From NCBI RefSeq assembly GCF_006345805.1, contig NC_042999.1, forward strand, positions 118,358,001 through 118,422,000: DNA of 64,000 bases, written 5' to 3'. The translations under genes were made by a program, and so were the position numbers. Every line of letters starts with the position of its first letter. The stretch's first letter is position 1. Positions 1-64,000 of the stretch are shown here, in pieces. Origin of the DNA: Octopus sinensis. Its lineage: Eukaryota. The notes below the pieces were generated by a model that saw nothing but the letters and a program-made list of their open reading frames with translations, did not search any database and was not told the origin of the DNA.

Positions 1-64
1 TTTCTATGAAATTTCTATGGTAATGTTCTCATTAGTAATGTTATCTCAAAATATACTTTCAGTT

Positions 65-76
65 TGTGTGTGTGTG

Positions 77-125
<49 letters not shown>
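65..125. repeat. (TG)n-(TA)n compound microsatellite
   Basis: Pure TG then TA dinucleotide runs read directly. Confidence 0.95.
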
Positions 126-127
<2 letters not shown>

Positions 128-1580
128 TAATTCTTCAAAATGGTTATTTGACAAAAGAGGAAAATAAAATTTATCGGAATGTAACTAATATCTGAATAGC
201 AACCAATATAATGTCATGAATTATTTAGACTATAACTTAATAGGAATAAAAATGCTGAGAGTTCTATAACTGTATTTTGTGTGAACTCAGTTCTTCCTTA
301 ATGTCAGAGAAAATTTCTGAATAGAGATATTTCTTACATATAGTGCAATCCCATAAAATAAGATTACCACAGACCAGTTCTTAATACAGTTAAAGATGAT
401 ATATGTACTCTTTGCTTCATACAACAAAGAGATGAAGTAAAAGCATGTGTCACAGAATTTAAGATCTCAATAGGCATGGTTACTTGTAATTTAATTGCCA
501 TTTTCTGATTTTGAAATTTGTTTTATTCCCGCTTGTGTTTTCTCAGTTCATTTAGTTACAGAGATATTTGGCATGACAAAAATATGCTCCCTGAGAATAT
601 TCGACAGATATTCTTCAGGATCTTTGTTTCTTTAAGAAAGTTTTTTTTACCCAGCTACAACATTGACGATGTCTCTTAAACCTGATAGTTATTTAAACCT
701 GATGGAAATTTAAATTAAAAAAAAAGAATGAACTAATTAATGTCATTAACTTAATCCTTCTAGGTGACTCAAGCACTCACAATTCCTCATGGATTTTACA
801 CTCATCCAAAACTAATGCTGTAGGGTAAAAGATAATCTTTTGCTGTTTTTAATTCTTTACACCAATTTGTTTCATCTCCTACTCATATTCCAGAGTAGTT
901 TGCAAATAATTTTCTCAGGGCAAAATTTAACCTCTACTAAACAGTAACTGTCACTTGTCACTGCACATACTGGGATTTCTAATCCCTGCTTCACCACGGC
1001 TATGCAACATGCAATGATTTACACACTCAACTGTTGCCTGGCTCCTGTAATACATCATAAGAGGAAGGGGTGCAGCTGTTCACCACTTTTATGCCAATTA
1101 TCTCAGGCAGTGATTTTGTTTTATTTTTGACAAATTAAAAATAGCTAGCCAGTACCTGAAATTATTCTTTTAGGCATGTCTTCTTCATGTCACATTCAGT
1201 TATAGCAATACTGAAATTGTTCAGGATATAAAAATGGAAAAGACAAGCAAGGCCTAGAATGCCTGTAAAATTTTACTCCCCTCCAAAAATGGCTTTCACC
1301 CACCAGTGCAACTCTTGTAAAATCCCTTTCTGGTCTGCAAAGTGTAATGGATGTCTTCATGAAAGACACATCCCTTAAGTGTTTTCTTTTTCTTTTTTTT
1401 TATAAGGATGAAGAGATTTATGCATCAAAGTTTTAATGAGACATTATAAACTGTTTTATTTGTATATTCTTAGTATTAACCTGTTTGTTTGAAATAGATT
1501 GATAAAATATATCATAGCAGTATGTTTCAGAAATATTGATGAGATTTCAAAATATTTTTGTTGCCTTTTGTCTTTTGAAG

Positions 1581-1598
1581 AAGCCAAATAAATGCTTT
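1581..1598 (+). CDS. Candidate 18-nt microexon (KPNKCF or SQINA frame)
   Basis: Acceptor ttttgtcttttgaag and donor gtaagt; no homology support. Confidence 0.15.
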
Positions 1599-2059
1599 GT
1601 AAGTGATGTGACTAAACAATATCAATTAATATGTTAATCTGTACAAATTAACATGTTAATTATTTCTTACTATGTGCCTTTGCTAAATGTACTTGGAGTA
1701 ATCACAAAATTGCTAGAGCATTTATTAATTAAATGACAGAAAAATAAATTATGCAAAAGTGTTAGTGAATACATGCATGCATACACACACACATACATAG
1801 ACACAGACACACGAACATGCACAGATGCACACACATGCACACATACACACACACAATAACAGCAACAACAACAACTACACACATATATTTTAGAAACCTA
1901 ATCACAAGATTTCAAAATCAACGATTCAAATGAATCATATATATTAATTATTGTATAATTACATATAGATATATATATTTGAATCAATATCTACACACAC
2001 ACACACGTATGTCCCCTACTCTCTTAAAGGATCTTTGTCTTGCAAGTTACTCAGTGATC

Positions 2060-2337
2060 CTATCAGTGTTGGTGCCATGTGAAAAGCAACCAATCCACAC
2101 TCTAAAGTGGTGGCATTAGGAAGGGCATCCAGCTGTAAAAACTATGTCTGTGCTGCTGTCACATAAAAGGCACCCGGTATACTCTGCAGGGTGTTTGGTG
2201 TTAGGAAGGTTATCCAGCCATAAGAACCTTGCCATAACAGACACAGAAGTCTTGTGCAGTCTTCTGCCAGAACAGCTCCTTTCAAACCATCCAACCCATA
2301 CTAGTATGGAAAGCAGACATTAAACGATGATGATGAT
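2060..2337 (+). mobile_element. RTE-tailed SINE fragment ending in (GAT)n, with internally duplicated module
   Basis: Two copies of the aaaagcacc...ggaagggcatccagc module, then aacccat.ctag.atggaaagcagacattaaacgatgatgatgat; the same tail recurs many times in the window. Confidence 0.8.
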
Positions 2338-2555
2338 ATATATACAAATACATATATACATACATAATACACACACATACACATATATAAATACACACGT
2401 GTGTATGTGTGTGTGAGTGTGTGTGTATGTATACACATTCGTACTGTTCCATGATGATGCCAAGTGGGCACAGCCTGAAGGATTGCATGAAAACACCAGA
2501 CATGTTAATATATGCTGTCTGAGCTGTTGTCATTGCATGAAACTAACAGTAGCTC

Positions 2556-2607
<52 letters not shown>

Positions 2608-2937
2608 TCATACTGTTCTGTGATGATGCCAAAAGGGCACAGCCTGAGGATTGCATGAAAAATCCCACATACACATACACACATATGTAATCGATTAAGG
2701 AAACAGAAGATAGATTTGGTATTAGTCTTTATTCCATATAACAATTGTTTCAACCCATCCTGCAACTATCCTTTATGGGTAGAATGTTGTGCATCGTATT
2801 GTGTTGCAGATGAAACCAGATAGCCCAAACTATGCTAGTGCTTTACTCAACACATCAACACACTAATTGACATATACCCATTAGTCCAAAAATTACACAC
2901 ACATACACATATATACATACATATATATATCTTTCAA

Positions 2938-3125
2938 TATGTGACCGCGTGTGTATCATTGGTGATTTTCTATCTCCGTCTTCCCTTCTTTGGACTTTTT
3001 CTATATTTCTGATGAAGAGCTCCGCTCGAAACGTGAAATCCTCTTTCTTTTCTTTCCTTTCCTGTACTTATTCCATGTCCTCGCATTGTTGTTTTTTTCT
3101 TGCTTGTTCATGTTTGGATTGACTA
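2938..3125 (+). mobile_element. Penelope-like/retrozyme-type repeat fragment carrying a hammerhead motif
   Basis: Flanked by (TA)n/(CA)n and contains the motif at 3005-3039; the family assignment is inferred from the motif type. Confidence 0.5.
3005..3039 (+). ncRNA. Minimal type I hammerhead ribozyme motif, probably inactive (G17)
   Basis: attt-CTGATGA-A-gagc(tcc)gctc-GAA-ACGT-G-aaat: stem I attt/aaat, stem II gagc/gctc, palindromic stem III ACGT. Confidence 0.6.
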
Positions 3126-3304
3126 TATATATATATACACACACACACACATGCACACAAGTATATACATAATCAAGATATAGTCACTACCCAAAACAAA
3201 AAGATTAAATTTATCTACCTATCTACTTATATGTGTGTGTGTGTGTAATACAAGAGGGATAATATGAACCAGAGTAATGTCTGTAAAAGTTCAGATATAA
3301 TTAT

Positions 3305-3361
<57 letters not shown>

Positions 3362-3819
3362 TGGTTATGGTCAAGAAGATCACTTCTGTATCACACGGTC
3401 TCAAGTTAAGTTGCCCTCCGCTACACATTTCCACATGTCCAGACATGCTATTGGAAATGAAGGTTACCACTTCCATGATAATGACACTCATTTGCAACTA
3501 TCACACTATGACAAGGCAAAGAGATAATAATACATAGAAAATAGTTACTAATTAGTGAATTTCTTCGATGTATCACCAGAACTGAAAACTGGTTTATATG
3601 CACCATATCACAAATCCAATGAAATATAATAATACAGCTTAAATCTATAGCTGCATATATTATGTAATAATATAATAATAGTCTTGAGTTTCTATGTCAA
3701 TGAAGCAATTAGAAATTAATGTAATGAAATAACTTGCTCACTTTACTCTCCGTGTTGATAACCATATATATGTATATATACATAACATATATGTATATAT
3801 ACATAACATATATGTAATA

Positions 3820-4240
3820 TCTATTATATAAAATTCTTTCTGTCTGTGTGTGTGTCTTCTAGAATCTCGGACATCCTCGATCCAATTGCGCTCAAATTTT
3901 ATATGTAGATACCAATGGTATCAGGGCGTGTATAAGTCTTGAAAAAATTACAAAAATCGATTCCAGGTGGGAATGCGATCGATAAAGCCGTGGGAACGTG
4001 CATTTGTACGTGAAAGTACATCAGCTGTTGCAGTTTGTGCAAAAAAAGCCGACTGGCTTGAAATAATGTCACAATATGCAGTATATTTAAGAGACCAAAA
4101 AAGTAAGATGCAAAAGAGATATTTTCTTCAAACTTGGCATGAAGGAAGGAAAGACTATTTTGGTTTCCCAAGAAGTTTTTTTATTTTTGCCTTAACTTCA
4201 TTTAACAAAACCAAAAATTTTATTGAAATAAAGGCATGCT
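3820..4240 (+). mobile_element. Non-autonomous Helitron-like element, 5' part
   Basis: Begins A|TCTATTATATAAAA followed by a tctgtctgtgtgtgtgtc microsatellite, the same layout as the 5' end of 12956-13467; no 3' CTAG found, so the end coordinate is approximate. Confidence 0.5.
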
Positions 4241-4630
4241 TAATTATTTTTTAATGAAAAGAAAACACTGATTGCTTTTTATTCAGCAGTCATGATTCAG
4301 CACTGTTCATTGGATGGTGGAGAGCGTTTTGCTTGTAACCTACATAGTAGATATATAAATGGGGTTAATTTAGTTATTTTCCTGTACATTAAAAAAACTG
4401 ATGAACAATCTGTTTTAAAAATTTATTGGATTCTCATGAGAGGAGCCCACATCATTTTGACCGATCCAAGAGAAACAAACAACCAGTCAGTTTATATACT
4501 CAACAATTACAGTAGCTAAAGAAAAACTTTTGCTACTAATTTGCATACCATAAGTGTTTTATATATATATAAGTATGAGTGTGTGTGTGTGTGTAAATGC
4601 ATTCATATATATATATATATATCTTATGTA

Positions 4631-4833
4631 AAAATGAGTTGCGACGTCACGAGTGCCAAGCTGTATCGGCCTTTGCCTTTCCCTTGGATAACACTGGTGG
4701 CATGGAGAGGGGAGGCCGGTATGCATGGGCGACTGCTGGTCTTCCATAAACAACCATGCCCAGATTTGTGACTAGGAGGGTAACTTTCTAGGTGCAATCC
4801 CATGGTCAGTGTCGTGACCGAAGGGGGTCCCGG
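4631..4833. mobile_element. Short retroposon insertion with 14-bp target-site duplication
   Basis: ATATATCTTATGTA at 4617-4630 and 4834-4847 flanks a GC-richer 203-bp insert. Confidence 0.85.
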
Positions 4834-6740
4834 ATATATCTTATGTACATTGGATGAATCAAAGCTGATGTTTAATTCTGTAGCTACATCAACTTTCCCA
4901 TTCTAAGATGTTCTTCAAAGTGATTGGTATTAATAGCTTCATTTTTAGGCACTTGATAGTAGGTGAACAGGATGTGACATTGCTGCTGTTTCATGCATAT
5001 GGTGGATTTGCTTAGTACCTATCTGTGTAATTTTTTTTTATCTTTCATTTGTTACACAGAATGTTTCTGGTTCAACTATAACTAATCTTTATGCTGTTTT
5101 TGTTGAACAATTGCACAAGCTTTTTGTGGTCAATGAAAAAATATTTTCATCAATATTAGGAAATTTCTGGTAACATTAATATTAAAGAGTGGGGTCAATG
5201 CAATATGATGTTTCTTTGATTTGAGTTTATGAGTATTTCACATTTTTTATTTAAATCCCATTTTTCTTATTTCATTATTGTTGTGATATTTCATGATTCA
5301 TCATTTTTGTTTTTGTTAAGGAAAACATTAAATATTTTCCAACTAATGTTACTTACTAGATTTATGATTAGAATTCTTTTTCATGCCAATAATAATTTCT
5401 ATATAGATATATACTTACATGTAGTTAGGTAATGTAAAATTTAAGCACTTAAAGTGCTTAGGGGGAAGGTAATAGTAGTTCTTGGCCCTAGATCAATCCC
5501 AAATGTGCAAACCTATTATAAAACTTACATTAGACATGACATAACCATTCATTTTTCATTCATAGTGTACAAAAAACTCAAATGTTGTGCTTTTCCTGGG
5601 TTTGCTACTGTTTCCAAGATATTGAATAATGCTGCTCTATAAAATTGATTGTGGTAGTTCTAACAGTATTATAAGTTTGTATATAGCTTAGAAATATTTC
5701 TGGAGGTTTTCTTTTCTTTATACATTGGTGGAGCTTTTGTTTGCCTTTAATATTTTTATATCATCAGCATAGCAAGTTAAAATGACTGTTCACATAAATA
5801 AGGACATGTTTGAGGGAGTTATTATAAAGAGTAAATGGTCCCAAGGAGTACTCTACTTAGAGTACTATTGTGAAAAAGTGATGCTGGTTACAATGGATTG
5901 ACTTCTGTCTGTTCAATGTATAGTTTTCTCTTCAAAACATAAAAAAATATATCGCAAGAAAATGTCCATATTCATGCCTAATAAACAATAAACTATTACA
6001 GATTATGTTTCTTTTTTTGTATTTCATACTCCTTTCTATCAGATATAATATAAGTCAATATAGTAACATGAAAGAATAAATGACTTGCAAATCTGTCCAG
6101 TTTGATTTTTGTAAACATCATCTAACCTACTCTCAAATTTTATGATCTAATCAGTTCAGCTCTCAGATCAAAAATATTATCAGCTAAGTCAACTTTTTCT
6201 CCCAGCTTAATCTATTAAAGAATAATACTTTTGATATTCTACAGGGTATGAGTGTCAGTTCTTTGTTCTTTTAATTGTTTGTTAGTTTTCATTAAGATGT
6301 TAAATATTGGAAAGCTTTATCAATCTACTTATAGATAAAATGTCTTTGAAATACATAAAATATTTTAACACTAATTATGCTGAAATCCTGAAAAATATTT
6401 AAAAACTTGTCTTATGAGAGGACAGGATAATTTTAATAATGCTGATCTGAGTTGTTGCAGAAATAATGAGGTTTGGGGTATAATTAATGAAATTTATAGC
6501 AATAACCATCACTAAATTACTTGGAACAAATGACTATGGATCATCAGATGAAACAGTATTACAAGCTGGTTTTTATATATAACTTATTTAAATTCATATA
6601 TTTAAAATTATATATCAATTTACATTTAAATCTCAAAATGCTCTCAACTGTAACATATTTATTTTAAATGGTTCAATTTACTGCAAATTTTAAAATATAA
6701 AACAATATAATTATTGATAAATTTTCTTTTACTTTTTCAG

Positions 6741-6789
6741 GTGAGTTACCATACTTCATTTAACTCTGTTTTCAAAGAACATCTCACAG
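6741..6789 (+). CDS. Candidate 49-nt exon (VSYHTSFNSVFKEHLT) or recursive-splice exon
   Basis: Strong acceptor ttttcttttactttttcag and donor CAG|gtaata; only one frame is open; the exon itself starts GTGAGT. Confidence 0.3.
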
Positions 6790-8694
6790 GTAATAATAAT
6801 TATTTCTAATATATGCATGTTATCTCAAAGTTTGGTACAGATTATGTTTGATTAAGATCAATCACGGTACTAAACAGATACTTATTTTATCACACAAGGA
6901 AGCTGAAAGCAATGATGGCCTCAACATGGCCTCAATTCAGAACTAAAAGAATATGACAAAAAAAGAGGAAGTTATTTTGTTGCCCTCTCGACCATTTCTC
7001 TGTGCTGCTCATTTTCATTTCAGTTACTCCAACCAGTTTTACTTTAGTAAATATGAGATACAAAGAACATTTACCATGTAAAATGCTAATCAGTGCAAAT
7101 GGCATTGGTTTCATTGTTTAACTTTCTCAATATTTGAGAAAACTTTGATTGTAGTAGTTCAACCCCAGGTCATTGTTCTATTCAACACAGTGTCCATTGT
7201 TTAAGAAAGATTTGGTTGTTATTTTGCGCAGATTGAGCCAATGGGAAAATTGTTCCTCATTGTCTAAGCTACAATGAAAGTGGAGTTCACATGACTCAAT
7301 AGTACTTGCATCTAAATAAATCTATGTCTAACTATGATAATTTCCCAGAAATTCAGACAAAGTTCAAAATAACCGTGTTGTTGGAGAACATTAAATAGTG
7401 TTTTAACGTTTTATAGAGATCACTTTGGTGTAGATGTTTTCCTTTTATAACAGCAAATAAGAAAGTAATTCTTCTGGCAGATATTTTGAAGTATTATTCA
7501 TTGTGATTATTTGGCTTTTCAAGATCAACCAATATAAAATGTAACAGAACAAAGAATTCACTGTTTTAAAGTGTCCATACAGCTATGTAAGATGTTTATA
7601 CACTGGGAAGTGCTTCTTGTACCAGTCACAGTATTGTCTTCTCTTTTTTTCTTCTTGTTTACCTGAACTGAAGTTTTGGTCTTTTATGTAAGTTTTCAAA
7701 TTTTGTTTTCTCTAAATTTAGTTGCATATGGCTCATTGATGATGAGAAAGCAAAAGAGAAAAAAATTCTATAAAAGTAATTGATTTTGTCAAACATTCAA
7801 ATCTGAGTTTATGTAGGTATTTTTTTTTTTTATGTATACCATTATATGTTACAGATAAGAAAAGATTTTGTGCACAGCTACTTTATTAAAGAAATAATTT
7901 CCAGCTGGAATCACAGGGATTAACATTAATGTTATGTTTATTGCAAGAATCTCAATTCAACATGGATTTGTTTTTATTTGGTTAATTTTTGTAACAGAGT
8001 TGTGGAATATTGTAATATTGCTTGCATGAATGCCCAGATTAAACAAATGTATTAGCTACACTGTAGTAATATCGTGCATGATAAGACACAGAGGTGTGAA
8101 GATGTAAATTAATGAATGTCCTTGGTTTTATTTCTTTTCTTTACAATTAAACAAAGAAGTGCACTGCAGAAATAATTTTTAGGAAATCCTTTCAGAAAAC
8201 AAAATAATTTCAATTTCTTTTAACATGAGAAATTAAAGAGAAAAGCATAGAAAAAAGAGACTTGTAATGTACTCAAAATGTTATAATTCTTATCTGTAAA
8301 TTACACACAATGAGACAAGTTCTTTGATAACCATATATAAACATCCCTTTTTTTTCTATAATGTTAGTAATCATGTAACTGCTCTACAACATGAAATCTG
8401 CTCTGTTTTGGTCTCTTCTTTTATATTTTAACCTTTCATCTCCTAACATATATCTGCCTCCCTCTCTATTGTAGCTCTACTCATATGAAGGAGATTTTAG
8501 ACTAGAATGCTGACTGGTGATTTCAATAATGCTTGTGCCTTGAAAAAGTACTCAGTACACTCTGTAAAGTGGTTGGTAAGAGGAAGGGCATCTAGCAATA
8601 GGCACCATACCAAAGCAGACATTTTAGCATAATGCAGTTCTCCAACCCAAAGGTGTGAAAGTTTTGGTTTATGCTATATATATGAAGTTCATGA

Positions 8695-8900
8695 TGAGGC
8701 ACCAAGCTGACAGAATTGTTAGAGCATTGGTAAAAATACTTTGTTGTATTTATTCTGGCTCTTTATAGTGAGAGTTGAAATCTCCCAAAGTCAACTTGAT
8801 AGGATTGATAAAATGAGGAACCATTTATCAACCTCTGTAGGATTGATAAAATGAGGTACCAGTCAAGTACTAAATTTGATGGTACCAACTACTCCCACTC
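8695..8900 (+). mobile_element. Degenerate tRNA-derived SINE (cagaattgttag...gataaaat.aggtacca family)
   Basis: Similar to copies at 23875-24085, 32100-32330, 43760-43960 and 63180-63370; internal duplication of aggattgataaaatgagg. Confidence 0.65.
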
Positions 8901-9438
8901 CCCACATAATTTCTGAGCATGATATGCTCTCAATTTTAATGAAACCTTTCAACATTGGTATTTCTTTAATTGCATGCATTTGGTGATTATATAAATTTTT
9001 GGTATTTTCCAGAACTATTGCAGAAAGAGTTTAAAAATTAGGTCTCTTTCACTCACCTGTTTTATTCTAGTAATCAGGTGAGTAATTATTGATGACTTTA
9101 AAAAGTGAAGGAAGGGAATTTCCAAAGTAGTAATTATTTGATAGTCTAGAGAAATAGTAAGGGAATATGAATGGAAGAGTCAAGAGGAGGCATGGGAAAT
9201 CTTTCTCAAGAAGTGGGCCACATGAAACAGTGCTCATCATCAGGTGGATCACACTTTTAAAAACTTCAAGGTAATTTTTCATTAGTTGTGCTGTTAAGAA
9301 AGTCCTACCGGCTGCAGTTTGCCCAAGACTGGTCTAGAATGTGCAAAAGTGAGTCCAAGTGATAACTAAAGTCTTTTCAACTTGTTACAAAATATTTCTA
9401 TACAACGTATTTCAAAAGTTACATAGACAATAGTTACA

Positions 9439-9845
9439 GGTGTGGCTGTGTGGTAGTAAAAGGTGTGCTTCCCAATCACATGGCTCCAGGTTCAGTTCCA
9501 CTGCATGGTATCTTGGGTGAGTGTCTTCATCTATAGCATCAGGCCAATCAAAGCCTTGTGAGTGGATTTAGTAAGTGAAAGCTAAAAGAAGCCTGTCATA
9601 TATGTATGTGTGTGTATGGGTGGGTGTGTTTGTGTCTGTATTTGTCCACAACCAACCACTTGAAAACCAGTGTTGGTGTATTTATATCCCCTAATATAGC
9701 AGTTCAGCAACTGATAGAATAAGTACCAGGCTTAATATATAAGTGCTGGGGTCGATTTATTCAATTAGCATTCTTCAAGGTGGTACCTCAGCATAGCTGC
9801 AGTATAATCAATGACTGAAACAAGTAAAAAGGAAAAGATAAAAGA
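9439..9845 (+). mobile_element. tRNA-headed CORE-type SINE (OR2-like)
   Basis: A-box-like tggctgtgtgg, B-box-like ggttcagttcc, a CORE-like cttgggtgagtgtctt segment, internal (TG)n and a tail ending gactgaaacaagtaaaa; at least four further copies in the window. Confidence 0.8.
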
Positions 9846-10020
9846 CATAGGTATGCAGAATCCTATCTATTTAATTATAAAAGTCATAGCATTAGATATA
9901 CTAACAATAATATGACTATAGTTTTTCCTGTGTGAATATCATCACAGTATTATATATTATCTAAATATTTCTTTATGATATTTCTTAATAACAGTTGTTA
10001 CTGATATATATCTTAAATCT

Positions 10021-10240
10021 GTCACAGTCATTTGACTGTGGCCATGCCGGAGCACCGCCTTTAGTCGGGCAAATCAACTCCAGGACTTATTCTTTGTAAG
10101 CCTAGTACTTATTCTATTGGTTTCTTTTTGCCGAACTGCTAAGCCACGGTGACGTAAATACACCAGCATCGGTTGTCAAGCGATGTTGGGGGGACAAACA
10201 CAGACACAAAACATATACACACACATACATACACATATAT

Positions 10241-10283
<43 letters not shown>

Positions 10284-10445
10284 GATGGGCTTTTTTCAGT
10301 TTCTGTTTACCAAATCCACTTACAAGGCTTTGGTCGACCCAAGGCTATAGTAGAAGACACTTGCCCAAGGTGCCACGCAGTGGGACTGAACCCAGAACCA
10401 TGTGGTTGGTAAGCAAGGTACTTACCACATAGCCACTCCTGCACC
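10021..10445 (-). mobile_element. tRNA-headed CORE-type SINE (OR2-like), well preserved
   Basis: Reverse complement matches 9439-9845 over its full length, with central (CA)/(TA) expansion. Confidence 0.85.
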
Positions 10446-10774
10446 TATATTAGTGAATTTCTTGCTTATTGTTGTCATTTGTGAGTTGTAAAGGGGAATG
10501 TGAGTTATTGTTGTAAACATTGTTCTATAGGAGTAATTTAACATTGGTAAAATGCTATAATCCCAATTCACTATACAATAATTCTTGAGGACTTAAAAAG
10601 CCACAAGCACTATTTCTCCCACACACATAAATGAATTAACTTAAATCATATAGTAATAAATTTGTATCAAATAAATTATATGCCTCCCCACCTTATTATA
10701 ATGCACATGTATGAAATTAATCTCTTATGTACTTACAATACATAGTATACAACTATTTCCATTTAAGGAGGCAT

Positions 10775-11217
10775 GTGGCTGAGTTCCTTTGAGTGTTGGG
10801 CCTCATAGAGGCAAGTGGCTGAATTCCTTTTGAGTGTTGGGCTTCTCAGAGGCAAGGTGACTGAGTTCCTTTTGAGCATTGGGCCCCATGGGGGCAAAGT
10901 GGCCAAGTTCCTTTCGAGTGTTGGGCCTTATAGAGGCAATGACCAAGACCTTTGATGTTATGCCATGCTTGAGAAGCAGACCCATTAAGCTGAGCAGAAT
11001 CACAGTTACGGTGGATACTGGTGTTATGCATATGGCATCTATGCTGGTGGCCCATAAAAACACCCATTACACTCTCGGAGTGGTTGGCTTTAGGAAGGGC
11101 ATCCAGCCATAGAAAACCAGGCCAAATCAGACTGGAGCCTGGCACAGCCTTCCAGTGTGCCAGCCCAGTCAAACCGTCCAACCCATGCCAGCATGGACAA
11201 CGGATGTTAAATGATGA
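10775..11217 (+). mobile_element. RTE-tailed SINE with a 5' array of four ~41-bp units
   Basis: Unit gtggctgagttcctttgagtgttgggcctcatagaggcaa x4, then the ggaagggcatccagc...gttaaatgatgat tail. Confidence 0.85.
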
Positions 11218-11250
11218 TAATATTATCCATACATATATTATAGTAATTTA

Positions 11251-11800
11251 CTAGTGGAACCCATGAATATTTCATGGAATTAAGGGTAAACTTATTGGGT
11301 AATTTCTGAAAACTTTATCCAAAAAACTTGAAAGCATAGCCTGTGTTGTGTCTGTATCAAAAGATAGTCACTCATCTATTACTCAATGAAAAAAGAAGGA
11401 AATTGATATACAATGATTACTTAATACACTTTATATACTTTATACATAATTTTATAGACTTAATACATAGCACTCTCCTGCTTTCTCTCTCATTCTTCAC
11501 CTTACCCTCTTTTTTGCTCCTTTTCCTTTCGCTCTTTACCTTTCCCTTCAATTAATTATGTGAAAGGTATACAGACGGGGTAAATAACGGAGGTAAAAAA
11601 CTTAGAAAAATTATGCATTTCACTCACCACCACCTCTACTTCCCTCTCCCTCCCTACCTCTCCCTCCCCATTTCTCCTCTCCACTCTTCTCCTCTCTATC
11701 CTCTCCCCTATCTCCCCTTCAACTAATCATGTGGAAGTGTTATGGACGGGCTATGTAATGGAGAAACAAGCAAAATTATTATAAGATGTAGCATTAGATA
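11251..11800 (-). mobile_element. Degenerate non-autonomous Helitron, 3' end
   Basis: Minus strand ends in hairpin ccatgaaatattcatgg (11261-11277), then gttcca-CTAG|T; it shares aaaattatgcatt with 12956-13467; the far boundary is approximate. Confidence 0.5.
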
Positions 11801-12124
11801 AACCCATCTACATGCACACATACTCACTAATACAAAAACATGTGTATAAAATTTGATATTTATTATGTTGAGTCTTTTCCACACATCTATCATCTCATAA
11901 ACAAATTATATCCACATGCTGTGACAAGTATTGTCACGAATAATCACAAGACATTATTTACCTTTGCAAAATAATTATTGGTCATTCAAATATTCTCACA
12001 AGCATTTGATATTTTCCTGTTCATTTCATTAACACATTAACTCTACTGAAGCAATATACAGAAAGATCTATTTTCCTGTTGATACACTTACACACATACG
12101 TTTATACATACATGCAGACATACA

Positions 12125-12192
12125 ATATGGACTCACAGTGCATATGGACTTGCAGTGAATATGGACTTGTGGTGCATATGGACTTGTGGCAA
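12125..12192. repeat. 17-bp minisatellite x4 (atatggactt.....gc)
   Basis: Units start at 12125, 12142, 12159 and 12176. Confidence 0.85.
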
Positions 12193-12544
12193 CAAGGCCA
12201 ATAAAAACTGAAATCACATGTAGCAATGGCAGATAATTATCTCCTGCTAGCTATATAAATCCTAGTGTTTATATGTACCACAAGTACATATGTGAGGTTC
12301 TCTCATGGTAACTATCACAGTATTCTGTGTTCTAACACAACATCCACATTTTAAGTGGGGATAAATATTACCTTTTCATATTAATACTACTTCTGTCACA
12401 ATTAATTATATAATATATACATGCATTATATATAATAATATAATAATATAATAATATAAATATATAAATATATAATAATATAAATATATAATAATATAAA
12501 TAATATAAATAATATAAATAATATATAAATACATATATGTACAT

Positions 12545-12722
12545 GCTCGAAATGTGGAGTAGACGAAACAGGCACAACTGAAGAAGGGGAATATTCCTTT
12601 TTTGTATATCTTGTAGTCTGTTTTTTCATTGTTTGAAAAAAAAGTTTGTTTCCATGTTTTTGTTTTTATGTTTTCGTTTCTCATTGTGTTCAACGTTTTT
12701 TTTTTTGATGTCCTGTACCCAT
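12545..12722 (+). mobile_element. Interspersed repeat, homologous in inverted orientation to 63602-63785
   Basis: gagtagacgaaacaggcacaactgaagaaggggaatattcc...gatgtcctgtaccc matches the reverse complement of 63602-63785. Confidence 0.7.
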
Positions 12723-12870
12723 ATATCCATGTATATATACATATAGATGTAGGTATGTACATATATGTATGTATATATGCATATATTTATATATTATTTA
12801 CATTATTATATGACCGAATGCCACGCATCCTTTTCCAAGTAAGTATTATCTTACATTATATATATATATC

Positions 12871-12955
<85 letters not shown>

Positions 12956-12956
<1 letters not shown>

Positions 12957-13467
12957 TAGCAGTATCGCCCGGCGTTGCTCAGGTTTGTAAGGGAAATAAC
13001 TATATAAGCATTTTTAGAGAGTTACTTCCCTTATAGATGCCAATTTGGGCTTTCTTAGCCATTTCTGTTTTGGTGTCTTCAAGCCATGAAGTCGTTGTTC
13101 TAAAAGAACGCTGGTCTCCTTGACAACACTTTACGACGTTGATTTCCTTACACTCCCTTCCCCACAGCTTCACGAGGGAGGGAAGAAGGGGAGAAGCAAA
13201 CAGGTGCAGATGTGAGCATGGACGCCAACTCCGCCGCTATCGACACACGAAAAATTATGCATTAAAATGGAATAAAAAATGATGTTAAATTATCTTTAAA
13301 ATCGTAGACTCATTGTAGACGCGCGCTAATACCCAGACGGGTTTGATATGAATCACGACTATAAGATACCCAAATTTGGTTAAACTGCACCGCAAAATGT
13401 GGGAGTAGTTAGGAATCTAAATCGAAGGGGACAGACACTCACACAACTACAGTTTTATATATATAGA
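12956..13467 (-). mobile_element. Complete non-autonomous Helitron
   Basis: On the minus strand the 5' end is A|TCTATATATATAAAA and the 3' end is gagcaacgccgggcgatactg-CTAG|T; inserted at an AT dinucleotide within (TA)n with no TSD. Confidence 0.8.
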
Positions 13468-13494
13468 TATATATATATATATATATACATATAT

Positions 13495-13775
13495 GATGGA
13501 CTCTCCCATATGAGTGTTCAGCTTCTGCTGAAAGACCTGCACAAATGATTTGTTTATAGTGATCAAATGTGCATGCCACACATTAGCTCATGCTATCTAT
13601 TAAATTGATGTTAACTGAATAGGAGCATGATGTATACCACACGTCAGGTATCAAAGGGATCACAGAGCAACATTTGATGAAGTACTTTGCTCAAGAACAC
13701 AGCGCACCACTCAGTCTGGTTATTCAAACCATGATCTGGCAATCTTGTGTGTAATGCATTAATCACTAAGCTATA
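13495..13775 (-). mobile_element. Degenerate tRNA-headed SINE
   Basis: Minus strand has a tRNA-like head followed by gtgttcttgagcaaagtact. Confidence 0.5.
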
Positions 13776-13782
13776 TACCCTC

Positions 13783-13965
13783 ATCATCATCATCATCATT
13801 TAATGTCCTCCTTCCATGAGTGGGATGGTTTGACAAGAATCAGCCAAGCAGAAGACAGCATCAGACTTCTGTAACTGTTTTGGTAGGGCTTTTACTGCTG
13901 GATGCCCCTCCAAATGCCAACCACTTAACAGTGTGGACTGGGTGCTTTCAAGTGGCACCATGTAC
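13783..13965 (-). mobile_element. RTE-tailed SINE fragment
   Basis: (ATC)n-tttaatgtcc...ctggatgcccctccaaatgccaaccac, the reverse complement of the family tail. Confidence 0.75.
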
Positions 13966-14160
13966 TTGCACGACAAAAAAAAATCTCTTTCAAGAGGAGG
14001 GGGGGCATTGGAGGAGGTGACATTGTGTCGGCTGATGAAAGGCTACAGTGAGACATAAAGACAGAATATATATATATATATTCCTGAGCGCCATACTAAT
14101 ACATTTGTTTGTTTGTACTCCACCTGCCTTCTCTTTTGTTTATTTTCGTAAACCTTCCCG

Positions 14161-14194
<34 letters not shown>

Positions 14195-14803
14195 CTGCTC
14201 TATGCATTAGAGTGTGTTTGTTTTTCAGATACATGATATACTAACAATCCATCCGTGTCCACACACACAGTGTCTTTCAAAAGCAACCATATGATTTGCA
14301 TTTAATAGCTGCACCAATGCCTCACATGTCTGTATATTCATGATTGAGGGGGAGTTGAATAATTATGCCTTCGTCTTTAATCTGATGAGTTGTCTTTGGG
14401 GCTAAGCCCTTTATGGATGTGAAATTTTGTAATTTATCTGGAAGTTAAGCTGACATCAAATGCATTTGACTTCATACTTTGAACTTGTGTAAGGTGAGCA
14501 ATGTCTCTAGTTAGTTTAGAAAATCTAAGATTTAGTTGTTAGGGTAACAGCATGGGGTTAATTCAATTATGTTGTATTTAAATTTATCAAAAGTTGGAGG
14601 GTAAATGTATATGGAACATACATGTGTAATCTATTATATCTTAATTCTAAAACTTCTCCATATCAATACAAAATATTTTTACCAAGATATCTTGGTCACA
14701 AAGACATGTGTTTTTAATAAATTCTCAGAAATGAAAAGTGTGATTAAAGAAAGAATGAGTAAAATATTGATAAATTAATTAAAAGTTTGCAATATAATTA
14801 TAC

Positions 14804-14915
14804 CTTTTACTAGCTACAAGATTCATATTGAAAGTTGATTCTTCCAGCAAAGTCACAAGAATAGAAACCATTGCTATGACAACCAAATATGCAAAAAGGA
14901 CTGATGGCTGGTGGT
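14804..14915 (-). CDS. Candidate exon encoding a transmembrane-like helix (HQPSVLFAYLVVIAMVSILVTLLEESTFNMNLVASK)
   Basis: Acceptor ttttcttatttaaaatttcag and donor AAG|gtataa; one frame open across 112 nt; no homology recognised. Confidence 0.3.
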
Positions 14916-15930
14916 CTGAAATTTTAAATAAGAAAACAGATGGTCTGCTTTTCTCTTCTCTCTATTGCTATAATATTATATACATCAGCTTAAGTGAGCA
15001 TAACATGAAGTTTATTACATCAACAAGATAAATTTCAGTAATTCTATGTTGAGATTATTATTTTGAGAGATCATAGTTTAATGATATCCTTTTGAAATTA
15101 TGGTTTTTGAAATATAGCTTCACAGAAGTCAACCCTTTCACCTTTTGATTTTGACATGTATATGTGTAAAATATTTGTTCCATTCCACTATGTACAACTT
15201 GCACTTGATACTAGGTATTTGAGCATCTGTAAATGTTACATGGGATAGCTAGGCGGATTTGTTTCTCAACCGCTCATGCCATGAGACCTGACCTAAATCA
15301 AGTTATTAAAGGTCCTTCACAACTTGATATATTATTTACATTATATAATATAAAATCAATTTTCTTGTCTTTAGAGAGTAGTGTATTGTTCAAATTCTGA
15401 TTAATTTGTTTATCTCTCTTTACAGTTTGTATAATATTTCTTGTAAAAGATGAATTTTTTGCCATCAGTGTGAATGAAGAATTACAAATCAGATAGACAG
15501 TACATTATTCAGAAATAAGCTAAACAAACTACAGCTCAGGATCTCTCGATCTGCAGGTGCTGCAAAATAATTTAAAAAGCAAATATTTTCAGTTTTTATG
15601 AAACCTTCAATATAATTCTTTAACAAGTGTCCTCCCACATTTATAGTTGCTTCAAGTCTCACCAAATCTGAATTTGTATTGGAGGTAGATGACATTTGGT
15701 GGTGGTGGGTAACTTATGGATAAGATATGATGGGTGTATTAATACCAAAGTGGGAATAAATTTTTCTGTAGGAGGTATTCATGTTTTGCATAGGTTCGAC
15801 ATCTTTTTATTGCTGAACTACTGCTCAGAGGTTTCTCACACTGCTACTTCCCATCTCCTATGTTAATATTGTCTTCCTCAGTATAACACCAAATATTATC
15901 ATTAAAAGAAACAGCATAATAGATTACTTT

Positions 15931-15981
<51 letters not shown>

Positions 15982-16370
15982 AAAATATCTGATATTCAAT
16001 ACTGAATTTAAGAAACTATTTTACTTTTTCCACTACAACCACAAAATCCTGTCACTGACATCATATTTGTTTTCATTATCTATTCAGCTCAAATTACTAC
16101 CTAATCTTTTCATTTCAACTACATTAAAAAATGTCTTATAAAAAGTGAAATAGTGGTTCATGGGTAAAATCTCAAATAAAGACTACATAATTAACTTTCT
16201 TAATTGACATTGACGTTTTTTCCAGAAAATTACAGTTCTGAGTTGAGATTCTGAAAATGTCAAATTTGTTTTATTATTTTATGATGTGGGATTTAAACAT
16301 TAATAATAAGGCAAGACTAAATTATAAAATATAAGTTATACAGAGTAATTTTATTCTCTAAGTTATTTAG

Positions 16371-16438
16371 TCAGAAGAGAATGGAACTTTTCTTGCAATC
16401 CCTCTCAAGGTTGTTGCATTTGAATCAGTTGATATACA
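16371..16438 (+). CDS. Candidate exon (QKRMELFLQSLSRLLHLNQLIY)
   Basis: Acceptor ttctctaagttatttag and donor ACA|gtatgt; phase-compatible with 16611-16692. Confidence 0.25.
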
Positions 16439-16610
16439 GTATGTGTTTCATTGTAGGCTTATGACTGTATTGAAATATGAGCAGAACATATAAGTAGCAT
16501 ATCTATAATCAATGTAGTTCATAGAGTCCTACATAGAAGGCATTGTAAGAAGAGATAGAGATAAGGTATTGTGTGAGCTTAGTCAATGGAAGTTCAGCCT
16601 ACTATTTCAG

Positions 16611-16692
16611 AAGAGCATGAAACAGTGAAGGTAGTAACAGAAGTCAGAGAGAAGACATTGCATGTCAATGGCTTGATGGTTGTAGTTTGTTG
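16611..16692 (+). CDS. Candidate exon (EHETVKVVTEVREKTLHVNGLMVVVC)
   Basis: Acceptor cctactatttcag and donor TTG|gtgagt; only one frame open. Confidence 0.25.
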
Positions 16693-17184
16693 GTGAGTGA
16701 AGATTTTACAATTAATCACATTGCTATTTTTAGTATAGTTTGATTTTATGTTCAAGTATGGTCTTTGATTTTATTTTTAAGAAGTGACATTTTCTCAAAT
16801 TGTTTGGCTTTAGAATTTGCTACCATATTTATGGAATACTTCCAGGAAATTAGACATGAGCTGTTCAAATCCATTAATTCAATAATACAGCAGGAATACT
16901 TAATGAGGATAGAAATTATTTGATTACAAGAACATTTAAAATCACTTGATTTTCTTTTTCATGTAACAAGGAATATTTTGCTTTCCAATAAATCTAGACA
17001 AGGGTTTCTTAACTATAACAATTGCAAAGAGAGAAGAATTCTAAAACATTATTTGTCCACTGTATATAAAACAGAATGTCTCATATAAACTCTAAGTAAT
17101 ATCATAAATGTGGGTGGTGATACTGTAATAAATAAGTTGTCCAGACACTTGATTGGTTTGTCAATATTTCCTTGAACCATACAG

Positions 17185-17238
17185 GAATTGCACCAATAAA
17201 CTTGTTGACATTAGAATGAAATGCAGTCCAAAATTTCA
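17185..17238 (+). CDS. Candidate exon (NCTNKLVDIRMKCSPKF)
   Basis: Acceptor tttccttgaaccatacag and donor TCA|gtaaac; only one frame open, phase-compatible with the previous exon. Confidence 0.2.
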
Positions 17239-18370
17239 GTAAACTCAGAATGACTTTAATAGTTTTGAAGAAGAAGGAATATTATCAAAGCAGTGTTTAA
17301 TTACTGAAGTGTATCACAAGAGAATACATCACTGTCACAGGAAATACCTTCCAATGCTTTAAAAATCCTTGTTGTTTTTATGATATAATCTATCTTACAA
17401 TCATCTTGGTTACAGCTTTGGGATTGTGTTTTATTAACTTTCTTCAGTATTCATACTTCAAGCTAAATGGCATTTGATCATTTCAATTGCTTTTTTTATA
17501 TTTTCTTTTCTTTAATTCTTTATTCATTTCCTCTGCTGTGTCAGAACTTTATATATTACCTGTGTTGCTTTCTTTCTAGTTCCAATTTCATTATAACCCA
17601 TACACTGCTATTTAATAGTTTTGTTTTTGCTATATTTTATTTTGGTATTATTTTTATCTCTTTATAATTCTCAAATTACAACAACAACTTTGTGAGTTTA
17701 TTCCAACCATTTCCCGTTATTTAACCCACTTTCTCATTTTGGATCTAGTGACTACAAATCAGATCAAATTTTGAAATGTAAACACTTATTTGTATGAGAA
17801 TAAAATCTGATCGTTCTGTCTGTTTTATTACTGTTGCTGATGGTTCTGTTGTTGATTTTTCTTCCTCCCAATTGAATGTAATTATATTTGATGTTGACTA
17901 CTTTTGTCTGTCAGTTCAGATTTATTTGTAGTGGATTTATAACAGAATTATACTCAATAATATCAGGGAATTATCAAATTACTTTAAGAATTGAAATGAA
18001 ACAAACATGGGTTCTTATTATATTTTATTGACATCTTTATAAATAGTAAGAGAAAGGGGGTGGAACAGAAAGTAGTAATCAAGGTTTTCTGACTATTTAG
18101 CGATCCACTGGCTTGAGATATTACAACATGAGTTGTCCAGATATCAGAATATTCATTGTGAGCAAACAAATGAGCTGTAGAGAATATAACAACTGGTGTT
18201 TGCATTACAGCTTGGAAAGAAAAGTAAAACCAAAGTTTCACTGTGAGCAGTGGATGCAGCATTGGTTCGGAATCTCTTTCTGTATATCTTAGTTAATGTG
18301 GATATACTGTAAAAAACAACAGAACTGAGAAGTATCTTGTATAGATATAGTGTTAAAAAGCACAGAAGTA

Positions 18371-19935
18371 TCAGGTCATCCCATAAGTTCTGTCTGGATT
18401 TTGAATAAAGAAAACCAGTGATCAAGTGTTATATTTAATTGAAATTTAATCATCAATGTACTTTCCCTGATTATCTTTGACTTCCTTCCATCTATTTACA
18501 AGCTTTTTAATCCCATCAATGTAAAACTCTTTTGGTTTCAAAGTGAAGAACTCTGAAATGTTAGTTTCGAATTCCTCCTGGGTTGCAAAAGTTATGTCCC
18601 CCAAATGATTCTGTAAACTACAAAACAAATGGTAGTCTGAAGGAGCAAGGTCGAGAGAATAAGGTGCATGAGGAATTTTTTCCCAACCAAGCTCTTCAAT
18701 CTTCGGTGATGTGATCTTTGCAGTGTGAGGTCGTGCATTGTTCTGATGAAACATTACTCCTTTTTGATTCACTAAAGCGGGTCATTTTTTTCTTCAAAGC
18801 TTGGTTCAAACACTCTAATTGCTGACAGTAGACTTGAGCATTAATTGTTGCATTAGATGGTAACAATTCAAAGTGATTTACTTCTTTGCAATCCCATTAG
18901 ATAGAGAGAAGAACCTTTTTCCCATGAAGTTCCATTCTCAGTTGTGTTTGAGCTTTTTCCCTTTTACCAAGCCACTGTTTACAATGTTTAACATGTTGAT
19001 AAAAGATCCATTTTTCATCATCAGTCACAAGTCTATCCAAAAAGGGTGAAATGAGTTTGTAAGAATGGAGAGAAGAGCAAATGTCAACTTGGGATTCGCA
19101 GTTGCTTTCGGACAATTAATGTGGCATCCATTTTCCAAGTTTAGGAACCTTTCCATGTTGTTGAAGATGAAGATGAACAGTTGTATGGTTTGAACTAAAT
19201 TTTATTGCCAATTCTTCAACTGATAATGTAGGATTTTCTTCAAGTAATGCCTCAAGGAGTTTATCATCAAACTCAACTGGACGTCCTGTTTGATCTTCAT
19301 CTTCAAGGCTGAAATCTCCACTTCTGAATTTTGCAAACCAGCTTCTGCAAGTTCTTTCATTCAAGCATTCTTTCCTATAAACTGAGTCACTTCGGCTGCA
19401 GAGTTTCCATTTTTGTACTCATAAAGCATTGTGTGCCTCAAATGTTCTTTGGATACCTCCATGTTAGAAAGGGTTTTAATCAAAGAAATTTTACTCCTAT
19501 TATTCTGTAAAATAATATTTAATTATATTTCGTTTTTGGATTTGGTTTGCAAGATTCTTTATATGAGTTCGTGTGTTGCAGAATATTCTGTTGTGTCTGG
19601 GGAGAGTCATTTTCTTTTTGTGCCTTATAACACACTCACCAGTAAAATTTCCACTTTTTTCTTATTCAAAACTATTGAGAAGGTTGCAAGATGCAACGAA
19701 AATTTTAGGAAAATAAAAATAAGAAAAAAATTGGAAATTTTACCGGTGAGTGTGTTATATTATAAGGCACAAAAAGAAAATGACTCTCCCCAGACACAAC
19801 AAAATATTTAATTAGTTTAAATGTATCCAAATGCATAAAAATAATTTTTAATTCCATTAGACATTCTAAAATGCTATTAAATTTCATTTAATTTTAAGAA
19901 AGGTAAAATTGGCCAGAACTTTTGGGGTGACCTGA
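18371..19935 (-). mobile_element. Full-length inactive mariner (Tc1/mariner, D,D34D-type) transposon
   Basis: TA target duplication; TIRs TCAGGTCATCCCATAAGTTCTG and TCAGGTCACCCCAAAAGTTCTG; broken transposase from about 19462 to 18446 with an HTH (ERTCRSWFAKFRSG), WMPH (WVPHEL), VTDDEKW, HQNNARPH and YSLDLAPSDYHLF. Confidence 0.97.
19581..19808. repeat. ~87-bp inverted repeat within the mariner 5' region
   Basis: ttgtgtctggggagagtcattttctttttgtgccttata...cttatt (19581-19666) versus its reverse complement at 19718-19808. Confidence 0.9.
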
Positions 19936-20439
19936 TACTGATAACTCTGTAAAAAGCATAAATCTAGATTTAACAATTCCACCACTACTGATGGATGTTT
20001 TTCATCTACTATTGACATACATTTGTGATTTTTGTCCCTATATATATCTATATGAGACACTTTTTCAAGGTGAATATTATAGCTTTGTGCTTTCTACAAT
20101 ATATCTATATTAATTAAGGTTTGCAGAATGCTATTTTGAACTAATACTGCTTTCTTTACTAATAACGATTTTTATCCAGTTTGCTGGCTATATGTGGCAC
20201 TAGTGATTTATTAATAAGTGTCTTTCTATATCAGTGAAGATGAAATTTGTTTAAGTATATGGTTGCTAATGGATACTTGCTACTGATGATGCTGTGAGGA
20301 GCAAAAATACGTATTTAACTATGCCATCACTGCTGCTGGACACTTTTCATGCTATTGATATAATTCTGTGCTTTTTAACCCTATACATCTATATGAGGTG
20401 CCTTCTCAAGATGAATACTGCAGTTTTGAGATAAGAAAA

Positions 20440-21500
20440 TCATTCAGAATGCCCTCTTGAGACTAGACGAACTTGTGAGGAGGTCAAGGATGCAGTTTTG
20501 AGCAAAAAAAATCGCGTAGTCTGATATTTGTTAAGGGAGTGTAGAAAGAATTTAAGTTTTGAATAGCTGAAGAAAGCATTCCAACAGTCAAAGAAGAACC
20601 TGTCGAGAGCTTGGGGCAACTATACACTGTAGCATTGTCAGATAGGAGTCACGGGATGGAAATTATGAAACAAGCTGAGGCTGGATTATCAGTGATTGAT
20701 AACTTGAAGTTACCAGGTAACTATAAAATTTGATGCTTGCAGTTCGGCCTGTATCCATGACTTTCGTGGCCACTTTTAATATATGAGGTAGCCTTGTCAT
20801 GAGTTCAGATCATTGAACAAAAATGTAATGTGTTCATTAGAAAGTGGCTAGGCCTATCTCGGATGTTGAACATTTCAGCTCTTTATTGAAAAAGAGCTTC
20901 GTTGCAGTTACCACTAGCGTCAATAGTCGAAATATATAAACTGGGGAAGATACAGACGGTGATGATGCTGAGAGAATCGAAGGATATGGAAATCAGGCGT
21001 AACCAGCCAGAGGTGAAAACAGCCAGGAAATGGAAAGCAGAAGCAGAAACTGATGACATCTTGTCTTCTCTTACACACAGAGATATGGTGGGTGCAATGC
21101 AAAACCATCGGAAAGGGCTTGGTTTTATAGCAGATCAGTGTGAGATGACTGTTGTTATCATTAGGCCTAACTCATCATAAGGTAAATACTACCATGATCG
21201 ATATCCAAACTACAGTGGAGAAGGCTAGCCACTGGATTTGGTTAAAAAGAGAGGATGAGTGATGGCTAGAGAAATATTGAGCTATATTTAATAACCAGTT
21301 GATCTAGCAAGTAGGGCTTTATATCAATGAGGTGGGGGCTGGTGTGCATTGATGCCGACAAGAGGTAAACCTTGAAACGGCACGCATTCTCTCCTGATGA
21401 TCCCATACACTTGCTGGCTTTCAATATGCAGAGTTCTCGACTGGTAGTACTTGTGTGTGCAAGTTGTTTGCAAGAGATATAAGAGCATGACAAAAGACAG
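20440..21500 (+). mobile_element. HERO-clade (R2-group) non-LTR retrotransposon remnant, internally deleted
   Basis: Conceptual translation with stops: IPTVKEEPVESLG, LPGNYKI*CLQFGLYP*LSWPLLIYEV, IRKWLGL, LQLPLASIVEIYK..RKWKA..HRDMVG..GLG, then directly VEKASHWIWLKRED. Confidence 0.85.
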
Positions 21501-21809
21501 GAAAAATATATGCTTTACATTTATCAAAGGATTTTGACATAATGTGTGTGTATGAGTGTATTTTTGTGTGTGAATGGTCCTTAGCCTACGTAAGTTAAAC
21601 ATAAAAGTAATGTATATTTTCTCTTATTGTCCCTTCTTACATCTGTTTTATCGTCTCCTACATCTCAGTTTCTTTTTTCTTCTACTTTGCTTTTTTCCTT
21701 CTCACTTTCTTGTGTCAATTCTATTTATCACCTTTCAAAGTCTTCCTCTCAGTGATGCAATTCACATATATTTTACATTTGTTTTTCTGGTTACATCATC
21801 TTTTAATTT

Positions 21810-22240
21810 TTACTTGTTTCAGTCATTAGACTGTGGCCATGTTGGAGCACTGCCTTGAAGAATTTTAGTTGGATGAATCGACCTAAGTATTTATTTTTTT
21901 AAACCTGGTACTTATCAATTAATTTTGCTGAACTACTGAGTTACAGCAACATAAACACATTACTGGCTTTCAAGAACTGGTGGGAGACAAACACAGACTC
22001 AAATATGCATACACACATAGAGAGAGTGAAAGAGAGGGAGGGAGGGAGTGAGAGAGGTACAGAGAGATGGAGAAAGAGTCAACAAGCTTCTTACAGTTTC
22101 TGTCTACTACATCCTCTCACAAGGCTTTGGTCAGCCTGGTACACCAGTAGAAGACAGTTACCCAAGGTGTCACACTGTGGAACTGAATCCACAACTAGGT
22201 GGTTGAGAAGCAAACTTTTTAACACACAGTCAAGCTTGCA
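21810..22240 (-). mobile_element. tRNA-headed CORE-type SINE (OR2-like)
   Basis: Reverse complement matches 9439-9845, with a central (GA)n tract. Confidence 0.8.
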
Positions 22241-22312
22241 CCTATTATATTCTTCATTAATAGAATATTAAGAAGAAAAAAAACAAAAACAAATGTTTAA
22301 AAAAAAGACAAA

Positions 22313-22402
22313 CATACACACACACACACACACACACTCTCTCTCTCTCTCTCCCCCTCTCTCTCTCTCGCACACACACACACACACACACATACACATA
22401 TA
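22313..22402. repeat. (CA)n-(CT)n-(CA)n compound microsatellite
   Basis: Read directly. Confidence 0.95.
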
Positions 22403-23874
22403 TGCATATTTCTAGAAGTACAAATAGTTATTGAAAACACTTGTTTAAAATACAGTTCATCAATACAATTGATTGAAATAAGCTGCATGAAAAATACAAT
22501 AGATAGGTATAACCATTGGTCCAGTCTACAGTTAATCAATTTATAGGAAATGTTACAATATTTTTTGAATATAGTAGATAAATTGTCTTGTTTTATGAAA
22601 TGAAGGGTTAGAAAACATCAGAATTCCCTAAAGCAATTAATAAAAGAAACTCACAAAATCATTTCAAGAATACACAAATATAATTGACTATTTATGTACA
22701 GTTGCCAATAGTGAGATATCATAGTATGTATTTTTTAATAATATTGTGGTACTGCCATAAAAACACAGGAAAAAAGGACAGTGTTATCATATCCTTTTTA
22801 CTTTCCCATTTTGCACCACTTATAACAAGGTTCATAAAGAGACATTAGCATAAGCATCATCGATCTTCTGACTACAAGGATAATCGTGATAGGCACATAT
22901 ACATTTTTAGCATAACAATTTCCCTTTAACCTGTTTCTCTTATTTAAAAATTTTAACAATAATTAACTGTTGATTGGAGCAAGTACTACTTCACTCAGAT
23001 CTATTTTCAGCTATTTTCATTCCCTGTATTTCAATCAAGTGTTTTCAATAAATTGGCACTCTGATTTTAACTTTTCCTGCAATGCCTTTCTGTCTTCTTG
23101 TGATTCTTAAAATCAGGTCTTCTGTCTTCCAAAGGTTTTAAGAATCATGTAAATACAAAAGCATGCTTCTTTCTTTATCACACCTGTTGTTTTAGAACTA
23201 ATGTCCAACAAATTTACTGTCTTATTTTCTCTTAGCATTACAATTGGTAAGATTGTATCTCTCTTGTTATTTCTTTTCATCCTGATAGAAAATCATTAAT
23301 GTTTAATTGTGTAAATCATTGTCTTGGCCTCTGTTTCTCATAGCCACATAAACTAAGTTTTCACCAGTCAAGCAACATTACATGTTGCATATAACATTGT
23401 ATATTTTCGTTTACTTGTTGACCTGTCCTCAGCACCTTTCTAAAAAGCATTCATTATTGATACTTGGAAGTCAGTAATCCTGTTAATAAAGAGCCAAAAC
23501 TGCCTTGATTTTAAATCAACAGCTGATGAGAAGACATGGTTTCGATGTTTTTATCTTGTCTTTGCATTTTATGTGAAGCCTGTGCTCAGTTTTTCTCATA
23601 AATGTATACATAAATACACTTAAATGAAAAACATGAGAATGAAAGTACATTCATGCTAAGCTTAATATATACAGAGATACATGTACTATTCACAAACATA
23701 AAAATGCAAATATATTACTTCATTTGTAACAATAAGGAAAGAGGGGGTGCTTGGGGCAAATAGTAAGAGATTAATAAAGCTAATAAATACAGCAAGGCTG
23801 TAATATTATTAGTACATTGCATTCTAAAAAGTAACTGCAGTAGAAATGGTGAAGTGATATATGCAAATTCAAAG

Positions 23875-24085
23875 GCAGTGAGCTAACAGAATTGTTATTG
23901 CACCAGGTAAAATGCTTTGTGGCATTTTGTTCACATTTACATTCTGAATTCGAATTCCACTGTGATTGACTTTGCCGTTCATCCTTTTGGGATTGATAAC
24001 ATAGGTACCAGTGAGACCTGGGGGTTGATGTAATTGACTTAACCCCTTCCCTGAAATTGTTGGCCTTGTGCCAAAGTTTAAAACC
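23875..24085 (+). mobile_element. tRNA-derived SINE (cagaattgtta... family)
   Basis: ggcagtgagctaacagaattgtta...ttctgaattcgaattcc...gactttgcc.ttcatcctttt...ggtaccag...ttgtgccaaagttt. Confidence 0.75.
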
Positions 24086-24566
24086 ATATATGCAGATTTA
24101 CATGTAAATCTAGTTGTTATACTAGTAATGAAATGTCTAATGCCTTTGTTTGACTTGATGGGAAGTATGGAATGTCATATTGATATAATTATGAAAATAC
24201 TAATGCCTTATACATAGATGTTACAATGGTAAAATGGATTTACATAAGGACCACAAAATAATGGTTAAACAAAAATGAGCAAAATGTCTGAAATAACATA
24301 ACAAGAGCACTCAGAAAGCGCAAACCTCCACCAAGGCAACATCCTCTCAACGGTTAGCCAAAGATGATTTTTTAAAATGAGAATATCTGAAATAAACTTG
24401 ACTGCTCTCACAAACGAGAATACTAAAACTGAACCCAACCTCTCTCAAAAATTAAGTAAAAAAAAAACAGAAAAATTATCCAGAATCCTTGTTCAGTACC
24501 AGATCGATCCCAAAATCTAAACAGTTTGTACCTGTTCATTTGTTCTCAGTAAGCTTTCTCATAAGA

Positions 24567-25043
24567 TTATTCTATGAGTCTGCCTTCAGCTTCCAAGAAT
24601 GCTTCAGTGTAGGACTGGAATCAATGACATGCTTGCACTAAATGCTGCTTATTCATTTCATACAAAAACTGGACACTGGCAACCTTTATTGAAATTATGG
24701 TATTGTGAGGATGTCAGCTAGTCTCACTTTCACAAATGCCTGAAGGCAGTAGTCCTGGGGAATTAAATATCATAAATTTGGAGGACACAAGTGTTGCATG
24801 ATTGTAAATATTGCCTGACATTCATTCTTGAATTACATGGGCTTTGTGAGAAGGTGCTGAGTCTTGTTGAAACATGTTTGGCCTTCCACTGTATACCTCA
24901 TCTATTCAGGGCTTAATAATGTCCTCCAACTTCTCAATGTACCCAGCCATATTATTTCTAAGAGTTGGTGGAAAGATGTGAGGTAGCATGATATGACCTT
25001 TGTTATTCATCGCTCCTAGAACCATCACAGTTACTGGAAACTT
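24567..25043 (-). mobile_element. DD37D (maT-type) Tc1/mariner transposase remnant
   Basis: In-frame translation with stops: KFPVTVMVLGAMNNKGHIMLPHIFP..YIEKLEDIIKP*IDEVYSGRPNMFQQDSAPSHKA...HPHNT...EAEGRLIE*. Confidence 0.85.
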
Positions 25044-25450
25044 TACAATTAGCATGTGATAATTGTAAAGGAGTGTCACTGTCATAGTAGCAGTGTCATT
25101 AATTTCTAATATTCTGCAAAACCATGACTAGCATTGGGTAAATATTACCTGGCTTGGAAACAGTTGAGGATTGGAAACTGGTAGGGTATACAGCTATAGA
25201 AAATCTGTCTTTTATGAACTCCATCTGACCCATGCAAACATAGAAAAGAAGGATGACAATGACACATAGTGACACCTGTATACTTTCCTAATCCAAAAGT
25301 TTAGAGCTAATAGCATATTTAAATCATACATCAATTGTTAAATTTCTTAAATGCTATTATTATTATGTAAAGTATAGAAGCCATTTTATCATGGCTAACC
25401 ACATTGGGGAGGGGGTTGTTACTGTAGCTTTATAGCCCCAAGAGATCTTC

Positions 25451-25517
25451 GTTTTTCTAATGGCGTCTGCCACTGATGTCGTTTTTCGACATCAGTGGCA
25501 GACGCCATTAGAAAAAC
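25451..25517. repeat. Perfect 31-bp hairpin with a T5 loop
   Basis: gtttttctaatggcgtctgccactgatgtcg-ttttt-cgacatcagtggcagacgccattagaaaaac. Confidence 0.97.
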
Positions 25518-25568
25518 TTATATCTGTTTGCAAAGGAGCCTTCACTTTCATCGCTACCTGGTGGTTGC

Positions 25569-25611
25569 CGCCCGTTGACGAGGGACAAACATCCCGAAAC
25601 TTGTTCGAGCG
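25569..25611 (+). ncRNA. Minimal type I hammerhead-like motif (U3 variant) at the apex of the foldback
   Basis: cgcccg-TTGACGA-ggga(caaaca)tccc-GAA-ACTTGT-T-cgagcg: stem I 5 of 6 pairs, stem II 4 bp, near-palindromic stem III; predicted cut after 25605. Confidence 0.6.
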
Positions 25612-26160
25612 TATCACTCAGGCTTGCGAGGAAGGGATGGCCTCCCTTTGCAAATACTCCAAAGACACAGATATTGTGTTTAGAGCCAGCTAGAGACGAA
25701 GATCTCTTGGGGCTATAAAGCTACAGTAACAACCCCCTCCCCAATGTGGTTAGCCATGATAAGATGGCTTCTATACTTTACATTATCGAGCAATTACTGT
25801 TTCAATCTCATTCTGAGATTTAATTATGCCTATTATTATTATATTATTATTATATTATTATGATGATAAGGAGATATCCTATTCATTGTTCCTATATCCC
25901 TTTCCTTATATTTCCATTTCCATTTATATTTTTGATTTTTAATATTTTTCATTTTGCTTTTGTTTTTTGTTTTTCCCTTCTTCAAATTGTACTTATATCA
26001 TTTACTCTATCACCCTTTTTAAGAATTATATTTTAGTCTTCTTATTGCTGCTTTAGTTTTGGACTATATTGTAATCTTAGTCTTTTTGTTACTTTACTTG
26101 TTTTAGTTTATTTGTGATTCCTGATTTCCAGTTTTAACTATTACTGTCATAATAATCCAC

Positions 26161-26460
26161 GGGCATATGACATAGTGGTTAAGAGAGCGGACTACTAACC
26201 CCAAGATTCCGAGTTTGATTCCAAGCAGTGACCTGAACACTTATACTAATAATAATAATAATAATAATAATATAATAATAATAATAACATCGAAAAAATA
26301 CCTTAGGAATGAGAACCCAGGTTCGAAATTTCCGCAAGACACCTGAAGAAGGCTGGAGGGTATATCAGTTGAAACGTTGTGTTAACAACAAACAAAATGA
26401 GGGCAAATATCTGTTGAATGTAAATAATGTAAATAATTCCTCATCTCTTAAATATAGAAC
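26161..26460 (+). mobile_element. tRNA-headed SINE with (AAT)n linker and hammerhead-bearing 3' part
   Basis: A-box-like TGACATAGTGG (26168-26178), B-box-like GAGTTTGATTCC (26211-26222), (AAT)n, then the motif at 26338-26383. Confidence 0.75.
26338..26383 (+). ncRNA. Minimal type I hammerhead ribozyme motif
   Basis: gacac-CTGAAGA-A-ggctg(gagggtatat)cagtt-GAA-ACGT-T-gtgtt: all core nucleotides present, 5-bp stem I, palindromic ACGT stem III; predicted GUU cut after 26378. Confidence 0.72.
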
Positions 26461-26700
26461 TGTAATATATTAGTTATTCTTTTTTTACTACCTCCCCTCT
26501 CCTTATCTTTTAAGTAGTTTTATCAAGCTACTTGTTTTTGTAGATATTTTCTACAACTTGAAATTTAAGGTTCTTATTTGGACTCTTTTTACACATGAAC
26601 AGTAGATTATGATTATGGTTTCCTTTCAAATTTGCTTCTCCCTTCATAATACATAACCTTCCTGAAATAGAACTACTTTTAAGTAGTTCAAATAGCTTAA

Positions 26701-26910
26701 CCCTTTAAAACCAATCCTCCTAAGACCTGTTCTATAATAGAAACTTTCTGTTTTAAAATGATCAAATTCAAGACCTTTGATCATAACTTCATGTTAATTT
26801 ATGTTGCAAACCTCAGCTGAATCAAGATAAAGTTATTAAATTTTTCATTATTTTCAAAATGAATTAAACAAAGGGCAGTGTATTTCAAAAGAAATATGGT
26901 AACAAAAGGG
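26701..26910. mobile_element. Possible piggyBac-type MITE remnant
   Basis: Left end TTAA|CCCTTT, degenerate right end aaaaggg|tcat. Confidence 0.35.
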
Positions 26911-27387
26911 TCATAGTGTTTTCGATAAATGTCCTCAACTTATTTTCCAATCTATTTTTTTGTTTCTTCTACAAGTATTGTCTTCAAATTTCATTTCCTT
27001 CTTTCATGTATTTGTGTTTTCATTGTTGGCTTCCTTCTTTTTCTTTCAATCTTCTTCTCATATTTTTCTTTATATTCTTTCACTACTTCACATTTTTCAT
27101 TCATTGTTACTTTTTTTATTCCTTCCATCTTCATACTTTCTTTTCTCTATTTCATTTACATCTTGAATCCTTGCCTATATTCCTTTGATAAGCCACTTCT
27201 TTCTGTAATTTTTTCTACTTCCTTTTCTGTTTCCTTCTCTATCTTTGAACTGTACTCTGTCTCCCTCCTAATAATAACATATAAACTATTCATTATATCA
27301 GCTATAATAGTTCACTTCAATGAAATGTAAGTTGCTACGCTTGGAACATATTGTAAGAAAATAACATATAAAATAAAAAATATGTTG

Positions 27388-27429
<42 letters not shown>

Positions 27430-27576
27430 ACTGTGAGATAAAAATACTAGAAAATTAATTCATATGTGAAGATTTACGCCTCTGAAGAAAGCATGAACTC
27501 TGAGTTTACACTTAATGACATGTCTTTATACGGATGTGTTTCTAAAAGGAATTGTTGAAAATGGTCTCTGCTGCAG

Positions 27577-27706
27577 CTGGAGTATTATCTACCAGTAAAG
27601 TAAGAAACTTAAGAATGTTCTGAAAATTATTAACTAAATTTACCAAATACTCATACAGCACTCTACTGTTGACTCACTGTCTTTCTGCAGATATTTAAAT
27701 TATAAT
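27577..27706 (+). CDS. Candidate pair of microexons 27577-27599 and 27691-27706 (LEYYLPVK-YLNYN)
   Basis: 91-nt GT-AG intron (gtaaga ... gactcac branch-like site ... tctttctgcag), second donor gtatgt; phases are compatible. Confidence 0.2.
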
Positions 27707-29149
27707 GTATGTACCAAAGGTAGCTGACTATTTGCATATTCAATGTGTCTTATAGTTTACTTTTTAGTTCTAATTTTTAGAAATGACAATCTAGTCATGT
27801 GTATATATACATAGCACACAAACATGCACACATGCATACACATGCGCACACACACACACTAGTGCACACACATGTAAGTTTGTAGGTAGGTAGGAAGGTA
27901 GCAAGTGACTCAATTACTTTTGGGGGACAGAGATAAATAAAGTTTACTGCAGTTAACAAGAAGACATGACTGGATACAGAAATAAAAATCGATTCATTGA
28001 TTTATACAGATTTTGAAAAAGTATAAGGTGAGCATATAGATATTTCTATAATTTGAACAATTGTTACCTGATTAGATAGGCAGGTGAGTATGAAGACAGA
28101 TTAATCAACAGAGATATATATAGGTATGAAGTGATGTATAAATAGTTTTGCTACAAAACTACAGCAAATGGGAAAACCATCAGAGATTGTAACATTATAT
28201 AGTTTACAAAGGTATTTTGAAGTGAAAGTTATTTTTGCATTTAATATTCTCTCCTCAAACAATAAAATATTGTTTAAAGATGTTTCAGGTCCCACTGATG
28301 AAAGTAAATTCAATTAAGGAAAGAATAAACGAAATTAGATTGCTTGATTCCTCCATGAATCAATTTTGACTCTGGAAAACATGTGTTAAATATAAAAGAA
28401 ATAAAGAATATTTATTTGAAATATAAAAGTCATCCTATAATTAACCTTTTTATTTCTTGAATATTCATGCAATGATTATTAAGATACTAATCAAGATATT
28501 AGTAATGTAATAATTTTATGTGAAGTATAGCAAATGTTTGCAGCAATTTACATCCAAGTAGATTTTAGTTAAATGCATAAATACTTTTGGAGCAACCTTG
28601 TCTTTGTTTGAAAGTCCATGAGACCCTGATTAAGTAATCAGAGCTTCTGTCCTACCTGCAGTCCAGTTATGTTATAGAGTTCTTGATATTTGGAAGGCAA
28701 GATATTTGAACATACTTTCATTAATTTATTTTTTGTTGCAAAATGTCAATTTTTTTTAAAGAAACACAAAAAACTGTTAGTTCAACCTTTCAATCAAGAA
28801 ATTATTTCCTGCCAAACATCATTCATTAAAAAATACATCGTATATATTTAATCTCTGAGTGAATGTATCAATTTCATCCATCATTTAGATGGAATGCGAA
28901 GAGAAAATAGAGATTGGATTGTATTCATGTAATTCTTTCTTCTTCACCATGGTACTGGATACATTTAAAATGTTTTAAATTATCTCAATTCCCTTCTATT
29001 ATACATGGTCCTTTTAGTCCTCACAGCCCTTTCCATGAGAAGGAAAATTTATATGAAGTACTTATTAAGATGATAATATCATGATGATAATGATGATCAT
29101 CATTATGTCCATCATCCTTGTCAGCATCGTTGTCATTATCCTTTTACAT

Positions 29150-29590
29150 TTGCATCAATGACTGCAGGGTAAATTGGACAAAGATGGAAATATCAGATGG
29201 TTTCTGATTAGGAAAGATTAAGAACAGTGGTTTGTTTGAGAATTAGAAATGGTAGACATGACATGGGAATGGTATGGATAAAATTGATTACGACAGGTGG
29301 GGTGTGTAAAACCTATCCATTTCAAGGAGCTATAGCATCCAATAAGAAAGAGTCATTGTATTATCAATATAGATGGGTAGAGTAGATGACAATGAGACAG
29401 TGCATCTGTAAGCAAGGAGTTACAGTGTGGTGAAGAAGAGTGACTTTGCTAATAAGTTAAGTAGCTTTTTTTCTATGTCTAAACTGTCAGGATGTGTAGT
29501 TGTCCTGTGTGGAAGCAATATTTTATTGTTGGATTGAGAATCCCAGATGATCTCTGGTGAGAGTCAGCAACTCTTAGAAGCTGCAGTGTT
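29150..29590 (-). mobile_element. Old CR1-like LINE 3' remnant
   Basis: Minus strand translates to a degenerate LAYRCTVSLS..Y, resembling the LAHRRxVSSLSLFYRY post-RT motif; many stops. Confidence 0.4.
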
Positions 29591-31093
29591 TTCTAGTTTT
29601 TAAAAGAAAGCCAATACATATATGGTTATACATTCACATACACTTGCAAAACAACACTTAAATGCATAAAAAATATGTACATATTTAGATGTATGTATAT
29701 ATGTGTATGTGTGTGTGCGTGTGTGTGTGTAAGAAAACTTCACAGCAATGAAAACAATGGTGAAGAAAACTGTATCAGAGTCAGTCAAAGAAGAAACACC
29801 AATATTAGTTGTTTTTATATTGTATTCTAAAAGAATATGTAAAAAAGCATTGCAGTCAAGACAACTTGCCCATGACATAAAGGATAAGAACAAAGTTACT
29901 TTTATAGAATTGTCAATGTTAATATTGACATATTGAATAGTGTATATCACTTTCAGACATAAATAACATGTGTACATGTGTAAGATTATTGGCCTCAGCA
30001 GACATCTCATATGTCATTATAAGGTTGGGAAAAAAGTTTTATATGCATGCATAAATACATATGCACATGAATGAGTATTTTAAATACATACATATTGTTT
30101 CGTTTTTTTCCTAAATACTATGGATCCAATGATTTAGTACTTAACTATGGTTTCTGATGTTCAAGAAGAAAAAAGATGAATCTCCGACTGGATAAGAAGC
30201 AATTCTTTTGCGACAAGTAGTTTTTGTCTAGTAAATACAGTATCTGTTTCTGAGAATTAAGGTAATGCACGATTAAATGTTCAACCAAGAAACTCATCAA
30301 ACTATCTGCCAAGAATCTGAATGCATAATCTATAAACAAGCTGAGCTAGTACATTATTAATATTTATTATGTACAAATATTCACACTATCTCAAATGTTG
30401 GAGTAGTTTCTCGCTCTGTTTATCACCCATTCTTTTTATAAAGAATTAAAGCTAATCATGGCATACATGTCTTCAGTTTTCTCCACTTGTAATGTGTCAT
30501 AATCCCTAATCTCTCTTCAAAAAGAAATACATTACTTCTTTCCCCCTTGAAAGATCACATCATATACAACCATCTTCCCCTACTTCTAATCCTAAATACT
30601 TTTCAAGCTTTGCATTTAACCAAACCTATCTCCATTAACTCTGACACAACTTCCACTGATTTCTGAAATCAGAGTAACAAGAGAATTAATTTTTTATTTC
30701 ATTTTCCAGTGTTAAGGATTTTAAATGCCTGTAACACTAAGATCAAATTAAATTAATACAGATTCTTTTCTTATTGGTTTCCAATTTTGCAAAAGGCCAG
30801 CAATCTCATGAGATGGTTTCAGATGATTACATCGACCCCAGTTCTTAACTGTTACTTATTTTATCTATTCTGAAAGGAACAAAGGCAAAAGCAACCCTGG
30901 CATCATTTCAACTCAGAACATAAAGTTGGAAAAAGTCTTTTTCTTATAAAAAAAAATATCTATGATAAATCATTATTTGTTGTCTTTTATCTGTTTGTGT
31001 AAATTCCACTCTTTATATAACTTGTCTTTGTAAAATTCCTGTCTTCTTATGGCTCTTTCTATCTAAGTGTGTGCTTATGCTTCTAAGCATCAG

Positions 31094-31156
31094 GTTTTTG
31101 TCAACATACAATAATACAGCACCATTTTCTGATTTCTTGCTACCAAAACCTCAACG
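31094..31156 (+). CDS. Candidate exon (FLSTYNNTAPFSDFLLPKPQ)
   Basis: Acceptor cttctaagcatcag and donor ACG|gtaatt; phase-compatible with 35714-35778. Confidence 0.2.
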
Positions 31157-31268
31157 GTAATTGCAACTTGAACTCTACTTCTATTCACTTTCACAAGCTG
31201 TGCCACCTGTTTCTTGTGCATTTCTTTGTTGTTTAAGTGAACGGATAAATATTTCATTGACTTTGCCG

Positions 31269-31506
31269 CTAGACCAACAAAAGATTGCCAGCAGTCCACA
31301 GAGTGTTGCTGTCGACATTGTTGTTATTGTTGAAGTGTTTGCTGTAATTGTTGCTTTTGCTGTGGTTGTTAGTATGCCCGTTACTGCAGTGGTTGTTATT
31401 GTTGCTGTTGGTGTTACTGTTGCGGTCACTGCAGTTGCTGTTGTTGTTGCTGTTGTTAGTGTTGCCATCGTTGTGGTTCTTATATTCGTCTGATTTTCTA
31501 TCCCTG
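31269..31506 (-). CDS. Candidate terminal exon, Asn-rich low-complexity (RDRKSDEYKNHNDGNTNNSNNN...TLWTAGNLLLV*)
   Basis: Degenerate (AAC)n tract open in the Asn and Thr frames; acceptor ttttccatcattag; could equally be a decayed microsatellite. Confidence 0.25.
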
Positions 31507-31854
31507 CTAATGATGGAAAATCTGCTCATGTTGATTGATTCGAAGAGAAACTATCATTATTCATGTTGTAGTCAGAATTAACATACTCCTCCTACCACTT
31601 CATACAGTTTAGTGGGCATGACTTGGTGATGTCATAATTTTAAACATTAAAATTTTTTATATGCCGATATTTTTGTTATGAGAAATATGACCCTTAGGGC
31701 CCACTCTTCTTTCCTCTTCTTAACACAGTGAAGTAAGGAGTCCTTATATATCGAAGTATCTAAAGAACATTAAACGAAGCAACATATTTTGTACAAAAAC
31801 AACAAGCTTCTTACAAAGCAAAGTGTATCCAACAAAGACTAATAATAATAAACC

Positions 31855-32330
31855 TTTCTACTATTGGCACAAGACCTGAAATTTTGTGGGGAGGGAGCTA
31901 GTCAATTACATTAACCCTGGTGCTCAACTACTACTTATTTCTTTGGCCCTGAAAGAATGAAAGATAAAGTTGACCTTGGTAATAGTGGACTTCAAAATGT
32001 AAAGAGTCAGAAAAAAATTTGCAGAGCATTTATTCCAATGCTCTAATGATTCTTCCAGCTAGCCCTTAATAATAATAATGATGACGATGATGATGATAAT
32101 AATAATAATAATGGCTGCAAATTTTTCCACAAGGGCAGCCATTCTGGGGGAGGGGATGAGTCAATTACATCGACCCCAGTGTTCAACTGGTGCTTGTTTT
32201 ATTGACCCCGAAAGGATGAAAGGCAAAGTCGACCTTGGTAGAATTTGAACTCAGAACATAGCAACAGACGAAATACCCAGTGCACTAAAGATTCTGTCCA
32301 GCACACTAATGAATCTGCCAATTCACTGCC
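31855..32330 (-). mobile_element. Two adjacent tRNA-derived SINEs (cagaattgtta... family) separated by (AAT)/(GAT) repeats
   Basis: Reverse complements match 23875-24085 at about 31855-32060 and 32110-32330. Confidence 0.75.
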
Positions 32331-32564
32331 ATCAATAATAATAATAATAATAATAATGAGATTAGTATTCACATGTCGAATGTCTCCCATGATAATTAAC
32401 AACTAAGTATCAAAGCTTATAATGTGCAGAAAGAGACCCTGTGAGACCTCTGACAACTGATTGTTGTCTGCTCTCAGAATCTACAAGAGCAAACAAAACT
32501 ATGTGCTCTGAGAAGTAAAATAATGATAATAATAATGATTAGTAATAATATGCATTTTAAAAAT

Positions 32565-34010
32565 AGCAAAATGGAAAGAACCTGGCATGGATGGAGTACA
32601 AGATTATTGGCTGAGAATTTTACAGTTGCATGAATGTATCACTGCACACCTTGATGAATGTCTGCAGTAGTGTCATGTCCCTAACTGGATGACCAATGGA
32701 AAAACATTGTTATGTCTGAAGGATCTCTTGAAAGGTGAATTGGGATCAAATTTTGACCTATGACCTCTTTACCACTGTTGTGGAAGCTTATAACCTCTGT
32801 TTTTGCAGAAAATTATATAATCATCTGGAAAGTAACAATCAAAAAGAATGCAGGAAGCAAAGTAAAGCAAAAAAAGACTGCATTTTAGTTGATAAAATGT
32901 TAATTAGAAATTTTAGATACAGATTGACAGAAATAAATGTATCATGGCTAAATTACAGAAAAGCATATAACATGCTACCGAACAGTTGGATGAATAAAAC
33001 AATGAGCATGTTTGGAGTGGAAGAAAATATAGAGAAAATGGTAAATGAAAGTATGAAACACTAGAATACTGAACTGATTGAAGGAAAACAGACTGGAGAA
33101 AGTGAACATCAGACTTGGTATATTTGAAGGTGTTAGTTTATCCACATTATTATTTGCATTGGCCATGATGCCATCAGTTTGATATTATGAGAAGCTAAAA
33201 ATAGCTTGTGATTTGGGAAAAGGATATGGTCAGATAAATCATCTCCTTTTTATGGAGGATTTCAAGCTTTATGTAATAAATGAGAAGCAGCATGAAAGTC
33301 TTGTACATACTGTCTGTATTTTCTCAGATGATGTAAGTATGGAATTTGGGATTGAAAAGTGCTATATTGAAAGTAAAATGTGGAAAATTTCGTAGAAGCC
33401 CGGGAATTGAAATGCCAAATGGACAAAAAAATGAAGTCAGTCAACAAGGGACTGTGGTATAAGTATTTGGAGGAAGATGAAATAAAACATGAAGAGATGA
33501 AGCAAATTATAAGTAGGGATTATACAAGGAGAGTCAAAGTTGAATTCAAAAAATGTTATTGAAACAATAAATTCAAGAACAGTACTGGTTATCAGATATG
33601 GAATTGGAATTGTAGATTCAACCAAAAGCAACATACAGAAATTTGACAGAAAAGTTAGAAAGCTGTTGGCAATGTATGGAGCTGATATTAACTGGTTGTA
33701 CTTGAAGAGAGATCAGGATGGAAGAGGCTTAGTTGCTGTGGAAGTGTATGTAGAGATGATAAAAAAGCCTACAAGTTTACAGAACAGAACAGAGAAATTA
33801 CTAAAAGCAGGGAATAAGGAACAGGTGATGAAGTGTGAAATAGGAGAAAAGGACCAAAAGGAAATTCAAAAAGAGCATATTAAACAGACTGTAGAGAAAC
33901 CTTTACATGATCAGTTGTAGAAAGCCACTGAGGATGTATGCAGAACAAAAACCTGGGCTTGATTGAGAAAAAGGGCAATTAAAAAAAGAACAGAGGGCCC
34001 TATTAGAGCA
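32565..34010 (+). mobile_element. R4/Dong-like (R2-group) non-LTR retrotransposon reverse transcriptase remnant
   Basis: Frameshifted RT motifs: WKEPGMDGVQDYWL, SWLNYRKAYNMLPNSW, GIFEGVSLSTLLF, INHLLFMEDFKLY (MDDLKLY), TINSRTVLVIRYG, LYLKRDQDGRGL. Confidence 0.88.
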
Positions 34011-35713
34011 GCTCAAGATCAAGCATTAATAAATAAACAACTTGAGAAAATATGTATATGGGGAGAAGGTGTATTTATTTTATCAACCCTGAAAGGGATA
34101 GTCAACCTCTATGGAATTTGCACTCAGAACATAAAGATGAATGAAATACCACTAAGAATTCTGTCCAACATGTAAACGATTCTGCCATCTCACTGCCTTA
34201 ATAACAACAACGACAACAATAATAATTTCAAACAAATCTTTAATGCCATGTTTAGGAAGAAAAAGAAATATGTCTTCGTTTCTGATTAGGTGTTCTTTTT
34301 ATTTAGGTACACTTGCAGCATTTTGAAAATTTGCATAAATCCACTTTGGAATGGAATTTTAGAGCATTTATTTTAATTTGATTTAAAATTGATTCATGAA
34401 TATTTATGAATTTTGACAAACTATTTCTAAAACTAACATTATGTTTGTACTATTTCATGGCTGTTGCTTTTATTTTTGTTTTTAACTCTTTTGAAGAAGA
34501 TATGATATTTCTAAGTCAGAGAATTTTTCTTAAACTTAAATGTAGGCAATTTCTGTGTAGGTGCTTGACCATTGCAGATGAGAGAAAAAATTGTCCTTGG
34601 CAAACTCTTCTTTTCTCCCCCACCCCATTAAAATTGACAATATGTGTTTCAAGTCCTAAAATGCTATGGCCTGCAATAGTGATAAAATGGCCATAGAAAG
34701 AATTCCTAAATTCGTTGCCCTGTCAGAATTATGTTATAGATTTGCTCATACAGAGGTAGTAAGAGTTAATTGTCTTTTACTAAAGAATATAATACAGTCA
34801 GTATTTTTTTATGACATCCCTAACAGATTTCATTTTATGGAAGCCCAATTGCCAATAAAATTTTAAGTTCTGTTGTAAACTGTTTCAGCTTAATCAATGT
34901 ATTTAAAAATGGGGGTGTGGTTGGAATAAAAGCATTGAAATAGGAGATTGATGTTGCAATGAATATGAGTTATATCCATAATAACATTGATGATACAATA
35001 GATATGAATGGAAAACTTGCAACAACCAATGCATTTGCTTCAATTACATTACAAACATTGTTTTAATTACACTTGGTTAGTAATAGGAAAGAGGTGTGTA
35101 CATCTTTAAAAGCAATTGCTCTGACAATATGAAATTATCTTAATGTGCAACAACCATTACACCAACAGATTAATAATGTAAGGAAGAATTTACAAAAAGA
35201 TTGAAGTGAAATATATAAAAACAAACGTACAAAAGTTTTTGCAAAAAATAGGGTTTGAAATTAATTCTTAATTTTATGGTTCTATAGCTTGCAATCTTCA
35301 CTAGATTAAAATTTAGAATGAGCATTTTTTTCACTTAAAGAAAACAGGTATAGTTTCTAAATCCATCAAATAACAGTCATTTGTTATTAACTGATTTTTG
35401 ATTAGGATTAACTCTGCCTTTTGTTTCTTATTCTGTCCATTCAGTAATTTGTAGCTTTATGTCTTCCTCTAAGATGAGCAGAACTCTGCTTCTTCAGCTG
35501 ATAAGAGTATAAAATTTTTTATTCTATAGTTGAACGATTACCTGTAGAAAGGACATGCATTTGAAAAAGTAATTGCTCTGAAAAAATGTTAATGACCAAA
35601 TATTTTTTTTAAAAACTATTCACCACTATAATATAGATGTAAATGAGTAAAATATGGAAGTTGAAAAAATATAGTTTGAAAGTAATACTAGTATACTGTT
35701 TACTCTTTGATAG

Positions 35714-35778
35714 GGAGGTAGCTAGGAGTAACATTAAAAGACTAAACAGGAGTCCTCAGCAAAAAAGAAAAAGAAAAA
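35714..35778 (+). CDS. Candidate exon (EVARSNIKRLNRSPQQKRKRK)
   Basis: Acceptor gtttactctttgatag and donor AAA|gtatgt; only one frame open; basic NLS-like end. Confidence 0.25.
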
Positions 35779-38700
35779 GTATGTATTACGATAATAAGAG
35801 ACTTGAAGTTTTTAAATTGCAAAACTGTATGTTCACATGATTCAGAATATCATTGTGGAGTAACTGATAATAACTTTGGAAAACTTGCTTTAAGTGACAA
35901 TATGAAATCAGTGAAATAAGAAGTAAAAAAAATGTATTATTGTGACAGGATTTCAGTGAGGAGAATAAATGTGATAATCAATGAGTAATCTATTTAGATT
36001 TCCAGCAATGAGTGTAAGCTCCAGAGTGATTTGTAAGATAATGGAAGAAAAGTACCTGGGCAATTATAGTTAGTCATCATGATATATGGATGATATACTA
36101 GTAACTCTCTTAATTAAGCAAGTAATACAGATAATTTTTCTCCAGTTATTTGAGCAGCAAAAGTAAAGAGAGATGCATTTTGGAAAAAAAAATAATCACA
36201 GTGGTCTTAAACTGACTGACTAATTGTTCAGAATACACATATGCACACACATGCACGCGTGCACACACAGCTATATTAATGTCAAGCATAGACATCATGA
36301 CAAAGCATGCACTGAATCCACAAACAGGAGACTTGAAAATTTTCTCCCGTGGGTCACAGCAATCCTGTCCCCTTTAACAACACAAAGACACACTCATGAC
36401 TCACCAAGATGAAAATATCATAAACCTCACCTTACATTAGACATGAAAAACAAGCAACTAAAATTAGACACCTCAAGACCATTAGAAATGTTGGATGTTG
36501 TTAATATAAACTTATGTGTGATACTTGAGCACACACCCTCAACATTAAAAAAACTGGATTTCCTATTCAGAAAATACTTCACAACACAAACTACAAATGC
36601 TTTATAGAGATCAAGTCAGTCTTAGAGTGAAGTACTTCTCACACATTTAGGATGGTGTGGCTACAATACATACAGACACATGACACTTCATCCGATAAAA
36701 ATGACACGTGATTAATTGGCATGATGTTGCTCACAAACAAACAGCTAACTCTTACCTCCACATTCACTACTCACATGTCTTGCCTCTTATTTTTCACAGC
36801 AACTACACTGGACTCAGCTTGTTGAATTCAGCTAATTTTGCGTTACCGTACTCAAGCTAGCTTCATATGCTAATATCTACTTGTCTTGTCACAGATGCCA
36901 TATTTGTCCTCATTTTAAATATTTATTCAGATTTCAACTGCTAATGCACTCACACCCACCCAAACTCACACCCACCCAAACTCACACACACACGCACACA
37001 CACACATGAATATGTAATATGTTTTGACAGAAAACCTTTGTAGCAATACAATGCCACTGTTTGAGTATGTTGGTCTCGAAGCAATACAATTTCAATTTTG
37101 TATTAACGTGTGAAGGTCAAGATGCTGACAAACTGTGGCATCTTGACTGCATTCATGCATGTATTTTAAGACCTACTGTGAAATATGATTACAAGGTGGC
37201 AAGTTGGCCAATATTTCTTTGATTTTCATTGCTCTTCAAAGCAACTCTTATGTGAATATATTTTCCGACTCTCTTGGACTTATTGAATATAAGACATTTC
37301 AGCATTCATTGTGAACAGACTGAAATATTGACAGAAATGATGAAGTTTTCCATTTGATGAAATTATTAATCATGGGTGAAAAAATCATCTAGTGATGGTT
37401 TTTATTCAGTAAATCTTTGGACACTAGTACTGTGCCTATATTATCCTTTTTGAAAATTCAGAGGGTATTGTATTGGATGAAATTAACAGTGTGTTTTTGA
37501 GGTTCTAATGGCAGATTCACAAAATTTTTGCAGAATTATATGTCTTCCAAGAAGCTCCTGCTTACCAATTAAAATGTCAGCCTCATTAACTGTTCATGTT
37601 CCCTAGAGGGTACTTTATCTACTTGGATGATAATTTCTATCTCAGCTTCATTCACATTTCAAGAGCAGTTTTTTATCTCATTACACAGTCATCAAGTTGA
37701 TATAACATTTCCTGAAAATAAAAGGTAACTCACTGTGAAACAATTGGAATATTACTACATTATCTTGTCTATTGTCATTCACGACCCATGAAATAAATAT
37801 GCTGGTACTAGTGATCAGCACTTGGATGTGAAAAAAATGACTTAGTGTGATGTTAAATTCACGTTCTTTCAAGAGTTAAGAGGCTCTCAGAGCCACCACC
37901 ATCCTACTTTGAAAGTACAGACCTGAAGCTTCCTAGTGATTCACCTTCTATTTTGCTCCACAACACACATATATTAGAGATACCACACTGTTGAAGCTAA
38001 CAAGATAATTTATATAACTTATTTACATTTTTGCTATATCCAAATGCTGCATTTTCTTTAATTTACGACTTTTCCTATCTGACTTTTAAGTCTAGTACTT
38101 GTAGATGTGTCCATCATTTTTTCTCTGATTTTATTTTGTCTTGTTTATTTACTAGTCTTCAATAAATAAAAATGGTTTCAAAATAAGATTTATACTCTCT
38201 ATTGCATTACTTGTTTTGCAATTCATTGCCAATATTTTTAAATGACCTTCATCTGATATAGAAATCCGTGAAGTCATTGAAAGAGAACAGACCAAAAGAT
38301 TGTTTTCTTTTGAGCCCCATAAAAATAAAATATTTAACTCTTTAGGAAAATGAATTTTTGAGTAAGATGTAGAGGAAATGAATACACATCTATTTTTTAC
38401 CAATATATTCAAATATTGTTTAAAAATTGACAGAATTATTTAACATACGTATTATTCTTAGAAATATATACAACCAAAGAAAATAAGCAGCAACACACAG
38501 AAGGACTTTTATCAGTTAAAAGCTTCATGAAATAAACAAAATCTTTGTATTGTACTTCCATCTTCTTCATTTAAATGTAGACTGTTCTGACTTCCAGCAG
38601 AGAATTGTTCTAGAGAAAAGCAGGACTCTTGTTTTTGTGATCCAATCACCTTTAATGTTTGACCCCTATATTTATTAGTAATTGGAATACCTATTATTTA

Positions 38701-39006
38701 CATTTAAGATTTTTAATTTACAAAATCAATTTCCGTTATTTGAAAATGCACATTTCACATTACACAGGCAATTTCCTTCAACAGCAAGAGCACAGCCTTC
38801 ACCTTAATTTCACCTTAATATATAAAATTGAATATGAGTGTGTGTGTGTGTTTGTGTATGTACGTACATATGTATGTATGTATGTATGTATGTATGTCAT
38901 AATTCAGTTTTATTTCAAGATTTCTTGCCAATAGAGAAAGAGGTGGTTTCTAACCTATATCCAAGGCTTTTTCATTAGAATTTCAACATCAACAACAGGG
39001 TATTTT

Positions 39007-39038
<32 letters not shown>

Positions 39039-39351
39039 TACGTGCAGGTTTGTATGTTTTGTTTCATGCATATATTTGCATATCTGGATATGCTCATATA
39101 TACTTAAGTGATAAACTTCTGGAAAGTTTTTTTACAGATTTTTAGAGTTTCAGTGATGGTTTGGATCTATAGTCTTCGAATCAGCTTCCTCCTTTCTTGT
39201 TTTGAGAAGCCTAAATTCTCAAGATTGGTATTTAGGAAGTGTGTTACATATCCCAGTGCCCCAATAATTACAGGTATAAGCCTAAATTTGTAATCTGTGT
39301 TTGAATGTATTATGTATGTATGTGTCATATATATATATGTATATATATCAT

Positions 39352-39585
39352 CATCATCATCATCATTGTTTAACGTCCGCTTTCCATGCTAGCATGGGTT
39401 GGACGGTTCAACTGGGGTCTGGGAAGCCAGACGGTTGCACCAGGCCCAGTCTGGTCTGGCAGTGTTTCTACAGCTGGATGCCCTTCCTAACACCAACCAC
39501 TCTTTGAGTGTAGTGGGTGTTTTTTACGTGCCACCAGCACAGGTGCCAGACGAGGCTGGCAAACGGCCACGATTGGATGGTGCTT
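39352..39585 (-). mobile_element. RTE-tailed SINE with one copy of the array unit seen at 59295
   Basis: (ATC)n-gtttaacgtccgctttccatgctagcatggg...gtgccagacgaggctggcaaacggccacgattggatggtg. Confidence 0.88.
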
Positions 39586-40290
39586 TTTATGTATATATAT
39601 GTATATATATATATTTATTTATTTATCACCCACAAGCATACACTATACACATACACAGTATTTGGTCTCAGGCACAAACACATACACATTAGCTCCACAC
39701 ATACTGTATACACACGTCTATTCACATATGCACACACATACACGCATATACATCTATATACATACTCATGCTCATATACACATACAAACATATACAGATA
39801 CACTCATGCACATGCATACGAGCACATACACATAGATGTATGTACATATACACATACGTATGCATATTCATACATACATATATATATATACATGTATACG
39901 CATACATACATACATAAACACATATATACATATATATGTTTACATAACCACATAGTACACACACCTACATACATAAAGATGTTGCTTATGTCTGAGAATA
40001 CATATACATAAACACACACTTGTGCATATGCATTCGTACACATACACAAACATAGGCATCGCTACGTGTGCTTATCCATACACACCTATATATACAGACA
40101 AGTGAACATACATACATACACGTATATATGCACACATGTATATGTATATATATATATGTATATTTATATACATACATATATATGCACATATAATTGTGTG
40201 TGCATTTGTATACACACCCAAAAATATATATATACGTTAAACGATGATGATGATGATGATGATATATATAATATCCATGTGTGTGTGTGT
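39585..40290. repeat. Long degenerate (CA)/(TA) low-complexity tract
   Basis: Read directly; the overlapping H/T/Y/I-rich ORFs are repeat artefacts. Confidence 0.9.
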
Positions 40291-40527
40291 ATAGCTGAGG
40301 GACAGATATTTTCCATATAGAATACATTTCATAGTGTTCAAATAATTTAAACTTGAGCAGGTAGAGGAGTGAAAGTAAGGATAAGTAAGTTAGGCAAGTC
40401 AATGTACAAAAAATCTTAAACACATTTAATGCAAAAAATGTACATATGTTTACGTATAAAACGGTCCAACTTAAAAAGAATAGAAATGATATCAGGAATT
40501 AAAAAGGTTGAATAAGAGTTTTATGAA

Positions 40528-40617
40528 TCTAACAACTGCTTTTCAGGCTTGGTAATCCAAAATAATGATTGTAAATTGATTCCATCATCGTATAATACCA
40601 GCCTCTGTCTTCAGGGA
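40528..40617 (-). ncRNA. Degenerate hammerhead-like motif, long stem II family
   Basis: Minus strand tcc-CTGAAGA-cag-aggct...agcct-GAA-aagcagttgt-T-aga; homologous to 44775-44866. Confidence 0.4.
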
Positions 40618-41754
40618 AGAATTTTACATTTGAGGTGTTGACAGTAAAGGGTGTTAGTATAGGAATAAATGAGTGGGGTGAGAAGACAGGGAGAAAGTTT
40701 ACTGTATTGTTATTATCATTCTATATGGAATTATTATTCTTTTATGTGGTATCGGGAAAATGTATATTTGAATTGGTGGAAACATCTCAAAATTTTCTCA
40801 CCATGTTTGTTTACTAGGTTTTCTTTGCTCAACAGGATACACAAGGCTTATTCAAAAGAAAAAAAAAAAACTCCACAGCCTATATATGTGTAGGTGTGTG
40901 TGTGTGTATGTATTTAATGTGTATACATGAATGCATGTATGTATATGTGTACATATATTTGTGTGTGTGTGTGTGTGTGTGTACAAGCATGTCTATGTAT
41001 ATAGATGTATATGTGTGTGTGTGTGTGCATGTAAAAATTTGTATTTGTAAGCATATACGTATGTGAAGTCATAAGGGTGTATATTTAAGTGCATATTTGT
41101 ATATGTATAGATGAGAGCATGTATGTAGTACATGTACAAGAGCAATAAAAACCAAGAACATACTCGAAATACATTTTTTCAAATACCCAGAAGGATCTTC
41201 AGAGGTAGCGGATAGTTTCTCTTACTTTATACTAATACTAATATATGTGTGCATGCATGTGTGTGTGTGCATAAAAGAAAATTTTGATGCATTTTCAACT
41301 GCCCAAAATAGATAGACAGAAAGATAGATAGATAGATAGTTATAGATAGGCAGATTGGCAGATGGATTGACAGATATAGACACACACATACACATACAAC
41401 TATCTATGATGTATATATAACTGCTTATGCATGTAATTATTTTCTCATGTATTTGCATTGAAAATGTATGAGTAACTTAAATTGTATGATGAATGGTGAC
41501 ATACAAGAAAAATTAACTATATTATTTAAAAAGCCTTATGCAAGGTACTTAAAAAGTACCTTACACAAGGGTTGGTATTAGGCATCATCTGACTGTAAAG
41601 TGCTCTCCTTCAAGAAATCTCATGCTACTCATGTTGACATGGAAAAAGGGAACCACAAAATAAAAACCATTTCATTCATTCTTATATTCATTAACAATAA
41701 TACTTTTATATTGGTGCTTACATACACCAGCTTTTTCCTTTTATCATTTGCTTG

Positions 41755-42630
41755 TTTTAGACATTAGATGGTGGTCATACTGGAGTACCACCCTAGTGCT
41801 TATTTCTTTTTTAAGCCTGGTACTTATTCTATTAGCCCAAAGTTATGGGGACATAAAAACACCAACATTAGTTGTCAAGTGGTGGTGGGGAACAAGCAAA
41901 CAAACAGACACGCACACACACACACACATCATCATCATCATTTGACATCCGCCTTCCATGCTGGCATGAGTTGGATAGTTTGGCTGGAGCTGGCCAGGCT
42001 GGAGCCTGCACCAGGCTTCTGTGTCTGTTTAGACTTTTACAGCTGGATGCCCTTCTAAACACCAACCACTTTACAGAGTGAACTGGATGCTATTTATGTG
42101 GCATCACACACACACATATGACAAGGTTTTTTCAGTTTCCATTTACCAAAGCCCTTTAAAAGACTTTGATCAGCCCAAGGTTATAGTAGAAACACTTGCC
42201 TTAAGGTACCATGCAATGGGACTAAACCCAGAACAATGTGGCAGGAAAAAAGACTGCTTACTATACAGCCATCTCTCGCCCACAACATCATAAGCGGGAA
42301 GTGTAACCTCTCGAAAGAGCTGTTCTTCACTCCTGCTCCGGAGCATCGGCTGCGGGGGCATTCCGAAAAGCTCTACCTGTGACGATTTCATCTCAATCGA
42401 AGGAGAGGAGCTTACTCCGTCCGGGTTGCGGATCCGTGGAACAAGCTGCCAGACGAGATGGTGAAGATGCCGACGACCGCTTTGTTCAAAGCCTCCCTGG
42501 ACCTCAAGTGGCCTGAACTCTTTACATGAACACCACCCTGTACTTAACCCCATGTCCCCCTACATGGCCTTGCTATTTGCTTTTGAGCCAAATTAACTAA
42601 CTAACTAACTAGCCATGCCTGCACATATAT
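41755..42630 (-). mobile_element. CORE-type SINE interrupted by an RTE-tailed SINE fragment (~41930-42110) and a CR1-like LINE
   Basis: The host SINE segments are collinear with 10021-10445. Confidence 0.8.
42273..42610 (+). mobile_element. 5'-truncated CR1-like LINE with (TAAC)n tail and AGCCAT target duplication
   Basis: Translates LAHNIISGKCNLSKELFFTPAPEHRLRGHSEKLYL*RFHLNRRRGAYSVRVADPWNKLPDEMVKMPTTALFKASLD; TSD at 42267-42272 and 42611-42616. Confidence 0.92.
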
Positions 42631-43384
42631 TCATTATATATAAAGAAGTATATTAAGAAGTATATGTTGCAAAATAATTAAATAAATTTCTTATATTTAT
42701 CTTTGAGAAGTAGCAACAAATTTATGTAAACTAGTCTAGACAAAAAAATAACAGAATGTAAAAAATATGGTTCCAATAGATTTTTCTTTCTTTACGTGGC
42801 CTTCTTTTCTCAGTAAATACTGAGACCAGCACAAGAGTACAATAATTTTTGTAGAATTAAGTGAAAATATTAGTATTCTTCTGCATCTGTCTAATCTACT
42901 TTCTTGTCATGTTTGTAGCCATTTTTGTAGCAGTAGCAGCAAAGGTGTCCACCAATATTTGTTCTTTAAGTTAATTAATTTGTATTTTTTTATTTTACAT
43001 TTCTCTTTTTTATAAGAAAAAAAAAAGAAAAAATATTGTTAGTTCTACTTCTTTTTTTCTACTGCAAGTATTACAGTTACCGTTTGCAAGACACGCACAT
43101 TTACACACACACATGCACACACACACACATGCACACACACACATACATACACACACAAAATATATACATACATTTGTAATTATACATATTTCTATGTACA
43201 TAATTTTATAATTTGCCTTTACATACATCAGTATGTGTCACACTCTGTTTCTCTCTCTCTAATTATACTGTGTGTGTGTTTGTGTATATATATACATATG
43301 TACACACAAGCACAGTATTATTCATATAATATAATATATATAATATAGTATGATATAGTATAATATAATATAATATAATATAAT

Positions 43385-43426
<42 letters not shown>

Positions 43427-43759
43427 ATAAGTATATAAGTATGAGCAGTTAGCATTTCTGTGCATATTTATATAGAAACAAATGTGTAATTAGAATACGG
43501 TTATTGATTTATAAACGTTTGGTTGAGTAAATAACTAAGTAGCTATTAACCATTTTGGTTGTGAGCCATATTCTATAATCACATGTATGGTTAATATTAG
43601 GAGCTTATGTAATACACTTCATATAGTAAAAAAAAAGGGAAGAAGACAAGCAAGAACAATTGATTTGTGCTAACCATGCACATTGCCGTCTTCAGGAGAA
43701 AGATGTTAAAATATACTAGATCTTACTGTATTAATGAGGGCTAGTTTTATTATGTAGTG

Positions 43760-43960
43760 GGAGTGGATGACTAGCTGATAAAACCGTCAGGAAATCTTGT
43801 AAAAGGTTTAGTGGTATTTCTTCAAGCTCTTTCTGTTCTGAGTTCAAATTTTTCTAAGATTGACTTTGCCTGTCATCATTTCAGGGTTAATAAAATAAGT
43901 GCCATTTAAACACTTTCCTTTGAATTTTCTGGCCTTGAGCCAAAATTTTAAACCATTATT
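43760..43960 (+). mobile_element. Degenerate tRNA-derived SINE (cagaattgtta... family)
   Basis: ttctgagttcaaatt...gactttgcc.gtcatc...gagccaaaattttaaacc. Confidence 0.65.
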
Positions 43961-44010
43961 TAGCTGGAGTGCTCTACAGACATTGAAGATATTTGTAGCC
44001 TTCCACTAAC

Positions 44011-44061
44011 CAGTGAAGTTGATGCAGTTGATACTTAGCTTGAAGATCTGTTGGTTGACAC
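44011..44061 (-). CDS. Candidate exon (CQPTDLQAKYQLHQLH)
   Basis: Acceptor catttttacttcag and donor CTG|gttagt; a second frame is also open. Confidence 0.25.
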
Positions 44062-44180
44062 CTGAAGTAAAAATGAATGCAAACATGAAATTATTAAAAG
44101 AAATGAAATGTTAAACATCTCCATTCCCAGTTGTCAAGACAAATGGGAATGGAGATGGATGCAGTGAATGATCCAAATAC

Positions 44181-44300
44181 TTTGCTTGCTTCATTTCATC
44201 TTGTTCTTTGCACTCAACAGAGCATTGCTGCAGCTGCTTTCCTCTCCATTGAACCATGAATGTTTCTTCCACAGAGTCTGCTAGATCTAGTTTACTTGTG
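44181..44300 (-). CDS. Candidate exon (TSKLDLADSVEETFMVQWRGKQLQQCSVECKEQDEMKQA)
   Basis: Acceptor tttatctatctaag and donor AAA|gtattt; 119-nt intron to 44061 with compatible phase. Confidence 0.2.
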
Positions 44301-44774
44301 CTTAGATAGATAAACCCTAACTCACCATTATCCATTAGCTACCCTCACCTTGTTTAGCCCACTAGTTGAAGTGGTTTCCTGGATTCTAACCAACATTGCA
44401 TGCAAACAGTTACTTGGAGCCATAAGTGCCAGGTGGAGACCAAAGTGGACTAACCACCCCTAAGAGTGAAACATTTCCCCTGTCAATACACAGAGTGAAT
44501 TGTCATCTGAGAGGTAATGGATAGAAAGTCAGAAATTCCAGTGAGGAACTATAAGGAGACACTAATCATCTGTGAAGATAAAGCAGCCATTATGTATGTA
44601 CATATGTTTATATGTAACAGTAGGGATAAGCAATTTAGGCTGATCGATATATAAAGTATATTAAATACACGAAATATAAAAAAAATGTATATATGTATAC
44701 ATATATAAAGGTCTGACTTACACAGAAAGCAAATGATATAGAAAATTAAAGGGGATGAGGAACAATATTACAAA

Positions 44775-44866
44775 TCCAACAGCTGTTTCTTGAGGCTCAG
44801 TAGTCCATAATAATGTTTGTAGATTGATTTCATCATAGGATGAGATGAGCCTCTGTCTTCAGCGGA
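44775..44866 (-). ncRNA. Hammerhead-like motif with 8-bp stem II and palindromic ACAGCTGT stem III
   Basis: Minus strand tccg-CTGAAGA-ca-GAGGCTCA...TGAGCCTC-aa-GAA-ACAGCTGT-T-gga; extra nucleotides at the stem II junction. Confidence 0.5.
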
Positions 44867-46072
44867 AGAGATCCTACATTTGAGGTGTTAAAGGAAATAA
44901 GTCCAAAAATTGAATGTATTTCATGTATTTAATATACTTTATATATCGATCTGTTTAAATTCCTTATTCCTACATTCACTTCTATATCCGCTCCAGTTTA
45001 AATCTCTTGAACACTACTGTATATTCTATACCGAGAACACTCAGATCATGTCTATGAACTATATGTTTATATATGCATATATGTGTGTATGTATTTAGCT
45101 ATATATATATGAAGCATTGATAAGACAGCATGGTTTAGAGCATGGGTGACAGACGAAAGTTCTAGCTTACTGTGCTCTTCCAGATGGATAGGTCTACACA
45201 CTTCACCCTCTTCTGTCACCTTAGGACTTTCAGTAGATGTCTTATATATCACCATCTTTTTCATTACATTGGTTTTTAGTTAGCGTTAATTTCAGTATAT
45301 TTCTGTCTCTTTCCAGCAACTTCTCACATTCCTTCATTTATCGTGGTTCAACCTTTATTTCACGTATTTCCAGCATTTCCATGTCTATCCCTTTTCCAGT
45401 TTCAGCCACATAACTGTGGCCACCTGCTGTTGCTTTCTCCAATTTTCCCACAAATACAATAACAATAGCAACAATTTGAACAGTAATAATCAATCAAACA
45501 GATATTTAACACTACGACTTATGACAAAAACAACTCATTTTGAACTCATGGCTATATGGTTAGGAAAATAATCTATGAAGAAAAAAGGAAAGGAAAAGAA
45601 GAAAAGAGGAATGAAAAACATATATTCTATGAATATCTTGTAAACTGTAATTATTTTTTCATCTATAAAAAATATTTCGCTTCATAAAATATTTAATTTA
45701 GTTTAATTTGCTTCAGGTTATATCTTACTAACAGTTTCTAATAAGAAAGAAATGATGCAATCCATGATTACCTAGTGACCAGAAATTTTATGATCTTTGT
45801 CACATGTAAGAAAACATATTTAACATATATTTTATGCATCTTCTTTCTGGGTCTTTCAATTCAAAATTCAAACTATTAATTCTGGCAAGATTTATCTAGG
45901 CATGAATATCTCCCTTATAATACTTGGCAGTCGAGGCACACCACATATTTCAACAATGTTTAAACATTCCAGTTATATGAATGTGTGAATGTGCATAGGT
46001 TACACACACACACATGTACGCACAACAAAAACTCAAATTATCTGAGTCACAGAGTAACTTGCTTTGACTCAT

Positions 46073-46580
46073 CATCATCATCATCATTTAATGTCCATTG
46101 TCCATGCTGACATCGGTTGGACTGTTTGACTGGGCTGGCATGCCAGATAGGGTGCGCCAAGATCCAGTCTGATTTGGCATGGTTTTCTATGGCTGGGTGC
46201 CCTTCCCAACGCCAACTGCTCCAAGTGTGTAATGGGTGCTTTTACATGCCACCAGCATGGGTGCCACTTGCATGACACTGGTATCTGCCATGACTGTGAT
46301 TTTGCTCAGCTTTATTGGTCTTCTCATGCATGACATAATGCCAAAGGCCTTGGCCATTGCTTCCATGAGGTCCAACACTCAAAGGGAACTCAGCCATTTT
46401 GCCACTTTGAGGCCCATTCAAAAGGAACTCAGCCACTTCACCTGTGTGAGATCCAACACTCGAAAGGAACTCGGCCACTTTGTCTCCATGAGGCCCTGTA
46501 GCTCAGTGACTTTGCCACCATGAGGCTCAACACTCAAAAGGAACTCAGCCACCCCGCCTCTGTGAGGCCCAGCTGTACTC
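46073..46580 (-). mobile_element. RTE-tailed SINE with a 5' array of ~41-bp units (second copy)
   Basis: Reverse complement matches 10775-11217; about six units, one partial. Confidence 0.85.
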
Positions 46581-46878
46581 CATTATTTAATTAATACTTG
46601 ATCACCCTTCTCTCTCTTTTTCTTTCTCCTTATCTTACCTCTCTCTCTCCATCTCTGTTTATCTGTGTAAGTATGCATATGTATGAACATATGTATGCAT
46701 ACTGAGTATGTAAATTTTCTAAGTAGAGACTGGAAAGGTAAACCAAAACTCAATATAAAAAAATGGGCATTATTTAAGATTGTGATGCATGGCAATTTAG
46801 TTATAACTTACAATTTCATGGTTTTAAATATCAGACTGCATATGAAGTGCCTCTGCATCATATATATATATGTATATA

Positions 46879-46953
<75 letters not shown>

Positions 46954-47316
46954 ACATACACACACATATATATTGGACTGGATTGGGTTGGATTGCCTGT
47001 CCACCAAAGGATAAAAGGTCTTAGCATGTTCTCTCCATTAACCATGGTCTGATGTGGGAGCTGTGAATTTGTGCTCGAGATCATACTGGTTTGATGAGCC
47101 TACCCTGCCACACTGGCTTGACATAGCTTGGCAGAAAGGTGCATTTTATGATACTAGTGCTCTACTGACACTTATTTTATCAATCCCAAAAGTATGAAAG
47201 TCAAAGTCGTCCTCAGCAAAATTTACACTCTGAACATAAGGACAGATGTAATACCATTAAGCATTTCACTCAGAATGTCAACAATTCTGTCAGCTCACCA
47301 CCTGTATGTGTGTATG

Positions 47317-47350
<34 letters not shown>

Positions 47351-47397
47351 ATATGCAAATATATATACACACATATATGTGTTTGTGTGTGTGTGTT

Positions 47398-47429
<32 letters not shown>

Positions 47430-47877
47430 CACACACACACACATACGTGTGTGTGTGTCTGTGTATTTATATAAATATATATATATAAATATGTAAAGGC
47501 ATGATCCAAGAATCAAGGTGTCTGAAGTTAGTGAGCTTCCAGCAATCAGTAAAAGATAGCAAAAACAACTTTCAGGAACAATAGTGGCTTATCAGCACAG
47601 AAGGTCATGAATTTTTCCTGTATTGATGTACAATAAGCAGGAAAAAGTTTATTCTGTAATTCACACTTAGCAACTGGGATTGCTGTATATGTGAATAAAC
47701 ATCCAAAATTTAGGAAATCCCACCCATGCTAGAATGGAATGTGGACGTTAAATGAGGATGATGATGATGATGATGAAGATAAAGTCTAGTCTAGTGGAAT
47801 CTCAGAAGGGATGGAGTAGCTAACCTTGATATCTGGCTAATTGTTAATCATGTAAAAGTAAGCAAGGAAGTTATTTA

Positions 47878-49344
47878 CCGTAAAAACCCATCTAATTTAC
47901 GTACTTTTTCGCAAAAATGAAAATAAACTTCAGTGGGTTTAAATTGCATGAGTAGATCATTTCCAGAACTGCTTTAGAAATTTTTTCTGTTGAAAAATGA
48001 TGTACGGGAAGTTGACTCATTTAATGTCAGAATAGGTTTTTACAGAAAAAATATAATGAAGTTGACTTTTATTTATGCTGGACAATACAATGCTTACTTT
48101 TTCTGTATAAATTTACTAAAACCATTAAATAGCTAACTACTTTTTAAAGTTTGGGTCTGGGTTGTATTTTATATTGCTTGGAGTTTCTGCCTATCGCAAT
48201 GGAGCCCAGCAATTTCCTTAAACATATCAGCTTTTCTCCACTTAGGGAGTCTAGCTTTCATTTGCACCAGGAAGCTATTTGCTCACTTTCTCCACGTTAC
48301 AACTCAATGAAATTCCTCACTGCCGCTATCAGCTCTTACTGCATCTAACGTCGACATCAACATCATAATTCATCCGTGCGCATGTAAACTCACTAAGTGA
48401 ATATGACTTAGCATTCCTATAGAACTCTTCATTTACTTTATATGATATTTAATGTTGTTTCACATTCATGTTGAATTATGCAGCAATCTTATATTCTCTT
48501 CATAGAACACTTGTAATGTATGTATTACCAGTTCTTTTGGTATAGTAGATTTTTGTTATTCTTGTTTATGTCTCCTCACAGACATGCATATTCTAACAAG
48601 TCGCTTCTTAAATTTCACACCTCTCTTGTCCAATAAACACTGAGTTAAACTTGCAAAGCTTTTTATTTTCTCCTTCTGAGTTTTAATATTTATTTTAGCG
48701 GGTTACCAAACTATCTGTTTGGTCTCCTGGCTAAAACAGTAATGACAAATTTTAAAGTTTGCTTGACATTTTATAAATGTGAAAGGGATTAATATTTCAA
48801 TACTGTGTATCGAAGGTTCAGACAAGAAAAGGCAGAAAATGAGAGCTTGAGACAAGACGACACTTTCAACCAATCAGAATTCTGTTTGCATAATCTGTTT
48901 GATCAGTCACCTTTCTCTGTTGGTTGAGTAAAGTGTCATCCAAGCTGATGATTATTGGTAATTAAACTTATTTTGCAACACTTGTACATATTTATCAGTT
49001 TTATTTTTGTTAATAATTCTTATCAACAACTTTTCCTGTGATCGTGATTTGAGAAGACATACAGAAGTATGCTGAAGATCAAACAAAATCTCTTGTGGGC
49101 AAGCAATGTGAAATAAAGTTTATTACAAACACTTTGTAATTTAATAGCTTTAACAAAATCTAATCATAAGTGAAATTATGCTAAATACAACTAAATTGAA
49201 AACCTTTTTCCCCTGGCCATGTAGGCAATTCTAAAAACTTTTGGGTGCAAATTATAAATGAGTAGAAGCATTTTTTAACAATTTTTATCCTGAAAATCAC
49301 CTACGTAAATTACACAGGTGCACAAATTACATGGGTTTTTACGG
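47878..49344. mobile_element. Tc2/pogo-like DNA transposon remnant
   Basis: TA|CCGTAAAAACCCATCTAATT ... AATTACATGGGTTTTTACGG|TA (19 of 20 TIR match); CCGTA termini resemble TcMar-Tc2; the interior is too decayed to read confidently. Confidence 0.75.
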
Positions 49345-51547
49345 TAGTTTATTTACTAGAGAGGAATCTCTACTTGGCAAAGTGATCCCAGTCTTTTTAC
49401 CAATTATAGTCTGTAAACTCTATTACATGCACTGAGAGTCAGTTTCATCATGGGAAAGAGGCCATTAATCTTCTAGTAAAATAATTTAGCATCCTAGATG
49501 TCTTTAATTTGATTTGGCCACTTTACACTTTGAAGCTAGCTTGTCTGAAAAACATATCAATCATTTTTAGAAGAAACTAGTATTTCTCTGTATATCTACA
49601 ATTTTGTGTTGAAGAATATAAGCGTCCTTGTGAATACTTACCATATCTAAACAGTTCTTAATATAGAGGACTGCAAATTTATATTCTTTGATGCTAGTGT
49701 ACAACCACTAATTAAACAAACCATGATTGGTTCCTTTGAAACTGTCTTGAAATTTAGCTTTTGCTGCTTCAGACCAAATATTCGCTGACCTGACAATTTG
49801 TTTGATCATTTTAATAATCACCAATGAAGAATGTAGTTCACATGGTAATTTAAAATACTATTTTATGTTTACATTCTTCTAAAAAAAAATTCTCAGACAC
49901 CAGAATTAAGGAAAGTTGAGACTTGTATATTTTCTACTTATGTTACATTTATTTCCCACAGACATTCATCAAAACAATATTGTTAACTTCATTTTTCCTT
50001 GGCTTTTATAAGGAACACTTAATGAGTTTTCATATATTTCTTTGTTAGTTTATATTTTCCAATGTAGTTTATATCTTTGTACACAAATTAAAATTTTCTC
50101 TAAAAACCAATGTATCAGCAACAAAGTTTGACATTAAAACCACCAAGAGAGTTATGCCTATTAATTTTGCTAAATATTTTGTAGCGAAAGTGTGCAAAGA
50201 TATTATATACTTAACGTAAATGAATTTACTTGTTCATCAATATTAATTCTAAGTTGTAGCTAATGTGGCTTTATTACCCATGAGAATGGATGAAAAAGTA
50301 TCTCTGAGATCATAAGTACTTGTTAAAAAAGAGACATAACTCTTGAACAGTTCAAAAAACGAATAGCATTGGCTAAAGAAAACTCACCGAGAGCTTGATG
50401 ATATGACATCTGAGTAAATAATGAAAGTCTTTTTTTATTAAAATGATTCATGTATAGCAAAAATTTGCTAAAGCTATGGCAACAGAGATAAATCATTTTA
50501 TCAAAGTGATATATCTATATCTGAGATATATTCCTTATTTTCAGAGCAGATTTAAATGCGTGTAGTATGGAATCCTTTAGATAACAACATTCATATTATA
50601 AAAGATATTGATTATCAAGATTATGCTCAATAGCAGATACTGAATAAAGGTGACAAAGCCTACTTACTCTTGAAGCAATACAATAGAACAGGCTTGAATA
50701 TCACAAAACCATGAATGAATAGAAATAGTTTCTGTGATATTCATATATTCATACCTTTCTCTAAGATATAATTAGCAACGTAAGTGAAAGGAATTGGCTT
50801 TCATCAGAAAATGAACCTGTCGTGCTGTGTTGGTTTCCTGGAGACTAACATCTTACCCTATGACTCTTGCTACTGTTGTTTTAATTATCAATGAATCCAA
50901 TCTTGAGAACTAATTGATACAGTATCATTTCTCTAAAGGTATTAAATAAAGTAAATTAATGCTTCTTGCTAGAAAGGCAAACACAGTAAAATGGCCAAAG
51001 CAGGGTTTTAAATTCTTGACCTTGGGCTCAGTAAACTCTTAACTGATAACCTTAAAGCCATACTTGACACTCTTTCATAAATGAAATCAGTTTAAAATTT
51101 CTAATAAAAATATTTTTGAAATAATCTTAAAATGACATGACATCAAATCTTCGGAATTACATTTTGATATACTTTGAGATAGCATCATAGAAATTAGTCC
51201 AGCAATAAAACCATACTAAAGGGCTATTACTTTTGTGTTCAATGAGTTTAAAGTAATATTACTTTATCAATAGTTTTCTGCTTTTAGTTCTCTGAAGAGA
51301 AATCAGTTTGGTCAATGACAGCTGTAGAGATTTCTACTTATTCTATATCATCATTAATTCTCCCATCTCACTTTATTTGCAATCCCTTTTTCTTTCTTTC
51401 TTTCTTTCTTTCATTTGCTTTATTCTATAAGGAGATTGGTCTTAAGGGCTTTAATAGGCTTAAAACTCAGATAACAGGTTTAAGTCAATGTGGAAGTACC
51501 TGTGTATAATGTTAAGGAGTAAAGAATGTTCTTTTAGAAGTAAATTC

Positions 51548-51730
51548 ATCATCACCATCATTATTGATTTTTAACATCCACTTTTCCAAGCTTGCAAGGA
51601 TCAGATAGAATTTGTTGAGGTAGATTTTCCACAGCCAGATGCCTTTACTATCACTAACCCTAATCTGTCATCAAGCAAAGTAACATTTCCTCATAGTGAG
51701 ATAGGTTTTTCATGGAAGACCGGAAATGGA
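51548..51730 (-). mobile_element. Degenerate RTE-tailed SINE variant
   Basis: (ATC)n-tttaacatccacttttcc...cagccagatgccttt. Confidence 0.55.
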
Positions 51731-52853
51731 CAACATCAATTATATGACAAGCTTGTTTATAAATTTCCCATAATATCAAGACAAGGGTACATGCATGCAT
51801 ACACATACACACACGCACACAAACATACACATTAAATGAAAGTATGTGGCTTTGTGGTTAAGGTGCTTCTTACATGATTGCAAAACTTGTTTTGATGCCT
51901 GAATCAGGCAATGCTTGAAATATGACACAGGTGCTCCAGGCTTATCCCTTCTTTGTCAAGTAGTCAGTAATATAGGACCCAAGGTACTTAAAGTCACTAA
52001 TCTCTTTGAGCTGTGTGCCATTGCTGGGACAAATTGGCAGTTGCCAAATAGTTACATACATAATAAAGAGAACTAATTTATGTCTGCCCCAAATGCATTA
52101 ACATGTCATTTGCATGATGTTTTGTAATTCTAGATATTAATTAAACAGTCATTACCCACATAGATTTTGCAGTGCAGAAAGTTGAAATTTTGGTATTTAT
52201 GCTTTTCCCAAGAACATTAGCTTAGTGTAATTGATACAATCAGAAATTTAATCTGTGCTCAGGACTTGCAGTTTCCTACCTATAACTGCGTGCCACAGAG
52301 TTAGAGTACATATTAATTGTCCTTTTTTCCTTCCATTTACATATATTTTACTATATATTAGAATGAGAGATATAGGCTCATGAAAAAATTTGCAGAGTAT
52401 CCATCCAAATGTTTTTAATAATTTGACACTTCAAAAATTAATGCTATGCAATAACAATAGAACCTGGTGTAAGCACATTATATGCTTTCACTATAGCTAA
52501 AACATAATAATTGTTTCACTGAATTAAAGCATTCCATTTCAACTTATAATTGTTTGAGAGAACCAACTGAATTAAGCTCCAATGTCTGCTTTGGAATGGC
52601 TTCTACTGCTGGATGCCCTTTCAATGCTACCCATTTTACAGAGTGCAGTGGGTGCTTTTTGTATGGAACATATGATACATATATGTATATATCTATATAG
52701 ACACACATACACACACACACCTGCACACCTACACACAAGCACATATATAATGCATATATATATATGTATATATATATACATACCGGAGTAAACACATAAA
52801 TGTGAAACAAGGTGGAAAAAAGAGTACTCAAATACCAGAGATAGAGTAATATG

Positions 52854-52904
<51 letters not shown>

Positions 52905-52980
52905 ATGAGGGAATATTAATCCAAACTTACAGGGAAAAATTCAGTTTAGAAATGCTAAATCAAATTTCACAAAATATAAT

Positions 52981-53308
52981 ATATATATATAAAATTAGAA
53001 AAAAACACCCTTTATCAATTGAATAATGAAAAATTAAATTATACCATTTAGAAAATTACATATAGAAAGATTAAATATAAGATAAAACATATAACAATGA
53101 TATATTAAAATGTATATATTTGGTATATATTTTATATACCAAATATATACGTATTATTTATTATTTTGCATATTAATTAATCATTGTTATATGTTTTATC
53201 ATATATTTAATCATATATTTTATCATATATTTCTATAATATGTAATTTTTCTAAATGATAGAATTTAATTTTTCATTATTGAATTGATAAAGGGTGTTTT
53301 TTTTTCTA

Positions 53309-53322
<14 letters not shown>
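52981..53322. repeat. AT-rich foldback with ~130-bp arms and a central 18-bp perfect hairpin
   Basis: aaattagaaaaaaacaccctttatcaattgaataatg... versus ...cattattgaattgataaagggtgtttttttttctaattt; centre gtatatatttggtatata-ttt-tatataccaaatatatac (53112-53150). Confidence 0.85.
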
Positions 53323-53348
<26 letters not shown>

Positions 53349-53534
53349 CAGGAACGGCAGTAAGTTAATAAAGCTGATTACATAACTCCCATTGTTTTGT
53401 CATTCATTTACTTTCATATTACAAGTAAACTCTGTACTCAACTAATGCTTTGGGCTGAAGCATATGCATACTGAGTTATGCCACCAGGTTATTAGTATCC
53501 TATGTATGTGAAAGCAAAATCTTAAAGTATCAAT

Positions 53535-53655
53535 GTATGTATGTATGCATGCATGTATGTATGCATGCATGTATGTATGCATGCATGCATGTATGTATGC
53601 ATGTATGTATGTATGCATGTATGTATGTATGTATGTATGTATGTATGAATGAATG
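53535..53655. repeat. (ATGT)n/(ATGC)n mixed tetranucleotide microsatellite
   Basis: Read directly. Confidence 0.95.
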
Positions 53656-54069
53656 CACTTCAATTTCTCAAGTAAAAAACAGAAATAAATTTCAGTCTTT
53701 CAGTCTGGTCAAAAGCAGTTTTATTTATACAAATCTAGAAATACAGATTACTCTTATCTCGAAAATGTATTTAAGAATGTGAATGATAACAGAAACTTGC
53801 TTTCTACAAGATTAATTAACATGTTGGTAAAATATCAAAAGTAACTCTTGTTTATTGAAATAAAATTTAAATTATATATCTTAAAGATATTAACTAATTA
53901 ATAGTTCTATTTTTTACAAGATGAATAAAATTTATTTTCCTGTCTTGCACTCATTTGGCTTGTGATTTGATTTGAGATTATGTGTTGCCATTGGTGATAG
54001 TCACTGAAACTATTAAAAAGCCATGCACTACGGCATGACTTTAATTTAATTATTTTGTAATAATGATAA

Positions 54070-54290
54070 TCATCATTATCATCATCATCGTTTAACGTCC
54101 GTTTTCTGCACTAGCATGGGTTGACGGTTTGACCAGGGTCTGGGAAGCCAGGAGGCTGCACCAGGCTCCAGTCTGATCTGGCATTGTTTCTACAGCTGGA
54201 TGCCCTTCCTGATGCCAAACACTCTATGAGTGTAGTGGGTGCTTTTTACATGCCATTGGCACTGGAGCCAGAGGAGGCTGGCAGTAGCCA
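54070..54290 (-). mobile_element. RTE-tailed SINE
   Basis: (ATC)n-gtttaacgtccg...ctacagctggatgcccttcc...gagtgtagtgggtgctttttac. Confidence 0.85.
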
Positions 54291-55453
54291 CGTGTATTTT
54301 AAGAAAAAGGGAGGATGGTGGATGAATAAAGTCTTCAGATCATTGGTAAAATGCCTCGCACTAGCTCTTTATATTCCAATTTCTATACCCACTGATGTCA
54401 GTTTTGTGTTTTATCATTCTGTATTGACAAACCCTTTCTCCTTGTGGTTGCTGTCCTTGTATTTATATTAGAATTGATTATAAGTATAAGTGGTGAATTG
54501 ATTAAGTTATTAAAGAGTTGGATAAAATGCATTGTGGCATCTGTTCCACTTTTCTGGATGCTGAGTTCACATCTGGTCATCGTCAGCTTTGTTTTACACC
54601 CATTTAGAATTGATAAAATATCGCTCTAGGGTGGTAGAGTGGTGAAGTTGTTAAAGTATCAGATGAAGTACTTTGTGGTATGTGTTGTGGCTATTTGCAA
54701 ACTGAGTTCAAACTCCACCTATTATCACCAGTGTCTTTGAAGTAAGAGACAGGTCCTTTGAGTTATTGGTAATTGGCTTCAGTATCAGACAAGGTGATCT
54801 ATGAATGGAGCAATATTGCTGAATAAAAGCAAGTGAACTTCACACAAAATACTATAAATATGAGAACAAAAAGAACTATTTTGTTGGTATAATGTCTTTT
54901 ATTGTACTCTTATTTTTTATTTTGTTACTGATATTCCATTCCACTATATATTTTTTTTTTCTTGCAAAAATAAACTTTTATATATTTCTGAAAGATAATT
55001 GCTTTTTAGTACCTGCTATCACAATTCTTTGTGTTGCAAGATTCTTATTTATTCATACGTTTTATATGTACTTTTATTCTTCTTTTACCTATGGCACTGT
55101 CTGAAGAGTTTTTATTCAATTATATTGCCCCAATTATATTGTCTGTTACTTAATTCATCATTTCTGTAAGCTATGAAATACAAAACAAACAATCATAGAG
55201 GGGAAAATAACTAGATCAGGTATGAATATGACAAGATATATATCTCACTGCATCATTTCTTATGTTTTCTTCTTGGAAATTACTGACTATTTGACTTTGG
55301 AGAGTCATTCCCAAGACAAAAACAGATGGTTAATATACAGAAGAAATCTGTATGAATGAATTTTATTTTGTGGGTGCTGTTACTGTTAGCTTCTCTGGTG
55401 CATCTACTACATATAAAATCTTCCTTCTCAGAAAACCTTCCCTGTCAACCTAC

Positions 55454-55581
55454 GTTTGTGCATCCAGATTATACATTGAAGATACTGCTTGGAATTCCTC
55501 TTGACTCTTTTTCTGCATATCAAGCTTGGCTACTTCCAAATTACAGAAGAAATCAGTAACTTCAAAGGCCGTATAACAATA
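55454..55581 (-). CDS. Candidate exon (YCYTAFEVTDFFCNLEVAKLDMQKKSQEEFQAVSSMYNLDAQ)
   Basis: Acceptor cttcttgtttag and donor AAC|gtaggt; 128 nt open. Confidence 0.25.
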
Positions 55582-55683
55582 CTAAACAAGAAGCTTCTCT
55601 CTTGGATTGGTTTATAGACATCAAAGGCTAAAGGATGAGCCCTAGCAGTAATGGGTTGCTGTAGGGATGTGCCCTTGATATAC

Positions 55684-55774
55684 TATCAGCAAACTGATAA
55701 ATGAATTAACACCAGGTTCGTCTTTCTCAGTTTCTGAATAAACAATGACTCCTTTAAGAATGACAAGGTGTTCC
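55684..55774 (-). CDS. Candidate exon (EHLVILKGVIVYSETEKDEPGVNSFISLLI)
   Basis: Acceptor atcttatcttttcttaaag and a weaker donor ATA|gtatat; 102-nt intron to 55581. Confidence 0.18.
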
Positions 55775-57052
55775 CTTTAAGAAAGATAAGATGTTCCTAA
55801 ATCTCTAGATAAAAAATATGGAGTTACATTTTCTTATCATATAAATTCTCCTTTATTATCTTACACATTCAACAATAGATCACTACAGCCAACAAAGAAG
55901 AGCTTGCATACAATGTATACATGTATAGCATTGTCATAATTTGCCTATAGAAATATACATGATGAGCTGCTTATGCAGGAGACATTTGGGAGATGTATTC
56001 TTATAGCATTATCAACAAAGAAAAATGAAACAAATGCTGCCATTTTCTCCAAAGGCCCTTAACATCTGAATCAGTTTTGAGAAAAGTACTGAGCATATCA
56101 CTGAGTGGTATGGAAAACTTAGCAACTTTTGTTCTCTCTTACTGAAGCCCTTGCAAAGAACTCACAGAAGTAAATATTGAACATTTTCTATCTGGAACTA
56201 TCTAACATAATCAGGGCAGGAACATTAATCCTGGTCCACTATGAATATTAAAAGAAACATCATTTCAATTATGATCACACTTAATGAAGAATATAATGAA
56301 ACAATAGAAGCACACACCAAGATGCAAATTGAAGAAATCGATGGCCACCACATGAGAAAAAAGTATACTTCTACTTGAGTACCTCTAAAGGAACTTATCA
56401 GTATGGAAGCTTCTCAGTAATGATAAAACTATACATAAACACAAACTGTATTCACACATAATAATGTTCTATATATTTCACACACTTACAGATTTTACTT
56501 TATTTGATATACAACTATTTGTTTCAATTCTATTTATTTATTTTGTATACATATTACTTTAGATTGTCAACTGGTGCTCATTCTCTATGCACTTAAATTC
56601 TTATATTTATATTTTCTATATTATCTCACTTTGTCTCAGTCTCTCACATATTTGCTTCCCTCTCTCTCACTCTTCACACTCACTCTTGCTTCCATTCTCT
56701 CTTTCTCTTCACCTCTCTTCCCATCTCTCTTCCTACTATTATATTCACAAACTCAGGCACATACACATACCATTAAGTTTTAATATCTTTTTAAGCTGTT
56801 TCAGGATTTTCTTTCCTGAAAATTACAACTTAAATATAGTTTATCTTGACAAATTTGAGAAGCCAAAAAAATTACAAAAGAATATTTCATAAAAGATCTA
56901 TCACACACACACACACACACATGTATGTGTGTGTGTGTATCTATATTTCACTTGTACATATACACATACATACACATCCTTTCCCTTTCATACTTGCATA
57001 TATTGATGTATATGCATCTATCTGTGTCTATGTGTGTTTACATTTATATATA

Positions 57053-57111
<59 letters not shown>

Positions 57112-57815
57112 GAGTGAGAAAGAGTGCTGATAGAATATATATATATATATATAAAGTTTTTGAAGGGTGGTCAGATATCTTGAAGAAACATTATTGATTA
57201 CTGAGAAAGTTAAAGAAAAAAAGTGAAAAATATAAGCAAAAAGAATGGTTTATAAGTAAATTGATTGTTATGCTTACCAATATACATCAATAGATATTGC
57301 TTAGACCCAAATATAGAAATTTTATATACATTTCTTTAATATCAGCTGAATTTTCTGATATATAACATTGATTTTCAATATATGTGATATTATGTATTTC
57401 CATTAAAAATACTAAAGCAATTTGATTCTGTGTGGTGTGATTAGAAGGAATACTAACTCCTTAGCTTGGGAGAAGAAGAGCTCAGATTTTAAAAGCTAAA
57501 GTCTCTGGTGGGGTTCTGCTCCAAAGTTGATGAGAAATAGTCTGATGTTGATTTGTAGGAATAAAGTTTGCTGTTTTAAAATGAATTCCTTAATTCTCTT
57601 TATAACAAAAGCGTATTTTTTTTTTATTTTTCTTCATAAATATCATGTAAAATATAAAAGAATAAGAGCTAGTAGTATTATGACTGTATGTCAGTGCAAG
57701 CTGTTGTGGAATAGATTTTTTGGAATAGCAATTCAATAAGACATGTCAGATTTAGTGGACAATCTATGCTGTTGGGCAAAAATTCTTACAATTGCTATTT
57801 ATTTTCCCCCTTTAG

Positions 57816-57870
57816 CTTCTGTCTTCAATGTTTCTATGACTGGATTATGGGCCCTTCTCTTTTTGGAATG
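57816..57870 (+). CDS. Candidate 55-nt exon (FCLQCFYDWIMGPSLFGM or SVFNVSMTGLWALLFLE)
   Basis: Strongest splice pair in the window: tttattttccccctttag and ATG|gtaaga; two frames open. Confidence 0.35.
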
Positions 57871-57944
57871 GTAAGATGAGATCTAATAGATATTTAACTG
57901 CTATTCTCAGTAACTGCATAGAGGTTGCTGCTTGTCAGCCATCT

Positions 57945-58345
57945 TCTATCTTGTATCTTTTATCGTTTACTTGTTTCAGTCATTAGACTGTGGCCATCCT
58001 GGGGCACCACCTTGAAGAGTTTTTAGTTGAATAAAGCACCCTCAGTACTGTTTTTCTTTTAAATATATATTTAAGCCTGGTACTTATTCTGTCGATCTTT
58101 TTTGCCAACCCACCAAGTTACAGGGACATAAACAAACCAACACCTGTTGTCAAGCAGTGGTGGGTGACAAACACAGACACAACACACACACACACACACA
58201 TGACAAGGGTTCTTTCAGTTTCTGATTACCAAAGCCACTCACAAGGCTATGGTTGGCCTGAGGCCATAGTAGAAGTCACTTGCTCCAAGGTACCATGCAG
58301 TGGGACTGAACCCAGAACCATGTGGTCGGCAAGCATATCCATTCC
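57945..58345 (-). mobile_element. tRNA-headed CORE-type SINE (OR2-like)
   Basis: Reverse complement matches 9439-9845. Confidence 0.85.
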
Positions 58346-59116
58346 TGTACCTATGTATCTTTTTTTTCTTTTTTGGTTAAGATTCCAAATGCTACTTAGA
58401 ATAATATTTTGCTCTCGGGAACAAGTAACAAGCAGTTCTGAGATTGGTAGTTACTTGCAAATAAGAGAATACCTTCTGTAGAGAACTATTTCTCTTTCAT
58501 CTGTTTAATACTATAGAAACATGCATTAAGCCATAATCTATGGCCATAAAGCTTCTGAAATGTATTAATACATACTTCTGCATATAGATTGTCTGTGTTT
58601 ACAGACAGAGTATATTATTACAGGAAGCCGTAAGGATTACAGAATTGCAGCGTTTAGGATTGTACTTTTTTTTAATATACATTTTATGCAGTTAAGTTAC
58701 TGATATTTAACCCTAGATCTGCTCAGCCAATCTATGATCAAAAGACATTCCATCTGTGAACATGCTTTTTTTTATGGATAATGTATCTAAAATCATGATA
58801 TCTACCTTTTTAAAATGGTAAAGTGTGGTCTGAGGGAAACTTTGCTATTTTTGGTTTGCCTTCAATTAGAATGATATAGATATGTTGATTACCATTTTAT
58901 ATCCATATTTCCATGATCAGATTCCTCTCATCCTGGCATTAAACCTTTTAATGACCTCATAGGACAAGCAAGATCAGGGAGTGCCTATTGTAAAACCAGA
59001 ATATATACAGCTTGGAAAGACAGCAATGGAAGATGTAGATTATTGGGTCAGAATAGATCAGAACTCGTCTGCTTAGAAATTTGGGATTTGTACTCTTTTA
59101 GTATAATGATGTGTAT

Positions 59117-60803
59117 CATCATCAGCATCATCATCATCATTTAACGTCCGCTTTCCATGCTAGCATGGGTTGCACGGTTCAACTGGGGTCTGGGGAGCCC
59201 GAAAGCTGCACCAGTCCAGTCAGATCTGGCAGTGTTTCTACAGCTGGATGCCCTTCCTAACGCCAACCACTCCGAGAGTGTAGTGGGTGATTTTATGTGC
59301 CACCGACACAGGTGCCAGACGAGGCTGGCAGACGGCCACGCTCGGATGGTGTTTTTTATGTGCCACCGACACAGGTGCCAGACGAGGCTGGCAGACGGCC
59401 ACGCTCGGATGGTGTTTTTATGTGCCACCGACACAGGTGCCAGATGAGGCTGGCAAATGGCCACGATCGGATGGTGTTTGTTACGTGCCCACAGCACGGA
59501 GGCCGGTCGATGCGGTACTGGCTACGGCCACGTTCGGATGGTTTTCTTGTGTGCCACGTGCCACCGGCACTGGTACCACAAAGATACAAATTCCATTGAT
59601 GTTCATCTATTTTGATTTGTTTTGATTTTCACTTGCCTCAACAGGTCTTCACAAGTGTCACAAGAAGGAAGGTATGCACAGGTGGACTGACTACGTCCCA
59701 GGTAGGGGCCACAGGTTATGGCCTGACTAGTCTTGCCGGGTCTTCGGATGGTGTTTTTACGTGCCACCGACACAGGTGCCAGATGAGGCTGGCGAACGGC
59801 CACGATCGGATGGTGTTTGTTATGTGCCCACAGCACGGAGGCCAGTTGATGCGGTACTGGCTAGGGCCACGTTCGGATGGTTTTCTTGTGTGCCACCGGC
59901 ACTGGTACCACAAAGATACAATTCCATTAATGTTCATCTATTTTGATTTGTTTTGATTTGATTTGATTTGATTTGTTTTGATTTCATTTTGATTTTCACT
60001 TGCCTCAACAGGCCTTCACAAGTATCACAAGGAGGAAGGTATGCACAGGTGGACTGACTACGTCCCAGGTAGGGGCCATGGGATATGGCCTGACTAGTCT
60101 TGCCGGGTCTTCGGATGGTGTTTTTATGTGCCACCGACACAGGTGCTAGATGAGGCTGGTGAACGGCCACGATCGGATGGTGTTATGTGCCCACAGCACG
60201 TTGGCCAGTCGATGCGGTACTGACTACGGCCACGTTTGGATGGATTTCTTGTGTGCCACAGGCACTGGTACCACACAGATACAAATTCCATTGATGTTCA
60301 TCTATTTTGATTTGTTTTGATTTGATTTGATTTGATTTGTTTTGATTTCATTTTGATTTTCACTTGCCTCAACAGGCCTTCACAAGTATCACAAGGAGGA
60401 AGGTATGCACAGGTGGACTGACTACGTCCCAGGTAGGGGCCATGGGATATGGCCTGACTAGTCTTGCCGGGTCTTCGGATGGTGTTTTTATGTGCCACCG
60501 ACACAGGTGCTAGATGAGGCTGGTGAACGGCCACGATCGGATGGTGTTATGTGCCCACAGCACGTTGGCCAGTCGATGCGGTACTGACTACGGCCACGTT
60601 TGGATGGATTTCTTGTGTGCCACAGGCACTGGTACCACACAGATACAAATTCCATTGATGTTCATCTATTTTGATTTGATTTGATTTTCACTTGCCTCAA
60701 CAGGTCTTCACAAGTGTCACAAGAAGGAAGGTATTCACAGGTAGACTGACTAGTCTTGCCGGGTCTTCGGAAGGTGTTTTTATGTGCTACCGACACAGGT
60801 GCC
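59117..60803 (-). mobile_element. RTE-tailed SINE whose 5' part has expanded into a higher-order tandem array
   Basis: Tail at 59117-59295; ~62-bp unit x3 (59295, 59358, 59420); higher-order units start at 59420, 59759, 60126, 60490 and 60782. Confidence 0.9.
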
Positions 60804-61271
60804 AATTAATATTACTCTCTTAGTGGAAAGGCTAATCATTATCTTAATAAATAACTCTGGTCAAGAGAGACAGGGAACAACTCAGAGAACTTGAAGTAAC
60901 TTAAAAAATCAATTCAATATAGAATGCAGTGGAGTATGAATCTGCTTTTTGGCAAAGGTGTATCAACAAACAGTGATGATGTTTCAATCTTATTTTACCT
61001 CTTTACCAAAGCACATTGTAACCAATACTGCTGATCTTCAAGGACTAGACAAATGTATGTACAGACCTACTATTGGAGATAAGCTCTTTCTCAGTGGATT
61101 ATTTCATATATGAAAAATAAATTGCAAGAATATATCCAAAACAACTGTACTATCGTGCTAAAAAGAAATCTGAGCTTTTCATTGTCAAGACTATTATCTC
61201 CAATAAAAACCATTCTCACTCTTTAGTACATCCCACATTGTAGTTGCCATCAATGTCATCATAGTTGCCAT

Positions 61272-61460
61272 TAGTGTCCTCTTTTTCTTCATCTTCCTCT
61301 TCTTCTTCTTCCTCCTCCTCCCATCTCCTCTTCCTTGCCCTTCTCTTCCTCCTCCTCCACTTCCTCCTCATCCCTCCTCCTCATCGTCGTTGTCGTCGTC
61401 CTCACCCTCCTCTTCCTTGCCCTTCTTTTCCTCTTCCTCCACTACCTCCTCCTCCTCCAT
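61272..61460. repeat. (CCT)/(CTT) polypyrimidine low-complexity tract
   Basis: The minus-strand Glu-rich frame breaks by a stop and frameshifts. Confidence 0.85.
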
Positions 61461-62211
61461 AATGTCACAAATTTTATCAGCATTTTGCTCTGATTTTCTC
61501 TCCACATTCACCTTTTACTATGTACTTCTGTCTATTGACAGTTCCTGACACAGTGTTATGTATGCATGAAGAACAAAACACTGATTGCTCACTAAATGTA
61601 TTTAGCTCTCTGTATGCTGTTACTGAACTGTTAGCAGCAGAAGAAACAGCCTGCAGTTAACTAAATAATAAAAAAAAAAAATATTTGATGCTATGCAAAT
61701 GTCTAATGAACTGGGACATACAGAATTAGATATTTTGAATATAAGTGCTAGGAAGTGCTGGTAAAATGATATAAGCAGGTTAACTGTGTGACTAATACAT
61801 TTGTATCATACTGGGAAGATGTCTAATTCCACAAAATTTATTCAAAATAGTATTAGAATGAAATTCTCCAAAGATGTTAAAATAACACAATAAAAGTTTC
61901 TCTTTCTGTTGTTGCAATAAGGAAAAAAGAGTTAAAGAACAAAATTGAGATAAAGTAAACAGAATTAAAGATACACAATGTTTCACAGTATTGTCACATG
62001 GTCTGTTGGAAGATGGAGAAATATTTAAGGAGGGTGAAATATCGAAGAAATGGAGGTGAAGTGGAGTGGAGATTTTCTTTATCTTCAATGTCTAAAGGGG
62101 AAAAAATCTTTCTCATTATAACTAAGCTGGTGGTCAGTTCTATGTCGGAATATTTCTGGTTCACTACATCTAATCAAGATGATGTTTCATAATGGAAAAA
62201 CCATGGAGATA

Positions 62212-62250
<39 letters not shown>

Positions 62251-62559
62251 CATAAGGGACAGAGAAATGAGAAAATAAAAGATTATTTCCATCTTATTTT
62301 CAACTTTTGTTTTTAATTTTCTGTTTCCTTTCCTTGGTCTTACTAACACAAATATTATTATATTTTTCTCCTTTATTTTTCTTATGCGATCAATATTTTG
62401 AAGAGGAAAAATATAAAGAATAAAACAGATGTCACTATATTACTAGCACTTGTTTTATCAACCCTTGAAGGGGAAAAAGGACAATGTTGAATCAGCTGGA
62501 ACTCAGAATGAATATGAAATTGGTTATAGTCAGTTATCTAATTGTTAGTGTCTTTGTGT

Positions 62560-62771
62560 GATTTAATACGGTTATATCTGGTCCAAACATTCCATCTGTT
62601 TTATGTTAAAACTGACCAGATCCAATCTCTCATACCTACCCTATAGTGTCATTCTAAAAATATAAAAATACACCATTGAAATCCTGAAGTTAGAAAATAA
62701 TGCATGATTAATTCAAAACCATGTGAATAAATAAGCAATTTATTTGACAGAATAATCTAAATGCTAAAGGG
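62560..62771. mobile_element. Possible piggyBac-type MITE, right part only
   Basis: Ends aatgctaaaggg|TTAA; the matching left terminus is not found. Confidence 0.4.
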
Positions 62772-63179
62772 TTAATAACTATGAACTGAGTACATTGGAC
62801 AAAAGGTAAGCTTTTGGAGAGCTGAATCAGCGACTGAGATTTAATATCCAGTTAAGGCTGTGGCCATTTCGCACCACTTATATCACTAATGTTCTTTAAA
62901 AATATATGAATGTCAGATAATCATTTAAATCCTTACCTATTATAAATCCAAATTCAATGGGTTCATGAAAGAAATCAGAATCAGTTAACTCAGCTTTAGC
63001 TTGGCTGTTATGCTTTTAGTAGTATCAACTAACTATGAAATCAAACTAACAACACAATCACGATCTTTAATATAACAAAACATGTTTGACTGTTACCATT
63101 TCAGCAAACTTAATTTTAGAATAAAATTAGACATGATCAAAGACAAGTAAATTTTTGAATTGCTGTTTTTACCATGCTA

Positions 63180-63370
63180 GGTAAACTGCTTAGTGACATT
63201 TCATCCATTTTCACATTCTGAGTTTAATTTCTGCCATGGTTGACTTTGCCTTTCATTATTTTGAAGTTGATAAATTAACACTATTTGAACACTGGATTCA
63301 ATGTAATCGACTTATCACTTCACCTAAAATTGCTGACCTTGTGCCAAAATTCGAAATTACTAAATATTGC
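63180..63370 (+). mobile_element. Degenerate tRNA-derived SINE (cagaattgtta... family)
   Basis: cattctgagtttaatt...gactttgcctttcat...cttgtgccaaaattcgaaa. Confidence 0.65.
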
Positions 63371-63490
63371 TATTTATATATGTATTTCAATAAATTAAAA
63401 ATCCTCCTTAGAAGATAACCAAGATATATATTCTTTTTTTTTCTTAAATACATATATAAATGTATGCATTTATATATACATATATGTACA

Positions 63491-63591
<101 letters not shown>

Positions 63592-63601
63592 CATGCATAT
63601 A

Positions 63602-63785
63602 TGGGTACAAGACATCAAAAAAGTGAACAAGAAGAGAAACGAAAACATGAAAAACAAAAACATGGAAAAACGAACATATTTTTCTAACAACAAAAGAAAC
63701 AAATAGAGAAACAAGACAGGCAACATAAAGAATATTCCCTTCATCAGTTGTCCCCTGTTCTATCTACTCTGCATTTTGAATGTAG
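63602..63785 (-). mobile_element. Interspersed repeat homologous to 12545-12722
   Basis: gggtacaagacatcaaaaaa...gaatattcccttcatcagttg matches the reverse complement of 12545-12722. Confidence 0.7.
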
Positions 63786-64000
63786 AGACAATTTGAGTTA
63801 GGAAGAAAGAAAGATAGATAGCTAGCTGTTGGTCATGTGTGAGCAACGAGAGAGTCAAGGAGGAAGTGTAAGGGAGAGAGAGGGAATGGTGAAGGAGAGA
63901 GAAGAATTAGAGAAGGAGTGGGAGAGAAAAACAGAAAGGAAGAAGAACAAGAGAGGGAGATAGAATCAAGATAGTTGCAGAATACGCATTGGAATATATT

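What the first reader, a model, noticed from the sequence alone, without database searches (positions are those of the whole stretch)
25366..25782. TIR-bounded foldback element whose internal rod ends in a hammerhead ribozyme
Seen: 87-bp TIRs with one mismatch and a TTA duplication (a PIF/Harbinger-like DNA-transposon signature). Inside, 25520-25574 pairs with 25606-25675 as an imperfect rod (atatctg/cagatat, tttgcaaaggag/ctccctttgcaaa, gcc/ggc, tcgc/gcga, cctggtggt/atcactcagg, cgcccg/cgagcg). The apex of the rod is a minimal type I hammerhead, TTGACGA-ggga(caaaca)tccc-GAA-ACTTGT-T, present on the + strand only. Established: hammerheads of this type belong to Penelope-like retroelements and retrozymes; I know of none described in MITEs. 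Inference: either a DNA MITE that captured a ribozyme, or a viroid-like self-cleaving retroelement with inverted termini that only mimics a MITE. U3 instead of C3 weakens the 3-8 pair, so this copy may be impaired.
Basis: partly seen in the sequence, partly recalled or inferred. Interest (0 to 1): 0.88.

Follow-up and report, generated by a model that had tools for sequence, protein, structure and literature searches.

The report
MITE-like element with degenerate hammerhead-like tip
A young 417-bp inverted-repeat transposon, probably in an octopus genome, carries a sequence built like an animal hammerhead ribozyme but with three defects, so it is most likely a dead ribozyme relic riding in a DNA transposon and not a working ribozyme.

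Summary
The described anatomy is real. There are 87-nt terminal inverted repeats with one mismatch (25366-25452 / 25696-25782), flanked by TTA on both sides. Inside are a near-perfect 31-bp hairpin (25451-25517) and an imperfect ~150-nt rod (z = -4.2). The tip of the rod (25569-25611, + strand) reads CGCCCG-UUGACGA-GGGA(CAAACA)UCCC-GAA-AC(UU)GU-U-CGAGCG.

This matches the canonical metazoan type I hammerhead layout better than the Penelope "minimal" variant. Helix I has 6 bp, helix II has 4 bp with a 6-nt loop, and helix III is tiny. My descriptor expects 0.005-0.0075 such sites per shuffled window.

Rfam support is weak. There is no hit at gathering score. Hammerhead_HH9 reaches 21.6 bits (cut-off 52), and only when 71 nt are searched.

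The motif has three defects. U3 replaces C3 with no A8 compensation. Helix III has a 2-nt, non-palindromic loop. Helix I has a C·A mismatch.

No second copy, tandem unit, transposase, RT or protein homologue was found in the window or in any searchable collection. Family consensus, empty sites and covariation are therefore untested.

Best reading: a non-autonomous DNA transposon carrying a passenger relic of a retrozyme/Penelope-type hammerhead. Chance resemblance remains a serious rival.

The parts
25363..25365 (.). TTA, left copy of the putative 3-bp target-site duplication (last unit of an (ATT)n tract)
   Evidence: sequence read directly
25366..25452 (+). left terminal inverted repeat, 87 nt, starts TGTAAAGTATAG
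   Evidence: 98.85% complementary to 25696-25782
25451..25517 (.). hairpin A: 31 perfect base pairs (25451-25481 / 25487-25517) around a TTTTT loop; origin unknown (snap-back synthesis or a nested palindrome)
   Evidence: I2; alignments
25520..25675 (+). rod B: imperfect inverted repeat, 50% G+C, whose tip is the hammerhead-like motif
   Evidence: z = -4.17; G+C
25569..25611 (+). hammerhead-like motif: helix I 25569-25574/25606-25611 (C·A mismatch at 25572/25608), core UUGACGA 25575-25581 (U3 at 25575), helix II 25582-25585/25592-25595 with loop CAAACA, GAA 25596-25598, helix III AC/GU 25599-25600/25603-25604 with loop UU, U17 at 25605; predicted scissile bond between 25605 and 25606
25557..25625 (+). 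extent of the Rfam Hammerhead_HH9 alignment, including the helix I internal loop (UUGC / UA) and distal helix I (GGUGG / UCACU)
   Evidence: 21.6 bits, gathering score 52
25676..25695 (.). 20-nt spacer between the rod and the right TIR
25696..25782 (-). right terminal inverted repeat, 87 nt
25783..25785 (.). TTA, right copy of the putative target-site duplication

Best explanation
A recently inserted non-autonomous cut-and-paste DNA transposon (a MITE or foldback-type element). Inferred mechanism: a transposase encoded elsewhere moves it by recognising the 87-nt TIRs and duplicates a TTA target.

Its 243-nt interior is non-coding cargo made of two hairpins. The tip of the second hairpin is a relic of a canonical metazoan type I hammerhead, the class found in non-LTR retrozymes, satellite transcripts and Penelope-like terminal repeats. 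The most likely origin is filler DNA picked up from such a repeat during gap repair or template switching.

The relic already carried its defects when this copy inserted. It plays no part in transposition and is catalytically dead or nearly so. If the + strand were transcribed, the RNA would fold mainly into an 87-bp perfect duplex, which would be a substrate for small-RNA pathways and not a self-cleaving circle.

Shown: the anatomy, the motif and its defects, and the absence of coding capacity and tandem units. Inferred: mobility by a transposase, hammerhead ancestry and inactivity.
For: TIRs of 87 nt with 1 mismatch and TTA on both sides. G+C is 46% against 28-36% in the flanks, so the element is foreign to its surroundings. 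Other foldback elements and mariner/Tc1 remnants lie in the same window.

There is no coding capacity. The six-frame translation has no relative among 5.8e9 proteins. Pfam finds nothing. The only HMMER hit for the 85-codon frame is a repeat-inflated match to a bacterial Calx-beta protein.

Hammerhead likeness: 12 of 13 invariant core positions, G10.1-C11.1, helix I 6 bp, helix II 4 bp, loop 2 CAAACA against HH9 CAAAAA, and helix I internal loop UUGC/UA against UUAC/UAC. This is the layout given for canonical metazoan type I hammerheads (PMC4209133). The descriptor expects 0.005-0.0075 sites per window. The HH9 E-value rescaled to one family over the window is about 2e-4 (my arithmetic). The open-core fold lies only 1.7 kcal/mol above the MFE.

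Relic status: U3 pairs with an unchanged G8, whereas natural variants covary to U3-A8 (PMC3088659). The helix III loop has 2 nt, and its dimer duplex is -2.9 kcal/mol against about -8 for a palindromic version. With TIRs only 1.1% diverged, three defects in 43 nt are unlikely to have arisen since insertion (inference).

There is no tandem partner to supply a second ribozyme. Solo retrozyme monomers are known to exist (bioRxiv 10.64898/2026.07.22.740005).
Against: Only one copy is available, so the TSD, mobility and family consensus are untested. The TTA could be a coincidence next to an (ATT)n tract. The TIR terminus TGTAAAG is not one I can assign to PIF/Harbinger or any other superfamily.

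Rfam support is far below the gathering score (21.6 against 52 bits; 13.9 bits for the bare motif). A score of 21.6 bits would be reached about 9 times by chance in a 2.7-Gb genome (my arithmetic). Helix I comes free at the tip of any palindrome. I have no evidence that this genome holds canonical type I hammerhead families: none in the window, and I did not run an Rfam scan on the one 24.5-kb Octopus bimaculoides locus fetched (only BLAST of the element and window against it).
Confidence: 0.45

Rival explanations
1. Chance resemblance. The element is an ordinary MITE or foldback element whose internal imperfect palindrome happens to end in a sequence close to the hammerhead consensus, with no ribozyme ancestry.
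For: No Rfam hit at gathering score over the window, and none in the 551-nt E-value search. The best score is 21.6 bits, less than half the cut-off, and 13.9 bits for the bare motif. C3, one of the invariant positions, is wrong. Helix III is not formable as a monomer. Helix I is supplied automatically by the palindrome. In the MFE the core GACGA pairs with UUGUU. The site was picked out by eye in a scan of many windows. No relative of the 26-nt core was found in two collections.
Against: The descriptor expectation is 0.005-0.0075 per window. The peripheral features that the descriptor does not use also agree with HH9: a 6-nt loop 2 CAAA-A, exactly 6 bp in helix I followed by UU-C / UA, and a continuing distal helix. 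These add about 8 bits. Each of the three defects is one substitution away from the canonical state.
Confidence: 0.3
2. A retroelement and not a DNA transposon. A heavily 5'-truncated Penelope-like or retrozyme-type insertion has an inverted 87-nt 5'-truncated copy at its upstream side. The 'TIRs' are then two copies of the element's 3' end, and the hammerhead belongs to the sense strand of the terminal region.
For: Penelope-like elements often carry an inverted 5'-truncated copy that produces flanking inverted repeats. They prefer microsatellite targets and carry hammerheads near their 3' ends (PMC8557442). Here the insertion abuts an (ATT)n tract and the motif is on one strand only. Animal retrozymes are related to Penelope terminal repeats and occur as solo monomers.
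Against: No RT or GIY-YIG sequence lies in or near the element. The motif lies outside the repeated termini, whereas in Penelope-like elements it lies within them. The ends are precise, with a symmetric 3-nt flank. The longer flanking direct repeat (25334-25366 / 25810-25842) is only 73% identical and offset by 27 nt, which is too diverged to be a TSD of an insertion whose arms differ by 1%. The layout is the canonical type I form and not the Penelope min-HHR with a 7-8-bp helix II.
Confidence: 0.15
3. Functional ribozyme cargo. This is a MITE family that carries a working type I hammerhead. It would be active as a U3 variant or in trans/dimer form, or this copy would be a mutated member of an active family. 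The ribozyme would process transcripts of the element.
For: The open-core fold is only 1.7 kcal/mol above the MFE, and helices I and II have 0.7-0.9 pairing probability. The rod plus terminal hammerhead is the arrangement seen in viroid-like and retrozyme RNAs (PMC7229834). Short-helix-III hammerheads are known to work as dimers.
Against: U3 is not compensated at G8. The helix III dimer is weak, at -2.9 kcal/mol. There is no second ribozyme within reach. The 87-bp perfect duplex would dominate the RNA fold. The near-identical TIRs imply the defects were already in the source copy.
Confidence: 0.07

Closest known systems
Canonical metazoan type I hammerhead ribozymes (Rfam Hammerhead_HH9 RF02275 / Hammerhead_1; Schistosoma Sm-alpha, amphibian satellite 2, non-LTR retrozymes)
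   Same: Type I topology with helix I open. The core UGANGA...GAA...A15.1/U16.1-H17 is present, with G10.1-C11.1. Helix I has 6 bp followed by an internal loop and a distal helix. Helix II has 4 bp with a 6-nt loop CAAACA, and helix III is very short.
   Different: U3 replaces C3 with G8 unchanged. The helix III loop is 2 nt and not palindromic. Helix I has a C·A mismatch. The score is 21.6 bits against a gathering score of 52. The motif is a single unit and not a tandem array, and it sits between 87-nt inverted repeats.
Non-LTR retrozymes of animals (Cervera and de la Pena 2020, PMC7229834)
   Same: A rod-like unit of about 156-179 nt with a type I hammerhead at one end. The size is within the reported 170-400 nt range. 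Solo monomers are known.
   Different: No tandem repeat. No evidence of circular RNA. The unit is embedded in a TIR-bounded element with a 3-nt flank, which is not part of retrozyme anatomy.
MITEs of the PIF/Harbinger (Tourist-like) type
   Same: Small size, no coding capacity, terminal inverted repeats, TTA (TWA) on both sides, and foldback potential.
   Different: The TIRs are unusually long (87 nt). The terminus TGTAAAG could not be matched to the superfamily. No other copies and no transposase partner were found, so the assignment rests on a 3-nt flank in one copy.
Penelope-like elements with inverted 5'-truncated copies (PMC8557442)
   Same: Inverted terminal repeats, a microsatellite target, and a hammerhead on the sense strand near the 3' end.
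   Different: No RT or endonuclease remnant. The motif lies outside the repeated termini. It has the canonical hammerhead layout and not the min-HHR layout. The symmetric ends are precise.

Membership tests
Hammerhead ribozyme (type I) | Conserved core C3-U4-G5-A6-N7-G8-A9 | tested here: not met
   The core reads U-U-G-A-C-G-A at 25575-25581. Position 3 is U and G8 is unchanged, so there is no U3-A8 compensation.
Hammerhead ribozyme (type I) | G12-A13-A14, the A15.1-U16.1 pair, and H17 at the cleavage site | tested here: met
   GAA at 25596-25598, A at 25599, U at 25604, U at 25605.
Hammerhead ribozyme (type I) | Three helices around the core: helix I open, helices II and III closed | tested here: inconclusive
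   Helix I (5 of 6 pairs) and helix II (4 bp) form with probability 0.7-0.9. Helix III would be 2 bp on a 2-nt loop, which cannot close. Only A15.1-U16.1 on a CUUG loop, or a weak dimer (-2.9 kcal/mol), is possible.
Hammerhead ribozyme (type I) | Reaches the curated Rfam gathering score | tested here: not met
   No hit over the window at gathering. HH9 scores 21.6 bits against 52 when 71 nt are searched, and 13.9 bits on 49 nt.
Hammerhead ribozyme (type I) | Core conserved and helices covarying among related copies | not testable with these tools
   No other copy in the window or in the searchable collections. None of those collections holds animal genomes as searchable DNA.
Hammerhead ribozyme (type I) | Site-specific self-cleavage | not testable with these tools
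   Needs in vitro transcription or RNA end mapping.
MITE / PIF-Harbinger-like non-autonomous DNA transposon | Terminal inverted repeats | tested here: met
   87 nt, 1 mismatch.
MITE / PIF-Harbinger-like non-autonomous DNA transposon | 3-bp TWA target-site duplication | tested here: inconclusive
   TTA lies on both sides. This is one copy only, and the left TTA is part of an (ATT)n tract. No empty site was available.
MITE / PIF-Harbinger-like non-autonomous DNA transposon | Small size and no coding capacity | tested here: met
   417 bp. No Pfam domain and no protein relative in any frame.
MITE / PIF-Harbinger-like non-autonomous DNA transposon | Multicopy family sharing termini with an autonomous transposase-encoding element | not testable with these tools
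   No second copy in 64 kb or in one 24.5-kb Octopus bimaculoides locus. No collection of animal genomes can be searched by DNA.
Non-LTR retrozyme | Tandem repeats of a 170-400-nt unit, each with a type I hammerhead | tested here: not met
   Single unit. No tandem repeat of that period and no second motif.
Non-LTR retrozyme | Expressed as linear and circular RNA | not testable with these tools
   No transcriptome data can be reached.
Penelope-like element | RT plus GIY-YIG ORF or its remnant | tested here: not met
   The six-frame translation of the element has no relative. Pfam finds nothing in ORFs of 45 aa or more between 23.4 and 26.9 kb.
Penelope-like element | Hammerhead located within the terminal repeats (pLTRs) | tested here: not met
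   The only motif lies in the unique interior and not in the 87-nt arms.

The most novel reading that the evidence does not exclude
A family of cut-and-paste DNA transposons that carries a working retrozyme-type hammerhead. The self-cleaving, potentially circularising RNA module would then have a DNA-level vehicle independent of Penelope-like reverse transcriptases, with this copy being a slightly mutated member.
Probability: 0.07. Interest if true: 0.7.

Novelty: new member of a known kind. Interest (0 to 1): 0.32.

Why it matters
Animal hammerheads have so far been tied to retroelements: Penelope-like elements, retrozymes, and satellite or SINE-like repeats. A full-text search found no paper linking them to MITEs.

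If a MITE family really carried a conserved hammerhead, DNA transposons could spread self-cleaving RNA modules. That would add a second route for their patchy distribution among animals.

As it stands, the evidence fits the commoner case of a transposon carrying a scrap of another repeat. That would only add an example of chimeric repeats and a caution about sub-threshold ribozyme calls at the tips of palindromes.

Tried and rejected
1. Other copies in the window: TIR, core and hairpin probes with up to 3 mismatches, plus blastn at word size 7, found only the element itself.

2. Other copies elsewhere:
- TIR 29-mer in metagenome and viral contigs: 0 hits.
- TIR 25-mer in bacterial and archaeal genomes: 0 hits.
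- Hammerhead 26-mer with Y3 and N7 in metagenome and viral contigs: 0 hits.
- None of these collections is expected to hold cephalopod DNA, so these are weak negatives.

3. Protein route to copies:
- The 77-aa ORF had no candidate.
- The six-frame translation of the whole element had no hit at E <= 10.
- Ten window ORFs are not in the collection.

4. Is the interior a transposase remnant? Rejected.
- The 85-codon frame has no Pfam match.
- Its single hit in 1.84e9 representatives is a bacterial Calx-beta repeat protein, with the score summed over many weak repeats.

5. Long TSD idea: the 33-nt direct repeat 25334-25366 / 25810-25842 is only 73% identical, mostly ATT repeat, and offset 27 nt from the right end. 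Rejected.

6. Sampling the genome through a mariner bait gave one 24.5-kb Octopus bimaculoides locus, with no copy of the element and no empty site.

7. tRNA or SINE origin of the rod: no tRNA-like gene.

8. The microRNA-precursor and scaRNA hits of Rfam on hairpin A are all far below their cut-offs. They are generic matches to a long perfect hairpin.

It was replaced by concatenated ORFs.

Full report
**What is there**

The window is AT-rich (about 32% G+C). It is full of microsatellites, SINE-like repeats, and mariner/Tc1 and LINE remnants, so it is animal nuclear DNA.

An octopus-type SINE 30-mer that I recalled from memory matches 10148-10177 with 2 mismatches. A SINE-like stretch is 80% identical to an Octopus bimaculoides chromosome locus. 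The source is therefore probably an octopod cephalopod. This is an inference and does not affect the rest of the argument.

**Anatomy**

At 25366-25782 lies a 417-bp element with 46% G+C, against 28-36% in its flanks.
- Its ends are 87-nt inverted repeats with one mismatch.
- TTA lies directly outside both ends.
- The left TTA closes an (ATT)n tract, so from one copy the 3-nt duplication is suggestive and not proven.

The interior (243 nt) has two parts.
- Hairpin A has 31 perfect base pairs around a TTTTT loop (25451-25517).
- Rod B is an imperfect inverted repeat (25520-25675), with MFE -61.1 kcal/mol against -43.0 +/- 4.3 for shuffles, z = -4.17.
- A 20-nt spacer precedes the right repeat.

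The whole + strand RNA would fold at -288 kcal/mol, dominated by the 87-bp terminal duplex.

**The hammerhead-like tip**

25569-25611 (+) reads CGCCCG-UUGACGA-GGGA(CAAACA)UCCC-GAA-AC(UU)GU-U-CGAGCG.
- Twelve of the 13 invariant core positions are correct, and G10.1-C11.1 is present.
- Helix I has 6 positions (5 pairs and a C·A mismatch).
- Helix II has 4 bp with a 6-nt loop.
- Helix III is vestigial.

PMC4209133 gives this layout for the canonical metazoan type I hammerhead: helix I 6 bp, helix II 4 bp, helix III 1-2 bp with a 2-4-nt palindromic loop. The Penelope min-HHRs differ, with a helix II of 7-8 bp and a helix I of 4-5 bp. 'Minimal' is therefore not the best label.

**How far above chance**

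- My descriptor finds this one site in the window. It finds 0.005 (Y3) to 0.0075 (N3) sites per dinucleotide-shuffled window, none with C3, and none in 20,000 shuffles of the interior.
- Rfam finds nothing at gathering score over the window and nothing in a 551-nt E-value search, where the filters removed the site.
- When only 71 nt are given, Hammerhead_HH9 aligns over its full length at 21.6 bits (gathering 52), E = 1e-3 for that tiny search.
- The alignment agrees beyond the core: loop 2 is CAAACA against CAAAAA, the helix I internal loop is UUGC/UA against UUAC/UAC, and a distal helix follows.
- On the bare 49-nt motif the score drops to 13.9 bits, so these peripheral features contribute about 8 bits.
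- Rescaling (my arithmetic) gives about 2e-4 expected HH9 hits of that score per window, and about 9 per 2.7-Gb genome.

The resemblance is significant for one window but not for a genome-wide scan. At the tip of a palindrome, helix I comes free.

**Defects**

1. U3 replaces C3. C3 pairs with G8, and natural variants covary to U3-A8 (PMC3088659). Here G8 is unchanged.
2. Helix III (AC-UU-GU) would need a 2-nt hairpin loop, so as a monomer only A15.1-U16.1 on a CUUG loop is possible. As a dimer, ACUUGU pairs with itself at -2.9 kcal/mol, against about -8 kcal/mol for the palindromic ACUAGU or ACAUGU.
3. Helix I has a C·A mismatch.

In the MFE the core GACGA pairs with UUGUU, but the open-core, hammerhead-competent fold is only 1.7 kcal/mol higher.

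Each defect is a single substitution from the canonical state. The two TIRs differ by only 1.1%, so three changes in 43 nt are unlikely to have arisen after this insertion. They were probably already in the source copy (inference).

**What it is not**

- It is not a tandem retrozyme: there is no repeat of the unit and no second motif.
- It encodes nothing recognisable.
  - The 77-aa ORF and the six-frame translation of the whole element have no relatives among 5.8e9 proteins.
  - Pfam is empty for the element and for ORFs between 23.4 and 26.9 kb.
  - The single exhaustive-HMMER hit is a bacterial Calx-beta giant protein whose score is summed over many weak repeats.
- There is no tRNA-like part.

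**Family evidence could not be obtained**

- No other copy is in the window.
- TIR and core probes found nothing in the metagenome, viral or prokaryotic collections.
- Window ORFs are not in the protein collection.
- The one Octopus bimaculoides locus I could fetch has neither a copy nor an empty site.

**Interpretation**

The best-supported reading (0.45) is a young non-autonomous DNA transposon carrying a passenger relic of a retrozyme/Penelope-type hammerhead. The relic would have been acquired as filler DNA and is inactive.

The main rival (0.30) is that the tip of the internal palindrome resembles a hammerhead by chance.

A third reading (0.15) is a Penelope-type retroelement insertion. 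Its inverted 5'-truncated copy would mimic TIRs. That reading fits the microsatellite target and the single-strand motif (PMC8557442). Several things argue against it: the absence of any RT/EN remnant, the motif lying outside the repeated arms, the canonical rather than min-HHR layout, and the clean symmetric ends.

A working ribozyme-bearing MITE family (0.07) is the most novel reading not excluded.

**Novelty**

A full-text search found no paper connecting hammerheads with MITEs. Animal hammerheads are tied to retrozymes and Penelope-like elements. Transposons carrying scraps of other repeats are commonplace, however, and the ribozyme call is sub-threshold. The finding is a modest curiosity unless genome-wide copies show a conserved core.

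Noticed in passing
window 25451-25517: Inside the element there is a near-perfect hairpin of 31 bp with a TTTTT loop. It gives generic sub-threshold microRNA-precursor hits in Rfam. It could be a snap-back synthesis product or a nested palindrome.
   Followed up: partly
window 19582-19630 / 19760-19808: Another small foldback element, with 49-nt inverted repeats (98%) and 129 nt between the arms. It lies next to a mariner-type transposase remnant.
   Followed up: no
window 52999-53055 / 53247-53303: An AT-rich foldback element with 57-nt inverted repeats (95%), embedded in a (TA)n tract. A third, older pair lies at 44609-44676 / 44917-44984 (68 nt, 84%).
   Followed up: no
window 18449-19418 (-): A mariner-type transposase remnant in several frames. 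Its best named relatives are 'SETMAR' proteins of arthropods and of Octopus bimaculoides (65% identity). A Tc1-like fragment also lies at 24909-25127 (-), 240 nt left of the element.
   Followed up: partly
window 59100-60700: A G+C-rich (0.41-0.43) block of SINE-like repeats. It holds internal ~60-nt tandem units and a 364-nt duplicated segment (59937-60182 repeated at 60301-60546). One part is 80% identical to an Octopus bimaculoides locus.
   Followed up: no
window 33513-33917 (+): An ORF fragment resembling the C-terminal part of a LINE-type reverse transcriptase, judged by eye from the translation.
   Followed up: no
window 10148-10177 (-): A match with 2 mismatches to an octopus-type SINE 30-mer recalled from memory. 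This is the basis for guessing a cephalopod source.
   Followed up: partly
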